The translations under genes were made by a program, and so were the position numbers. A stretch of DNA of 64,000 bases from Candidatus Heimdallarchaeota archaeon (GTDB taxonomy: Archaea; Asgardarchaeota; Wukongarchaeia; Wukongarchaeales; JBHIFL01): assembly GCA_046761065.1 (NCBI GenBank), contig JBHIFL010000001.1, positions 96,001 to 160,000 of the forward strand. Reading direction: 5' to 3'. The notes beneath the pieces are model-generated. The model made no database searches. It was not told the DNA's origin and saw only the letters and a list, made by a program, of their open reading frames with translations. This document shows positions 1 to 64,000 of the stretch, in pieces. Every line of letters begins with the position of its first letter. Positions within the stretch are counted from its first letter, which is position 1.

Positions 1-618
1 CAAGGCCGCCCAGGTGACGCATTAGAGTACACAGCCTCTGCGGGGGCGTGTGCGGTAATCGTGGGTCGAACGGGACATATAGCTGAAATTGAAGGGACTT
101 ATAGTTATTCGACAGACACTCCCGATTTTTTCAGGCGAGAAGGGGAAAACTTTCCGTCCCATGGCTCAAGATTCACTGGTAAGCCCGCATACTTTCGACA
201 CGTCATTAATGGGGCAAAAGGCCTTATGACCAAGCTTGGGTTGACAGTGGAGGATTTTGATTATGCTTGCTTCCACTCGCCAAATGGGAAGTTTCCCATT
301 ATTGCCGCGTCTACCCTCCAGATCCCCTTTGAAAAGGTCGAACCCAGTTTGGTGGTTCGCGCAATCGGCAATACTTATAGTGCTTCAGCTATGATAGGCT
401 TAGCCAGAATTCTTGATATAGCTGAGTCAGATCAACGCATTCTTATGGTTGCATACGGATCAGGAGCAGGGAGTGATGCCTTTAGCATCAAAACAACCGA
501 TATTCTTCTTGAAACACGTGATAAAACGCCTACTGTTGATGATTACGTGAACAATAAGGTTTACATGGATTACGCTGTCTATGCTAAGCATCGCGGTAAA
601 ATCTTAGATATGACTTAG
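1..618 (+). CDS. mvaS: Hydroxymethylglutaryl-CoA synthase, archaeal type (5'-partial)
   Basis: Frame is open from base 1 (QGRPGDALEYTASAGA). Motifs DTPDFFRR, FHSPNGKFP, IGNTYS, YGSGAGSDAF. Followed by thiolase and DUF35 genes. Confidence 0.93.
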   Translation, partial: QGRPGDALEYTASAGACAVIVGRTGHIAEIEGTYSYSTDTPDFFRREGENFPSHGSRFTGKPAYFRHVINGAKGLMTKLGLTVEDFDYACFHSPNGKFPIIAASTLQIPFEKVEPSLVVRAIGNTYSASAMIGLARILDIAESDQRILMVAYGSGAGSDAFSIKTTDILLETRDKTPTVDDYVNNKVYMDYAVYAKHRGKILDMT

Positions 619-641
619 CAAATCCACAGGAATGGAGAACT

Positions 642-1805
642 ATGACACGAGATGTTGCGATTATAGGACTAGGTATGACTAAATTTCAAGAGCACTGGGA
701 TCGTGGAGTTCGTGAACTCGCAGCTGAAGCAATATCCGAATCACTCCAAGATGCGCAAATCACTCATGATCAAGTCCAAGCCCTCTTTGTGGGTAGTATG
801 GGGCGTTTTGCAGGTCAAGAGCACATTGCTGCGCTCGTAGCAGATTATGCAGGGTTGACCCCTATTCCCGCAACACGTGTCGAAGCTGGCTGCGCTTGTG
901 GAGCACTTGCGATGCGAAGTGCCTTCTTGGCAGTGCTGTCAGGATTGTATGATATTGTTGTTGCGTGTGGAGTTGAAAAAATGACCGATCTCACTGATAG
1001 TGGTGACGTTATTTCGGCGTTGGGCGCAGCTGCAGATCAAGAATGGGAACTTCAAACAGGATTGACATTCCCAGCGGTGCACGCCCTAATGGCGCGAGCA
1101 CATATGGCGAAGTATGGGACAACAAAAGAACAACTAGCTATGGTTTCTGCAAAAAACCATAAGAATGCTGTGAATAACCCTAAAGCACACTTCCGGCGGG
1201 AATTCACCATCGAACAAATCTTACAAGCCAAAATGGTCTGTTCACCTTTAGGTATTCTTGATTGTAGCCCTATAAGTGACGGTGCAGCAGCAATCATAAT
1301 AGCGGCTGCTGAAATTGCCGAGACGCATGAACAACCAATCTGGATCCGAGGTTCAGGCCACGCCAGTGATACTATTGCCCTGCAGGACCGCCAAACCATC
1401 ACGAATATTCCGGCTGCCCAAAATGCCGCACAGAAAGCTTATGAATATGCAAGAACTTCACCCAACGAAGTAGATGTTGCAGAAGTGCATGACTCCTTTA
1501 CAATCGGGGAAATAATGGCATTAGAAGATCTTGGATTTGTCCCAGAAGGTCAAGGAGGGATTGTTACAGAATCAGGTGAAACACAAATTGGGGGACGAAT
1601 ACCTGTCAATACTTCAGGTGGGTTAAAAGCCCGTGGGAATCCCATAGGCGCAACAGGGATTGCCCAAGCAATTGAAATCGTGTTACAACTGAGATGGAAC
1701 GCAGGAAAGCGACAAGTTGAAAATGTGGAGATGGGACTTACGCATAGTATTGGTGGCTCCGGTGCAACAGCGATCGTAACCCTTCTCAGTAGCAAAAGGA
1801 GGTGA
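642..1805 (+). CDS. Acetyl-CoA acetyltransferase (archaeal SCP2-type thiolase)
   Basis: VEAGCACG nucleophile motif, GVEKMT, DCSPISDGAAA, EVHDSF, NTSGGLKARGNPIGATG. Sits in the conserved HMGCS-thiolase-DUF35 operon. Confidence 0.92.
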   Translation: MTRDVAIIGLGMTKFQEHWDRGVRELAAEAISESLQDAQITHDQVQALFVGSMGRFAGQEHIAALVADYAGLTPIPATRVEAGCACGALAMRSAFLAVLSGLYDIVVACGVEKMTDLTDSGDVISALGAAADQEWELQTGLTFPAVHALMARAHMAKYGTTKEQLAMVSAKNHKNAVNNPKAHFRREFTIEQILQAKMVCSPLGILDCSPISDGAAAIIIAAAEIAETHEQPIWIRGSGHASDTIALQDRQTITNIPAAQNAAQKAYEYARTSPNEVDVAEVHDSFTIGEIMALEDLGFVPEGQGGIVTESGETQIGGRIPVNTSGGLKARGNPIGATGIAQAIEIVLQLRWNAGKRQVENVEMGLTHSIGGSGATAIVTLLSSKRR

Positions 1806-2236
1806 CTATCGTGGGAGAGTCGAGTATTCCCGAATATTGGCGTGGGATTAACGCTCGTTTTCGTTTAGAAGGTTCTGAATGTGCTGCCTGTGGTCATCGC
1901 ACTTTCCCTCCTCGACTTGTCTGTCCAGAATGTAAGTCGACAAAATCCATTCCGAAACCATTCACTGGAAGAGGAATCCTCCGTTCTTATACAATTGTTC
2001 ATGAGGCTCCCAAAGGGTTGGAACTTCATATTCCCTATATAATGGGCCTTGTTGAACTGGAAGAGGGGCCTACAATTACTGCCCAACTTGTCGACATCAA
2101 TCCAGAGGAACTCAAAATCGGATTAGAACTTGAAGTGGTATTTAGAAAGATCTCTGAGGGGGGACGTCGCGGTATCGTCCGATATGGGTTTAAATTCGGA
2201 CCAATAAAATATCCCCCTCGGATCTCAAAATCCTGA
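1802..2236 (+). CDS. DUF35 Zn-ribbon/OB-fold scaffold protein of the thiolase-HMGCS complex
   Basis: CAACG..FPPR.VCPEC zinc ribbon, PYIMGLVELEEG, YGFKF. GTGA overlap with the thiolase stop. Confidence 0.92.
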   Translation: MTIVGESSIPEYWRGINARFRLEGSECAACGHRTFPPRLVCPECKSTKSIPKPFTGRGILRSYTIVHEAPKGLELHIPYIMGLVELEEGPTITAQLVDINPEELKIGLELEVVFRKISEGGRRGIVRYGFKFGPIKYPPRISKS

Positions 2237-2425
2237 GATTCCAGAACGTTTAAGAGCTTTTTTAGCCCTCTCATCGGAAATAATCGCTCAAGGAGCAATT
2301 TATTGGTGGATAAAGACCCCACAACCTATGAAACCGAGTATACTGATGTACTACTGAAAAACTCTATGTGCCCAAAGGCTTAAAAATCAAAAGTCAAAGC
2401 ATAGATAGGACGGAGGAACATTCAG

Positions 2426-2569
2426 ATGCCACGAATAGTGTGCCCCAAGTGTGGTTCTCACAATATAAAAACAGTTGAAGATAAATCTAAACCGATTGCC
2501 TATGCTGGACACACCCCAGTCTACAAGAAAGTATATGTTTGTAAGGATTGCACAGAGAGATTTGAGTAA
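2426..2569 (+). CDS. 47-aa CPxCG zinc-ribbon microprotein (not in ORF track)
   Basis: MPRIVCPKCGSHNIKTVEDKSKPIAYAGHTPVYKKVYVCKDCTERFE*. GGAGG RBS at 2412-2416. Two CxxC pairs. Confidence 0.8.
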   Translation: MPRIVCPKCGSHNIKTVEDKSKPIAYAGHTPVYKKVYVCKDCTERFE

Positions 2570-2671
2570 TTAACGAGAATTGGTGTGCGATAGTCATGGG
2601 TGATCCTATTTCGTACGGTAAGCAAGAAATCCAATTAGTAATGGATATTTTAAAGATAACAGGGTATGGAC

Positions 2672-3019
2672 CTAAGCGTAGACTTTTGGTTCTCTTTTCT
2701 TTTTCTTCCTTTTAGGTTCTTTCTTCTCCTTTTTTTTCACAGGAACGTGATTCATAGACAATTCTTTGACCCTCAATTTACGGATTTGTTGCAACAACCA
2801 GGTTTCTAACTCCAAAAATTCCACAGGTTTTGCTCTTTGAAGCTCTTCAAGGATTTTCCTGAGAAGCTCGTGTGTTCGAATTGGTTTCCCAGATAGGTCC
2901 TCCAGTTTGTTCCTGAGAAGTTTTTCGAGTTTGTTTTCGTCGTCTTTAGTTAGGTATATGAAGTACTTAGTTTGGGCTTTTTCAAAAGTCCGCGCAAAAA
3001 TTTGTAAAAAACAGGGCAT
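2672..3019 (-). CDS. Hypothetical helical protein with Lys-rich C-terminus
   Basis: 115-aa ORF with protein-like composition and no recognisable motif. Confidence 0.6.
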   Translation of the reverse strand: MPCFLQIFARTFEKAQTKYFIYLTKDDENKLEKLLRNKLEDLSGKPIRTHELLRKILEELQRAKPVEFLELETWLLQQIRKLRVKELSMNHVPVKKKEKKEPKRKKKKREPKVYA

Positions 3020-3188
3020 CCTTTTACATCCATATGTTGTCTATAATAATTAACAAACTAAATCCATATTAAAGATGTGTTGCCTTATCTATTTTTTCGA
3101 AAAACTAGGAACTTTTTAAAAGTGAAACCCCGAATTTTTGAGAACATACTTTAAAAGAACACAAATGCGGAGTCCTTGTTAATGGAGG

Positions 3189-4391
3189 ATGTGCCCTGTG
3201 AAATTTGCTTCTGAACGTTCTAAAACTATAAAATATGCAATCCGTGACTTGATTCCTCTTGCTTCACAGCTAGAAAAAAAAGGGAAAAAAATCATACGAT
3301 TGAATATAGGAGATCCCGCCCAATTTGATTTTGAACCTCCCAATCATCTCAAGAAAGCACTGTCTGATGCGGTGATGGATGGTGGTTATAACTGTTATTC
3401 CGACTCCCAAGGATTGTTAGAGCTTCGTGAATCCATATGTCATAAAGAATTGGGAGGAGGAGTTTCCTTGAGCCCAGAAAACATCGTTGTGACAAATGGT
3501 ATCTCTGAAGGCATAACATTGACCTTAGGTAGTCTTTGTGATCCTGGTTCGAATCTTCTTATCCCTGGCCCGGTTTATCCTCCCTACCCTGTCTTTGTCA
3601 GATATTATGGAGCTGAAGTAAACTACTACAAATGTGACGAAGAGAATGACTGGCAACCTGATACAGAGGAGCTCCGTTCAAGTGTGACAGATCGAACGAA
3701 AGGAATCTTGCTTGTAAACCCGAATAATCCCACTGGAGCCGTGTACGAGGAAAAAATTCTTCGAGAGATCATGGATATCGCAGGTGAGTTCTCAATTCCT
3801 GTACTCAGTGATGAAATCTATGATCGATTGGTATTTGATCAAAAACATGTAAGTACCGCTTCTCTAAGTAATGATATTCCCGTCGTCGGCTTCAACGGCT
3901 TTAGTAAGGGTTACATCATTACTGGTTGGAGATTAGGGTATATCTATTTTCATGATCCCGCCGAAAAAATACAGGATCTCCGTGATGCGATCATTCGTAC
4001 AGCTCGTGTTCGATTATGTGCTTCAACACCTGCGCAAAAAGCAGCTGTAGCTGGATTGGAAGGATCTCAGGAACATATTGGTCAAATGATGCGAAAACTT
4101 CGTCCCCGTCGGGATCTTGCTTACAAACGATTGAATGAGATCCCGGGACTTTCTTGTACAAAACCGGAGGGGGCGTTTTATGTCTTCCCGAAAATCTTGA
4201 ATCGCAAAGGAGCGAAAGACGACCGAGAATATGTCATCAACCTCCTTGAAGAGACTGGTGTCTTAATAATTCATGGCTCCGGGTTCGGTGAACCTGGAAG
4301 AGACCACTTTCGAATGGTCTATCTTGCACCTATACCCCTCCTAAATGAAGCATTGGATCGGATTTCGACCTTCATGGAGAAAGATGTTTAA
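3189..4391 (+). CDS. PLP-dependent aminotransferase class I/II (AlaA/AlaAT-like)
   Basis: LNIGDP, NPNNPTG, SDEIYD, GFSKGY..TGWRLGY, PEGAFY. Confidence 0.92.
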   Translation: MCPVKFASERSKTIKYAIRDLIPLASQLEKKGKKIIRLNIGDPAQFDFEPPNHLKKALSDAVMDGGYNCYSDSQGLLELRESICHKELGGGVSLSPENIVVTNGISEGITLTLGSLCDPGSNLLIPGPVYPPYPVFVRYYGAEVNYYKCDEENDWQPDTEELRSSVTDRTKGILLVNPNNPTGAVYEEKILREIMDIAGEFSIPVLSDEIYDRLVFDQKHVSTASLSNDIPVVGFNGFSKGYIITGWRLGYIYFHDPAEKIQDLRDAIIRTARVRLCASTPAQKAAVAGLEGSQEHIGQMMRKLRPRRDLAYKRLNEIPGLSCTKPEGAFYVFPKILNRKGAKDDREYVINLLEETGVLIIHGSGFGEPGRDHFRMVYLAPIPLLNEALDRISTFMEKDV

Positions 4392-4409
4392 ATTTTTTTC
4401 ACTTAAAAA

Positions 4410-5154
4410 TGAAATGCTGACTCTTTCCCTTCGTCTCAAAGAGACGTCTCTCACATCATTAATTCTTTCCTTTTTTGGTCCACTATAAGAACCTCGGCTT
4501 TGGCACCCAGTTCGATAGATGGAATAGGATTTTTACAACACTGCGTCTTAAACCCACGATCCATGTTATTTTAATTTTGGGGTTTTCCACGTTTTTTCCC
4601 TGCCTTACGCTTCAGTATATCATTCACAGCAATAACCTTTCAGCCGAGACTCAACTAAGTTACCCAATTGGCATAAAATGCTATGTGGGGTAGTCTTACC
4701 ATATGCTTAAAAAACTCTTTCGAAGCGTTCTTTATAGATCCTTGGGAGAAGTATTTGTACGATCTTTTTCTTGAAAGGCCATAATGGTCAATCATATATA
4801 AATATATAAGGACAACATTTTGCCAACAGTTCTGGTCATACCTTCCATTAACATAAAACAAGCCGTAAAATAAGAAACGATCCGCCTAGATAAGTCAACA
4901 TTATTCCAATTTTTCCATGACACTCATAAAATGCTTGTTCTGGGGAGATCCACACTCCTGTGGCAAATTTATGATGTGAAAGTAACCCAATTCCTATTAC
5001 AAACCAAATAATGGCTATTTGTGCCGTTGTTTGCAATGCACATGTCACCGTTATTATACCTGAAACACACTGAATGGCTGCACCGAGTTGCCCCAATTAA
5101 ATTTCCCAAATGTATATGCGCACTTATGACTTCTTCTAAAAAGGAAATGAGCAA
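4410..5154 (-). pseudogene. Decayed membrane-protein gene
   Basis: The hydrophobic ORF 4848-5096 continues in the same frame past several stops with protein-like sequence (PLWPFKKKIVQILLPRIYKERFERVF*AYGKTTPH...). Confidence 0.35.
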
Positions 5155-5185
5155 AAATTCTTGGAGGGAGCTGTTAGAAAGCTAG

Positions 5186-5650
5186 CTAGTCCTCACATAC
5201 CTTTAAATCTCGAATATCTTCATGGTGAACGAGCATAGATGCAATATAACATAGGCAGCCGTTAGTGTCCCCTGAAACCTCAAAAAGGTAAGGAATCAAC
5301 TCACGATAGGTTGTTCGCATCCACAAATCTTGGGTTGCACAGACATAGCCTTGGTCGGTTCGTAATAGACCAAAACAAAATACTTCATCTGTTATGTTTT
5401 CTGAGCCACTTTTGATATACTTCTCAGAGATGATGTCTAATATCCTATCTGGATCGACTAACTCCAAGTTTGGAAAGAGCTCTTGTCGTTTCTCAAGGCC
5501 CCTCGAAACAGAGCGTACTATATTTCGAATTGCTTCTTTGATGGGTAACCCCTTACCATATCTACAAAGCGCGCATTCAGAAGATCGAAGTCGAAAAAAG
5601 ATACAAGGAAAACTCGCACGTAATTTTTCAAGTTCTTCAAATGGGATCAT
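5186..5650 (-). CDS. Cys-rich hypothetical protein, possibly metal-binding
   Basis: 154 aa with C-x9-CxxC near the N-terminus plus FCF, VCA and CLC further along. Confidence 0.6.
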   Translation of the reverse strand: MIPFEELEKLRASFPCIFFRLRSSECALCRYGKGLPIKEAIRNIVRSVSRGLEKRQELFPNLELVDPDRILDIISEKYIKSGSENITDEVFCFGLLRTDQGYVCATQDLWMRTTYRELIPYLFEVSGDTNGCLCYIASMLVHHEDIRDLKVCED

Positions 5651-5748
5651 TGCAACGTCCCGACCAGGAATATAATTGTAAATGTTCAGCTTTTAAAGCC
5701 TTTATCTTTTACTCGTTTCAAGCATAGTAATAAATGTTTATACTCTGT

Positions 5749-6669
5749 TCAGGACCCAAGAAGCTTAGCAGGATTTTCGTGCGTCATAACGCGAATTTCG
5801 TCTTCGGAGATTCCATTCTCAAGCATTTTTCCCATAAATCGCTTGAACATCTCCACCGGTGGAGGATTGACTCGTTGGCCCCCATCACTTGCCATTATGA
5901 TGTTTTCCACCCCAATAGATTCGATCATTGTTGCAATCTTCTCGGGAGAGACCATCCTTCGGGCGATTGAGGTACAATACGCATACACATGCTCGATCAA
6001 TGCTCCGTACTGCACAAATTCCTTTAAGAGCTCTAATGGGGGATCGAGAAAACTCGCTTCTGGATGGGTTACGACCAGTTTATTGGCCCCTGTCTTGGCG
6101 GCTGTTTTTATAAGGACTATGGATTCTTCCAGAGCCAGATGCCCGGTTGCTAAGATGAGGTCATGATCTGCGATCATCTCCAAAATAAGCGATAATTCAT
6201 CAATGAGGTTTCCAACATTGTCTAATATTGAAATTCCTCGTGGGAGGGTCCGCTTTCCTGCAGTTAACATGGGGACAGCACCTGGATCCTTCAAAAAATG
6301 CGCTGCATCCACAGTCGGCATCCAAACTTCCACTGCACCTAATTTTATAGCGTTTGCTACAGCGGTAGGATTAAGTCCTCCAACACCCCAATTCAAGACG
6401 ATCCCCCCAAAAACAGGGAAATCTATGACTTTTCGGGCAATTTGGGCTCTATCAGCTGTACAGGTAACATGGTTCTTTAGGACAATGGCTCTCATTCCGG
6501 CCTTCTTGGCTTGATTCGCCGCCTCGATATCATCGAGGCAACGAGGGTAAATATCTGGAGCCGTGTGCATATGAAGATCTATTGCATCTCTTATAAGCTT
6601 GTCTACGATTTTTGGAGCCATTTCTGTTTCCTCATTATTTACACTAACCAACAATTCGGTATTACTCAT
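5749..6669 (-). CDS. Amidohydrolase-superfamily TIM-barrel metalloenzyme (DUF6282-like)
   Basis: DLHMHTAPD..PR..DD, LKNH, VWMPT, LATGH, VTHP, SDGGQ. Confidence 0.8.
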   Translation of the reverse strand: MSNTELLVSVNNEETEMAPKIVDKLIRDAIDLHMHTAPDIYPRCLDDIEAANQAKKAGMRAIVLKNHVTCTADRAQIARKVIDFPVFGGIVLNWGVGGLNPTAVANAIKLGAVEVWMPTVDAAHFLKDPGAVPMLTAGKRTLPRGISILDNVGNLIDELSLILEMIADHDLILATGHLALEESIVLIKTAAKTGANKLVVTHPEASFLDPPLELLKEFVQYGALIEHVYAYCTSIARRMVSPEKIATMIESIGVENIIMASDGGQRVNPPPVEMFKRFMGKMLENGISEDEIRVMTHENPAKLLGS

Positions 6670-6973
6670 TATCGTAAAGCTTGCTTGGTCTTTAACTCAT
6701 TTTGTTCGCCTTTTAAAAGCTTTGGCCACGTCGGCGTGTCGCAGTGCTTTTGTATGAGTTTATTGATCTCCGTAAGTTTTCTGTCCTTTATATATCGTTC
6801 ACAGGATTCTTTTTGGTTTCTTCAAAGGTGAATGCCAAAAAATAACGTCTTATTTGTATAACAGATCATGTCTATAAAGATGAAAGCCACCGGGGTCCAA
6901 TGTTTCCTGCTTGTCAGGACAAAAATGGTAAGCCGTTACTTGAAGTGACTCTGGTGAGAAGGCTCACAAGGTC

Positions 6974-7750
6974 TTGCTGATGACGATAATTCGAGAAAAC
7001 GATCATGTTTTGCTTTGTTTAGAAGACAAACGGAAATCTTGGCTTGTCAAAATTGAGAAAGGGAAAGAGTTCCATACACACCGGGGGATCATTGATCTTG
7101 AACAGGCCATCGGCTGCGATTATGGCTCCCGGATTCAGAGCCGCGTAGGGACGGAGTTTTTAGTTTTGGATCCGCTCCCCAGTGATTATGCGCACAAGTT
7201 TTTTCATCGGACGCAGGTCCTCTTCCCTAAAGACATTGCCATGATCATCCTCTTCGGAGGCATCGGGCCCGGGTGCCAGGTAATTGAGGCGGGAACGGGT
7301 AGCGGGAGTCTCACCGCCAGTTTGGCCTATCAGGTACACCCTGATGGCCGCATCTATACTTATGACATCCGTGAGAAAAATGCTGAAACCGCCCGGAATA
7401 ACCTCGAAAAGGTGAAATTGGATCAATTTGTAGACTTTAAGGTCAAAGACGCAAAGAGGGGATTTGATGAAACCGATGTTGATGTCGTTGTGATTGATCT
7501 GGGGGATCCGTGGGAGGTCGTTCCCGCCGCCGCATATGCCCTCCGTGGCGGAGGCCGGATTTGTATTTTTGTACCGAATTGGAGTCAAGTGGAACGGACC
7601 GTTACTGCCCTCAAGACGCCGGATTTTGGGAAAATCGAAATTTTTGAGAGTTTGAAGAGAGATATAATCGTTGGCAAAGACATACTTCGTCCTGCTACAC
7701 GTATGATCGGATTCACCGGGTTCTTGCTTTTTGCCCGGAAATTGGTTTGA
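6974..7750 (+). CDS. trmI: tRNA (adenine57/58-N1)-methyltransferase
   Basis: FHTHRG, TQVLFPKD, VIEAGTGSGSL, DLGDPW, RPATRMIGFTGF. Confidence 0.93.
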   Translation: MLMTIIRENDHVLLCLEDKRKSWLVKIEKGKEFHTHRGIIDLEQAIGCDYGSRIQSRVGTEFLVLDPLPSDYAHKFFHRTQVLFPKDIAMIILFGGIGPGCQVIEAGTGSGSLTASLAYQVHPDGRIYTYDIREKNAETARNNLEKVKLDQFVDFKVKDAKRGFDETDVDVVVIDLGDPWEVVPAAAYALRGGGRICIFVPNWSQVERTVTALKTPDFGKIEIFESLKRDIIVGKDILRPATRMIGFTGFLLFARKLV

Positions 7751-8058
7751 GGGTGATGGATAGGTTGATAGCAACATAATTGGTTTAGTTTTCCACCATA
7801 ATCGGCGGATCTCCCACTCATTATTTGTGGATTTTTTTATTTTATATACAAAAAATATATAAAAGTTTAAGATTTGATTTGTTTCGTCCAGGGTAAATCT
7901 TTACACGTGTTGCCCTGCACAATTTCGCTATAAGCGTATAGAGTATAGATGAGTACGAGTAAGATTCTGCCTTATATCGAAAGTTAATCGGAGAGATGGG
8001 TAAAGATAGGTAGTAGAGAGCCGTATTTCATGGGAGAGAAAGAAGAGGTGGACTAAAT

Positions 8059-9287
8059 ATGATTGATGGTGAGATATCTATTCATACTGAAGAATTGCGA
8101 GCCCTTGGACGAGTTTTCCTCCCCTCCATGGCCCTTTCTTACTCGGTGGCAGTTCTCCCGACGCTTATGATAGGAGTCCTGCTCCTAGATATAGGGCCCA
8201 CCTTCAACCAGTCAGTTGGTGTGACAGGCCAGCTTCAAACGGCGGCTTCTCTTGTTGCAATGCTCTCTGCTCTGCTTATGGGCGCGTGGAGTGTGCGTTT
8301 CAACCATAAATCGTTGCTCCTAATGGGTTTGCTGGCCACCAGCCTTGCCACGGCTGGGTGTTTTTTGGCACTGAATTTCCCCATGCTGCTGATTTTTTTG
8401 CGCTCTCGGGAATGGGACTGGGGATGGTCGAACCTATGGTGTTTGCCCTAGTCGGAGAGCATTTCTCGCTTGCACAGCGGGCTCGTGCCATTAGCTGGCT
8501 CATTACTGGTGCTGTCCTAACAAGCATTATCGGTACATCGGTTATTGGTTTCATCGGGGGAAGATGAGAGGAAGACAGTTGGCGCTGGACATTCTTTGGA
8601 GTCTTACTACCCCTTACACTCCTCAGTCTTGAGTTGACGATAAAAGAAGTACCCTATACCACCCAGAACCGCCACCTGAAGAGTTCAGGAACATATTGGG
8701 AAGGGTTTAAGGAAATCGCCACCAACCGCTCAGCGATGATTTGTTTGGTTGGAAACATGTTGTTATTAGCTGGATGGTAAGCCGTTCTCGTCTACTATGT
8801 AACATTTCTCAGGAAACACTTCCCGATCTCGGTAGAGGTCGCATCTATTTTATTCGCAATAGGTGATGGGTTATTCTATACTTTGGGGAGTCTAATTGGC
8901 GGGCCTACCGTCTCACGGTTTGGAAGAAAACGCGTAACTTTTGTAACGACTTTCTTCATGGGTATTTTTATCATCACTTTCATGATACCATCCAACCTTT
9001 GGCTGGCGGTAGGGCTTAGTTATTTAGCTGGTCTTTTTAGCGGGATGCGGATGACTGCATCAGTTAGCCTCACTCTGGAACAGGTGCCTCGATTTCGAGG
9101 GAGTATGATGTCACTGAATTCGGCAATCACAGCTCTAGGTGGCGCGCTTGGAGCTAGTGTCGGAGGCTTGATACTGCTCTGGTGGGATTTTGAAGGGGTT
9201 GGACTAACATTGGGAGCCCTGTGTCTTGTCGCAACCCTCATCTACTATTTCTTGATCGTTGATCCCACCCGTGAGGATCTCAACTAA
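8059..9287 (+). pseudogene. MFS transporter pseudogene
   Basis: Frameshift in the T7 run at 8393-8399, then a single frame to 9287 with in-frame TGA (8565) and TAA (8778). MFS motif GG..VSRFGRKR and RFRGSMMSLN. Confidence 0.85.
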
Positions 9288-9925
9288 GCGTTTCTCTCCA
9301 GTATTCCAGTGTACTCCACTCTGACGTAGGGTAGATAAAGAAATAGGAAATACTGGCTGATACCTGCGTGTCGCCGCTTCAGCTACCAGCGATTTTTAAA
9401 AAAAATGGCTCCAAACTGCGGATGCCGTTATAATAACTTCCTGGCAAGCGGGTACTCATTGTAAAGAATTAATGACAAACAGATAGCATTGTAAACAATA
9501 ATGGCAAAAGAATCCGAGCTATTGTAGATAATTACTAACAAAAAGGAACGGTTCAGCCCTATTTGTATGGTTTATTGTTAAAAATTACTAGCATTACCAT
9601 TTTCCTTGGGTTTAGCCTTATGAACCATGAACCCTTCAGTGGGGGTTTGGGTTTTAAATACAGTTTGGTTCCATATGTATCAATAAAGCTTAGTCGCTTC
9701 TGAGCTAATAGATTATATTGGGGTCGTATGATAAGCTGAAAACCCAAAAATTAGATAGAATGCCCCATCTTACAAATTCAGACAGTTTGATTCCCAAAAT
9801 GAAGCCCCAACCTTATTTCAGGCACAAGTTCTACTTGCTTAACCTCAGAAGCCATCATCAAATCGATCAAATAATAAACGCAAAACTATTGAGAAACTTA
9901 TTAGAAGGATTCTCATACTTAGGAT

Positions 9926-10927
9926 ATGGGAGTGATCAAGGCGATGGATAAACCCATGCGGGAAATGATCGAACTCCCCGCAGCCGTTTATCGAAAAATC
10001 ATCCGCCATAGCCTTATCGGGCTTCGCGAACCTACAGAAAATGGTACGTACCGGTATGACCGTTGGAAAGAAGTCATCGGAACCCTCCTTGGAAAGTTCA
10101 AAGCTGGGAAAATCGAGATCGTCGATGCCATCGCCCTTGGCGAGGGTAGCCACACCCATGTTCTTGCCACTAATTACGAAAAAATTTTTGAAACCCGCGA
10201 TTTTGAAGCCCAGCTCCTCCTCGACGACGCAGACCGCGTGAGTATCTGTGGTTGGTACCACTCGCACCCCGGTTTTAGCTTCTTTCTGAGCGGGACCGAT
10301 AAAGCCACCCAAACAACCTACCAACAGCAACACGACCGAGCCATCGCGCTGGTGGTGGATCCCACGGCCATTTTTTGGGCGAATGAACCAGGAATTAGGG
10401 GGTTCCGGGTCCAAGACCGGGGGATTTTCGGAAGGAGGGAGGTGTCGTTGAAGGTTTCAGTAATTGGACTGGAGAGGGAATTTCGGGAGGTTCTGGGGGA
10501 ACTTGTTGAGGAGCTGGGCTTTGACAAGCCCCTAGCCGCGGTTCTCCCCAAACCGGTGGTAGCCGCGCCGCCGAAGTTCCTGCCCACCCCCCTGCAGGAG
10601 ATCCGGGTCTTTTTTAGAGTCCCGGAACAAGTCACTGTTGGAAAAGCCTTCACGGTAGCGGTGGGAGTCGAGGGGATTGAGACAGGGGTAATCCAGCTCG
10701 AATACGAGCTAATTCTCCCAGAGGAGCTCACAATCATTTCACAACTCTGGCACAAAGAGCGGGCCTACGCGTATCATGAGGTGATGACCAACGGGACGGT
10801 ACGGGTTTTCAGGGTGCGCGCGGACCGAGCGGCTTCGGTTGACATCATCTTTGATAATATTGTGGTGTCAAACGCGCGTGAAGCGGTTTCTATGGGGCGG
10901 CAAACCCTCACGGTAATTGCCATTTAA
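9926..10927 (+). CDS. JAMM/MPN+ metalloprotease (Rpn11/CSN5-like) with C-terminal beta-sandwich domain
   Basis: EVIGTLLG and GWYHSHPGFSFFLSGTD (intact E...HxHx7SxxD), ALVVDP, Pro-rich linker, beta-rich C-terminus. Confidence 0.88.
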   Translation: MGVIKAMDKPMREMIELPAAVYRKIIRHSLIGLREPTENGTYRYDRWKEVIGTLLGKFKAGKIEIVDAIALGEGSHTHVLATNYEKIFETRDFEAQLLLDDADRVSICGWYHSHPGFSFFLSGTDKATQTTYQQQHDRAIALVVDPTAIFWANEPGIRGFRVQDRGIFGRREVSLKVSVIGLEREFREVLGELVEELGFDKPLAAVLPKPVVAAPPKFLPTPLQEIRVFFRVPEQVTVGKAFTVAVGVEGIETGVIQLEYELILPEELTIISQLWHKERAYAYHEVMTNGTVRVFRVRADRAASVDIIFDNIVVSNAREAVSMGRQTLTVIAI

Positions 10928-10956
10928 TGAAGAAGTAGCTTTTTTAGGAGTAGACA

Positions 10957-11520
10957 TTACTCCCCTCGGCGGCGTTTCCGTTCTTGATAGGAACCCACAA
11001 GCCCAATAGCGAAGATTGCTAAGAGAAAAGCAGAGGCCCCAATAAACAGGTAGACCAACCAGCGGCGGCGAGGTAGTGGTTCTGTGACAATTAGAGTCAA
11101 ATTTGTATTTGGGAGCAGATCTACTTCGGTCGCATTAAATGGAGTTGTATACCCAAATTTCAGGGTCACATTGTAGTCCCCTCCCTCCAGGTTCTCGATA
11201 AGAACGGTCATGAGTTCGGTTTTGGAGGTATTAGAGGGAATATTTAGCTTGTCATAGGTGATATTAAAGGATTGAACCTCTGCGGACTTGTTATAAATTG
11301 AGATCCAAAAGTGTTTCAGGGTAATCTGATGAGTCTGTTCATTCATTAGACTTGCGCTGAATGTGACATTTGTTGGGCCAGTGATGGTATCAGGAACCAC
11401 AGTCTGATCATATATAAAAAGATCGTTCTCCACAATAGTTGTTTTCGCCGGAGAAGCCAGGATTTGGGCGACCAAAACGGCACTCATCATGATAAGTCCG
11501 TAAATACCTTTTGAGTTCAC
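10957..11520 (-). CDS. Type I membrane protein with Ig-like ectodomain, TRAP-alpha (SSR1)-like
   Basis: Signal peptide, beta-rich domain with several NxS/T sequons, C-terminal TM followed by ERKRRR. The pattern resembles the TRAP-alpha lumenal domain. Confidence 0.6.
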   Translation of the reverse strand: MNSKGIYGLIMMSAVLVAQILASPAKTTIVENDLFIYDQTVVPDTITGPTNVTFSASLMNEQTHQITLKHFWISIYNKSAEVQSFNITYDKLNIPSNTSKTELMTVLIENLEGGDYNVTLKFGYTTPFNATEVDLLPNTNLTLIVTEPLPRRRWLVYLFIGASAFLLAIFAIGLVGSYQERKRRRGE

Positions 11521-11623
11521 CTCAATAGGCCTCCAAGTAGTCGTATAGACACATTCCCTGATGAAGTATCCTTGGTGTTTTATAATGGTCTTTGCATATG
11601 TTCAGTCCATTGATTGACCGATA

Positions 11624-12250
11624 CTAGTCTTCAAACAACATTTTCGAGATGAACAGTCGAAGTTCTCGTCGCTGACGGGCGACTTTTGCTTCAAACGTAT
11701 TATCAATCATTATCGATCTATCAGCCTTTTGTGTTCGAACCCCACCTATACAATTGAGTCGATCTGGCAGAAGATAGAGGGTTGTCGGGGTTTTTATTCG
11801 ATTGGCGACGAGTTTTTCCAGTTTTTGAAGGTTCTGCAGTAATCGTGCATCGTTATGGTTGGTTTGCACATGAATTTCCCCCCCACCAAGTCCTATCGCA
11901 CCTTCGATGATTAAATTTTCGAGTAAAGACGCATATTCCGGGGTCTTGGTGAATGCTTGTAGTTTTTCCATCACGACTGTGAACGCTTGCTCAATCATTT
12001 TTTCCTTTGTTGCTAATATTTCCATCCGTGTTTGGAGCCCCGTCCGAGCAAGTTCCCGTCTCTTCGACAGCTCTCCTTCTGCTCTGATATCCCGTAAGAT
12101 GCGTTGTCGGCGCCGTTCCGCTTCCTCTTGGGCTTCTCTTATTATCCGGGCTTTCTCCTCCTCGGCTTCTGCGAGGATTTTCGTCGCTTCCGCCTTTGCT
12201 TCGTTCATTATCGTCCGTACCAGCTTCTCGAGCGTTTCTACGGTCTCCAT
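11624..12250 (-). CDS. atpE: A/V-type ATP synthase subunit E
   Basis: N-terminal charged coiled coil, C-terminal CIGGV..DNTFEA..LF. No other ATPase subunits adjacent. Confidence 0.9.
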   Translation of the reverse strand: METVETLEKLVRTIMNEAKAEATKILAEAEEEKARIIREAQEEAERRRQRILRDIRAEGELSKRRELARTGLQTRMEILATKEKMIEQAFTVVMEKLQAFTKTPEYASLLENLIIEGAIGLGGGEIHVQTNHNDARLLQNLQKLEKLVANRIKTPTTLYLLPDRLNCIGGVRTQKADRSIMIDNTFEAKVARQRRELRLFISKMLFED

Positions 12251-12795
12251 GCTTTACCACCAGCTCACGTGTGGGATATAATCGAGGGAAAAGGTGGGAT
12301 TACTCAGCCAACGAGAGTGTGATTAGAATACAGGGGCATTATAACCCTTCGGGATATTTTTTGACCTTTTTAAACATTTTGAATAAGAGATCTTTTAGCT
12401 CTAGATAGTAAGATAAGGAACTATTGTCTTCCCCTCATGAGAAGACCCTTAATATTTTTTTCCTTGCAGGGAAGTTCCTAGATCTAGAATCTTCAAATTA
12501 TTGCTTTCTAGTTTTGCCAGTTCATATTTGTATTGAGCACAGGAAAATTTTACCCTTTATCTAAAAATAAATCGGACCCTAAAGAATCTTAAAACAGGAT
12601 GGGTGTTTTAGCAGTTTTAAACTATATAGGGACACTTTACCTTAAGTTTTTGTATATGAAAAGAGGTTACTTCCTCACTAATGAGTTTTAGGCATTGGTT
12701 ATAACCTAATTTACCTCCATCGAGAATAGGATCAGCAGCTTTTCTTTTGCTAGCTACCCTTGTCTCACTATAGTTTCGCGTTCTGTTTTTTTTCT

Positions 12796-14158
12796 CAAAT
12801 TGGCGAGAAGACTCCCTCCGAACGGGAGGAGATGAATCGCCTCAACGGGGTTTAAATGGGACGAAGGCTACAGTAATTCGTGAAAAGGTAATGTATCTGG
12901 TGCAAAAAAATCACTTGCGAGGACTATCGAAACGCGAATATAAACTACTCCACCAATTAACCCATCTGCCTAAGACCCTCTATAACTATACGCTCTACAC
13001 GGTGCGCCAATATTTCTTTGCGAAGGGAGTGTTTCTGCCCTACGAGCAAGCCTATCATCATGTTAAAGTGAATGAGCATTACCGGAGGTTACCCTCCCAA
13101 GTTGCCCAGCAGACGATGAAAGTTGTAACGCCTGCGATGCGACCCTTTTTTGGCTTGCAGCGGGCGCGGAAGAAGGGGAAGTATCCTCACCCGATTCGGC
13201 TGCCTCACTATTTACCGAAAGATGGCTTCTTTGTGTGTACCTTCCCAAAAGATATGTTCAAAGTCGAAGGAGAGATGCTTCGCCTCTCGCTCGGGCGATA
13301 TTTTGCTAACGAATGTGGGGTCCGATATCTCCATTTCAAAGTCCCCTCTCATGTGGTCGGGAAGCTGATCAAGGAAATTCGGCTCCTCCCTCGCTATCAA
13401 GGATGCTATTTCAAGATCGAATACGTCTATACCGTTGGCCCGGAAGCCCCGGAATTAGATCCCACGAAATACTTAGGCATTGATTTGGGGTTGAACAACT
13501 TTGCCACCTGCGTTTCCACGGACGGGACTGCCCTCATTCTTGAAGGTAAGGGAATAAAATCATATAACCGTTGGTGGAACAAGCAGAAAGCGATATTACA
13601 ATCAGTCTATGACAAGCAAGGAGTAAAATTTGGACGAAAGATGGCATGGCTCCTACACAAACGCAAACATGTCATAAATAACTTCATGGCTCAAGCCGTC
13701 CATTGGATCCTTCAGGAATGTCTCACGCACCAGATTGGGACGGTGGTGATCGGCGAGCTGAAAACCATCAAGCAACACATCAACTTAGGAAAGAAAACGA
13801 ACCAAAACTTCCAGTATATCCCCTTTGGGGGTTTTAAGAAAAAACTACGAGCGAAATGTGAGTATTACGGGATCATGGTACTTGAAATAGAGGAAGTGTA
13901 CACATCCCAGACCTGCTCCGCTTGCGGAGTCCGCGAGAAGAAGAATCGGAAGTATCGGGGATTATATGCGTGTCGCACTTGTGGGATAGTCCGGAATACG
14001 GATGTCAATGGAGCGATCAACATCCTCCAAGTAGCCTCTGAGTCCATCAAGATAGGAGGTAGTGGGCGGGTGAATCGCCCGGGGCGAATAAGGATACCAA
14101 CCGTCGTTGGACAGCACCCTTCGCCCGAAGCTTCGCCCGGCAGGGCGGGGTAGTTCAC
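12796..14158 (+). mobile_element. IS200/IS605-family, IS1341-type (tnpB-only) insertion sequence
   Basis: Left-end hairpin GGCGA..CTCCC..GGGAG..TCGCC (12802-12841), right-end hairpin GAAGCTTCGCCCGGCAGGGCGGGGTAGTTCAC ending at 14158, tnpB inside, no tnpA. Left boundary is approximate. Confidence 0.85.
12891..14153 (+). CDS. tnpB: RNA-guided endonuclease TnpB
   Basis: RuvC residues in LGIDLG, VIGEL and NTDVNGAINIL. YTSQTCSAC...CRTCG zinc finger. Confidence 0.95.
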   Translation: MYLVQKNHLRGLSKREYKLLHQLTHLPKTLYNYTLYTVRQYFFAKGVFLPYEQAYHHVKVNEHYRRLPSQVAQQTMKVVTPAMRPFFGLQRARKKGKYPHPIRLPHYLPKDGFFVCTFPKDMFKVEGEMLRLSLGRYFANECGVRYLHFKVPSHVVGKLIKEIRLLPRYQGCYFKIEYVYTVGPEAPELDPTKYLGIDLGLNNFATCVSTDGTALILEGKGIKSYNRWWNKQKAILQSVYDKQGVKFGRKMAWLLHKRKHVINNFMAQAVHWILQECLTHQIGTVVIGELKTIKQHINLGKKTNQNFQYIPFGGFKKKLRAKCEYYGIMVLEIEEVYTSQTCSACGVREKKNRKYRGLYACRTCGIVRNTDVNGAINILQVASESIKIGGSGRVNRPGRIRIPTVVGQHPSPEASPGRAG

Positions 14159-14189
14159 AGGTCCCCGTAGACTCAGAGGAGGGAAACTA

Positions 14190-15518
14190 TTGAAAGTCAT
14201 TGCGGACCTCCATATCCATTCGCCGTTCTCATCTGGCACTAGTCGATCTATTTCGCTTGAGCGTTTAGTGCACTTTGCTACCCATAAAGGAGTGAATCTT
14301 CTAGGAACTGGGGATTTTCTTCAGCCAAGATGGTTGAAGGAATGCAAGAAGACACTTCAAGAACTTGATGTGGTTCCAGGAATTTACCAGATGGATCCTG
14401 GTCGAAAAGTTTTCTTTCTTGTTGCAGGAGAAGTTTCTGTATGTTTTGAGACGCAAAATAAATCCAAAAAAATTCATATTCTGATTCTCTGCTCCGATTT
14501 TGCAGTTGCGGAGCAATTACAAAGTCGCTTAAGACGATTTGGTGATCTCGAGGATGGACGTCCCGAGCTAGATCTCACTCCCCCAGAGCTTGTGGAACTC
14601 GTCAAAGAAACGGATCAAAATGCAGAGCTCGTCCCCTGTCATATTTTTACCAGTTGGTATTCAGTGCTGGGGCAGCATGGATTCGATTGTCTTCAAGATT
14701 GTTTTGAGGATAAAACTAAAGATCTCCTTGCTCTAGAGACCGGTTTATCGGCAGACCCATTAATGGCTTTCCGGATCAGTGAGTTAGATGCGTTCCCCCT
14801 CATTTCTAATTCGGACCTGCACAGTCCCTGGCCTTATCGCCTGGGTAGGGAAGCCAATGTTTTCGAGCTGGAGGAGCTATCATATTATCATGTTCGCGAT
14901 GCGATCAAGCAGCGGGATCCGACTCACTTCAGATTCACCCTTGAACTGGATCCCCGCTTAGGAAAATACTACCATACAGGGCATCGCAAGGATCGAAAAT
15001 ACCGAATCCGTGTGAAACGAAATCGCCAAGGGAGTTGGGAGAATCAGTGGATCCCTCATGAACATGATGTCATCTTTACTGATCCAAAATTAGCTATGGC
15101 CTGTGGAAATTTATGTCCCTGTGGCCAAAAGTTAACTATTGGTGTTTTACAACGGGTTGAAGAATTAGCAGACCGTGAAATGGGTTATATCCCTCTGAAT
15201 ATAATTCCATTCAAAACTGTGATTCCTCTTATGGAGATTATCTCAAAGACAACTCATGCAGGACTGTTTTCAAAACTTTTATGGGATAAATATGTAAGAT
15301 TGACCCGAACGTTCGGAAATGAGCTTAATGTCTTATTGTCAGTCCCATATGAATCACTCCGAGTCACAGCGGGCAACAAGCTAAGTGAAGCGATCCTTAG
15401 AGTCCGAGAAGGGCGTATTACCATCTCTCCTGGGTTCGATGGAGTGTATGGTACACTCAATATTCTTTCTAATACAGAACTCGCACAAGACTCAAAAAAA
15501 TCGAGTCAAAAGAGCTAG
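14190..15518 (+). CDS. endoQ: Endonuclease Q (PHP-domain DNA repair endonuclease)
   Basis: ADLHIHSPFS, GTGDF, HIFTSW, ETGLSAD, SNSDLHS, RLGREAN, GKYY.TGHR, PGFDGVYG. Confidence 0.9.
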   Translation: MKVIADLHIHSPFSSGTSRSISLERLVHFATHKGVNLLGTGDFLQPRWLKECKKTLQELDVVPGIYQMDPGRKVFFLVAGEVSVCFETQNKSKKIHILILCSDFAVAEQLQSRLRRFGDLEDGRPELDLTPPELVELVKETDQNAELVPCHIFTSWYSVLGQHGFDCLQDCFEDKTKDLLALETGLSADPLMAFRISELDAFPLISNSDLHSPWPYRLGREANVFELEELSYYHVRDAIKQRDPTHFRFTLELDPRLGKYYHTGHRKDRKYRIRVKRNRQGSWENQWIPHEHDVIFTDPKLAMACGNLCPCGQKLTIGVLQRVEELADREMGYIPLNIIPFKTVIPLMEIISKTTHAGLFSKLLWDKYVRLTRTFGNELNVLLSVPYESLRVTAGNKLSEAILRVREGRITISPGFDGVYGTLNILSNTELAQDSKKSSQKS

Positions 15519-15618
15519 TATTCACTTCATACATAAGAATTAAGTCGGAAGAAACAAAACATGATAGATGATTTAGTGTTCTTATTGAACCGCAAGACCA
15601 TTTCCTGTCTATTGTATA

Positions 15619-17136
15619 TTATTTACTTGGACTTCGAAAATCCTTGAAATAATGATCTTCAGTCATACCGGTGATTCTTTTAAAATATTGGTCTGGCTCG
15701 ATCCCTGCTATTATCATTGCTAGTTCTTTTTTCTTGTCAATGCCACTTCGTCTTGTGATCATGATTTTCTGAGCTGCCGGTGAACCAGCTCCATGTAATG
15801 CTTCAGGTAATCCTGCTCCAATCGCCATATTCTCAATAAGCCGGAACATCCGAATCTTATCCTCGGTCCGAACTCCTTCTTTGGCACCTAAGGCCCACTC
15901 CATATATTTCCCGACATTAAGATTCTTGTAGTCCTGTTCAGATGGGAGGGTGATAATGAGCCCGCCTGCGACATCCTGTGCAAGACGCATCCACTCATAG
16001 GTTGACCTTGTGATATTCAACTTCACAACGTTGGCTAGCAATGGATGTGGGACGTAAGCGCCGGATGGGGTCTGGTAACCTTCATAGGAGCATGCTAACG
16101 AGCACGACCAGCAGGTTTCTGCAAGATGTACCATTTCCGCAATCGTATTACGAATATTTGATGCCTTCTCGACGCCATGCGCCTCAGCGATCCATTGTGC
16201 CGCACCTGTCACCACATCGGCCAAACCCACTTTACATCCTCCGTAGTTCTGCCGATGATAGCCAGCAAATGTCTCTACGAGCTCTGTGGAGAAGTCGGCC
16301 TCACCACACATGAAGACACGATCCCAAGGAATGAAGACATCGTCAAAGATAATAAGGGCTTCCCCGCCAACGATACCGTACTTAGCATTCCCAGCATCAA
16401 CTTCACACTCGAGCCGTCTTGTATCATTTGTTTGGCGCCCAAAGATCAAGGTTACCCCCTCCGTGTCAATAGGAACCGCATAAGAGATGGCAAAATCCTT
16501 GTCATCTGGGCCCATGGTGCGGGTCGGCATGGCGATGATTTCATGGGAATTGACTGTACCGGTGATGTGGGCTTTTGCACCACGAACGATGATCCCATCC
16601 TCTCGTTTTTCGGTTACATGGACGTAGACGTCTGGGTTTGGCTGCTGATGTGGGCGAAGACTACGATCCCCCTTCGTATCGGACATCGCGCCTGCAGGCA
16701 TTAAATCGTTCGTTTGCACGTATTTCACATATTCTTTAACCCGCTCATGATAATTGGTACTCCCAGATTTACGATCAATGTCATAGGAGACGACATAAAG
16801 TGCGTTCAGGGCATCAAGCCCTACGCAACGTTGCCAACAGGTCCCAGTTTTCTGACCAAGCAGCCGCATCATTCGAACTTTATTCACGAGATCTTGGTGT
16901 GATTGATGGATGTGAACGAACCGGTTTACCCGCTCTTCGGTTAGGTGGCTGACTGCCGTCATAATAGTTTGGTATTCTGGTTCATGGGCCAACTCGTAGG
17001 TCATCGCGGCAGCATTCACATGAGGTTTGAAAAGCGGAAAATCCACAACACTCTCAACCCGCTCCCCTAAAGCGTAAACTTTAGGATTCAGTTTACGTAA
17101 GCTCTCGGTATATTCTTTCCCAGTCATTAGCATCAA
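15619..17136 (-). CDS. abfD: 4-hydroxybutyryl-CoA dehydratase / vinylacetyl-CoA isomerase
   Basis: TCWQRCVGLDA and HRQNYGGCK provide the 3Cys+His 4Fe-4S ligands. SDTKGDRS, GAKAH, EALHGAGSP. Confidence 0.9.
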   Translation of the reverse strand: MMLMTGKEYTESLRKLNPKVYALGERVESVVDFPLFKPHVNAAAMTYELAHEPEYQTIMTAVSHLTEERVNRFVHIHQSHQDLVNKVRMMRLLGQKTGTCWQRCVGLDALNALYVVSYDIDRKSGSTNYHERVKEYVKYVQTNDLMPAGAMSDTKGDRSLRPHQQPNPDVYVHVTEKREDGIIVRGAKAHITGTVNSHEIIAMPTRTMGPDDKDFAISYAVPIDTEGVTLIFGRQTNDTRRLECEVDAGNAKYGIVGGEALIIFDDVFIPWDRVFMCGEADFSTELVETFAGYHRQNYGGCKVGLADVVTGAAQWIAEAHGVEKASNIRNTIAEMVHLAETCWSCSLACSYEGYQTPSGAYVPHPLLANVVKLNITRSTYEWMRLAQDVAGGLIITLPSEQDYKNLNVGKYMEWALGAKEGVRTEDKIRMFRLIENMAIGAGLPEALHGAGSPAAQKIMITRRSGIDKKKELAMIIAGIEPDQYFKRITGMTEDHYFKDFRSPSK

Positions 17137-17406
17137 AGGACACCATAGTCCTTATGAGAGGATGATAGCTTAAAGCTTCTGCTTTGAGGAAGACTTAAAT
17201 AGGAATAAACGGATGTAGAACTTATAAATGACTTAAAAAGGCGAGAAAAAAGCACTTAAGGGTCGGAATAATACACAATAACGCTGTTGGTCGAATCGGA
17301 ACCATTGCTCAAGTTACAGAAGAGCTCTTAATGAAAAACTTAAAGAGTGTTAACAAAGGGTAATTCCTAGATAGAACAATAACACCACCGAATACAGGAG
17401 ATAAGC

Positions 17407-17778
17407 ATGAACGAGAAAGAACCTGAATTACAACCAGCTTTGAAGATCAAAATTTCGTCGCTACCAGATCTTCTTCGTATGATTGCCTCGACTGCACTCC
17501 CAGAACAGTCGCCCACCTTATTGTCATTTCAGGTAGGCTCAAACAAATGGATTCTTGCGTCTTTAATACTATTACCCGCGTGGTATCAGTTAAGAAGCCT
17601 CCCAATCCTTGTCTATATAGAGCGAGAGGAACCTCCTGAGGGACCGTTCTTTCGATATAGAGCCACTGAAAAAGAAGAGGAAGAAATCGGGTTCTGTCAC
17701 TCTACGAAAGACTCAAGCTATGGCTATATACCGATCATCCACCTCGCGGAAGTCCCTGAGGTTTTCTGGATCGAATAA
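17407..17778 (+). CDS. Conserved archaeal hypothetical protein
   Basis: 123 aa with AGGAG RBS. The ...GPFFRY...YIPIIHL C-terminus resembles a TACK/Asgard uncharacterised family (from recall). Confidence 0.7.
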   Translation: MNEKEPELQPALKIKISSLPDLLRMIASTALPEQSPTLLSFQVGSNKWILASLILLPAWYQLRSLPILVYIEREEPPEGPFFRYRATEKEEEEIGFCHSTKDSSYGYIPIIHLAEVPEVFWIE

Positions 17779-17830
17779 GTTGCGATAAGAGGACTAAGAT
17801 CGTTTTTAGTTAACGTAGGGACTCAGAAAC

Positions 17831-18823
17831 CTAGTAATTGGACTGATCTGCGGCATGCCAGCTCCGAAAGAGGATTAGGAGGAACAATAAGGCATTCAAT
17901 GTGACCAAACTACTTTTTTCAAAATTGCTACGCCGAAGCAGTTCGAGAAGGATGAAGGGTAGAACAAGCAAAAGACTCACGAGATTCGTCCCAGAAAAAA
18001 ATCTTTGTCCCAAGCCTTTTACTGTCCGAATTAGAAAAGTCAGAATTCCAAAACCCAATCCCAAACCTTGAAAAAGCCGCAAATAGAAAGGAATCTGCCA
18101 ATCGCCTTGGATGAAGAGAGCTTCAGTGCCAATAAAGATCCCCAAAGAAATAATGGTTATAAAATTCGTAGGAATCTCGACATAGCGGTCTATTTGCGCG
18201 GCCCCCTCATAGATCAAGTAGAGAAATCCACCAATAGCTGCCGCGGAGGCTAAATTTACGCCTGAGGTGTAGATTTTGTCAATATTATTTAACCAAAGGG
18301 TACCAAGATAGGTCAGCAAAGTCCTTAGAAACGCCCGATAGGATACGATTAGGAGGAGGGGAATTGGAGACAACAAAAGTGTAAGAAACACCCGAAGTTT
18401 CGGTGTCGCTTTTTCTTCCATTTCCTCTTCATGGGACTTAAAGAGGAGGCTATAAAGGAACCAGCCGGAGAAGATGGCGAGGAAAGAGGAGAAGAGTGGA
18501 AGGATAAAAAAACAAAGGGCCAATACAAAGTTAAATGTATAAAAAATACGAATGACTGTGGGCATTCGAGCGATGGTTTCCCCAGCGAAGCTGTACGTGT
18601 CAGCTAAGCGATACCGGTGAATAATAGTGAAAGCAAACCATGGAAAGAGTAAAAAAAGTGGTCCAATAACTTTTGCAATGAGTATTTCTATAGTAGGATT
18701 TGAAACAAGAACAATATCCAGATCTGGAAGGGCAACCCAAAATAAGCCAAAAAAATAGACCGGTAATAATATGGCTTGGAGTAAAACGATCAGTCGACCA
18801 ATGAGCAATTCCATGCGTTCCAA
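17831..18823 (-). CDS. Multi-pass membrane protein
   Basis: About 9-10 hydrophobic segments. Downstream of the ABC ATPase on the same strand. Confidence 0.8.
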   Translation of the reverse strand: MERMELLIGRLIVLLQAILLPVYFFGLFWVALPDLDIVLVSNPTIEILIAKVIGPLFLLFPWFAFTIIHRYRLADTYSFAGETIARMPTVIRIFYTFNFVLALCFFILPLFSSFLAIFSGWFLYSLLFKSHEEEMEEKATPKLRVFLTLLLSPIPLLLIVSYRAFLRTLLTYLGTLWLNNIDKIYTSGVNLASAAAIGGFLYLIYEGAAQIDRYVEIPTNFITIISLGIFIGTEALFIQGDWQIPFYLRLFQGLGLGFGILTFLIRTVKGLGQRFFSGTNLVSLLLVLPFILLELLRRSNFEKSSLVTLNALLFLLILFRSWHAADQSNY

Positions 18824-18915
18824 ATTTATCCCTCAACTAGTAAATCTAAACTCTCCTATAAAAAAAGAGAGGAATCATTTGAATTACTAGTTGGTGGAAA
18901 TCAATTGTTCTATTT

Positions 18916-19620
18916 TTAGCTTATGCTAGTGATTGAGCCATCCTTCATATATGCAACCCGATCAGCATAGTTCTTAGGCCATTCTTCATTATGAGTTACG
19001 ACTACTAAGGTGGTTTTCTTTTCTTCTTGGAGCCTTTTTAGAAGTTTGAAAATTTCATTCCCGATTTTCGAGTCAAGGTTGCCGGTCGGTTCATCCGCAA
19101 AAACCACCTTTGGGTTATTGATCAGTGCACGAGCAATTGCGGCCCTTTGCTGTTCCCCTCCTGAGAGATGGGTAGGCCGATGGTCCTTGCGTGACAATAA
19201 ATCAACGGCTCGAAGGAGTTCAATGGCTCGATCTTCGCGTTCTTTAGCTTTGATGCTGCTAACCGGCCATAATGGGGCTTCGACGTTTTCAATAGCCGTA
19301 AGATCGTCTAATAAATTATAGTCTTGAAAAATAAAACCGAGCTTTTCGCGTCTCATCTTGGGAAAATCCCGTTCAGTTACTTGGGCAGTATCCATTCCAT
19401 CAAAGATGACACGCCCACTAGAGGGTTGATCAAGGCCACTAAGCACATTAAGGAGTGAGGTTTTGCCACAACCACTAGGACCGACTATAAAAAACATCTC
19501 GCCATTCTTGATTTCGAGAGACACGTTTTTGACTGCTTGGATTACGGTTCGCCCTTTTCGGTATTCCTTATAAACTTCTTTCGCAACGATTATCGAATCT
19601 AACGACATCTTACTCACCAC
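18916..19620 (-). CDS. ABC transporter ATP-binding protein (LolD/MacB-like)
   Basis: GPSGCGKT, GFIFQDYNL, LSGGEQQR, FADEPTGNLD, VVTH. Confidence 0.95.
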   Translation of the reverse strand: MVSKMSLDSIIVAKEVYKEYRKGRTVIQAVKNVSLEIKNGEMFFIVGPSGCGKTSLLNVLSGLDQPSSGRVIFDGMDTAQVTERDFPKMRREKLGFIFQDYNLLDDLTAIENVEAPLWPVSSIKAKEREDRAIELLRAVDLLSRKDHRPTHLSGGEQQRAAIARALINNPKVVFADEPTGNLDSKIGNEIFKLLKRLQEEKKTTLVVVTHNEEWPKNYADRVAYMKDGSITSIS

Positions 19621-19628
19621 ACATGTTG

Positions 19629-20171
19629 TTAGAGCGCCTGCATGGCGATCATCGGTTTAACCCGTAGGGCACGGTTATTGGCAAGAAGAACTCCAGGAAG
19701 CTGGAGCAAGATGATGATAATGAACGTATTAATCATGATATCCCGAGTAAAGTAAAGGTTTTTCACAAGGACAGCTTGAGCCAATGCTTCAGGATCTTCC
19801 AAGCCGAAGATGTAGTAACTCATGCCCAACAGATGGATATCAAGTTCAATCAACAAAAAGAATCCTACAAAGGATAAAAAGAGAATTTCGCCCACAATAC
19901 GGGTCCATACGTTGCGATTTGACCAGCCTATAGCCTTCAAGGTGGCAATTTCCTTCTTTCGGAAGGTAGTGAGGATGAGACCATACATAGTCGATAATAT
20001 CATGCCCCCACACACAGTAACCAGCAAAAGCACATAATTTCCTGGGTCTTTTTCGAGTTGCTTGAAAGAGGTCGCTATAGAGAGAGCAAGCATCGAATAC
20101 ACGATAATAAACCCAAAGAAACGTCGTTTATTACGAGTTGCAATACGCCAAGATTTGAAGAAGATTCCCAA
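19629..20171 (-). CDS. FtsX/MacB-family permease, minimal (no large extracytoplasmic domain)
   Basis: RKKEIATLKAIGW coupling motif, four TMs, RALRVKPMIAM terminus. Confidence 0.85.
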   Translation of the reverse strand: MGIFFKSWRIATRNKRRFFGFIIVYSMLALSIATSFKQLEKDPGNYVLLLVTVCGGMILSTMYGLILTTFRKKEIATLKAIGWSNRNVWTRIVGEILFLSFVGFFLLIELDIHLLGMSYYIFGLEDPEALAQAVLVKNLYFTRDIMINTFIIIILLQLPGVLLANNRALRVKPMIAMQAL

Positions 20172-20417
20172 AATAACCTCCTCCGCATTCTAGATATCTT
20201 GTAATTCTCTTTTAAAAAAGGTTCCTTAAATACGTTTCAGATTTATCAACAACCCCATACGAGGAATGCAATTAAATATGATGAATAGAGAAGAGTTCCC
20301 ATCACAAGAAAAGGGTAGCTTAAAAGTACCCAGCGGTACCACTCACGTGTTATCAGCGCTTATATCTTTTTATACAAGAATTGCAATTTATCAATAACAC
20401 ATTTGTGGGACTACAGC

Positions 20418-21023
20418 ATGCTCCATAGTGTGTATGTATATGGTCAAGATGGGAACTGTATTTATGTAAAGAATTTTAGTGAGGAAAAAATCGACAAGGA
20501 TCTACTAACGGGATTTTTTTCAGCCCTTCACATGTTTAGCTCCCAATTTGGGGAAAAATTAGAATTCATTCAAACTGACAAACGCACCTTTGTGTATGAT
20601 CAGGCTGCCGGCCTCATTTTTGTTGCATGTGTAGCTAATAATGCAGACATACGAGCAGTCAGAAATCGGTTAATAGAGCTTAAGGACTCTGTCTTGCAGC
20701 GTATACGCAGGGGCCGTCAGGTATGGGGCAGAGAAGCTAGGACCATTAATGGAACTATTCATGATTCGCTCATCAAAAAGATCATGGAACCTCAGAGTAT
20801 CCCCCTCAAGCCATCAGCTAAAGAAAAATACAAACCCGTTGCTCGACCGGTGTATGGGGCTTTACACACCACAGAAAATAGCGCCCTTTCCTATTTGTTT
20901 TTCAAAGGTGTCGCTTCACTTCATGATTTGATTGAGTATCTCCATTGTTCTGAGGAAGAAGCAACTTCCATTATCCAAAGCTTGCGGCAAAAAAAACTTG
21001 TAGAACCGGCCTATAAGGGTTAG
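20418..21023 (+). CDS. Longin-domain protein with C-terminal winged HTH
   Basis: N-terminal SVYVY..DG.CIY..F.....DLLTGFFSALHMFS longin pattern. C-terminal SLHDLIEYL..SEEEA..IIQSL..KKLV wHTH. Confidence 0.75.
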   Translation: MLHSVYVYGQDGNCIYVKNFSEEKIDKDLLTGFFSALHMFSSQFGEKLEFIQTDKRTFVYDQAAGLIFVACVANNADIRAVRNRLIELKDSVLQRIRRGRQVWGREARTINGTIHDSLIKKIMEPQSIPLKPSAKEKYKPVARPVYGALHTTENSALSYLFFKGVASLHDLIEYLHCSEEEATSIIQSLRQKKLVEPAYKG

Positions 21024-21263
21024 AACCCAGGTTGTTATACGTGGCTACATTACAGAATCGATCTCTCTATTTTTGACTCATTTCCACACTCCTCTGCTAT
21101 TTTAAATGAGGTGATGTCTAAATAAGTTAAAAGGTAAACCTCACGCTTCATTTTAACATTTATGGCTTCTAATGAAATGAAAATACAACAAAAATTAAAC
21201 AAGGAAATATTCTTTCCTATTGAGAGTTTGTTCAGAGTTCAGGCTTAGGAACACCAACTAACT

Positions 21264-23051
21264 ATGACGAATAAAAGGGTGATTGTTTTGAATGAAGAAC
21301 TGCGCGAAATGTATCTTATGGCGTTGAAAGAAAACCCTACGGTTTTTGATAGATTTGTATCTAGAGGCGATGTACGAGATCCGGTGGATATCTCCAATCC
21401 CCGAATCGAAGCTGAAAGGATCACTTCTCGCGCGATTCGCTCAGTCTCCTATGATCGAACCCCAAGATATGTGCCGATCGTGGGAACTGCAGGGTCAGGA
21501 AAAACCCATTTTTATTGGGTGTTAAAAGATAAACAAATTGACCTACCAGACGTTGACTATGAGACGGTTTATGTTCCGAGCCCTCCTGCACCTGTGAGGA
21601 TGCTTTTACATATTTACATATGTGTGATGGATGAAATTGGTTTAGATATCTTAAAAACCGTTTCAGAACGTCTTGTAACGGCATATGGAGGGAAAAAAAA
21701 ACGTTTCAAATTGTTTGGACCTGAAATGGAGGAGATCATTGGAAGGGCGATACGTTGGTATCCAGGTGTTAGTGCAGATGTAGTTCGAGCGCTGATCATG
21801 TATCAAATGGCTCCAAAAGAAATAAAAACGATTGCAGAGTGGTGGCTTCTTGGAGAAACGCTTAGTGAGGAAGAGATGGAAATTTTAGGAGTGTCTCATA
21901 TAATAGAAGAGGATGATATGTGTCTTGCCACCCTTAAATTATTAGCCGAGAACATTGATCAGCCGATCATCCTTTATTTTGATGAGCTTGAAATCCCATA
22001 TCGAACATTTGGTGATGAAGCTGAAATCCGACTTTTTGAAACCATTAAACGCCTTTACAACGAGGTACGGTCCATAATAGTTGTCACCGCCTGTTTATCC
22101 GATGTATGGGAGCGCATCCTTGATCTCGCAGATCCTGCGACGAAAACACGGATGGAACAAACTGCAAATCTAGTTCCCTTCGCCGTAGAAGACATTAAAC
22201 AATTCTATATCGCGGCGCAGCAGGTTTTTTGGGATGCTCAAAATTTAAATCCCCCCGAAGATCTCTTTTTCCCCTTAGAGGAAGACATTTTCCCACAAAT
22301 CCACAAGGCATCTGAGGGAAATCCCCGAGAAGCGATACGACTAATTCGTGATGCATTGGATAGTATATTATTTGAAAGACCATTGCCACCTTCACTTATT
22401 AGTACAGAAGTTGTTCCTAAACTACGACCACCGCCTCTCTTTGTAGAAGCAGATATCCCGAAAGCAGAAGCAACCCTAATAAAAAGACCGGAATCGATTC
22501 CTGAGGAAGAAATTATCGCAGTGGATGTCAACCCAGGCAGTATAGGGGGAAGTGCGATGGCCTCCATATTGACGGTAGCAAAAAACCTTGGGCAAGAAAA
22601 ACGGATTAAAGTTGAAATGGAGTTTGTGTTTGAGGCTGCAGGAAAACGACGCAAACTAACTGGAGTGATCAAATCCGGGAGTGAGCCGCCTATAGGAATC
22701 GAAGTTCCTTCCTGTAAGACCTTTAGTCGAAGCGGAGGAGTCGCGGCTTATTATTCAGCAAGACGCCTTAATGAAGCACTGGAGACAAACACCATTGCGA
22801 GAGGTTGTCTAATCGTCCCTAAGGGAACAAGTGGCAATAAATATAACCAAATCGTAAGTTCGATGAGAGAAAAGGCGTTAGTCATCGAACTTTCACAGAA
22901 TGAAGCTGAAGCCCTTATTCGGAAAGCTCGGACGCATCCTATCGAACAAATTTTTCCCCTTATCAAATTATTTTTCCCCAAATACGAAAGACTTCCTGAA
23001 AAATCCATGCAAGAGACCGAAGAACCCTTTAAAACGGTTGGAAACTCGTAA
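21264..23051 (+). CDS. AAA+ ATPase with additional C-terminal alpha/beta domain
   Basis: Walker A GTAGSGKT, Walker B LYFDELE, sensor-2 GNPREAIR, Pro/acidic linker then a ~170-aa domain. Confidence 0.8.
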   Translation: MTNKRVIVLNEELREMYLMALKENPTVFDRFVSRGDVRDPVDISNPRIEAERITSRAIRSVSYDRTPRYVPIVGTAGSGKTHFYWVLKDKQIDLPDVDYETVYVPSPPAPVRMLLHIYICVMDEIGLDILKTVSERLVTAYGGKKKRFKLFGPEMEEIIGRAIRWYPGVSADVVRALIMYQMAPKEIKTIAEWWLLGETLSEEEMEILGVSHIIEEDDMCLATLKLLAENIDQPIILYFDELEIPYRTFGDEAEIRLFETIKRLYNEVRSIIVVTACLSDVWERILDLADPATKTRMEQTANLVPFAVEDIKQFYIAAQQVFWDAQNLNPPEDLFFPLEEDIFPQIHKASEGNPREAIRLIRDALDSILFERPLPPSLISTEVVPKLRPPPLFVEADIPKAEATLIKRPESIPEEEIIAVDVNPGSIGGSAMASILTVAKNLGQEKRIKVEMEFVFEAAGKRRKLTGVIKSGSEPPIGIEVPSCKTFSRSGGVAAYYSARRLNEALETNTIARGCLIVPKGTSGNKYNQIVSSMREKALVIELSQNEAEALIRKARTHPIEQIFPLIKLFFPKYERLPEKSMQETEEPFKTVGNS

Positions 23052-23063
23052 TGAGGTGATAAT

Positions 23064-23558
23064 TTGTTAGTAGGTGTCATTGCAGATACTCATGATAACT
23101 TGATGAAACTAGACGATGCCTTGAAAATTTTTAATGAACGAAATGTCACCCTTGTAGTTCATGGCGGTGATATTATTGCTCCCTTCGCTGTCCCCCCGCT
23201 AGCACAGCTTAATTGTAAAGTAATCGCGACATTTGGTAATAATGATGGTGAGCGGGCGGGATTAAGCCGTAAATTTGCGGAAATCAATGGGGTTGTACAA
23301 GAACAACCAGTGGTGGAGACCACTGAAGGAAATGCCATCTGTATTGTTCATGGTGATCATCTGAATCTTCTAAATACCGTTTTAGTATCTGGGCAATTCG
23401 ACCTTGTTGTATCAGGACACACTCATCGACCAAAAACAGAACTTGTGGGTAGAACTCTGCATGTAAATCCGGGGGAGTGCGGCGGGTGGCTGACAGGCCG
23501 TTCAACAATTGCTCTTGCAGATCTAGAAGATAAAACCGCTGAAGTCATTGATATATGA
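23064..23558 (+). CDS. YfcE/MJ0936/Vps29-family metallophosphoesterase
   Basis: ADTHDN, HGGD, GNND, VHG, GHTH, NPGE. Confidence 0.92.
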   Translation: MLVGVIADTHDNLMKLDDALKIFNERNVTLVVHGGDIIAPFAVPPLAQLNCKVIATFGNNDGERAGLSRKFAEINGVVQEQPVVETTEGNAICIVHGDHLNLLNTVLVSGQFDLVVSGHTHRPKTELVGRTLHVNPGECGGWLTGRSTIALADLEDKTAEVIDI

Positions 23559-23965
23559 ATAATCAAGGACAATTCGAAGTCAGAACAACCCCCGAAATTC
23601 ACTGATTTTGTGGAGTTAAATCGAGTATATTTCAAGATTGACGAGCGATGCGATAATGGGAAAATGTGGCTATTTCAAATTCATTAGATTTTTAGAATTA
23701 CAACCCAATAAAAGATATTACGAGGATAAAGTAGATTGAGACGATCCCAACCAATGTCCAGTTACCTTCTTCTGCATCAAATACGGGATTAATGAGGTAA
23801 ATAGTTGTTTAAAACCTTTTTTCGATAAAAAAAGCTGGTAACCGCTTAGATTACAACATTTGCCTTTATTCAGAAATTTATTTAAGTTATCCCCCCACAA
23901 ACGGTGCTTTTAATCCTTTTATATGCTATGATAATATCTTACTTGAAACAAAAGGAGCTAGAATT

Positions 23966-25180
23966 GTGGCTGCAAAAGATGTCCACGTCCTTATAGTGGT
24001 CCCGCAAGGAACCCAAAGTAAAAGGATCTTAGCTGGATTAATGAAGGTTTTGCCCGTGATCGCAGAACAATTTAACGTGTCTTTTACGATAGATTGTATC
24101 TATCGAGACGAATCTCTCCCAGTAGTTCAGGTTATCAGATCTATTTCAAAAATGCAAAGCTCAAAGGTGCGTATAGGCAAAAGATACTGCCTTAAAGAGC
24201 AACCAGAACCTGATGATGCTTATAAAAACGCATCTCTTGTGGTAGTAGGAACACCAGCAAATACTGAGGCACCATATGTGGTAGAAGCACTCATCAGGTA
24301 TACTCCTGTGGTTCTTTTAGGAGGAGCAAGTCGAGAAAAGCTTCCAGACCTAGTTAAATCAGAGATTGTGAAGAAAAACCTCTCGAAGAGGGATTCGGAC
24401 TATATCTATGAAGAAATCAGAAAATGGGTGAAATCCCCCTTTTTCTTTATGCCTATAAGTGGTTCGAGCGGTTTCAAATCCTTATCTGTAGATGTAGATA
24501 CTTACAAAGAGAACAAAATTATTCAGACGCTGAGCTGCAATAGTACCGCTTTAGCAATGTTTGCAGAAGTACTCGGAAAATTAGGGTTGAACTATATCAA
24601 TGGGAATATTATTCGGCGAGGACTTGATCCCCATGTATCGGGGAAAACACCTCCACCAGGGTCTATCGAGTTTGGATCGTTCGGACACCAAGGTCAGGAT
24701 GCAATGTCTGTATTAAGAAATATACCCATGGAAATAACGGCCTCAAGGTCAGGATCAAACACACGTACACACATTATGCAGCTTGAATGCTTTTTCGAAA
24801 AAACAATCTCTATTAGTAAAATAATAGCTGAACTCGAAAACACACGTGGCATTTTGGTGATTCCAAGTAAGTATCAAGGCCGAGAATACAAAAATACTGG
24901 CATCCAACTCGAACTCGTTGCTGATGATGCAGCAGATAACCCTCGACCTTGGAATTCGGTGTTCGAGTTAATAATTTCTGACCAGATCCTTGAACTAGCA
25001 ATTCCAAATCAACAGGAAAAAGCTTTTTCATTTTTCCTAACAATTGAGCAACAGTCTATTGCAGTCCCTAATAGCATCTCTGCAATACTTTACCAACTCG
25101 GCTTTCGTTGTGATTTTATGAAAACGATACATCACGCTTTGGGGGTTTTGACATCACTTAAGCGTACCATTGAAAACTGA
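23966..25180 (+). CDS. Divergent archaeal type II glyceraldehyde-3-phosphate dehydrogenase-like protein
   Basis: LSCNSTAL, IRRGLDP, GHQGQDA, T.THI and QQSIAVPN match the type II GAPDH motifs SCNTT, RR.ADP, HHG.DV, TLMH and QESIVVPEN. The Rossmann motif is degenerate. Confidence 0.7.
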   Translation: MAAKDVHVLIVVPQGTQSKRILAGLMKVLPVIAEQFNVSFTIDCIYRDESLPVVQVIRSISKMQSSKVRIGKRYCLKEQPEPDDAYKNASLVVVGTPANTEAPYVVEALIRYTPVVLLGGASREKLPDLVKSEIVKKNLSKRDSDYIYEEIRKWVKSPFFFMPISGSSGFKSLSVDVDTYKENKIIQTLSCNSTALAMFAEVLGKLGLNYINGNIIRRGLDPHVSGKTPPPGSIEFGSFGHQGQDAMSVLRNIPMEITASRSGSNTRTHIMQLECFFEKTISISKIIAELENTRGILVIPSKYQGREYKNTGIQLELVADDAADNPRPWNSVFELIISDQILELAIPNQQEKAFSFFLTIEQQSIAVPNSISAILYQLGFRCDFMKTIHHALGVLTSLKRTIEN

Positions 25181-25339
25181 AAAATCACTTACCCTGAGTG
25201 ATTAAGATAAGTATGAAGAATAACAGATCATTTAAAAAATACTCTGAAATCGCTGAAATCATATGAACTGATTGGTATTTAAAGCATTTTGATCGAAAAT
25301 CCTCAGATTGGTGAGATACAAGTATACGGGGGAATATTA

Positions 25340-26455
25340 ATGCCTAATTTCATGCTACAAGAGATCAAGGAACAGCCAGCAATCCTTCGCCACTTAACAA
25401 AGCAAAATAACACTATTATGGATATTGCAGATCAAATTGGGACAATAAATCGGATTTATTTAACTGGTTGTGGCGATCCGTATTTTGCTGCCCTGACAAG
25501 TCGCTATTATATTGAAAAGGCGACGAAGATACCAACTATTGCCCTACCGAGTATGGATTTCCGTTGGGTACGAAATGACCTCCCCGTTCGCTCCTTAGTG
25601 GTCGCATCAAGTGTCAGTGGGAGAACAAAACGCACGATTGAGGCCTTAAAAGCCTCCAAAGAAGCCGGAGCGATAACAGTAGGCATCACGGATAATGCTG
25701 AGAGCCCGTTAACCACTTATTGTGATTTTGTTATAGAAACTGAGACGAGCCCTCCCGAAACCCTTAATCGACATGAATACGCAGGATATCAGTACGTAGT
25801 ACCCCAAACGAAAACTTATACCGCTGTTATGTTTGTTCAAATGGCATTGGGATTCGCTCTTAATGCTGGAACTCGTGAAAAAACCCCTTTTTTCAATCAC
25901 TTTTTGAAAGAAACTGCAAAGGCGATTCAAACAGTTGTCAAACGTCTAGAAGCACCCTGCAAAGAGCTGGGAACAAGATATTCGGAGAAAAGCCAGTTTG
26001 TGATTCTCGGCTCGGGTCCTTATTTCGGACTAGCAAAATATGGAGCAGCTAAATTTCTCGAGTATGCCATTCCAAGTTATAGTCAGTGTCTTGAAGAGTT
26101 TAATCATCAAGAAATCTTTTTAGCAAATGATCGGTGGCTCATTGTTTTCATAGCACCTGATTATTTTTCGCTTCATCGCACACGAGAGCTGGCACCTTTG
26201 TACGGTAAGCTGGGAGCAAGATCCCTTACTCTCGAACCAGCACTAAACCCTTTCAGTGAAAATATAGATTTTATCATAGTTGGTACATATCCAGAAGTCA
26301 TCAACCCTTTCACCTATGTAGTACCGCTCCAGCTACTAGCATTCTTCATTGTCAAAGCAAAAGAGTTAGATGTAGACGAATGGTGTGGAGGCAAACGTAC
26401 AACACAAATTGTTGAGCTTAGTATACAAACTATAAGGAATTCGGAAATCATTTAA
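25340..26455 (+). CDS. Double-SIS-domain sugar-phosphate isomerase/deglycase (GlmS/FrlB-like, no glutaminase domain)
   Basis: MLQEIKEQP, LTGCGD, SVSGRT, TKTYT, AAKFLE, EEFNH, VPLQLLA. Confidence 0.85.
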   Translation: MPNFMLQEIKEQPAILRHLTKQNNTIMDIADQIGTINRIYLTGCGDPYFAALTSRYYIEKATKIPTIALPSMDFRWVRNDLPVRSLVVASSVSGRTKRTIEALKASKEAGAITVGITDNAESPLTTYCDFVIETETSPPETLNRHEYAGYQYVVPQTKTYTAVMFVQMALGFALNAGTREKTPFFNHFLKETAKAIQTVVKRLEAPCKELGTRYSEKSQFVILGSGPYFGLAKYGAAKFLEYAIPSYSQCLEEFNHQEIFLANDRWLIVFIAPDYFSLHRTRELAPLYGKLGARSLTLEPALNPFSENIDFIIVGTYPEVINPFTYVVPLQLLAFFIVKAKELDVDEWCGGKRTTQIVELSIQTIRNSEII

Positions 26456-26517
26456 CGGAAATAGAATACCTTGTTTGATAATAAAGGGTGTAAAAGAGAA
26501 CTGAGTCGGCGAACCAA

Positions 26518-27435
26518 TTGGATCCCATCTCCGTAGCTATGTTCGAAGGGTTGTATATTTGTTGTCAGCAGAGTTCGCAAGTCAGTTTTTTTAACTCACC
26601 TTGGTTCGCACATCGTAAAGGCCTAGCCATTGATATTTATAATGGGTACTTTGGGACAGAAGCACTTTCACCGGTCAATGGAACAGTCTTCGCCATTCGA
26701 CGCTTTCAATCTCCGAAGTCAAAATATTTCGAGAGCAGTCCTTGGGAATGGGCTATGCTCCTCAATCCTTTCGATAACGAGTCTGTTTGCTTCAAACTCC
26801 TTCATGTAGAACCGATCGTTGAAGAAGGGGAAGAAGTTAAGATTGGAACTCCAATTGGCAAATACATTCGAAATGGCTATTTTGAACCTTGGACAGGCCC
26901 ACATGTTCATCTGGAGATACGTCGCAAAAAACCCTCACTAAATACAATGTATCGAGCTTCTGGAGCCTTACATTTCGAATCTCTGATCGAACCTGAAGCA
27001 GATCTTGATCCTGCACAAGAGCTGGTAGGTCAAGTACAGCAAGTAGACACCCATTTCATTTCAGTAGAGTTTGGAAGAGAAGTAAAACATAGCTGGACGG
27101 GCTTTTCAGCGAAAGTTAGATCAAATTTATGCCTTATTGATGGAGGCTTTGTGTACTATAATGGGTTTGGGGGGATCTTGGGAAATACAAGAAAATTCTT
27201 TCTAGGAGCCCCAATTACCATTGAATCTCGTATTATTGGTTATATTATGCGAATAATCGGTCCAAAAAGAGCCATTGCTCAGTTTTTACGGATTTGGATA
27301 AGTGTGAACAACAAACGTGTGATGGGACTCTCTCTTGGCACATCATTTGTAACAAAGCAATTGAAAATAGTAGATCGAAACCTGAATCAGCTTGACCTTA
27401 AGGAAGGCGATGAAGTAACTATTAAAATTTTATGA
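26518..27435 (+). CDS. M23-like (LytM fold) metallopeptidase, archaeal type
   Basis: H..GLAID (HxxxxD), LHVEP.V..G..V..G, PHVHLE (HxH). Confidence 0.75.
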   Translation: MDPISVAMFEGLYICCQQSSQVSFFNSPWFAHRKGLAIDIYNGYFGTEALSPVNGTVFAIRRFQSPKSKYFESSPWEWAMLLNPFDNESVCFKLLHVEPIVEEGEEVKIGTPIGKYIRNGYFEPWTGPHVHLEIRRKKPSLNTMYRASGALHFESLIEPEADLDPAQELVGQVQQVDTHFISVEFGREVKHSWTGFSAKVRSNLCLIDGGFVYYNGFGGILGNTRKFFLGAPITIESRIIGYIMRIIGPKRAIAQFLRIWISVNNKRVMGLSLGTSFVTKQLKIVDRNLNQLDLKEGDEVTIKIL

Positions 27436-27483
27436 AGTGTTTTTTTAACCAAAACTCAACATCACAAGTGTTGGTTAAGAATA

Positions 27484-28515
27484 ATGACATCAATAGCAAC
27501 CCTTGGAAGTCATTCGGCACTTCAGATCCTTAAAGGAGCAAAAGATGAAGGGTTAAAGACAGTTCTCGTGTGTACAAATGATCGAAAGCCCTTTTATAAT
27601 CGTTTCAACCTCGTGGATCATTATGTGATGGTGGATCAGTTCTCAGAGATCAGTCATAAAGAAATTCAGCAACACCTAATAGAACTCGATTCTGTGCTTG
27701 TACCTCATGGCACACTCATCTCGAATGTGTCCTTAGATACAATTGAACAATTAGCAGTGCCTTTTTTTGGTAACAAACATATACTGCGGTGGGAAGCGGA
27801 TCGAAATCTGAAACATGAGCTTATGAAATTGGCGGGAATGAAGGTCCCCCAAATTTTTCAGACACCAGAAGAGATAGATCGCCCAGTAATCGTCAAATTC
27901 CCCGGAGCCGAGGGGGGACGGGGATATTTCCTCGCTAAAGACTCCAAAGATTTCTCTAAAAAAATTCAAACCATGATAACCCGGAATTTAGTGAATAAAC
28001 CCGCTTTAAAAGATGTTTTTATTCAAGAATACGTTTTTGGCATCGCCGCATATCCACATTTTTTCTATTCCCCTCTTTTAGGTCGTACCGAACTTCTGGG
28101 AATAGATCGTAGGTATGAAAGCGATGTGGATGGGCTTGGGCGTATTCCTGCCGAGCAACAACTAGAGATGACGCCACTTCCAACTTACAGTGTGATTGGG
28201 AACATCCCTCTTGTACTGCGAGAATCCCTAGTTCAACATTTATTTGAAATTGGTGAGAGTTTCGTGGAGGCTGCCCGTCAAAAGGTACCTCCCGGAATGA
28301 TAGGAGCATTCTGCATTGAGGGAGTTTATAACCAGAAAAATCAATTTATCCCCTTTGAATTTAGTGCACGAATTGTAGCTGGGACTAATCTATTTATCGA
28401 TGGCAGCCCCTACTCCCAGTTGTACTTTAATGAACCGATGAGCATGGGAAAACGCATTGCACGAGAAATAAAAATAGCTGCCGAGCAGAAAGTACTCGAT
28501 CAAATAATTACCTAG
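27484..28515 (+). CDS. purP: 5-formaminoimidazole-4-carboxamide ribonucleotide synthetase (PurP family)
   Basis: IATLGSHSALQI..GAKDEG, VIVKFPGAEGGRGYF, GIDRRYES, FEFSARIVAGTN. Confidence 0.93.
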   Translation: MTSIATLGSHSALQILKGAKDEGLKTVLVCTNDRKPFYNRFNLVDHYVMVDQFSEISHKEIQQHLIELDSVLVPHGTLISNVSLDTIEQLAVPFFGNKHILRWEADRNLKHELMKLAGMKVPQIFQTPEEIDRPVIVKFPGAEGGRGYFLAKDSKDFSKKIQTMITRNLVNKPALKDVFIQEYVFGIAAYPHFFYSPLLGRTELLGIDRRYESDVDGLGRIPAEQQLEMTPLPTYSVIGNIPLVLRESLVQHLFEIGESFVEAARQKVPPGMIGAFCIEGVYNQKNQFIPFEFSARIVAGTNLFIDGSPYSQLYFNEPMSMGKRIAREIKIAAEQKVLDQIIT

Positions 28516-29625
28516 GTGAGAGTGATGATAGATCACGATGAAATTGAGACCACACTCGACGATTATAACGTAGCGGAAATCCATATCGGCTGTCTGGGTA
28601 GTCATTCCGCTCTGGAAATTGCTTATGGAGCCCATGCAATTGGGTTGAAAACCGTGGTGGTGTGTCAACGGGGCCGTGAGAAGACGTATACGCGTTATTT
28701 TTCGAATCTTTTTGATGAAATACTCGTGTTGGAGAAGTTCACTGAGATTTGTAATCCTGAAATAATTGATCAGCTCCAAGAATTGAACACGATTTTTGTC
28801 CCAAACCGCTCCTTTTCTGTGTATGTTGGATATGACAATATTGAGAAGCAATTTCTTATTCCTCTCTTTGGAACGCGGAGTCTTTTACGCGCTGAAGAAC
28901 GTGATACCCCAAAAGGTCAGTATTACCTCCTCAAAAAAGCCGGCTTAAGGTATCCAAAACTATTCACCTCACCGGATGATATTGATCGGCTAGTCATGGT
29001 CAAACTGCCGCACGCCAAAAGACGTGTTGAACGTGGATTTTTTACTGTGGCATCTCCGGAAGAATTTGATAGCAAGTCCAAAGATCTCTTGGCCGAAGGA
29101 ATCATTAAAGAAGAGGATCTACGTAAGGCTCGCATTGAGGAGTTCGTTATTGGGGCACTTTTCAATTTGGATTATTTTTATGGGCCGACAACGGGAGAAG
29201 TGGAGTTTCTAGGTGCAGAACAACGGATTGAATCGGATATTGAGGGTTTTTTGCATATGACCGCAGCGGAACAAATGGCAATTTCTATGACGCCACACAT
29301 TATTCCGGTTGGCCATCGAGGAGTGACTGTACGGGAATCCCTATTAGAAAAGGTCTTCGTCCTCGGGGAAAAATTCCGTGTCACAACGGAAAAAGAGCAT
29401 CCTCCCGGGATAATTGGCCCATTTGCCCTTCAAGGGGTTTTTGATAAAGATACCGAATTCTGGACATTTGATGTGTCCCTTCGGGTCCCAGGGGCGCCAA
29501 TCCTACTAACGACTAGCCCCTATACGCTCTACAAGCATGGGACGCAGCTCAGTGTGGGTCGGAGGATTGCCATGGAGATTCATACCGCAATAGCACAGAA
29601 CAAATTAATAAGGTGCTTAACCTAG
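28516..29625 (+). CDS. PurP-like ATP-grasp paralog
   Basis: LGSHSALEI, FVPNRSF, ERGFF, GIIGPFALQ, FDVSLRVPG. Confidence 0.9.
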   Translation: MRVMIDHDEIETTLDDYNVAEIHIGCLGSHSALEIAYGAHAIGLKTVVVCQRGREKTYTRYFSNLFDEILVLEKFTEICNPEIIDQLQELNTIFVPNRSFSVYVGYDNIEKQFLIPLFGTRSLLRAEERDTPKGQYYLLKKAGLRYPKLFTSPDDIDRLVMVKLPHAKRRVERGFFTVASPEEFDSKSKDLLAEGIIKEEDLRKARIEEFVIGALFNLDYFYGPTTGEVEFLGAEQRIESDIEGFLHMTAAEQMAISMTPHIIPVGHRGVTVRESLLEKVFVLGEKFRVTTEKEHPPGIIGPFALQGVFDKDTEFWTFDVSLRVPGAPILLTTSPYTLYKHGTQLSVGRRIAMEIHTAIAQNKLIRCLT

Positions 29626-29717
29626 TGGGGGAGACCAAAACTGAAAAATCTTGTCACTGAGTGGGATACTCTACGGATAACCTATCCGTAACAAGAAACT
29701 TATGTGAGGATCTAAAG

Positions 29718-30497
29718 ATGCAAGGGTTTTCTGACAATATAGCAAAAGTGGCCGAAGATAATCGATCCCCGCTGGTTTTTGCGCTCGACCCATCGGCCCG
29801 ATTCGCTGGGAATTTTAATCGAAAAACGGCGATCCAAGCCAATCTTCTCAAAAAAAGCTTAGATCTAATTGAAGAAACAAGTGATCTTCTCGCCGCTGTG
29901 AAAATCAATAGACACCTCATCCTGCCCTTAGGGCTCTATGGGGGGATCCTAGAGATCCTTGATCGAGTGAAGGAGGCGGGTCTCCCAAGTATTGCGGACG
30001 CGAAGATCAATGACATAGGTAACACTAATCGGTGGATTGTAACCCACTATTTGGATGCAGGGTTTGATGCGGTCATTGCTAACCCATTCGTAGGGTGGAA
30101 AGGAGGTTTGGATGCCGTTTTTGAAGAAGCCAATGAGCGGGACAAAGGCGTCATCCTGCTTGTTTACATGTCTCATCCCGCCGCGCCTGAAGGGTACGGA
30201 AGAATGACTCTAGATGACCAGGGGAAACGGCTCTTCTATATGGTCTTTGCAGAAAAAGCCCTTGAATGGGGCGCTTCCGGAGTCGTTGTTGGAGCTACCC
30301 ATCTTGCAATCTTAGAAGAGATTCATAAAACCCTTGGAGAGAAAATCCCTATTTTCGCGCCAGGAGTAGGCGTTCAAGGCGGAGATCCCCGGCTAGCCCA
30401 AGAAGCAGGAGCTAAATACTTCATAGTTGGTCGGACTATCTTCGAATCGGCTAAACCCCGGGAAACAATAAAGCAAATTCTTACATCGCTGAGATGA
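29718..30497 (+). CDS. pyrF: Orotidine-5'-phosphate decarboxylase
   Basis: ALD, AVK, IADAKINDIGNT, VVVGAT, PGVGVQGG, IVGR. ATG at 29718 preferred because of the upstream GAGG. Confidence 0.93.
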   Translation: MQGFSDNIAKVAEDNRSPLVFALDPSARFAGNFNRKTAIQANLLKKSLDLIEETSDLLAAVKINRHLILPLGLYGGILEILDRVKEAGLPSIADAKINDIGNTNRWIVTHYLDAGFDAVIANPFVGWKGGLDAVFEEANERDKGVILLVYMSHPAAPEGYGRMTLDDQGKRLFYMVFAEKALEWGASGVVVGATHLAILEEIHKTLGEKIPIFAPGVGVQGGDPRLAQEAGAKYFIVGRTIFESAKPRETIKQILTSLR

Positions 30498-30523
30498 TGC
30501 CTAATTTCACTTTGGGGAATTTG

Positions 30524-31540
30524 TCAAAAAAAACCATGGGAATTATCTGTTAAGTGATTATTTTTTAGTTGCCAGATTTCAATAAACTTCTCCTTTTTGT
30601 GTTTTTTTTCGACAAGCGAGACTGTTCCTTCCCGTTCTAACTTTCTCAAGTGTACGTGCGCGGTGTGTGCGTCGATTAGAGAACGATAAGGCTCTCCCCA
30701 GTCAATGTTGAGGGATGTGTCAATGTGCTGCTGAACAGTTTCAGTGGAGGCAGCCCCTTCAAGCAGCGCATCTAGAACGATTTCTTCCACATGGTGTTGC
30801 GATTCCAATGCCAAGCGGATCATATCCTTGAAATCGCTTCCCACAAAAGCGGCATCATGACTCGGACAAAAAAGATCAATTTTTGCTTTCAATAGGAGTT
30901 GAAGCGCTTGTTCTCTTTTTTTCAAATCCCCTGTGGCATCAAAATAATAGCTATAGGGATTCTCCGGATAGATTTGCACTTCATCTCCCGCAAACATCGC
31001 TTGATCCTCTAAACAATAGAAGAACATATGCGCAGCTGAATGGCCACCTGTCGACCGTAGGAGGACTGTCTTTCCCCCTAAATCAAATTTCTCATCCCCT
31101 CTGACTACATGCAAGGATTTTTCGTCTACCCCTTTCATTTTTGAAAACACATCTGTCCCTAGGGCTAACTTCACCCGTTGCATTTTACCAAGCATGAAAT
31201 TGCGATCCAAGAGGGATTTCACAGGATCGAGAAGTGCTTCGCGGCCTTCTTCATGAATGACGAATTTCGCATTGGGAAACTCATTAGCAAAATCCTGACA
31301 TCCTCCGATATGATCAGGGTGTTCATGCGTGAGAAAAATGTAATCTACATTGTTAGCATTATACCCATAACTCTTGAGGACTTTATGAACCTGAGTAGCG
31401 AAGCGGCCGGAGGGCAATCCTGTATCAATGATCCCAACTTTATCCCCAACAACGATATAAGTCCCGATAATCTCGCCTCTTGGCCCATAATGGTCAATGA
31501 TTCGATAAATTCCCGGCACAATTTCACTTGTTATGGACAT
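30524..31540 (-). CDS. Metallo-beta-lactamase-fold hydrolase with C-terminal wHTH-like domain
   Basis: IIDTG, LTHEHPDHIGG, GGHS, FAGD, PSH. Confidence 0.9.
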   Translation of the reverse strand: MSITSEIVPGIYRIIDHYGPRGEIIGTYIVVGDKVGIIDTGLPSGRFATQVHKVLKSYGYNANNVDYIFLTHEHPDHIGGCQDFANEFPNAKFVIHEEGREALLDPVKSLLDRNFMLGKMQRVKLALGTDVFSKMKGVDEKSLHVVRGDEKFDLGGKTVLLRSTGGHSAAHMFFYCLEDQAMFAGDEVQIYPENPYSYYFDATGDLKKREQALQLLLKAKIDLFCPSHDAAFVGSDFKDMIRLALESQHHVEEIVLDALLEGAASTETVQQHIDTSLNIDWGEPYRSLIDAHTAHVHLRKLEREGTVSLVEKKHKKEKFIEIWQLKNNHLTDNSHGFF

Positions 31541-31639
31541 ATGATCACTCCATCACTTTGTTCATTAATTCACAGATACTTCAGTTCTTAGCCAGTTCGA
31601 TTTTTCAAATGTACAAAATCATTAATCCTCACAATTGAT

Positions 31640-32600
31640 CTTAAAGTGTTTACTGCTCATACGGCTTATTCTTCGTGAACATTATTGGAACAACTGATAA
31701 GTCTATGCTCACATTGCTCTTCAATATTGTTCTAGAGATTTAATCTCATCCTTGAAATATTATAATAAAGAGATTTCGGATTTTCCCACGCCATACCCAT
31801 TGTAAGTGGGAAAAATTAATTATTTAACATAAAGATGGGTTTTTTCCTTTTTTTCAATAAAATTGATACGTCATCAATCTATTTATTCTTACTTTGAAAA
31901 TGAATGGCGATGCTAGCCTTTTCTGGGCCCATATTTTTCAGATATTTAGTTTCATGCCCGTATTTCTTTCGTTGAATGTGAAACACTAGCGGTTCATCGT
32001 TATTTATATAATTTTCCAGTATTGATCTTATTTCGTGGAATTGCAGCATCCCTTTATAGAAGTTATTTTCAATGGTTACCGGTTCGATTTTTCAATCCAC
32101 TTCCTGAAAAAGGAAGAATTGGATGGAGTTTATTCTTTAAGCGGTTCTAATTTGATATGACTAGTTGAAACTTACGAACAAGCTCTTTGTGCTGGTTATG
32201 TATACTGTGATTTCTGTTACATGTGCCATCACAACGATTTTCCCGTTGGATCCGATTGCTCATCTTTAATGGTGCTTGTAAAGTAGCTGGCTATGGCTGC
32301 TAGCCATGTCGGATAATTCATGCCAGTTAAGCTTTATTTTTAGCCATTATGAGAATTTCTTCTATAATATATTTTCAAAAACTTATCAAGAATGTTATAT
32401 AGGTCTTGAAGTCGTCCCAAGCCTTATATCCGCTTAAAATTTGGGATAGAAGTGTCTATATATTTACAGCTCAATTATTTTTTCTGTTAATAAATTTGTT
32501 TCTCAACAATTCTGAATTTTTAGTAAGATATTATTTTACAGATTAAAATGAGAATTTATTCCCTTAACCATAGTTGCATCATTCATTTAAGTTCTACTAC
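31640..32600 (-). pseudogene. Probable decayed gene remnant (AT-rich, unidentified)
   Basis: About 1.2 kb without long ORFs. A stop-free protein-like stretch lies on the minus strand at ~31880-32095 (KIEPVTIENNFYKGMLQFHEIRSILENYIN...). Confidence 0.3.
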
Positions 32601-33001
32601 ATAGTGGGTAAAAAGCCGTGGAAAACTCAAATATAATGGTTCAATAAGAATTACTATTCTCCAAAAGAACTGCTTTACTTCTTGAAGATGAGTAATTGAA
32701 AGTGGATTCCTATCGAATGGCAGTCTATCTAATTATTTATGAAGGTTGTGGGGGTAGGAAAGTTTAAATAATTTAACAGTTCAACTTTTTGTTCAGTTAA
32801 AAAAAAATTGATCTTCACACAGTTTTAAAGATCAGATGGAGGAATTCCTGCCCCTTAGAAGGGAGCACTAATCCCCCATTTTCCATTACCATCTTGTACA
32901 TCCGTGGAGATGGTTCTTGGGTTCATGAAAAGATCCATGCAGGACTCTAATACAGAACTGCGCCAAGAGATCTTTTTGCTTCCTTCTGTGGTGGTGATCT
33001 G

Positions 33002-33793
33002 ATGATTGATGCAGTAATTCTTGCGGCTGGATATGGATCCCGATTGAGCACGCATATTAACACCTTACCCAAACCGCTCGCTCCACTGCATGGAACTCCC
33101 TTAATTGAATGGGTTTTGAATTCGCTCGAGAATATGACCTACTCAATTCGACATGTTGTTGTGGTCACGGGACACCGCTGTAAAGTACTGATCGCGCATT
33201 TAATGGCAATTCAAGCAAATTATGAGTTTAAAATTGTTCCTGCGATCAGTCACCAGTTCTGGAAAGGAAATGGTTCCTCTTTATGCGCCGCTGAGAAATA
33301 TATCGGAAAAGACCCTTTTTTACTCCTAATGGGGGATCACATCGTAGAACCAGCTATCATTAAAGCAGCGCTTTGTTCTAGGAATAAGGCTTATGCAGAT
33401 GTGGCTTTATGCACCGATAGATCGCCTTTCTTTTCCAACCGAGAGCATGATCGGCCGACAAAAGTGCTCTTAGATGACAATTCACAAATGATCGATATTG
33501 GCAAACGAATCCCAATATGGAACTGCATCGATACGGGGGTCTTCCTTATGACCCGCAACATCTTTAACGCCCTCCATTCTCTCAATATGGAAAAATTAAC
33601 AATCACAGAAGGAGTTAAACATTTAATCCGCACGAATTACCCAGTCATTGGAGTGGACGTTTCTGGGATGTTCTGGTCAGATGTTGACACGTATCAAGAC
33701 TTAATTCGTACTGAAGAGGCTCTTCAGGAAGCGTTCTGGGGGGGCTCCCAGTCCAGCTATCGAGAGGAGGAAGTTGTACTAGGGGAGGAATAA
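33002..33793 (+). CDS. NTP transferase, CTP:inositol-1-phosphate cytidylyltransferase (IPCT)-like
   Basis: AVILAAGYGSRL..PKPL, WKGNGSSL, LLMGDH, DIGK, IDTGVF, WSDVDT. Adjacent to a DIPPS-like gene. Confidence 0.82.
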   Translation: MIDAVILAAGYGSRLSTHINTLPKPLAPLHGTPLIEWVLNSLENMTYSIRHVVVVTGHRCKVLIAHLMAIQANYEFKIVPAISHQFWKGNGSSLCAAEKYIGKDPFLLLMGDHIVEPAIIKAALCSRNKAYADVALCTDRSPFFSNREHDRPTKVLLDDNSQMIDIGKRIPIWNCIDTGVFLMTRNIFNALHSLNMEKLTITEGVKHLIRTNYPVIGVDVSGMFWSDVDTYQDLIRTEEALQEAFWGGSQSSYREEEVVLGEE

Positions 33794-33801
33794 ACCCCAT
33801 A

Positions 33802-33915
33802 ATGGACGCCCTTATATTAGATATTGTGTATACCATCGCGATCAGTGCCATCTTTGTGTTGGGTGGGGTGCACATTCTGTACACGGCTCTGGTAACAGAA
33901 GAAGAACAAACATAA
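33802..33915 (+). CDS. 37-aa single-TM microprotein (not in ORF track)
   Basis: MDALILDIVYTIAISAIFVLGGVHILYTALVTEEEQT*, starting 8 nt after the IPCT stop with GGAGG upstream. Confidence 0.6.
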   Translation: MDALILDIVYTIAISAIFVLGGVHILYTALVTEEEQT

Positions 33916-34028
33916 GAAGTGCTTAGAGAAGGATACGAGGAAGGATTACCGGAATTAAATGGTTCATTAGTTTGATGCCACGTAAAAAGTTAAGTAAACT
34001 GTAAGTCCAGAGGAGGTTTGAATATTTC

Positions 34029-34727
34029 ATGGGATCCCCAACGCCAACGAGAAAAGAAGGAGATGGGTTCGTCTCCCGTTATCTAAATAGACGACTCTCT
34101 TTTCCGATCACTCGTGTCCTTTTACGGGTTGCCCCAAATATTTCCCCGAATACGGTTTCATTCGTCAGCTTTATTATAGGGATTGTCGGAGCGTTGCTAT
34201 TTAGCATGGAAATTGGGGTCCTTGGAGGAATTGCAGTTCAGCTTTCAAGCGTCCTCGATGGTTGTGACGGCGAAATTGCCCGAATTAAGGGTAGATCCTC
34301 TCGGTTTGGTGCGTTTTTTGATTCCATCTTGGACCGTTATGTTGATAGTCTTGTTATTATGGGACTTGTCGTCTATTGTTTTAAATCACTCAATGGGCAT
34401 CGCATTTTTGATCTTGTTCGAATAAATGAATTGTTAATTTTGGTGGTCAGCGTTTTTACGTTGATAGGAACCTTTCAGGTGAGCTACTCCGCAGCAAAAG
34501 GGCAAGTCAATTTCGCCCGAGACTTTTCACGGACTTTACAAGGAAGAGATTTCCGTCTTTTTGTTATTTTCCTAAGTGGTCTTGTTAGCCCTCTGGACGC
34601 GAGTTTTATTTTCTTAGTCCTGTTAATCCTTGCGGCGTTAACGAACGTTTCAGTGGTTTGGAGGATGGTAGTGGCTTCCGATTGGGAAAAACAAACCCGA
34701 GAAACAAGGAGGAAGAAAATCAAGTGA
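34029..34727 (+). CDS. CDP-alcohol phosphotransferase, di-myo-inositol-phosphate-phosphate synthase (DIPPS)-like
   Basis: K..DGFVSRYLNR, ISPNTVS, LDGCDGEIAR...S.FGAFFDSILDRYVD. Confidence 0.85.
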   Translation: MGSPTPTRKEGDGFVSRYLNRRLSFPITRVLLRVAPNISPNTVSFVSFIIGIVGALLFSMEIGVLGGIAVQLSSVLDGCDGEIARIKGRSSRFGAFFDSILDRYVDSLVIMGLVVYCFKSLNGHRIFDLVRINELLILVVSVFTLIGTFQVSYSAAKGQVNFARDFSRTLQGRDFRLFVIFLSGLVSPLDASFIFLVLLILAALTNVSVVWRMVVASDWEKQTRETRRKKIK

Positions 34728-35533
34728 AACTGGGAGCAACAAGCTTCATCAACTTTAACAAGTCCATAAAAGATTTTTTGGCGATATTAGCAGCTCAAAA
34801 CCTGCAATATGTCGAATTGAAATGTGATTGGCGCGTGTGTGATCCTGAAGTTCTTGTGCCAAGCGCAATTAAGGAATGGCAAGAATTTTTACAATCTTAT
34901 GGACTCCAGCCGGCGCTCCATGCGTGTTTCATTGATCTTAATCTGGCCAGTTTGAGCGAACTTATTAGAACAGCGTCAATCAAACGGGTGACCAAGTGTA
35001 TCCAGATGGCTTCCGAACTTGGGGCTTCCTATGTCACCATTCATCCGGGGAAATTAAGTCGAGACTATCCCCGCTCCCTATTCCCGAAGGCGTTCGGGTT
35101 AGCATTAGGATCGATCCAGAAACTCCTTCCAGCTTGTGAGGAGCAAAATGTGCTGCTCGCATTGGAAAACGCCCCAAATGGACCCGATCAAGGAGTTCTT
35201 ACTGATACGAAAACAATGAAGACGTGCCTTGAGATGATGGATTCCCATGCGATAAGGATCGTAGTGGATATTGGGCATGCCCATACCCATGGCTTGGATC
35301 CGTTGCTTTTTTTACATTCCTTGGCCCCCCATGTCTGTGCGGTTCACATTCACAATAATGATGGGCAAACGGATTCTCACAAACCCTTAGGTGAGGGGAC
35401 CCTGAACTATCGGCCCATCCTTAAAGAACTGGTCACAATGCATATCGATGGGCCGATCCTCATAGAAATGCACCAAGTGGAGGATATACTGGCTAGTCGG
35501 GATTATCTGAGGAGAAATGGGATTCAACCATAG
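34724..35533 (+). CDS. Sugar-phosphate isomerase/epimerase (xylose isomerase-like TIM barrel)
   Basis: GTG start overlapping the DIPPS stop. HPG, LALEN, DIGHA, HIHNN...DSH.PLGEG, LIEM. Confidence 0.85.
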   Translation: MKLGATSFINFNKSIKDFLAILAAQNLQYVELKCDWRVCDPEVLVPSAIKEWQEFLQSYGLQPALHACFIDLNLASLSELIRTASIKRVTKCIQMASELGASYVTIHPGKLSRDYPRSLFPKAFGLALGSIQKLLPACEEQNVLLALENAPNGPDQGVLTDTKTMKTCLEMMDSHAIRIVVDIGHAHTHGLDPLLFLHSLAPHVCAVHIHNNDGQTDSHKPLGEGTLNYRPILKELVTMHIDGPILIEMHQVEDILASRDYLRRNGIQP

Positions 35534-35749
35534 CGATGAAGTTGCTAACGCTTCGACTCTTTTTTGAAGTTAAAGGGGAGACTGATAAGTCACGAATGAG
35601 CAACCCGCATCCGCCAGCCGGAAATTCGAACCCCAGTTTCCTCCCATCTCTTCTTGGAGGTTGATCTAAGATTTCAAGTTCGATATCTATATTTGGAGAT
35701 ATTTAAAAAGGGAGTTTTGAAAATTAAATACTGATGGTGATGGGTCTAG

Positions 35750-36304
35750 GTGGATGAGATGTCAGATGTTACAATTATTGAAGACCCAGCAGCTTCTATG
35801 CTGTTAGAACCCATTAAGATGAAGATATTAGATCTGCTCAACAAGAAAGAAATGACAATATCCGAGATCTCCCGTGAATTAAAAACAAATAAAGCAAAAA
35901 TTTCTTACCATATGAAATTATTGCGGAAAGCAGGTTTAGTGGTCATTTCGCTCGAAGAAGAACGCAAGGGAATGCATTACAAATACTTTCGAGCCGTACA
36001 CAAAGTGTTGATCCCAGATATCCGCTCAACCCTCAATGAAGAGAAGAAATTCGCGATGCTTTCCCCCATTAAAACCTTTATTGAGGGCTACTTAGCTGGA
36101 GCTGGACTGATTCCCGATTTTAAAACCCGGGAACGGCTTTTTGAGGCTGTTTCCGAAGAGATTCTAGCCATCACAAGCAATTTTTCTTCTGAAACTGAAA
36201 AAGTGAATGACAGCGATGAAATTCGTCGGAAGATTTATGCTACCGCTGTCAAAAATGTTCTCAACCAGGAGGACTTTGTTTCAAAACTTAAGAGAGCTTT
36301 CTGA
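35750..36304 (+). CDS. ArsR-family winged-helix transcription regulator
   Basis: EP.KMKILDLL..EMTISEISREL....ISYHMK.L..AGLV. Confidence 0.85.
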   Translation: MDEMSDVTIIEDPAASMLLEPIKMKILDLLNKKEMTISEISRELKTNKAKISYHMKLLRKAGLVVISLEEERKGMHYKYFRAVHKVLIPDIRSTLNEEKKFAMLSPIKTFIEGYLAGAGLIPDFKTRERLFEAVSEEILAITSNFSSETEKVNDSDEIRRKIYATAVKNVLNQEDFVSKLKRAF

Positions 36305-36922
36305 AATAAAATGAGATTTTTCTCTCCGTTGACTTTTAACCATATGACACGCGATTAATCCAATATAAGGTTAAAGTCTTGGGGAGTGCTAGATTGATTA
36401 TAGTCAACCAATTGAGAATCCTTACCCGGTTTGACATAGGAATTGGACGAACTCGGATTAGGCTAGGTCATCCTCATAGAACCTTTAAAGTTAATTAGCT
36501 CTTCAAAATCATTCTAAAACCGCTAATACTTCCAAAAAATAATTCATCAGTTGGATCTTGTATTTTTCCGCGCAACCGCCGTAATAAGCGGCAAGATGTA
36601 ACCACATAACATGAAGGTGGTTTCTATCCTTTTTCCAATAGGGAAAATATGCCACCAATCTATTTATGATTCGCTTGAGAGGTTAAGAACCGTGTTCACT
36701 TTCTAAGCTCTCTCTGAGCCAACTTATTTAAAACAATCCTATAACTTATGGGTTTCAAAAAGCAATAATCTAATTATACCAGTCCCTATCTCCCATACCT
36801 CAAAAAAGACAATACCAGTCAAGCCATCTGCATCTTGATTCTTTATAATATCTCTAATGTTCCTCTGAAAATACTTTAATCTTGAGCGGATTCCTTAAAA
36901 TTAGGCGATTCAGGAGATTTGT

Positions 36923-38254
36923 TTGATGCGATCCGTCACGGACCAAGGGAATTTACAATTGAAAGAACATACTACCCGTCTAGACAAGTTTTTAAAGAAA
37001 GAAGTCTCGCCTGATGTTGAAGTGCCTCGGAAAGTAGAGGATGAGGATGTTTCTATTATTGTTGTGGCAGATATTCATGCAGGGTTAAATTTTGATTTTA
37101 AGATCGATCCTGATACGGGGATCTCAGAGAGAGCCCGGGATTTCCACCATAATTTTGTGAGAGCAGCCCAATATGCAATCGAACACAAATCAAGATTATT
37201 TGTAGTTTTAGGTGACCTATTTGAACGGGCTCATGTAAGCCCAACGTTTAGAGAATGGATTCGGAGCGGTATTATCGAGCCCCTTGGAGAAGCAGGAGTG
37301 GAGATCTGGCTGGTTGCAGGAAATCATGAACAGCCAAAAAGCCCAGCCCGTGGTACTTCCATTCAAGATTTTCGGGGATACCCTCACGTCAAAGTCTTTA
37401 TGGAAGCCACTGAAGAGCGCTTGGAAATTGAAGAGAAGTCGATTGGCGTCTTAATTATCCCTTATCTTCATCCAGAACAGGTCATAAGACTCACACAGAA
37501 AGATACCTCACAAAAAGTTTCTATTGAACAGCAATTTCAATTAGGACAGAGGATCCTTCAAGATCAGATCTTAAAAAAAGCTGAATCGCTTCAGACCGAT
37601 TTCAAAGCGCTGTTTGCACATTATTATATAGAAGGGGCAAAACTGCGTGAAACAAGGTATCTAACAGTATTGCCAAGTGAATTCAAATTTACTTTAGATA
37701 TGATTCCAAACAACTTAGATCTAGCCATTTTCGGGCATGTGCATTTACATCAAGTTGTAGGAAAGCGGGGTTCAACAGAAATACTCTATCCAGGAGCCAT
37801 CGAACGTATTGATTGGGGTGAAAGAAAAGACAAGAAAGGGTTCCTCATCATAAAACCTTTTGCCCCACAGAAATGGGAATTCATCGAATTGCCGACTCGT
37901 GAAATGGTTAAGATATCCGTTCAAGTACTTATGGGAACTGAAGATCCAACAGCAGTAATTTTGGCAAAAATCCCCCAGAATATCACAGGAAAAATGATAC
38001 GGTTAGAAATTGAGTCGGGAGAGGGGATCCAGGAGAAAATTCTCGAGTCTAAAATCGAGGAGAAGCTCAAGGGAGCTTTTCATTATGAAATCCGAATAAC
38101 AGAACTACATACAGAGAAAATTGCTCCTGTTAGCTTCACGATGGATCCTTTCAAATTATTTGATGAATTTATCAACCTTAACTACAATAACCATTCAAAA
38201 AAGGAACAGATCCTCCAAATTGGAAGACAATTGATGGCGGAGGTTTTCCAATGA
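36923..38254 (+). CDS. mre11: DNA double-strand break repair nuclease Mre11
   Basis: ADIH, GDLF, GNHE, AH, GHVH, YPGAIERIDWGE. First gene of the mre11-rad50-nurA-herA operon. Confidence 0.9.
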   Translation: MMRSVTDQGNLQLKEHTTRLDKFLKKEVSPDVEVPRKVEDEDVSIIVVADIHAGLNFDFKIDPDTGISERARDFHHNFVRAAQYAIEHKSRLFVVLGDLFERAHVSPTFREWIRSGIIEPLGEAGVEIWLVAGNHEQPKSPARGTSIQDFRGYPHVKVFMEATEERLEIEEKSIGVLIIPYLHPEQVIRLTQKDTSQKVSIEQQFQLGQRILQDQILKKAESLQTDFKALFAHYYIEGAKLRETRYLTVLPSEFKFTLDMIPNNLDLAIFGHVHLHQVVGKRGSTEILYPGAIERIDWGERKDKKGFLIIKPFAPQKWEFIELPTREMVKISVQVLMGTEDPTAVILAKIPQNITGKMIRLEIESGEGIQEKILESKIEEKLKGAFHYEIRITELHTEKIAPVSFTMDPFKLFDEFINLNYNNHSKKEQILQIGRQLMAEVFQ

Positions 38255-40659
38255 CCCTCCTAGCTCAGTCCGAGACTCAAGACGAGAGATTAATGGAAGG
38301 ATTTGTGATTAATAAGATCGAGATGTACAAGTTCATGAGATATCGCCAAAAAACGACAATACCCTTCACGTATCAATTTACTGTGATTTGTGGCCAAACA
38401 GGTCATGGGAAGACTACGATCTTAGATGCGATCACATTTGCTCTGTACCGGCGAACAAGCCGTACGGATCTTAAGGGGGTCAATATCGAAGATATATGCG
38501 ATTATTCAGGATATACTAAGATTACATTTAGTCACAAGGGGAGCACCTACTCAGTTAAGAGAGGGCGAGATCGCACTGGAAAATCTACCCTTACTTTAGA
38601 ACAAGATGGACAGCGGATTGCAGGAACCATCCCTGAACTGGATGCAAAAATCGAAGCCATTATCGGATTAGATTATTTGGGGTTCAGGAACTCTACTTTC
38701 ATCCGCCAAGATGAGATGAAGTCTTTAGGATCGGAGATCGGTTCTAAACGTTTGGAAATTTTCCAAAAACTCTTCAGATTAGAACTATTCGAGAAAGCCC
38801 AGAGTTTAGCAGATCAAAATCAAAGAATAACGCGTGAACATATTTCGAAGCTCCAAGGAATGATTGAATCTGAGAAACAGCAGATCCTAAAACTATCAGA
38901 ACTGAGGAAAGAGAAAATAAATTTGGAACAAGAAATGCAGACAATCCGTCCCCAATTAAATGCGATAACTATTAAACTGAACACGACCGAAACACGTCGG
39001 ATAGAGCTTCAGAAAAAACATGATGAATTTATTAAACTAAGAGGACTGAGTGGAGAACGGGAAGAAGAAATTAACCAATTAGTGAAGAGGCTTGAAACCA
39101 CTGAAAAATCACAAGACCAAATAAAACACCTCCAAACTCAAATTGAAGATCTTGAAAAAGAAACATACGATTATGAATCACTTTTTGATCAAGTAAAAAC
39201 TCTTAGTATACGCCTTACCGAACAAGCGCAAAAATATAAGTCCCTTCTGGAACAGAAAACCCAGTATGAACAGAACGCTAGCGATTTAACAAAAAAATAT
39301 GAGGAAAGCATGATTAATCTCAGTAAAAGGCTTTCTAAGCATGAAAACCGAGTATTAGATCTAAAAAAAACAGTTATTGATAAAGATACCGCCTTTGAAA
39401 TCCTCAGAACCGAAGGAATGCTCAATGAACGAATTTCACGAATAGAAAAAGAAATTAATTGGTTATCAGACAATATAAGTTTAGTCCAAGCATTAAAAAA
39501 AGAACAATTGCAAGCCAAATCTCAATTAAGTGAGATTCAAACAAAAACGCAACTGATCAATCAAGATTCATTTGTTTTATCAGAAATACAAACCCAGATT
39601 ACTCAACTGAAAAAGGATCTTGATAAAATAGAAGCCGAATATGCACAAGAATTATTGCATATTCAAAACAAAATTAGAGAAAAGAATGAGGCCATCAAAA
39701 CTCTTGGGTATCAAGAGGAAGATTGGGTAAACCTTCATAAACTTGAGCAAGTTATGAAAGAAAAAAGAGTCAAAAGAGGAGTCTTGGAAAAAAAACGCAA
39801 TGAGCTCAAAAAGCTAGGAGATCAAGCCGCACTCGTTGTTGCCTTAACACAGGAGCTCCAACAAAAACGTCATAATTTTAACCAGATAAAAGATAACATA
39901 GAAATTTTGCAACCATTTGAGATGGAATTTAAGCAGATTCAAGAAATGATATTAACCCTGTATGACCAAAAAGAAAAAATACAGACAGAAGTCGCTGAAA
40001 AAACCGGGATGTTAAAAAAAATAACCGACAACATCGTGAGTTTGGAAGAACTTGCAGGGATTATCCAAGAGAAAGAAGCTCAACTTACAGAATTGCAATC
40101 CACAGCAGAAATTTTTACGATTCTAAAAGAAAATGTGTTTCATAAGATTGGCGTCCCAATGTACGCAATCCAGCAACTCCTTCCCCAGTTAAGCCGCGAA
40201 GCCTCCATGAATCTCAGCGATCTAACCGATAAGCGATTCACTCAAATGAAACTCACAACATATGATGAGGGAGGCTCTTATGGAATTAAAATTGAGGTTG
40301 CAGGCGCAGCGAATCGTTGGATGGATGTTCAAGAATTTAGTGGCGGGGAGAAGACTCAGATTAACGGTGCATTACGCTTGGCCATTGCAAAAGAACTCGC
40401 AAGAATGCCACAAATCGGTAAAACCTATGGCCAGATGCGTACCCTGTTTATTGACGAAGGCGATCTCGGGTCCCTAGACACTGAAATCAGCCGAACATTA
40501 TTTATCAAAAAACTATTTGAACAAGGGAAGTTTTTCAGAAAGGTTACCCTGATAACACATCTAACAGACCTAATTGAATTGTTTCCTGGAAAAATAAGAG
40601 TCTATATGACCCCTACAGGAGAATCTCGCGTTGATATTGGGGAGGCGTCGGAGAAATGA
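38251..40659 (+). CDS. rad50: Rad50/SbcC SMC-like ATPase (lacks CxxC zinc hook)
   Basis: GQTGHGKTT, Q-loop FIRQ, long coiled coil, FSGGE signature, LFIDEG..GSLD, ITH. Confidence 0.9.
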   Translation: MTLLAQSETQDERLMEGFVINKIEMYKFMRYRQKTTIPFTYQFTVICGQTGHGKTTILDAITFALYRRTSRTDLKGVNIEDICDYSGYTKITFSHKGSTYSVKRGRDRTGKSTLTLEQDGQRIAGTIPELDAKIEAIIGLDYLGFRNSTFIRQDEMKSLGSEIGSKRLEIFQKLFRLELFEKAQSLADQNQRITREHISKLQGMIESEKQQILKLSELRKEKINLEQEMQTIRPQLNAITIKLNTTETRRIELQKKHDEFIKLRGLSGEREEEINQLVKRLETTEKSQDQIKHLQTQIEDLEKETYDYESLFDQVKTLSIRLTEQAQKYKSLLEQKTQYEQNASDLTKKYEESMINLSKRLSKHENRVLDLKKTVIDKDTAFEILRTEGMLNERISRIEKEINWLSDNISLVQALKKEQLQAKSQLSEIQTKTQLINQDSFVLSEIQTQITQLKKDLDKIEAEYAQELLHIQNKIREKNEAIKTLGYQEEDWVNLHKLEQVMKEKRVKRGVLEKKRNELKKLGDQAALVVALTQELQQKRHNFNQIKDNIEILQPFEMEFKQIQEMILTLYDQKEKIQTEVAEKTGMLKKITDNIVSLEELAGIIQEKEAQLTELQSTAEIFTILKENVFHKIGVPMYAIQQLLPQLSREASMNLSDLTDKRFTQMKLTTYDEGGSYGIKIEVAGAANRWMDVQEFSGGEKTQINGALRLAIAKELARMPQIGKTYGQMRTLFIDEGDLGSLDTEISRTLFIKKLFEQGKFFRKVTLITHLTDLIELFPGKIRVYMTPTGESRVDIGEASEK

Positions 40660-41729
40660 GTATACCCACTTATTCCAACTCGTACGACTTAAAAGAAAAG
40701 ATGCAACATGTCCTTAATTTACTCAGTGAATATTCGGGAATAATTCAGGAGGGGGCTCCAGGTATAGCAGAAAAGTTCCAGATCCATGAGTTCGAATTGA
40801 GTGATCAATCTCCTCCAGATTTAGTAGCTGTAGACGGTTCATATTCTTTCATTCTGAATGTATCAAGCGTTTGGATCGTTATATTGCGAATTGGGGCACT
40901 ACTTTACGAATTCAAAGAAAATTCGAGCCAGATTGGATATGTGCTTAAGGAAAGTTACTTTGAGGACAAACCAGAGGTTGTAGCTTCTTACCGGGAAATT
41001 GTAAAAAAACAGTCAGCGCTGCATCAAGAACTCTTTAAAATCTCATTAGCAACTGGAAGAAAAGCGCATCAAACCATTGCAGATGGTTTAAGACGATTGG
41101 CAGAACATAATCTTGCACATAAACTAGCAGGACAAATGCGGGACACAATCATAGCTTTAGATGGCTCCCTCACTACCCAACCCTTACCACCGTTTCAAGA
41201 TGCTATGCAAGAACTGATAACAAATTGCAAACAAAATAATAACACTCTTATTGGAGTTTCTAAGGATTCCAAGACTCATGCCTTCAGATCGTTCATGACA
41301 GATGAAGAATTGCTGCGAAAGGCGGTACCCGATCGAGGATTAGCATTCGTCCGAGCACCTCAATCGTTTGAGCAGAATTACACCCCTCCTCTCTATGGGG
41401 ACGTCTATTTCGCTCACCTTTCGCCTAGTGCCCCAAAATGGTTTCGAATCGATCTGGGAACTAATAAAGAAACCCCTACAGAAGTTTTTTCGAATTTAGC
41501 TCACTATGCGCGATCTGAAATCTGCCCTGGATATATTTTTCCGTTAATAGAAGCACATCGTTATGTGGTAGCCGTCCGACACTTCCATCAAGTCTATGAA
41601 GAGTTAGTCTTTGAACTTGGGCCCCAATATGGGTTGAAACCAGATGATATTGTTCTAGCGCGAACAAATATTGAAGGGAGGCGATATGGCGCGTTTCATG
41701 AATTCTTAGACAGGATCAGCCGTAGATAA
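40656..41729 (+). CDS. nurA: NurA 5'-3' nuclease
   Basis: VAVDGS, LAE, ALDGSL, IGVSKDS, GY.FPLIEAH. Confidence 0.88.
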   Translation: MSIPTYSNSYDLKEKMQHVLNLLSEYSGIIQEGAPGIAEKFQIHEFELSDQSPPDLVAVDGSYSFILNVSSVWIVILRIGALLYEFKENSSQIGYVLKESYFEDKPEVVASYREIVKKQSALHQELFKISLATGRKAHQTIADGLRRLAEHNLAHKLAGQMRDTIIALDGSLTTQPLPPFQDAMQELITNCKQNNNTLIGVSKDSKTHAFRSFMTDEELLRKAVPDRGLAFVRAPQSFEQNYTPPLYGDVYFAHLSPSAPKWFRIDLGTNKETPTEVFSNLAHYARSEICPGYIFPLIEAHRYVVAVRHFHQVYEELVFELGPQYGLKPDDIVLARTNIEGRRYGAFHEFLDRISRR

Positions 41730-41749
41730 GAAAATGGAGGAGGAATTCA

Positions 41750-43324
41750 ATGAAAATTGGTGAAGTGGTTGCAGCTTCAGTTCTTAAAGGAATTGATGTT
41801 AAGCTTAGCCTTGAAAATCCCGAAGAAACAAATGTCGGCTTTCCTATAATCATTGAAGGAGAATACTACGATTTCTACTGTGTTATCGAGGATGTATATC
41901 TCCCAGAAAACAATATGATTGAACGGCTGGCAGATTCCAAAGTGGGTAAGTCGATAATACCTATGACGGCTCCCGGAATTCATGAAGGGTACAGTGGGCG
42001 GATGTTTTACGCCAAAGCGACTTTACAAAGTATTCAGCTTATTGATAAGAAAACCGAGCGTTTAATCGATCCTGAAACAATCCCCCCATATTTTTCCAAG
42101 GTTCGGAAGGCAACCCAAGAAGATGTAGAGAAGATTTATGCAGCTACGCCTACGAGCATGCATATCGGAACACTTCGAGGAGTCCCCGACTTTACAATCC
42201 CTATTGATTTCGAAAAACTCACCGAAATGCCCTTTGGGTTGTTCGGTAGAACCGGAGTAGGGAAAAGTATTCTAAATAAAATTCTTAGTAATTGCATCCT
42301 TACAAGAGATATCGCAAGCCTGTTTATCTTTGATATGCACACCGAGTATGGTCTCTACTCTCGAACCGACAATACACCCGGACTGAAGTTCTTCTATCCA
42401 GACAAGGTTGAGCTTTTCACTTTGGATCCTACCTCCAACAAGGAGGCAAAGCCGTTCATTATTGACCCTATGGCGATCCAACCAGGTGACTTGATCGTTG
42501 CTTTCCAAGACCTTACTGACCGGATGATTGATGCAATCTACGAAATCGATCAAAGAAAGCACGGAATGGATTTAATCACTGCAATCGAGAATGCGACCAC
42601 GGATGCTTTCGCAAGGATTGCGCCGAGTACTTTACGAGGTCTTCAAGGGCGAACACAAAGACTCCACCGCTTTGCATTCGTAAGACCACTCCCAGCAGGG
42701 ACTAGAGACACGTTTGATCAGTTGGTGGAGTATATCAAGCATGGAAAATCCATTGTATTAGACTATGGAACCTTTGGTACCGATTCCATGGCGTATCTAT
42801 TTGTGGGGAACCTCATTTCACGGCGACTCTATAATCTCTATATTGAAGATCAAAGCCTTCCCCGATTAGTTTTGCAAATAGAAGAAGCTCATAAATTTTT
42901 AGATCCCCGAGTCGCGTCATATACCATCATGGACCGGTTAGCCAGAGAGATGCGAAAATTCAATCTTGTCTTAATGTTAATTGACCAAAGACCAAGTCGT
43001 ATTGATGAAGAAGTCCGCTCTCAACTTGCAAATCGATTAATTCTGTCACTCAAAGAACCCCGAGACATCAGTGATGCCCTAGCAGGAGTCCCAAACGCTA
43101 CCGTTTGGGCCAAGATCATTGGGGCAATTCCTCCACGAACCGTATTAGTACAAGGGGACGCTATCCAGGTTCCAACCCTAATTGAAATAATGGAGTACTC
43201 CCCAACCTCGATGAAAGCACTGATTGACCAATATATAACCGCGGAAGAGTCTGAACGACTAACTGAGCAAGATATTAAAAAGATGGTGGAAAAAGCCAAA
43301 GATCTTTTTCAGCCATCCGAATAA
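41750..43324 (+). CDS. herA: HerA helicase/translocase
   Basis: N-terminal HAS barrel, FGRTGVGKS, FDMHTEY, IEEAHKF, AREMRKF, DQRPS. Confidence 0.92.
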   Translation: MKIGEVVAASVLKGIDVKLSLENPEETNVGFPIIIEGEYYDFYCVIEDVYLPENNMIERLADSKVGKSIIPMTAPGIHEGYSGRMFYAKATLQSIQLIDKKTERLIDPETIPPYFSKVRKATQEDVEKIYAATPTSMHIGTLRGVPDFTIPIDFEKLTEMPFGLFGRTGVGKSILNKILSNCILTRDIASLFIFDMHTEYGLYSRTDNTPGLKFFYPDKVELFTLDPTSNKEAKPFIIDPMAIQPGDLIVAFQDLTDRMIDAIYEIDQRKHGMDLITAIENATTDAFARIAPSTLRGLQGRTQRLHRFAFVRPLPAGTRDTFDQLVEYIKHGKSIVLDYGTFGTDSMAYLFVGNLISRRLYNLYIEDQSLPRLVLQIEEAHKFLDPRVASYTIMDRLAREMRKFNLVLMLIDQRPSRIDEEVRSQLANRLILSLKEPRDISDALAGVPNATVWAKIIGAIPPRTVLVQGDAIQVPTLIEIMEYSPTSMKALIDQYITAEESERLTEQDIKKMVEKAKDLFQPSE

Positions 43325-43537
43325 GTTATTGTGTTGAGTTGTGCATTTTATGGGTATAACTTAGCTTTTGGATCAGTATCTACTCTTTTAAAACAGCTAA
43401 CACCTAAGATATAGGGGTATCTTATATTCTCACTTAATTTCTATTGGAGTTTAAAAATCCCTAGATCGACTAAGGTCTGACTGAAAGAGGAGACTGAAAG
43501 TAAAGGTCAAGACCCCACTCCTAAAAGATGTGGAATT

Positions 43538-43744
43538 GTGATGGTGATAGCAACGCAAGATCAAAACCTTACTGAAAGCAAAATTGGATACTTTACAGGT
43601 ATTATTGACGGTGAGGGGTGTCTCACAATTACAAAGGTAAAAAAACAAGAATTATCTGAGTGGTTTTCGCAATATACCCATCCATCAACTCACGGAGGGC
43701 CTGAACACTTGAAAAAAATGAGGAAATCTACCAAGAGATTCTAA
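43538..43744 (+). pseudogene. Truncated LAGLIDADG homing endonuclease remnant
   Basis: IGYFTGIIDGEGCLTI is a LAGLIDADG helix. The ORF ends after 68 aa. Confidence 0.65.
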
Positions 43745-44009
43745 AAATAAATGAAATACTTAAACCTTGTCTCTATTCAATTCCAATTTAACAGAACATT
43801 CCATATCAGGCTACAAGCACGGTGTGGTGTACGCCAGAGTCTTGTCCTCTTTGACAGACCCACTAAATACCATGTTCTTCCGTGGGGATACTTGATGTGA
43901 TTTGCCGAAAGGTACTCAACTCTAACAGGAAGACTATCGAAAATGTAATCGTAATTCCTCCCCCTACTTAACTAGGAGATTTTAAGTAGAGGTAGAAGGT
44001 GATAATATA

Positions 44010-45221
44010 TTGGATCATCTTATGGATCAAAAGCTATTTTCGGGCGTAACCCGACGTTTAGCAATTGCCTCACAACAAATATTCCCTAAATCTGCGTTTA
44101 ATTTTGGGTGCGCCCCAAAAATCCTTGTTGCAGGTGAAGAACGACTTATCGCACTAGATATGGGGTATCAGATTATTTCTGATTATGCTGATGCTGACAA
44201 GCCACTTCGCTTTCTAATTTCAGGGGTACCTTATTGCGGGAAAACTTCTCTTGGCCATGATTTCGCATGGTATGCCATGGCACAAGCTGTAAATAGTACG
44301 GGTGATACCCCAGTAGTCCTTTATGAAAGCGCATTTGAACGTTCTCCTATTTCATTAGCCCGTTCACTTGTCCGAAAAACAACAAAGGAAGCTGAAATTC
44401 CTTTCAAGACCTCCTTGGATGTATTGATCTCAAAGCTTGTGGAAGCCACAGGAAAAAGGAAACACCTCATCTTCCTGGATGATCTCTATAGTAGACATGT
44501 CGAGTTCGTTAATGAGCTATTAATGAGTGTAGAAGATTCAGATCTTGATATATTCCTCTCGGCGATGCCGGATTTGGAACGAACATTGAAAAATAGGTAT
44601 AACCACACATATCTACGCCAGATCAGCAAATGCAAAGTGGTCCTTCCTGATTTCGATGTGATCCACCTTGCAGCTATTATTAAACAAGAAGCCGCGGATT
44701 TATTTGATGTGCCACTCACAACTGAACAAGCATTATTTTTTGCCGAAGTTGATCAAGTTTTGACAGCAAAGTTACCGGTGAGTTACGGAACAGATCGCCC
44801 TTTTATTACAATTCTTGGCCAACTTGCAAACTACAAGGGACGCGTCCTTTGTGGGAATGCTTGTAGAGAAATTACACAAAATACCGCGATCTATGATGAC
44901 TTTTTAACCGTTTTCGACCTATCTAATGATGCAGCTCGACTTCTAGAAAAGGTTCTTGCATATTTTAAATTCGGCAATGAAGCAAGTAAATGCTTTGTTG
45001 ACAAAGCAGACATTTTCTGGTACTTCGAAGAACTTTTAGAAGGCATCCAGATTCCTAGCTTAGATACACAGCAACGATTCAACGAATTGATGGGTGAATT
45101 AGAAGAAGTGGGATCCCTCCTTCCAGCCGAACATTTAAACTGGAAATACTTTTGTTTTTGTGATATTGAAGATGCCTTATGGGTTTTAAAATCTTCAATA
45201 ACCCGTTTTTACAATCCTTAA
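44010..45221 (+). CDS. Divergent AAA+/P-loop ATPase, Cdc6/Orc1-like architecture
   Basis: ISGVPYCGKTS, HLIFLDDL, C-terminal RFNELMGELEEVGSL resembling the Cdc6 wHTH helix. Confidence 0.6.
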   Translation: MDHLMDQKLFSGVTRRLAIASQQIFPKSAFNFGCAPKILVAGEERLIALDMGYQIISDYADADKPLRFLISGVPYCGKTSLGHDFAWYAMAQAVNSTGDTPVVLYESAFERSPISLARSLVRKTTKEAEIPFKTSLDVLISKLVEATGKRKHLIFLDDLYSRHVEFVNELLMSVEDSDLDIFLSAMPDLERTLKNRYNHTYLRQISKCKVVLPDFDVIHLAAIIKQEAADLFDVPLTTEQALFFAEVDQVLTAKLPVSYGTDRPFITILGQLANYKGRVLCGNACREITQNTAIYDDFLTVFDLSNDAARLLEKVLAYFKFGNEASKCFVDKADIFWYFEELLEGIQIPSLDTQQRFNELMGELEEVGSLLPAEHLNWKYFCFCDIEDALWVLKSSITRFYNP

Positions 45222-45304
45222 TTGTTAGTTACCATTTAATTCGATGAAAACATCAAATAAGATTCTTTCAGAAAAAAAAGTTAAAATAATGTATATTTTC
45301 GAGC

Positions 45305-46252
45305 CTATGGGTCCTCGATTCCGGTCTGTCTAATTGCAAACACTGCTTCCCCTTCGGCCAAGAGCGGACTGTCAACAATTCTCGCGATTCTTCGATCCCC
45401 TTTTGATTTGCGCAAGTAGATCCTGGTAGTGGCTGCATGACCGACAATGTGACCACCAATCGGAGCGAGAGGATCCCCAAATAGAATATCAGGGCGACTC
45501 ATGACTTGATTCGTAACAACAAGGGCGACATTGTGAATCTCAGCCAAAGCTAAAAGTTGGTGGATGTGCTTATTTAGTTTCTGTTGCCGTTCACTTAATG
45601 TTCCCCTCCCAACGTATTCCGCTCGAAAGTGACTTGTAAGGGAATCAACGATGACAAGTTTGATGTTATTGTCTTTCACAAGCTTTTCGGCCTGTTCTGC
45701 TAATAACATCTGATGATCACTGTTGTACGCTCGGGCTACACTCATAGTATCAAGAATAGCTTTTGCATCTCCCCCGAAGCGCTCACACATATGAATGATT
45801 CGTTCAGGACGAAATGTCCCCTCTGTGTCGATATAACAAGTATTTCCTCCAAGTCCCCCTTCTTCTGGAGGAGAATGCACCGTTACGCAGAGTTGGTGAG
45901 CAAGTTGGGTCTTTCCTGTACGATACTCTCCAAAAAACTCGCAAATAGATTTTGTCTCGATACCTCCGTCCAAGAGGTTATCCAGATTTGAACAACCAGT
46001 GGTGATCCGCCCTATGTTCCGTCGTTCTTCCAGCATCTGAGTCCCAGATTTGAACCCAACTTGAAGTTTCCCCCTTGCTGCTTCGATGATCTTTTCGGCA
46101 GTTGTTTCCCCAACGCTGACGGCAGCAGCTAGTTCTTTCACGGTGGTTACGGCAATTGACTCGATGGTTTCAAGTCCCGCTTCCCGGAGTCGATTTACAG
46201 TTGCTGGGCCCACACCAGGTAGGTCTTCTAATTCAATAGTCAAGAATCTCAC
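45305..46252 (-). CDS. radA: DNA repair and recombination protein RadA
   Basis: N-terminal HhH (LPGVGP), [42 protein letters not shown]. No intein. Confidence 0.96.
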
Positions 46253-46489
46253 TTACCATAAATAAAAGGAGAATCCCAATTTATATATCTACAGAGAGGG
46301 TGATTTAACTAAAAAAATCATTTAATCTTATCTTTTGGATTATAAAGGATTAAAAAAAGGCATTGATTTGATTTCATTAGATGAGTTGCATTTTACTGAT
46401 TTCAATGTGAACTTGGAGACAAGTTGTCACCTAGTTCGTTAGTCGTTTAACTCGAATGGAACCCTCGAAGAGTTTTGGGTCAGCTCAGA

Positions 46490-49282
46490 TTATAAGTCAG
46501 CTTTAGGTTTTGCGTCTTGCACGGCCTTCATGAGGAGTTCTTTAGCTTTAACAAGCATATCATCAAATTGGCTAACATCGGGTCCCCCTCCTTGCGCAAT
46601 TTGACCACGTCCTCCGGCTCTACCTCCAACGATTTGAGCAAGCTTATTCAATATTTCACTAATTTGTATGTTGATTTTACCGACGGCTCCAACTAAAGTC
46701 ACGCGATCTCGTTTCGCTGCTAAGACAATGACCACCCGTTCTCGTTTCTCAAGGACTTTTTTCGCGACCTCTATCATTTCCTCGGGGAGAAGATCTCTTT
46801 CATTGACTACGATAGCAATATCATTGACCATGGTTGCCGAAGCTAAAAGACTTGGCGCTATTTGTTCAGCCATTTGTTGTCGTAATGCTTCTATCTGTTT
46901 TTTCTGCCCTTTCCATTCATTAAAAAATCGTTTTACCGTACGAGGTAATGCCATCTTCGGGACACTTACATACCCCGCCGCTTCTTCTAGGACCTTTTCG
47001 AGCTGCTGGATCTTTTCAACCGCCTTTATGCCTGCCGAAAAGGTCAAGCGGGCCACTCCATCTTGGATACGTTCGGTATTTTCTATCTTAATATACCCAA
47101 GCTCCCCCGAAGACAGGGGATAAAGGCCCCCACAGGCCTCAACGTCCCACCCTTCTACTGTACAGATCCGAAGTTCTTTTCCAGGGACTGCACCCCCCTG
47201 GTAGATAGTAAACCCATAGCGCCGCTCCGCCTCATTGCGGTCCAACCATTCCACGGAGATGGGGCGATTTTCCATTACAATACGGTTTGCTTCAAGTTCG
47301 ATTTGGCGCATTTGCTCAGGGATAATGCGTTCATAGTGTGAAATATCTAATCTGGCCCGTTCAGGAGTTTTGTCGGCGCCTACTTGCCAAACATGGTTCC
47401 CAAGAACATGTCTAGCAGCAGAATTCACAATGTGAGTCGCGGCATGGTGACGCATCAATGCAATTCGGCGGTCCCAATCAATGATACCGTGAACAGTCTC
47501 ACCTTTCATGAAGGGAGGACGCTGTTCAAGCCCATGAACTATCGTACCAGCAACTGTGAAGACTGCTGTTACTCGGATCCCATTCAAAGATCCAGTGTCA
47601 TAGGCTTGCCCCCCTCCCTCAGGATAGAATGCTGTTTTATCGAGTACCACATAATTATCGATGAGTTTAACAATTTGAGCATCGAATTCTTGCCGATATT
47701 GGCCATTTGGAACCGTATAATACAGTTTTTGCGGCGGCGGACATCCCTCAACAGCGTGTTCCAACCTTTGGTCGATCGGTTGTTCTATGCTTTCAGGTAT
47801 GTGCTGTTTTTGTTCAACCGCCTGAGCCACCCTTGCCCAGAAATCTCCACAGATTTCAATTGGTTTTCCTTTGTTCGATCCAATTTCTTGGACCATTTCT
47901 GGAGGGATACCTTGTGAGACATAGAGAGTTACCAATTCGTCACATGATAGAGAGGGTTGCGATTCTAATTTCCTACTGACATACTGCGCCCCTTTCTTAA
48001 TGGTCACTCTGTACCGGTTTTCTTCGACACGGAAAATCTCCTTTATGATCGATCGTCCGTTTTCGACTCCCGGATAACTACCTTTCAAATACTCTAAATG
48101 CTTAAATAATAGCTCTATAAGGTCGATTTCGAAGTTGTAAATCTTAGCTAGGGTGATTGATCGTCGTAAAACATTGCGTAAATTATAACCCCCACCCACA
48201 TTGGAAGGAATTGCGCCATCTGCCAAAGCAAAGACAAGAGTCCTAGTATGATCAGCAATTGCGTATAGAGCCTCAATAGGTCCAAGCCGTCTATTGAACT
48301 CCTCAAAGTCTATATTCATCAACTTCACAATTTTGCGTCGCTCATCTTCGATATTTACGGTCTCATCCACATTTAATAGTCCTGAAAGTGGACTGTAATG
48401 ATTTAAAAAGTCCCAATCAACTTCTACTCCACTTTCTGCGATTAACCAGTCGAGAACCGGCCCAAAGGTTGCTTCATAGATGGTTGGAGTTCCTTGTGTA
48501 ATCCAAGCTACTCGTTCAATCCCCCACCCGACATCGATTACCTGCATGTCCATCTGTCTAAATTGTGAGCCATTCAAAAGCTCATACTGCATAAACACAT
48601 TATTCACAATCTCTAGGCCTCGAGCAAAAGCCTCTAAAGTCGGACCGAAGTTTCCTCCGCCTAACCAGAAGGAACTGACATACGTAATTTCCTCAGGAGC
48701 AAGCTTCAACTCCTCGGTTAAGAACTTCCAGTTCAGTTCGATGCAACGATCCATCCAATAACCTCCCTCCAGCCCCTCTCCATAAAACGCATGTTGTCCT
48801 CCCATAATGAATGAGGTCATATGGCGTCCAGTCTTCCCGATGTTGTCTAAATCATTAAACTCCCCTCCAAACCGTATACACGGCTGAGGAACCACCAATG
48901 GATTTGCAGGAGGAGGAACAACCTTCTTAAGGACCCAAGGTTGGAAGTCCGCAATTGATGCGATTGTAAACTCCATGTCCTCCCGCCACCGGGAGACCAC
49001 GGGGTATGCGGTTAGTATTGTATGGTCATGTCGCTCGAAAAAAGTTGTCCACTTTTTGATCGTTTGATGGAAATCCCATCCTCCCGCCAAGGTTTTCCCA
49101 ATGAATTGATAACTCCCAACACATGCGGTCTCCCCACAGACGGGACGATCTGGGTCAAGAGTCCAGAAACCATGTCCACAAACAGGACACTTTTTCCAAG
49201 TAAAATCTAGTTCTTTGAATAATTCGACAATGTAATACTTCTTATCTCTGAATTTGGTAGCTAATTCTTGTTTTAAACTCAT
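46490..49282 (-). CDS. alaS: Alanine--tRNA ligase (archaeal type)
   Basis: N-terminal CPVCG, ASIADFQP, DVGWGIER, IADHTR, FYPEGGGQ, editing HHAATH and ACGG, C-terminal C-Ala domain. Confidence 0.96.
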   Translation of the reverse strand: MSLKQELATKFRDKKYYIVELFKELDFTWKKCPVCGHGFWTLDPDRPVCGETACVGSYQFIGKTLAGGWDFHQTIKKWTTFFERHDHTILTAYPVVSRWREDMEFTIASIADFQPWVLKKVVPPPANPLVVPQPCIRFGGEFNDLDNIGKTGRHMTSFIMGGQHAFYGEGLEGGYWMDRCIELNWKFLTEELKLAPEEITYVSSFWLGGGNFGPTLEAFARGLEIVNNVFMQYELLNGSQFRQMDMQVIDVGWGIERVAWITQGTPTIYEATFGPVLDWLIAESGVEVDWDFLNHYSPLSGLLNVDETVNIEDERRKIVKLMNIDFEEFNRRLGPIEALYAIADHTRTLVFALADGAIPSNVGGGYNLRNVLRRSITLAKIYNFEIDLIELLFKHLEYLKGSYPGVENGRSIIKEIFRVEENRYRVTIKKGAQYVSRKLESQPSLSCDELVTLYVSQGIPPEMVQEIGSNKGKPIEICGDFWARVAQAVEQKQHIPESIEQPIDQRLEHAVEGCPPPQKLYYTVPNGQYRQEFDAQIVKLIDNYVVLDKTAFYPEGGGQAYDTGSLNGIRVTAVFTVAGTIVHGLEQRPPFMKGETVHGIIDWDRRIALMRHHAATHIVNSAARHVLGNHVWQVGADKTPERARLDISHYERIIPEQMRQIELEANRIVMENRPISVEWLDRNEAERRYGFTIYQGGAVPGKELRICTVEGWDVEACGGLYPLSSGELGYIKIENTERIQDGVARLTFSAGIKAVEKIQQLEKVLEEAAGYVSVPKMALPRTVKRFFNEWKGQKKQIEALRQQMAEQIAPSLLASATMVNDIAIVVNERDLLPEEMIEVAKKVLEKRERVVIVLAAKRDRVTLVGAVGKINIQISEILNKLAQIVGGRAGGRGQIAQGGGPDVSQFDDMLVKAKELLMKAVQDAKPKADL

Positions 49283-50032
49283 TGGCTATCCCTTTCCATC
49301 GTTTTCGTTATGAGAAAAGAGATTTACAGAAACATTTGATATCCCCAAACCCTATGCTTTGTTACCCCAATAAGAACTTAAGGTATCCGCCCTACCAATT
49401 TATTAGAGAATACTTAATCACTTTAGAAAGCACTTGAATATACCCAAATCTTTTGTTTGTGGCATTTCATATCTCCAATAAAAATATAAAATAAAGGACT
49501 ATTCCCCTTGTGACATGAACCTCGATTCTAATGTGTAACATGCAATAAGAGTAACCGTTGACTTCGCCACGTTTACCTTCCCCTTTCATCTTTTCGAGGG
49601 CATTTCTCACCAGCTTGCAAGCTGTTGGAATTTCAGGCACTGCAATGCTATAGAATATAAGTTGTCCAACTTGCCTTGACTACTTTTTTTGCTTTCATGG
49701 AGTCTGAGATGCTGCGACGTAGTACTCCCACTGTTAAGATAACTTATGTGGTGTTTGAGAATTGTACAAATTTCCTTAATGACCATTATGATATAGGTGT
49801 TAGAAATGAAGGGATTTGAAAACAACTGCAATTGCCCTTGCCTTCCAAGGTTAATAACCTCTTCGCACACTTAGATATGACTTCTATTGCCAAATGGACG
49901 TTTGACTTTCTCTTCTTTTCTAGATTGTTTTAAGTCGATTGAGGATTTATTGAAAATCTGATTCAAGACCAGTGAAGCATATCTGGTTAGCAAAATAACT
50001 ACCTATTTTAATAATTGGAGCTTATAACTGTC

Positions 50033-50161
50033 ACGTAATTGATACTTCTGCACTAGATAAATTGCCTCCAACCTCATAAATTATTATATTCCCTACAATA
50101 TAAATTTTGTATGAGCGATTCATCTTCCTGCATTTGCAGGGAGTCTTTTCGCCAATTTTTG
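50033..50161 (-). mobile_element. Remnant left end and first codons of a second tnpB element
   Basis: Reverse strand AAATTGGCGAAAAGACTCCCTGCAAATGCAGGAAGATGAATCGC closely matches the left end at 12797-12840. About 50 nt later IYLVQKYQLR matches the TnpB start MYLVQKNHLR. Confidence 0.8.
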
Positions 50162-50248
50162 ATAAAAAAACATTAAGACCTACACCTATGTAGAATTCTT
50201 CAGGAAGTTAGGAATAATCAAAAACTGCTAGAACTCCATGTAGCTTAT

Positions 50249-51673
50249 ATGATGACAACACAAACTTTGCAGGGGACTTTCTTGTCGACCTATTTACCTA
50301 TGAAGGATGATCTTAATACTATTCAAGATGATCAACTCCCAAATTGGTTTGTTTTAAAGAAATTTCGGAATTTGGAAATAGATATCAATTTATGGGCGGA
50401 TTATGCCAATAGCCGAGTAGATAAATTCATTCGAGAAAATATCTGGTCTGCTGCTTCAGATGATCCAGAAAAGGAGAAACAAGAAGCCGCAGGGCACCTT
50501 TTGTTACGGTTAGCCGCCTCTACGAATCCACGACTTGCGTCATGGCTTGTGGAAAAAGAAGGGGATTTGTTTTCTTACCGGTATAGAAATGCAAGTTTGA
50601 AGGAAAAACTAAAAATCGCCAAGGTATTATTTGGTTCCCCCCATGTGAAAACAATAAAAGAGCTGGAACTCGATTTTGGAAAAGATATTATAGCGCGCTT
50701 TGATCTAGATCGTCAAATAAAATATAAGAGCAAAAGATATGAAAAGGTATTAACGAAAACAGGAAAACCCGCAATTCGCGCTGTCTCCGAAATCCAAGTT
50801 CTTCCTCCAAAAGATGGAACGCATGTAGCATTCTATTTTTCAACTGTTCCAGATGTGATTAGTGAGCGGAAAACACTTCTTTACCTTGGCTGGGCGATTG
50901 CTCCTATGTTTGTTTTTCACCTAAGTATCAAACGGGCTTTTGAAGCTCAACTTCAGGAAAAAATTGAAGAATCCGATGAAAGATTAAAACTCGATAAGCG
51001 TGTGGCAAACTTAGCGAATCGCCTTGCCAAAAAAATGGAAGATGTAGTCAGTATTCCAAAGCAACTCGATCTAGAAGAAGACTTATCAGACACACGCTTA
51101 TACAAACGTTATGATTTATTTCCTTTATGTTCGCGGGATCTGATTTCAATATTACTAGGAAAGGGCCATCTCTCGCACCACAAGAACCTCCAACTTGGGT
51201 TTTACTTGAAAGCTCTTGAGATGCCTTTGGACGAACAGATGTGGTTCTGGTATGAAAATTCGATTGATAATGTAGGTCTATCCTTTGAAGAGTATGAACG
51301 GAAAGTGGGCTATCTAATCCGTCATATCTATGGACTTGAAGGGCGAAAAATAGATTATCACGCACCAAAATGTGAGACAATATTTAAACGATACTATTGC
51401 CCCTTTATACATCGCTCCCTCGAAAATATCGAGGTATTAGTTCGCGAAAACTTGGATTTTAGTCCGAAGGCTCTGACAGAAAAAGGATCGACTCTGTCCA
51501 AAATTCAGGAACTCTCTGCCACCCGCCAAGCAAGAGCCGCGTGCTCTTTACTATTCGAACTCAAGTTTGGCCGAAAAGTCTCCATCTGGCACCCCATTCA
51601 ATACGCACGAGAAGCAATGTTGATTCAGAAGACCTTGTCTGAAAAGAATAAAATAAAAAAACATAAAGATTGA
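50249..51673 (+). CDS. priL: DNA primase large subunit
   Basis: GHLLLRL, W.V.KE..LF.YR, FPLC...HLSH...QLGFYLK, YLIRHIYG, Y..PKC..I..YYCPF, AC (4Fe-4S domain), HP.QY. Confidence 0.9.
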   Translation: MMTTQTLQGTFLSTYLPMKDDLNTIQDDQLPNWFVLKKFRNLEIDINLWADYANSRVDKFIRENIWSAASDDPEKEKQEAAGHLLLRLAASTNPRLASWLVEKEGDLFSYRYRNASLKEKLKIAKVLFGSPHVKTIKELELDFGKDIIARFDLDRQIKYKSKRYEKVLTKTGKPAIRAVSEIQVLPPKDGTHVAFYFSTVPDVISERKTLLYLGWAIAPMFVFHLSIKRAFEAQLQEKIEESDERLKLDKRVANLANRLAKKMEDVVSIPKQLDLEEDLSDTRLYKRYDLFPLCSRDLISILLGKGHLSHHKNLQLGFYLKALEMPLDEQMWFWYENSIDNVGLSFEEYERKVGYLIRHIYGLEGRKIDYHAPKCETIFKRYYCPFIHRSLENIEVLVRENLDFSPKALTEKGSTLSKIQELSATRQARAACSLLFELKFGRKVSIWHPIQYAREAMLIQKTLSEKNKIKKHKD

Positions 51674-51859
51674 ATCCAAAGAAATGAATCTATTCTGAAA
51701 AACCCATTAATGCTCACTACACAGGGTTTTCCTCCACACCAGGAATATTTGGTTGTAGCTACATGCTTCGCTCTCGAAAAATTAGATGTTCCCCTCAACT
51801 ATCATCTTAGTACGCTTCGCAACCCATTAAAAGCCTGTCTAAAACATGTGAGGACTTAA

Positions 51860-52843
51860 ATGATGAGTAAACCTTGGAAACCCTCCCTTGAGCTTTTAGG
51901 TAGATACTATCGCGAAGTTTTTCAACCGGATCAACTCGTCTCACTCGTCGGTCTAGCAGATTTCCGACAACGCGAATTTGGGTTTCTCTTGGCAGATAAT
52001 GTCTTTATACGAAATATCTCTTTTAAAACACCTTCAGCCATCAAAGAGTTTATGAGCACCCGCGTCCCCCTTCAGGCCCATGTGGGGGGGGTCTATGACA
52101 AACCTCCTTCGAAAGAAAACCCCATATCGCAAACTGGTTGGAAGTATCGTGAACTAGTGTTTGATATTGATCTAAACGAATATGATGCAGTTCGTATATG
52201 TGGCTGTCGTGGCTCAGAAACCTATTGTGATGAATGTTGGAGCTTGATAAATGATGCGATGCTTTTCCTTGATGATACCTTTCGAATGGATTTCGGGTTT
52301 AAGCAGTTAATATGGCTTTTTTCTGGTCGAAGAGGAGTCCATCTGTGGATTGGTGATGATGAAGCAAAATTTCTGAACCAAGAGGTCAGAGCTGCGATAA
52401 TCAACTATCTTACAATGATTCGAGGCGATGAGTATCCTTTTAATGTAGAACAACTCCCGTATTATGGAAAACTGCTCGGTGCAAGAATCATCGAGTTCAT
52501 CGCGACTCCATATATCCGTCATGCCTCCCTCGAAGAACTTCAAGCCCAAGGGTTTCGAAAAAACGAAGCCCAGGCGTTAAAAGAAAGTATAGTGAATAAA
52601 CGCATTCGAAGGGAGAGTTTTGCCCAGACTCTTCCGACGGACGTCGAACCCGGTAAATTGCTTCACCAAGCGATCCGTATGAGATACCCCCGCATCGATC
52701 GCTCTGTGACACTTGATACACGTCATTTGCTTAGAATGGTTGGATCCATTCATGATAATACTGGTAAAATGTGCTGCATCATCAAAGATATTGCCAATTT
52801 CACGCCGGATATGGCTCCAACTATTTGGAACCTGCTTCAATAG
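51860..52843 (+). CDS. priS: DNA primase small (catalytic) subunit
   Basis: REFGF, RELVFDID..EYD.VR.CGC....CDECW, FSGRRGVH, YPRID..VT....HLLR..GSIH. Confidence 0.94.
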   Translation: MMSKPWKPSLELLGRYYREVFQPDQLVSLVGLADFRQREFGFLLADNVFIRNISFKTPSAIKEFMSTRVPLQAHVGGVYDKPPSKENPISQTGWKYRELVFDIDLNEYDAVRICGCRGSETYCDECWSLINDAMLFLDDTFRMDFGFKQLIWLFSGRRGVHLWIGDDEAKFLNQEVRAAIINYLTMIRGDEYPFNVEQLPYYGKLLGARIIEFIATPYIRHASLEELQAQGFRKNEAQALKESIVNKRIRRESFAQTLPTDVEPGKLLHQAIRMRYPRIDRSVTLDTRHLLRMVGSIHDNTGKMCCIIKDIANFTPDMAPTIWNLLQ

Positions 52844-52946
52844 TTCCCCAAAAATGAAATTTATCAGAAGCCGTTACATACTTAATACGATAAAACCTGC
52901 TTCAATGAAGTCTTTCATTCATGATTAAGTTCTCTCTGAGAATAAG

Positions 52947-53125
52947 TGGCGGGCCTGGTGGGATTTCCAAAGGAAAGACAATCTTTCGCTATTATTTGAA
53001 CCCACGACAGCCAGCTTTCTCCTTTTATGGCAAAGAGCCAAAAATGGCCCCAAATAGGAGGCTGACGCTCTATCTAGCTCTTAGTTCTTAAATGAACGAA
53101 GAAATCCATGCTGAGCTACAGGCCC
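52947..53125 (-). tRNA. tRNA-Arg(CCT) with three introns (D-loop 53072-53103, anticodon 37/38 53017-53054, T-loop 59/60 52964-52994)
   Basis: Spliced: GGGCCTG TA GCTC AGCATGGATA GAGC G TCAGC CT-CCT-AA GCTGG CTGTC GTGGG TTCAAAT CCCAC CAGGCCC G CCA. BHB motifs at the anticodon and T-loop junctions, relaxed motif at the D-loop. Confidence 0.9.
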
Positions 53126-53454
53126 AACTTTTCTCTTGGTGTTCCGGGGGATAGCAGAGAGCATTATCTATCTCATGTGAAACCTTATATCAAGTTATTT
53201 ATTCTTGTGCTTAGTTAGTGCAAAAAATCAATAGTAAACCAGATTTAACCCTATGATTTATTGGGAATGAATTCTAATGGTTAACAGTTGATGGTTTCCA
53301 AAAAAAGGGAAAAATTATTCAAAAGTTTTAATCAATTTTCTGAACTTCCTTCTGCAGTTTAATTGAAGATATGTGCCCCATAAACTACGTTCGTGCATAA
53401 TTTGTTTGTTAAATAAGGGGAAGTGGGAATTATATCCCAGTCGGGGTGAGCATC

Positions 53455-55434
53455 CTAGTTCTCGTAATCTTCGTTAGCGATGACTATGAATGGACGCATC
53501 ATTTCATTGTCTTCGTGATCGAGGATGTGGCAGTGCCAAACGTATCCTGGGCCTTCAGTGGCATCAAATGGATAGTCAGGGCTTCCATCGATGGGTGCAA
53601 AGCGCACTCGAATGACAGTGACCTGCCTAGGGTGAGCCTGAATGGTATCCTTCCAACCCTGCTCGTTCGGTGGTGCTTCCATCGGCATTCCCATCAAGTA
53701 GGGTTCAATGGGCAACTCATTTGGTGTATAACTCAGTGGAAATGGTGGCTCGCACGGTGCATTAAGCTCGATCCAATCATCCCAGTACTCTTCGGCATCA
53801 ATCCATTGCCGACTGATGAGCTGGAACTGAACCAGGTGCAAGTGGATTGGGTGTGTGTCCTCTGTAGGATTAACGATTACCCACTCTTCTGTTGAACCGA
53901 GCTTAGGCAGTTCAGTTATATCAGCAGCCCATTTTTGACCGTTTAGGAGGACCTCCAAGGGTTCGTCAGCCGAACTCATGACTTCGACCAATGGCAATAT
54001 TCTCTCCTCACTAATCTCCTCTGGCAATGTGGGCCACTCATCAGTAAGGAGATTGTTAAGCGGATCTTGTAGCGGTTTTGACGCAAATCCTGCACTATCA
54101 GTTACTGTGAATTGCATTATTTGTCCTACTGTCTTTGGATCAGCTGGGTTACCACCTGGTGCGCCACCTTTGAATGGTGCATCGGCAGTGTTTGTAAGTA
54201 TCACTTTGGTTCCTGTTTCTAAGCCTGAAAAGTCAACCAAAATGTCCGCCCTTTCACCAGGTGCGATAGTAAGCGCTTCTAGCCCATATACTGCTGATTT
54301 CAGGTAGCCACCATCACTCCCAATCTGTGTGAATGGTATGAGATCGCCATATCCTAATGGATTCCCCATTGAATCTTCACCGTCTTTTTCATAGAAGCTG
54401 AGCGTGTAGAAGCGTGCGTTTGACCCGTCCAAAAGACGGAGTCGGTACTGTCCCTTGTCCACGTTCAAATTTGGCCAGACCTTGCCATTAACCATTATTG
54501 TATTGCCAAAGAATTCAGGCTGCCAGTATGGGTGAACATCAGGGTTATTGCCGTCACTAGGGAAATACATTGAGCCGTCCTCCAGAAATATACGATCTTG
54601 AATCACGAGGGGTATCTCATATTTTCCAGAGGGCAGTAATGGAGCAACTTCGTCGGTGGGGTCTCGTAGGAGGTAGAAACCGGCAAGTCCCGACATAACA
54701 TTCAGGCGGGTGATGCCCAAGGCATGGTCGTGATACCACAGGGTTGTCGGCGGTTGCTCGTTCGGGTATACAAAGACGGCAGTATTGCCACCTTTAGCGC
54801 GTCTAGCTGTGTTGTACGTTGGACCGTGTTTCCCATTGATAGTGAACCAAGCATCTGGGTGACCGTCGGAGGTCGACTGGACTTCGCCTCCATGTAAGTG
54901 GGGGATTAGTGGAACTGGCCTTTGAGCTTCTGGATAACCTGGTGGGAAGAGGGGAGCTTCGACTGGATATTCTGGCATTGGGAAGTTATTGGGGTTCGCC
55001 CAGTGAAGAGTTGGGTCAATCGCAAACATATGCGAAGACCAAATCCTGTTTTGCCAGTTCACGTAAGAGGGGATGCCTCTAACTGCTTCGAAGGTAGGTC
55101 CTGGCGAATTTCGGACAAAGCCTAACCGGGTTCCTGTTACCGCATCTTTGGCTATACCTCCATAACCCCAAACCACTGTGGTCGGGTATCCGGGAGGTAA
55201 AATCTGCTGCTTGAAACTTTGCATAACAACGGTGTACTCATGTCGTATCACTTCACTGCCTCTGCCTTTAATCACTCTTGGAACATATTCTGGCGGTGGA
55301 CCAGCTAGTTGATTCACATACTTAGGAATAGTCTTCGGATCCAAAAAAACCGAGGCATCGGCTGAAGCTGGTGATGCTAGTACAAACACGAAGATTATGA
55401 GTAAACCAAGACTAAGGTTCTTTGTGTTGTGCAT
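53455..55434 (-). CDS. Secreted multicopper oxidase (CotA/bilirubin oxidase-like)
   Basis: Signal peptide. Cu motifs HLHG, WYHDH, HPIHLH, WHCHILDHEDNEMM. Confidence 0.94.
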   Translation of the reverse strand: MHNTKNLSLGLLIIFVFVLASPASADASVFLDPKTIPKYVNQLAGPPPEYVPRVIKGRGSEVIRHEYTVVMQSFKQQILPPGYPTTVVWGYGGIAKDAVTGTRLGFVRNSPGPTFEAVRGIPSYVNWQNRIWSSHMFAIDPTLHWANPNNFPMPEYPVEAPLFPPGYPEAQRPVPLIPHLHGGEVQSTSDGHPDAWFTINGKHGPTYNTARRAKGGNTAVFVYPNEQPPTTLWYHDHALGITRLNVMSGLAGFYLLRDPTDEVAPLLPSGKYEIPLVIQDRIFLEDGSMYFPSDGNNPDVHPYWQPEFFGNTIMVNGKVWPNLNVDKGQYRLRLLDGSNARFYTLSFYEKDGEDSMGNPLGYGDLIPFTQIGSDGGYLKSAVYGLEALTIAPGERADILVDFSGLETGTKVILTNTADAPFKGGAPGGNPADPKTVGQIMQFTVTDSAGFASKPLQDPLNNLLTDEWPTLPEEISEERILPLVEVMSSADEPLEVLLNGQKWAADITELPKLGSTEEWVIVNPTEDTHPIHLHLVQFQLISRQWIDAEEYWDDWIELNAPCEPPFPLSYTPNELPIEPYLMGMPMEAPPNEQGWKDTIQAHPRQVTVIRVRFAPIDGSPDYPFDATEGPGYVWHCHILDHEDNEMMRPFIVIANEDYEN

Positions 55435-55606
55435 TTTTTATACCTCAATTTTTTGTATAGTTTGTGATAATGTGAGATATTGTCCTTTTATGTTGGATAG
55501 TTTCTTTTTAGTTAGTTAATTTCCATTTGGCTATTGGGTGTACCTTACATTTCGAAGGCAATTATTCTCCAAAAAGTAGGATCCACAAGGATCTACGAGA
55601 GAACCT

Positions 55607-55684
55607 CCAAATAGGATGCTATTGCTCTGTCTGGTTCATAGTCCAGTTAAATGAACTAAGGAATCCATGCTGAGTTACAGATCC
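55607..55684 (-). pseudogene. Degenerate duplicate of the 5' half of tRNA-Arg(CCT), including its D-loop intron
   Basis: Manual alignment to 53050-53125 gives 62 identities in 78 columns. The CCT anticodon and the start of the anticodon intron are kept; the stems are broken. Confidence 0.8.
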
Positions 55685-55769
55685 TGTTCTCCTTTTTTTA
55701 TGGAACATTAGAAATAGTACCATCTTGAATGCAAGACCAAAAATAAACCTAATGTAAAATTATAGTTGT

Positions 55770-57104
55770 TTATGATAGTGTTTTGAGCACATCTTCAAAA
55801 ATGTTTAGACCTATTGTTAGCTCATCCTCATTGATAATCAACGGGGGAACGATTCGAATAAGGGATTTCCCTGCCGGGAGCACGACAAGCCCTCGTTTGA
55901 ATAGAGACTTAGTCATTTCGCTCTGTTCTTCTTTTGCAGGCTCCTTTGTTTTTTTATCTTTTACAAATTCAATACCAATCATAAGGCCTTTGCCCCGGAC
56001 ATCACCAACAATCTCATAGTCCTCTTTCCACTCATTAAGGCGTTTGAGAGCGATTTCACCCATGCGTGCAGCATTTTCGACAAGCCGCTCTTCTTCGATA
56101 ATCGCAAGGGTGGTTAACGCCGCTGCACATGCTAGCATGTTTCCACCATAGGTATTGGCATGAGCTCCCTGAACCTCAAAGTTATAGTCTTCTCGCATCA
56201 CAGTAGCACCCAGTGGGATCCCGTTGGCAATAGCTTTCGCGATTGTCACTACATCAGGAGCGACACCATAATGTTCAATTCCAAACATCTTACCTGTCCG
56301 CCCTATTCCCGCTTGGATTTCATCTGAAACAAATGCGATACCATGGCGCTTACAAGTAGTTGCAAGGTCTTGGATAAACTCGTCAGGAGGAGTTACATAT
56401 CCCCCTTCACCTTGAATTGGTTCGATAAAGAGAGCGGCTACGTCAGAAGCTGGAAGGAGGGTTTCAAACAAGACTTCTTCTAAGAATTTTCCACACCAAA
56501 CTCCACAATCGGGGTATTTAAGCTTGTACGGACAACGATAGCAGTATGCATAAGGAATATGAACTACTCCTGGCATAATCGGCATATACAGCTGGCGGTG
56601 AACGGGTTTACTGGCTGTTAAGGCTAAAGAACCCATGGTGCGGCCATGGAACCCCCCGATTGTACTGATAAAAAAAGGGCGCTTTAATGCCCGTTTTGTG
56701 GCTTTGATTGCCGCTTCATTTGCTTCCGTTCCAGAATTTGATAAGAAAACTCGCTTTCCAAAAGTACCTGGGGTAATTTCTGCTAATTTCTCAGCAAGTT
56801 CTACTTGACGGGGATTGTAGTAATCTTGACCAGCTGCATGCACTAGGGCTTTTGCTTGTTCATATATCGTCTCGGTGTATCGCGGGTGATTATATCCAAT
56901 GTTTGCTACAGCGATTCCTGCCGCAAAATCCAAAAACACATTCCCATCGACATCTTCGAGATAAACTCCATCGCCACTTGTAAATACAACGGGGAATACT
57001 TTGGTTGATGTGGCGAGTGCCTTCGTGTCCCGTTCTACAACCCTTTTAGCAATTGGCCCCGGAATTTCGGTAACAAGTTTCGGTTCTTTTTCGATCTTTG
57101 ACAT
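55770..57104 (-). CDS. PLP-dependent aminotransferase class III (GabT/ArgD-like)
   Basis: DVDGN.FLDF, NSGTEANE, GFHGRT, EPIQGEGG, DEIQAGIGRTG, AKAIANG, GDVRGKGLM. Confidence 0.92.
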   Translation of the reverse strand: MSKIEKEPKLVTEIPGPIAKRVVERDTKALATSTKVFPVVFTSGDGVYLEDVDGNVFLDFAAGIAVANIGYNHPRYTETIYEQAKALVHAAGQDYYNPRQVELAEKLAEITPGTFGKRVFLSNSGTEANEAAIKATKRALKRPFFISTIGGFHGRTMGSLALTASKPVHRQLYMPIMPGVVHIPYAYCYRCPYKLKYPDCGVWCGKFLEEVLFETLLPASDVAALFIEPIQGEGGYVTPPDEFIQDLATTCKRHGIAFVSDEIQAGIGRTGKMFGIEHYGVAPDVVTIAKAIANGIPLGATVMREDYNFEVQGAHANTYGGNMLACAAALTTLAIIEEERLVENAARMGEIALKRLNEWKEDYEIVGDVRGKGLMIGIEFVKDKKTKEPAKEEQSEMTKSLFKRGLVVLPAGKSLIRIVPPLIINEDELTIGLNIFEDVLKTLS

Positions 57105-57630
57105 TAATATCACTCCTGCTTTTTACTTCTTGTTGCATAAAAGCCCCTGAGTGAGGGATTCGCATCCAAACTGTCGAGTGTATATCTTTTCACATTGGAC
57201 TCGTTATAAAACGAATGATTCATCTTCATCCCACGAATATTCCATCTCGACAGGGCCAGGAAGTGTGTCTGGCTGTCCTGCGAGTGTTGCCAAAGCAAAT
57301 AGGCAGCAAAGTTCTAGATTCATGGCAGGAAAAGTGTCAAATATAAGAGGGGAGACAAGAGGAATAACTCATAGATAGGGGGATTGTATTCTTTTTAATA
57401 TTTGTGGGAGAATACACCGCTGCTTAGAGTGTGGTAAATCCAACGAGGGTAAAGATAGCTGGACCTCTTCATATATCTATGGATATCCTCCTTTCTTTCC
57501 TCCCCCAACCGTTCCTATGGTATAACTCTGCACCCAAAATTTGTCCTGAATTCTTCTCTTAATTCCAAGATCTATATTTCCTCGGATTTCCCCGTCCACC
57601 ACACAACAATTACAAAAACAACGATAGGAA

Positions 57631-57660
57631 AAGCTTCGTCCCTAGGACGGAGTAGTTCAC
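57631..57660 (+). mobile_element. Solo IS605/IS1341-type right-end hairpin
   Basis: AAGCTTCGTCCCTAGGACGGAGTAGTTCAC resembles the intact right end AAGCTTCGCCCGGCAGGGCGGGGTAGTTCAC with a compensatory stem change. No tnpB upstream. Confidence 0.75.
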
Positions 57661-57769
57661 TACTTATCATGGAGTAAGAAGCTGTGCTTGGTGGAAAGTG
57701 CTGCATCTTGTATATTAATTGCCTAAAGAAAAAAAGAACAGCCTAGATAGTCTTTAATCTTAAGGTTAG

Positions 57770-57930
57770 CGGGCCCAGCGGGATTTCCAAAGGAAAGGCC
57801 TGCTTTCTCTTCTTTGAACCCGTGACCCCCAGCTTTTTACCACCAATAACAGCATTTAGGTGTCCGCAAGCTGGTGCTCTAGACGACCCATCTTTTGAAG
57901 GGGGTTCTATCCAAACTGAGCTATGGGCCC
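57770..57930 (-). tRNA. tRNA-Arg(GCG) with three introns (D-arm ~22/23 57879-57906, 37/38 57835-57863, 59/60 57784-57812)
   Basis: Spliced: GGGCCCA TA GCTC AGTTTGGATA GAGC A CCAGC TT-GCG-GA GCTGG GGGTC ACGGG TTCAAAT CCCGC TGGGCCC G. Clean BHB at 37/38 (TTGC/GTAA core, CACC/GGTG outer helix). CCA not encoded. Confidence 0.88.
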
Positions 57931-57952
57931 AATGATTTGACTTGGGATTCGG

Positions 57953-57958
57953 TTTAAA
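57953..57958 (-). promoter_or_regulatory. Putative TATA box of tRNA-Arg(GCG)
   Basis: TTTAAA located 23-28 nt upstream of tRNA position 1. Confidence 0.4.
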
Positions 57959-58293
57959 TGCTTAAAGTTTTTGGGTTGTAGAGAAGAATTCAATGGCAAC
58001 CTTGTATCAAGCTCTATAAAAATATTTATTCTTTTTTGATTGAAAATCAATTAGCAATAGGCTTTATATTTGGAAAAATGGCAAGAGTAAAGACATATTT
58101 CGACAAATCAAAGTCTTGCCTTTCTATAACACAGCTCTCTTGGTTTCCACCTAATCATAAGTAGCTATTTCCAATTCACCATACTGTTCTCACCATTCTT
58201 CTAATAAATGAATGGGGAAAGCTTCTTAATTAAGAAAGCAATTTCTTAGTAAAAAAATCTATGCTGAGGGGTTGAGAGCCGACGATGATATTA

Positions 58294-59709
58294 TCATTTC
58301 TCAGGGAATTCTTTGGTTAATGGGAGGTTCCGCCAAGCCCAAACTGCTGTGGCGGCAAAAATCATGATTTCAGCCACCAGAGAGGACAGAAAGAATATTC
58401 CTATTGGTTCTGTGTACAAAGGGCTTGGAGGCGGATTAATATAAACTTTGCCATTGGATACTTCCAAATAAGAATACCCTCTCGTGTGTACGGACACGGT
58501 GGGGGTAACCCATCCACGAAACATCCCTGTTGTATCGATTGTACCGAAATAGGTTCCATTGACCTCTGCCGTCATGGTAACATTACTTTTAATTTGTTCT
58601 GTTTTCTTTAATCCAAAGATTGGGGGATCTTCACTATTTAGACGTTCAATGACCGTCCCATTCTGATCCGTTATAATTATTGTACCTGTTATATTTGTCC
58701 CATAATCAATCGTGGTACTAGTGTTATTTCCTAAGACATCCACAACAAAGTCTCTATAAGTAATAACTCCCGATAGTTTTGCTAACCATTCCATTATGTT
58801 TTTTAGGAAGACGGCTGTGTCCCCGAAGGCGCTTTGTAGGTCGAATCGGGATTCACCGGATTCAGCCGTTGTGTTCTCATAAGTTACAAATGTAGTGTTG
58901 ACTATCGCAGAAGATCCTACTCCAACAAGTCTCGCGCCAAGAGAAGTTTCCATAGCGACTCCTAAAATAACATCGGATCCGGTTATGTTGCTATTTTCCC
59001 GTGTTGTAGTGGTCGGTGCGCCCCACATGAAAGCGTGAAGATCAACCGAGACATTTTGGAAAGAGATTGGGGGTTGCCACGGTTGTATCTCGGTTGAATT
59101 AATTCGAATGTTTTGGCCATAGAACCCAACTTCTCGAACATTGGCAGTCAGAGGGATTGAATCAAATATCGTGACACGCGCCAGAACCTCGGAGTTGTTA
59201 TAATGAGTAACCGGGTCAATAACGGTATTGTTCTCAAAGGCGAGACCGAACGGCTTTGTAAGTTCGTCTATATTCGTCTTATTGAAGCGAGATGGCATGA
59301 TTAAAAGACTGCCATTGGTGTGTAGAAACTCTGTTATCGCTTCAATCTCACTATCTGAGCCAGAAGTGAAATTCAGTGTTGGGCCAGCAAGAACTAAAAC
59401 ATCCTGATCCTCGAGAACTCTTTCTGTTATCGTTTTAGTATTATTTTCAACTGTATAGGTGCTATTGAGATATTTCCAGAATCCAGCTAACTGCGATTCA
59501 TTATATTCCGGTTCATGAAAGAGGTCAAATAAGATTTTTGTTTCGTTTTTTGGACGGAGCCCATTTTCAGATTCATCTTGAGGCGTAAGTACGCCATGCT
59601 TTATAAGAAGTGGGCTACCTCCTTTTCGATATGGCGCCGCATCAACAAATCCCACAAGAAAATAAGAAGAGAGGAGGATAAATAATAGGACCAATTTGGA
59701 TGCTTTCAT
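58294..59709 (-). CDS. Wbp1/OST48 (DDOST)-like type I membrane glycoprotein (GIFT domain + Ig domain + TM)
   Basis: Signal peptide, GldG/IFT52-type domain (ILFD.FH, DVLVLAGP..F..SEIEAITEFL..GSLLI), GARLVGVGS, N.MEWL...GVI, RGYSYL..V.INP, C-terminal TM, many sequons. Confidence 0.7.
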   Translation of the reverse strand: MKASKLVLLFILLSSYFLVGFVDAAPYRKGGSPLLIKHGVLTPQDESENGLRPKNETKILFDLFHEPEYNESQLAGFWKYLNSTYTVENNTKTITERVLEDQDVLVLAGPTLNFTSGSDSEIEAITEFLHTNGSLLIMPSRFNKTNIDELTKPFGLAFENNTVIDPVTHYNNSEVLARVTIFDSIPLTANVREVGFYGQNIRINSTEIQPWQPPISFQNVSVDLHAFMWGAPTTTTRENSNITGSDVILGVAMETSLGARLVGVGSSAIVNTTFVTYENTTAESGESRFDLQSAFGDTAVFLKNIMEWLAKLSGVITYRDFVVDVLGNNTSTTIDYGTNITGTIIITDQNGTVIERLNSEDPPIFGLKKTEQIKSNVTMTAEVNGTYFGTIDTTGMFRGWVTPTVSVHTRGYSYLEVSNGKVYINPPPSPLYTEPIGIFFLSSLVAEIMIFAATAVWAWRNLPLTKEFPEK

Positions 59710-59855
59710 GATAATCTTCTCAAACGACCTCGAACCCTATTACCCAAATTTAAATCGATCGATTATTCAATTAGTGACTTGCAAGGTTGTGAAGCTGTAA
59801 ATATTTAAACTAGTATAAAACTTCCCCAGCCATCGAATTCTGGGGGGCTGCGTTA

Positions 59856-60419
59856 TTGACACCAAAAGTTTCTTCTAAGCGAATTGTGGAAGGACTAAGC
59901 TCAATATTAGAGTTACGAGGGTATAATATTCTTGAAACCCAAGAACAGGAAGAAGGAATCGACATTATAGCCGAAATAAAAGGGAAATCGGGAAAAAAAG
60001 AACGATTATTAACCTACATACCGGAAAAAGAGGTAGTTGGCGTTAAAATAATTCGAGATATCATAAAAAGGGTGGAAGAAGAAGGATTTGCAAGAGTTCT
60101 CATCTCCGCAAAAGAAAAATTTACCCCCTACGCCAAGAGAGAAGCGGATGAAGCCCAAATCGAGTTACTTGCTGGTCCGTTCCCCCTCTTTGATATTTTT
60201 GCTCATGAGTTGGTTCCCGATCATAAGTTTGCAACCAAAGAAGAGATTGAAAAATTACAACGAAAATTCGGTGTCAAACTATCTCAGTTGCCAAAAATCT
60301 CTGTCAATGATCCCGTTGCTCGAACTCTGGGGGCTCGGGTCGGGGATGTGCTCCGAATTACCCGGGAAAGCGAAACCTCAAAGATATCAGGGGTCTATCG
60401 AGTTGTTATAGAGGATTAG
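59856..60419 (+). CDS. rpoH: RNA polymerase subunit RpoH/Rpb5 with N-terminal extra domain
   Basis: C-terminal FDIFAHELVPDH...QLPKI..NDPVAR.LG...GDVLRITR.S....YRVV. The ~105-aa N-terminal domain contains L..RGY, VGVK.I and FTP.A. Confidence 0.9.
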   Translation: MTPKVSSKRIVEGLSSILELRGYNILETQEQEEGIDIIAEIKGKSGKKERLLTYIPEKEVVGVKIIRDIIKRVEEEGFARVLISAKEKFTPYAKREADEAQIELLAGPFPLFDIFAHELVPDHKFATKEEIEKLQRKFGVKLSQLPKISVNDPVARTLGARVGDVLRITRESETSKISGVYRVVIED

Positions 60420-60563
60420 AATAATAATAGACACGAAAGATAAATGAATAGCACTCTTTACTCTAATACGAGGTTTGAGGGTTTCTGTTGAAGCCTTTAA
60501 GATTCGGGGCTCTTCCCAATTTCAGAGGTCACTATCTTGTTTTAACCCTGAGTGATCAAAAGG

Positions 60564-61556
60564 TCATCGCGAAACGAAATGTTCATACCCTGTTGGGTCG
60601 AGCTCTTCGTCACCCAGGAGGATTTTCCGCTCCCTTATCACTTCGCCAATTTGGGTGACCTTACTTCCCAATTCTTGGAAAACACCTGTAATCATGTCAG
60701 TCATTTTTGCATGGATGGTGAATACTAGCTCGTACTCTTCTCCCCCATACAAAACGAGCTGTTCGGGATTTAGTTTATTGATTTTTGCAAACTTTCTTAC
60801 TGACTCTGGTATTGGGAGGTGGTGGACTCTTATTCCTACTTGACTTGCCTCAGCTAATTCGAAAAGGGATCTGACTAACCCATCACTACTATCAATACAA
60901 GCAGTAGCTATGCCACTCCTCCCAAGGGCAATCCCTTCCCGGACTCGTGCTTTGGGAGTAGTCACAGATCGAACAAGCGTCCTTTTTAACTCAACAGGTG
61001 CCGATAGGTCATTTACTGCAATTTTTAATCCTGCTCCGGTAAGAAATTCTCCAGTTAAAAATACTTTGTCTCCAACCTTCGCCCCACTTCGCGTCATTAC
61101 ATTTTGTGGACAAGCCACACCAAATGTTACTCCCGAAATAATAGTATCCCTAGATTCGGATAAGTCGCCTCCGAGATAACGCATACCATATTCCGCCGCC
61201 CCTTCGCGCATACCACGCACAAGTTCGAGGACATCTCTTAATCGGGTTTTCGGTGGGACACCTATTGAGGAGATGAAACCTCTTGGCTTCACACCTTTTG
61301 CTCCTAGGTCACTTACAGCCATTATCACTGTCTTCCGCCCTCCTTGCCGCAGGGTCATCTTAATATTGGTTGGAATATCAGTTGGCCAGAATAGCGTGTC
61401 AATATTTACAACAAGTAACGAATCCTGTTCAAGAAGGATGCCAACGGCATCATCATTGCCCACTAAAACATCGCTATTATCTATTTCTTTCAAAATCATC
61501 CGGATTAAGCCTTTTTCGCCTATTTTAGAAATAGGATCGTGTTTACCCTTGATCAT
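60564..61556 (-). CDS. thiL: Thiamine-monophosphate kinase
   Basis: IGEKGLI, GNDDA, VSDLGAKG, LGGDL, RSGAKVGD, IDSSDGL, GGEEYEL, GYEHF. Confidence 0.94.
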   Translation of the reverse strand: MIKGKHDPISKIGEKGLIRMILKEIDNSDVLVGNDDAVGILLEQDSLLVVNIDTLFWPTDIPTNIKMTLRQGGRKTVIMAVSDLGAKGVKPRGFISSIGVPPKTRLRDVLELVRGMREGAAEYGMRYLGGDLSESRDTIISGVTFGVACPQNVMTRSGAKVGDKVFLTGEFLTGAGLKIAVNDLSAPVELKRTLVRSVTTPKARVREGIALGRSGIATACIDSSDGLVRSLFELAEASQVGIRVHHLPIPESVRKFAKINKLNPEQLVLYGGEEYELVFTIHAKMTDMITGVFQELGSKVTQIGEVIRERKILLGDEELDPTGYEHFVSR

Positions 61557-61902
61557 ACTTACACCGTCATGGGTCGTGATTTGCGTTTCTCCGTAAACGA
61601 GTTAAAAATCTATAAAGACATGAGCTTCATGATAGAGCAAATGACCGTTAGACTCATGTTTTAAATGATTTAAAACTTATAAAAAAGTTCACTGATTTTA
61701 TATGAGTTTCACAAAAAAGTTCATCGCATCTCATGGAAATCTTCTTATTATAAAGTTTCCTGTCTCTTGAAACAACTTGTATAGAGAAATTGCTTACATA
61801 GTGAGTTATCTCCTCTTGTGAGAAGCATCGGAACCATCATGACTAGGAAGATAGAATCCATCATTCCCACGAGAGCTCGCCAAGAAAAAAGAGTGGGTCA
61901 GT

Positions 61903-63144
61903 TTGGACAAAAACCATGTAGATTTGACTAACAACTCCAGACCTCCACGCGTTTATTTCGGTGTTAATGGCATAGGAGCGGGCCATATCAAACGATCTTT
62001 GCATATTGCTCATGAACTCACTAAGAAAGGAATTGAACTTTCTTTTAGCACATACAACGATCCTGCACTCATTAATCTAATCCAATTAGACGGTTTTCAT
62101 GTCGCAAAAGTCCCTCCAATAGTGTGGGTAGATAGAAAAGATGGCACAATAGATGTGAAGCGATCTATTGTACGGTTTCCGCTCATTGTCATTACTTTGA
62201 TAAAGCAAATTGTCGCTGAGGTCAGACATCTCTTGCAATTTGAACCCGACCTAGTTGTGTCTGATGCACGATTTTCAACAATCGTTGCCGCCAAAATTCT
62301 ACGGCGCCCAGTTATCCTGCTAAACCATGTCTATCGAGTTCCGCTCCCTAAGAAGGGAGCGATGTGGGGGAGAATCCGGCCTCTAAAAGAAGCGTATGAA
62401 ACGTTTCTGAATTTTATCCTGTTTTTCTTATGGCAACGAGCGAATTGCCATTTGGTTCCAGACTTACCACCCCCATGCTTTCTTGCAACAGAGACCCTTC
62501 ATCTACCCGCCTCGTTTCTTGGTCGACTGCGGTTCATTGGGGCGATCATGCCTGCTAACCCCCAATACTCCAATCAAAACGCCCAGAAAGGAGACGGGAG
62601 ACCGCATGTGTTTGTAGTCATTGGAGGGACCGCCTTTGCACGAAAACAAATGACCCAAGTAGTGCATGAGATTGTTAGTGCACTTCCAGATTTCAACTTT
62701 ACAATCACCTTGGGCGATCCATCTCGAAGAAATTATGAGAAACGTGAAGAAGAGGGCGCAAGAATAGTGGAACTCTTCGGCTGGATTGATGATCCTCATA
62801 TGTATTACCAGAAATGTGATGTGATAATAGCTAGACCAGGTCACAATACAGTCACCGAAGCATTACTCCATGGCAAACCCATGTTATTGCTCCCTATTAA
62901 AAATCACTTAGAATACATTTCTATCGCCAAAAAAATCGAAGAGATGGGTATAGGAATTCAATTACTCGAAGGAAAAATCTCTATCGAGAAGGTAAAGACC
63001 GCATTGCAAATACTTCTTTCCCCTAAATGCAAAACTCGGAGCAAAAGACTTGGTATTTGGGCACGAAAATATAATGGACGAAATATTGTGGTCTGTGAAA
63101 TCTTGAGGTATATTACCACTTTAAAACAGTTTAAACGCCGGTAA
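61903..63144 (+). CDS. GT-B glycosyltransferase, GT28/MJ1255-like
   Basis: GIGAGH..R, PDLVVSD, VIGG, DVIIARPGHNTVTEAL..GKP. Confidence 0.85.
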   Translation: MDKNHVDLTNNSRPPRVYFGVNGIGAGHIKRSLHIAHELTKKGIELSFSTYNDPALINLIQLDGFHVAKVPPIVWVDRKDGTIDVKRSIVRFPLIVITLIKQIVAEVRHLLQFEPDLVVSDARFSTIVAAKILRRPVILLNHVYRVPLPKKGAMWGRIRPLKEAYETFLNFILFFLWQRANCHLVPDLPPPCFLATETLHLPASFLGRLRFIGAIMPANPQYSNQNAQKGDGRPHVFVVIGGTAFARKQMTQVVHEIVSALPDFNFTITLGDPSRRNYEKREEEGARIVELFGWIDDPHMYYQKCDVIIARPGHNTVTEALLHGKPMLLLPIKNHLEYISIAKKIEEMGIGIQLLEGKISIEKVKTALQILLSPKCKTRSKRLGIWARKYNGRNIVVCEILRYITTLKQFKRR

Positions 63145-63246
63145 CTAATCATTTGGGTGATCAACAAGCCGGTCCTACATCTGTAAAAAAAGATCTGGAT
63201 ATTATTGATCATATAACTTAAAATTCAGCAAAAAAAGATGTAAAAA

Positions 63247-63373
63247 TGGTGGGCGGGCCCGGATTTCCATGAGATTGCCAATAGACAAGTCCCTGTTGAA
63301 CCGGGGACCTCCACCTATCTTAGATCAGTGATCTTGTAAGGGTGGCGTCATAACCGGGCTAGACCACCCGCCC
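63247..63373 (-). tRNA. tRNA-Val(TAC) with two introns (37/38 63317-63334, 59/60 63264-63294)
   Basis: Spliced: GGGCGGG TG GTCT AGCCCGGTT ATGAC G CCACC CT-TAC-AA GGTGG AGGTC CCCGG TTCAACT CCGGG CCCGCCC A CCA. Clean BHB at 37/38 (CTTA/TAAG core, GATC/GATC outer helix). Confidence 0.9.
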
Positions 63374-63499
63374 ATGCTTCTACTTTTTTGTTTTTAGAGG
63401 GAAATCTACTCTAGAACCTTTGATCATACTATCTCTTTTGTGATAAGTGAACTAATATCACTATGATCAGTTGACTTTAATCTTTATCGATGAAATAAA

Positions 63500-63803
63500 T
63501 GATCTAGTCCGTCATTAGTAATGGAGCTTCCTCCATCGCTCTCTGAGATCCTTTCTGTGCGACGTTCCCTGTGGGGGATCGGGACGGGTTTATGGCTGTC
63601 CTCTGTCGTAGGATATACCCAAGAGACCTGTTCAGAATATTCTGCGCGCCATTCAAGTCGGCTTTATAGACGAACCCACTGGCACATGTGAACTGCCTCT
63701 TGGTTCGTTGGTCGTTAGTGCCACATCGATGGCATATTTGTGAGGGTGGAAGCTTCATAGGCTTCATAAGATCTAAAGAATGCCACTTACACGTCTTAAG
63801 CAA
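63500..63803 (-). pseudogene. 3' fragment of tnpB with degenerate IS right end
   Basis: SQICHRCG....FTCASGF..ADLNGAQNIL (Zn finger + RuvC-III), followed by the right-end-like GAAGCTCCATTACTAATGACGGACTAGATCA. Confidence 0.8.
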
Positions 63804-63850
63804 TTGTAAAATACCTTATTTTCTGACAGCATTAAGGAATATTTCAGGAA

Positions 63851-64000
63851 CTAAACAAGTGTTATCTCAAACTTGCAGCGGTCATGCCCCGTCCCGTGAC
63901 ATTCAAGCTCGCGGGCAACCACATCTCGCTCCGTCAATAAATCCACCCTTCCCCCAATATACCCTGCTTGAAAATCGCAGAAAAGTTCGCCTTGCCCGAA
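63851..64000 (-). CDS. V4R-domain protein (C-terminal part; 5' end outside window)
   Basis: FGQGELFCDFQAGYIGGRVDLLTERDVVARELECHGTGHDRCKFEITLV* shows the C...G...E..C...G...C.F V4R pattern. Confidence 0.8.
   Translation of the reverse strand, partial: FGQGELFCDFQAGYIGGRVDLLTERDVVARELECHGTGHDRCKFEITLV

Follow-up and report, generated by a model that had tools for sequence, protein, structure and literature searches.

Related T-loop introns in a pair of tRNA-Arg genes from an Asgard archaeon, probably copied between isoacceptors by gene conversion

Two arginine tRNA genes of this archaeon, Arg(CCT) and Arg(GCG), are each interrupted at position 59/60 of the T-loop by introns that sequence comparison identifies as two copies of one ancestral sequence, moved between the genes at a single position. 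Short-patch ectopic gene conversion between similar tRNA genes, by which the Arg 59/60 intron was copied or homogenised, is the best explanation and probably the correct one. The pair is a new case of the intron sharing already known among tRNA genes, and calls for no new element or function.

Neither ARAGORN nor Rfam reported any tRNA in the window, the whole stretch of 64,000 nucleotides analysed here, and the genes in Table 1 were located with a purpose-written T-arm finder and cloverleaf parser, whose parses are uncertain for His, Arg(TCG) and the three longest genes except in the T-loop. The sequences and coordinates quoted in an earlier, sequence-only reading of this DNA all proved correct. 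Arg(GCG) ends in CTA, not CCA, and has an A49-C65 mismatch.

Table 1. Coordinates of tRNA genes, introns and a related gene fragment within the window
Feature	Position	Strand	Remarks
tRNA-Arg(CCT)	52947..53125	-	three introns; CCA encoded; cloverleaf parse
Arg(CCT) 59/60 T-loop BHB intron	52964..52994	-	31 nt; bulged hairpin; homologue in Arg(GCG)
Arg(CCT) 37/38 anticodon-loop intron	53017..53054	-	38 nt; vertical inheritance; not in L173
Arg(CCT) D-loop intron	53074..53105	-	32 nt; boundary +/-2 nt; vertical inheritance
Decayed copy of the Arg(CCT) 5' half	55550..55684 (low end approximate)	-	retains the D-loop intron and a piece of the anticodon intron
tRNA-Arg(GCG)	57767..57930	-	three introns; cloverleaf parse
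Arg(GCG) 59/60 T-loop BHB intron	57784..57812	-	29 nt
Arg(GCG) 37/38 intron	57835..57863	-	29 nt; no kinship with the Arg(CCT) 37/38 intron
Arg(GCG) D-arm intron	57879..57906	-	28 nt; no kinship with the Arg(CCT) D-loop intron
tRNA-Val(TAC)	63247..63373	-	two introns; 37/38 intron at 63317-63334
Val(TAC) 59/60 intron	63264..63294	-	31 nt; separate small family; no kinship with the Arg introns

Taking out the 59/60 introns gives back a canonical cloverleaf and a T-loop of 7 nt, and intron-free orthologues exist in the sister family. The pairing of TGGA with TTCA that had been read as a constraint on these introns is borne out, in that a 4-bp BHB helix with TTCA can form in the Arg(CCT), Arg(GCG) and Val(TAC) introns (H=4) beside an exon helix of 4-5 bp, their junctions showing the two 3-nt bulges and flanking helices of a BHB. 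The central BHB helix is 100% paired across 9 distinct alignment rows and is sometimes missing from the minimum-energy fold; covariation in the Arg alignment is uninformative, the stem being nearly invariant. With two EndA splicing-endonuclease subunits in the genome (two PF01974 genes), the 59/60 introns would be ordinary protein-spliced (EndA/BHB) tRNA introns. Trans-splicing between both Arg genes was rejected, as the acceptor stem would mismatch.

The two Arg introns are identical at 23 of 31 positions in this genome, with the last 14 nt and a GAAAG/CTTTC stem in common, and at 26 of 29 in a relative (L183, GCA_046758425.1), where the bulge is also shared. Against a null model in which hairpin base pairs were kept and the BHB-fixed ends dropped, these likenesses exceed chance at P=0.006 and P=0.002, respectively. 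A 17-mer covering the intron's final 14 bases plus 3 bases of exon is found at two sites only in the window, both in the Arg genes (0.02 expected), and in a comparison with 66 outside introns the Arg introns score 0.55 at best, against 0.91 between the pair. As had been suspected, the D-loop introns of the two genes are unrelated to one another, and so are the anticodon introns (P 0.48-1.0).

The descent of the genes themselves was followed through exons and orthologues. The mature exon of Arg(GCG) shares 93% identity with the sister family's Arg(GCG), which is intron-free, and about 79-80% with Arg(CCT), and each Arg exon is nearer to its same-anticodon counterpart there than to the other Arg; the sister family's Arg CCT, GCG, TCG and CCG genes all lack a 59/60 intron. 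Arg(CCT) orthologues lie in synteny in seven relatives (L173, L096, L097, L177, L181, L183 and L186), and those of the sister subclade have 59/60 introns only 63-73% alike, below the 26/29 identity of the paralogues; the D-loop and anticodon introns of Arg(CCT) are 52-77% alike over the same subclade distance. Over a short patch the Arg paralogues thus resemble each other more than the orthologues do, which is the mark of a conversion tract, and in an intron tree the GCG introns cluster with the CCT introns of the subclade (support 86, from a short alignment). Set against the Arg(CCT) orthologues, these sequences would place the copying on the stem of this genome's subclade, after the D-loop and anticodon introns of Arg(CCT) had been acquired, and its direction was probably from CCT to GCG. 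The notion that the different-looking Arg(CCT) intron of L096 and L097 is an Arg(TCT)- or Lys-type replacement was dropped as unnecessary, since that intron keeps its register in alignment and its divergence does not exceed that of the remaining introns in the gene; it is, however, 74% like Arg(TCT), which may reflect an older copy.

These comparisons dispose of the simplest alternative, raised in the sequence-only reading itself, that an intron-bearing Arg gene was duplicated whole and then changed its anticodon. Such an origin would suit two isoacceptors that lie 4.7 kb apart and have similar anticodon stems. It is refuted, with scarcely any probability left to it, because the exons track the anticodon and they and the other introns descend vertically, while the sister family has no intron to inherit; the D-arm and anticodon introns are unrelated between the genes, and in Arg(CCT) they predate the copying.

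Across this genome 28 of 45 tRNA genes carry a 59/60 intron, mostly not alignable with one another, whereas in the sister family only Glu genes are interrupted there. The sequence-only reading had envisaged a mobile intron family, and a single one spanning the genome does not survive comparison of the 27 short 59/60 introns, among which only 7 of 351 pairs score at least 0.6, versus 1.0 expected. Mean similarity is 0.34 within the genome and 0.32-0.33 to the introns of another family. Same-isotype pairs outscore others (P=0.0035), with sharing found mainly in isoacceptor pairs of Arg, Ala, Lys and Val, and T-arm flanks are more alike in high-scoring pairs (P=0.004; Mantel P=0.019); the enrichment of isoacceptors is not significant in four other genomes with several such pairs. 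Ala CGC and Ala GGC have a common intron, identical at 26 of 32 positions and missing from Ala TGC, the Lys TTT and CTT introns agree at 23 of 32, and the Val(TAC) intron is 77% identical to the Val(GAC) intron of a relative. Older events of a similar kind probably link the Ala, Lys and Val introns. Between isotypes the links are weak (Ala-Gly, Met-Arg and Arg-Trp at 65-72%) and may possibly extend such events to Met, Gly and Trp; within the top pairs, identity across isotypes peaks at about 72-74%, short of the 80% or more taken to define multi-isotype families. No comparison of 59/60 introns with those at other positions reached 0.6 (0/1350).

The Arg hairpin stem, which might have proved peculiar to Arg genes, recurs in Ala CGC, Ala GGC and a Met/Ile2 CAT gene, and the stem pattern, drawn from this genome, was found in 0 of 399 other Asgard genomes. 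Its AAAG..CTTT core, a pattern picked after the fact, occurs in 7 of 27 introns here and 0 of 66 elsewhere (null mean 2.1). The Val(TAC) intron had been drawn into the family by its TGGAAA end, and does not belong there: it shows no kinship with the two Arg introns (P=0.39 and 0.77), its final six bases are the BHB helix strand plus bulge, and the ending is common to Val and Arg because of the BHB constraint. Wider scans were set aside: exact 18-mers in species genomes gave 34 bacterial matches judged to be chance, a viral scan gave a single match outside any tRNA, and a loose pattern run on the sister family returned noise.

In the proposed gene conversion, a short non-reciprocal recombination patch would bring together two isoacceptor genes at their T-arm exons, which are nearly identical, and transfer the insert of about 30 nt with no change to the anticodon, to the flanks or to any other intron. 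Because the T-loop half of the BHB is identical in every tRNA, the copied intron would be spliceable at once and close to neutral. A second instance may be present in G020, of another Asgard family, in which a tandem Arg(TCG) carries the Arg(CCT) intron (29/29) together with exon bases 64 and 73 and retains its own upstream introns and downstream flank, where the congeneric G315 has a different intron; the identity might, however, stem from a chimeric assembly. In the window's own Arg pair, co-conversion of exon bases is ambiguous, with no diagnostic base demonstrable, and the idea that the two genes had exchanged T-stem base 64 reciprocally was rejected as unsupported.

Three other routes to related introns have to be weighed against gene conversion. 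A homing endonuclease is unlikely yet the most credible of them: a small enzyme of the LAGLIDADG type, encoded by a 59/60 intron, would cut the intron-free T-arm DNA of many tRNA genes, repair would copy in the intron from whichever tRNA gene is most similar, and what remain as short introns would be empty shells. It would account for 28 of 45 genes being interrupted at one site, and it draws on the 427-nt 59/60 intron of Val(CAC) (G000:C19:45399-45825), which has a terminal hairpin and a broken reading frame with, by eye, a LAGLIDADG-like motif, as well as on a relative with an intact LAGLIDADG reading frame of 154 aa elsewhere in the syntenic region. That remnant (29 aa), however, has no Pfam or PHROG match and no homologue among 150 Asgard genomes, its terminal stem looks unlike the Arg introns, and the likeness of the Arg copies in length and loop implies that a short form was copied, not one bearing an endonuclease; the Arg and Val(TAC) introns, at 29-31 nt, encode none. 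Homing is better regarded as a possible trigger for conversion than as an alternative to it.

Position-specific spread between tRNA genes, as first suspected, stands for the Arg pair, which moved at one position, whereas one of the routes then suggested, reverse splicing, is less favoured than gene conversion, since sharing tracks exon similarity, is confined to one position and is accompanied by no detected reverse transcriptase. Under such RNA-level transposition EndA and ligase would insert an excised circular intron into another T-loop, to be fixed via cDNA; the position lock is then expected, every T-loop being the same BHB half, and the post hoc AAAG..CTTT core offers some cross-isotype resemblance. 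The bias towards isoacceptors and similar flanks is not predicted, nor are the co-converted exon bases of G020; a search of this 91%-complete genome turned up no RVT_1 reverse transcriptase, and the census of Asgard tRNAs saw no signature of reverse transcription (10.64898/2026.10.13.758758). This is a decidedly improbable route. Convergence, in which selection and chance shape all 59/60 introns to one design, has features to commend it: the introns are low in complexity and about 30 nt long (27-34 nt here, 28-32 nt in three other families), with a purine-rich 5' arm and a pyrimidine-rich 3' arm, and the same strand asymmetry is seen in G010, G020 and G030. It accounts for the bulk of the introns, the Val ending and the weak cross-isotype links, but it cannot yield the 26/29 identity with the same bulge, the gap between the pair and all outside introns, or a motif confined to this genome among the Asgard genomes scanned, and for the Arg pair it is largely refuted and very improbable indeed.

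It had also been suggested that the introns disrupt T-arm att sites, in line with the proposal of Randau and Soll (2008), as cited in PMC3293823 and PMC4090602, that tRNA disruption defends against integration. The likeness lies in an intron placed within a conserved tRNA stretch usable as an att site. No signal of this defence appears here: the tRNA-bearing contigs contain no integrase and no att-like 3'-end duplicates of at least 20 nt were found, so that the integration test is powerless. Arg(CCT), its intron notwithstanding, itself borders a multicopper-oxidase islet (53455-55434), bounded by the decayed copy of its 5' half and present in L183, L184 and L186 and not in L173, L177 or L181.

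The closest precedent is in the Thermoproteales, in which, according to 2010 work as reviewed in PMC4033280 and PMC4090602, similar BHB introns occur in tRNA genes whose bodies have separate histories, by a mechanism described there as not known and thought to act at the DNA level. Both cases involve multi-intron tRNAs and related introns in genes that are not whole-gene duplicates; the Thermoproteales families span many isotypes and positions, and 28.3% of introns there share at least 80% identity (10.64898/2026.10.13.758758), whereas sharing here is restricted to 59/60, mostly to isoacceptors and to a minority of introns. Intergenic conversion of tRNA genes in yeasts (Amstutz 1985 and Heyer 1986, as cited in PMC4090602) likewise equalises short patches, proposed to include introns, among multicopy genes of one isodecoder; here the genes are single-copy isoacceptors and the patch must end before the anticodon.

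Asgard tRNA genes are heavily interrupted (Valentin-Alvarado 2024, PMC11291895; Goswami et al. 2026, 10.64898/2026.10.13.758758), and this genome resembles those described in having introns in most tRNA genes, many of them in the T-arm or D-arm, together with two EndA subunits and gains specific to lineages. The 2026 census names the entry of intron DNA into archaeal tRNA genes as the central open problem; it judged copying negligible (1.5%), counted only families spanning at least two isotypes, and does not use the words gene conversion or homing (10.64898/2026.10.13.758758). Homing, should that doubtful reading hold, would supply the missing route of arrival, and the introns of about 30 nt would be self-protecting shells that split the enzyme's target. 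Copying between isoacceptors falls outside the census's cross-isotype test, and it has been missed as it links isoacceptors, at a single position and in short patches, and its traces drop under 80% identity within a genus. The Arg locus, with relatives at several depths, provides a dated counter-example to near-zero copying.

The source genome, in which the window occupies G000:C1:96001-160000, is a 4.42-Mb draft (completeness 91%, contamination 8%) of an Asgard archaeon; NCBI lists its near relatives as Ca. Heimdallarchaeota or Hodarchaeota. It is the sole member of its family among the genomes compared, two of which share its order. None of the tRNA genes in the window is detected by standard tRNA tools, because each carries two or three introns: three, in the D-arm, anticodon loop (37/38) and T-loop (59/60), in both Arg(CCT) and Arg(GCG), and two, at 37/38 and 59/60, in Val(TAC). 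Each of these three genes has a 59/60 intron able to fold into a complete bulge-helix-bulge (BHB), in which the intron 3' end pairs with T-loop bases 54-57 and the T-stem closes the motif; this constrains the final six bases of the intron, which were excluded from similarity scores throughout. This structure, together with the two EndA subunits of the genome, predicts that the introns are spliced.

Locations of tRNA genes and associated features (window positions unless a contig of the source genome, G000, or a locus of another genome, L, is named)
Feature	Location	Remarks
LAGLIDADG remnant	~43500-43980	
Arg(CCT), intron-pair member (59/60)	52947-53125(-)	
Multicopper-oxidase islet	53455-55684	flanked by Arg(CCT) on one side and the decayed 5'-half copy on the other
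Decayed Arg(CCT) 5' half copy	about 55550-55684	far border of islet
Arg(GCG)	57767-57930(-)	3' end CTA; CCA in relatives
Val(TAC)	63247-63373(-)	
Truncated TnpB/Cas12f-like zinc-finger ORF	63504-63803	adjoins Val(TAC)
Pro(CGG); Pro(TGG)	G000:C2:19913-20071; G000:C1:33453-33630	D-loop intron in common (13/16); 33/34 intron beginning TGG in each
Ile(GAT)	G000:C5:53193-53270; L199:11004-11081	no introns; T-loop A54 and G60, not T54 and pyrimidine
Val(CAC)	G000:C19:45318-45842 (L271)	
Arg(TCG) with duplicate of its 5' part	G000:C25:33610-35729	apparent 53/54 intron in Arg(TCG)
Arg(TCG) of G020	L139:1488-1871	
Intact 154-aa LAGLIDADG ORF	L179:2016-2480	syntenic region of relatives

The sequences and coordinates of the sequence-only reading were correct on rechecking, and the likeness it described is borne out: the 59/60 introns of Arg(CCT) and Arg(GCG) are identical at 23/31 positions (P=0.006 against a null preserving each hairpin's pairs), and the remaining D-arm and 37/38 introns of the two genes are, as it held, unrelated. 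The Val(TAC) intron, which it had placed beside them, is not kin to either (P=0.39 and 0.77). Syntenic tRNA genes of relatives were found in loci retrieved via the neighbouring primase gene. In one of these, L183 (GCA_046758425.1), both Arg introns are 29 nt long, 26/29 identical and have the same bulge (P=0.002 against the hairpin-preserving null), scoring 0.91 to each other versus 0.55 for the best outside match. The primase tree divides the family into the source genome's subclade and a sister subclade (L096, L173, L097) whose Arg(CCT) retains homologous introns, the 59/60 intron being 63-73% like that of L183 and the D-loop and anticodon introns showing 52-77% similarity. The paralogous 59/60 intron is much closer than the orthologous one, and sequence was therefore moved or homogenised after the subclades split; in every species the CCT and GCG introns still differ by the bulged base, which places the event before their radiation. 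Whole-gene duplication of the Arg isoacceptors is refuted as the source of the likeness: the mature Arg(GCG) sequence matches its intron-free counterpart in the sister family at 93% identity but Arg(CCT) at only ~80%, and four Arg isoacceptors of that family have no 59/60 intron. The Arg feature is real, and the pair is very probably homologous through copying. Among these genes, Arg(CCT) has an additional T-arm (53/54) intron in L096 and L097, absent from L173 and the source genome's subclade; L173 Arg(CCT) lacks the anticodon intron; and the T-stem mismatch of the Arg genes lies at 50-64 in relatives (L177, L183, L186) and at 49-65 in the window.

Genome-wide, 59/60 introns occur in 28 of 45 complete tRNA genes, 27 of them 27-34 nt long and one, in Val(CAC), 427 nt; in the sister family they are found in Glu genes only. 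The earlier proposal of a mobile intron family holds in that the Arg pair is very probably related via copying, but a single mobile family is absent from the source genome. Most 59/60 introns are not alignable, with 7/351 pairs scoring at least 0.6 (1.0 expected), their mean similarity is not above that to same-build introns of another family, and none resembled introns at other positions (0/1350 comparisons). Pairs from one isotype score higher (P=0.0035), and T-arm flanks are more alike in high-scoring pairs (P=0.004). Unambiguous pairs all join isoacceptors: Ala GGC with CGC (26/32), Lys TTT with CTT (23/32), Arg CCT with GCG, and Val TAC with the Val GAC of a relative (77%). The case for a looser group that takes in Arg, Lys, Met/Ile2, Ala, Gly and Trp is weak, though plausible: the group's motif, picked post hoc, matched five genes here and 0/399 other Asgard genomes, and the motif core, likewise post hoc, 7/27 introns here and 0/66 elsewhere. 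Lengths of 27-34 nt recur across several Asgard families (G000, G010, G019, G020, G029, G030, G315), some with a purine-rich 5' arm, and those of G077 are mostly 18-23 nt, which suggests size rules particular to lineages. The source genome has two different Lys(TTT) genes, on C20 and on C208, a contig that may be contamination; no Phe gene was found in the genome.

Ectopic gene conversion predicts position-locked, similarity-guided, short-patch transfer, and is probably the best mechanism for the copying of the Arg intron. Independent support comes from G020, a genome of another Asgard family, where the 59/60 intron of Arg(TCG) is identical (29/29) to that of its tandem neighbour Arg(CCT); this gene also bears Arg(CCT) exon bases 64 and 73, while the introns upstream and the flank downstream have stayed those of Arg(TCG), and the congener G315 (L225) has a different intron at the same site. 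It would represent a very recent conversion, or could be misassembled. Were the intron instead reverse-spliced into the T-loop of another tRNA, the bare intron would carry no exon bases, against the two seen in G020; in the window's Arg pair co-converted bases are ambiguous. A search of the source genome for an RVT_1 reverse transcriptase was negative. Gene conversion has been considered for yeast tRNA genes (PMC4090602). The isoacceptor bias did not reach significance in the four further genomes that have several isoacceptor pairs. The Lys TTT and CTT genes of G315 have 59/60 introns in common (23/29), and by eye the G020 Lys(CTT) intron is like that of G030 Lys(TTT), pointing to isoacceptor intron turnover in a second family; the loci concerned in these genomes are L217, L236, L130, L152 and L132.

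Conversion might have been triggered by trans-acting enzymatic cleavage of T-arms that lack an intron, which would account both for the one-site sweep and for repair from the nearest look-alike tRNA gene. The long Val(CAC) intron, with its terminal hairpin and broken LAGLIDADG-like frame, looks like a putative decayed homing-endonuclease intron; its position, length and hairpin were verified, but searches of the frame against Pfam and PHROG did not confirm a protein family. Disruption of integrase att sites by T-loop introns, also suggested earlier, finds unfavourable evidence in the islet bordering intron-bearing Arg(CCT), which is present in only some relatives, the T-loop intron being present in all; tRNA-bearing contigs of the source genome contain no integrases, so this test has little power. 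Arg(TCG) of the source genome and a 95-nt duplicate of its own 5' part, 2 kb upstream, bracket a dehydrogenase-like ORF.

Introns common to different tRNA genes are described in Thermoproteales (Fujishima 2010, PMC4033280), and intron-rich Asgard tRNAs are already published (PMC11291895; 10.64898/2026.10.13.758758). The Arg pair resembles the Thermoproteales families in placing related introns in different tRNA genes; unlike them, the source genome has neither a cross-isotype family at 80% identity nor cross-position copies. The Asgard preprint gives reuse as 1.5%, counting only families across two isotypes (10.64898/2026.10.13.758758), and isoacceptor copying therefore lay outside its test. 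Such copying would transfer T-loop introns between similar tRNA genes in short patches, at a fixed position and guided by sequence similarity.
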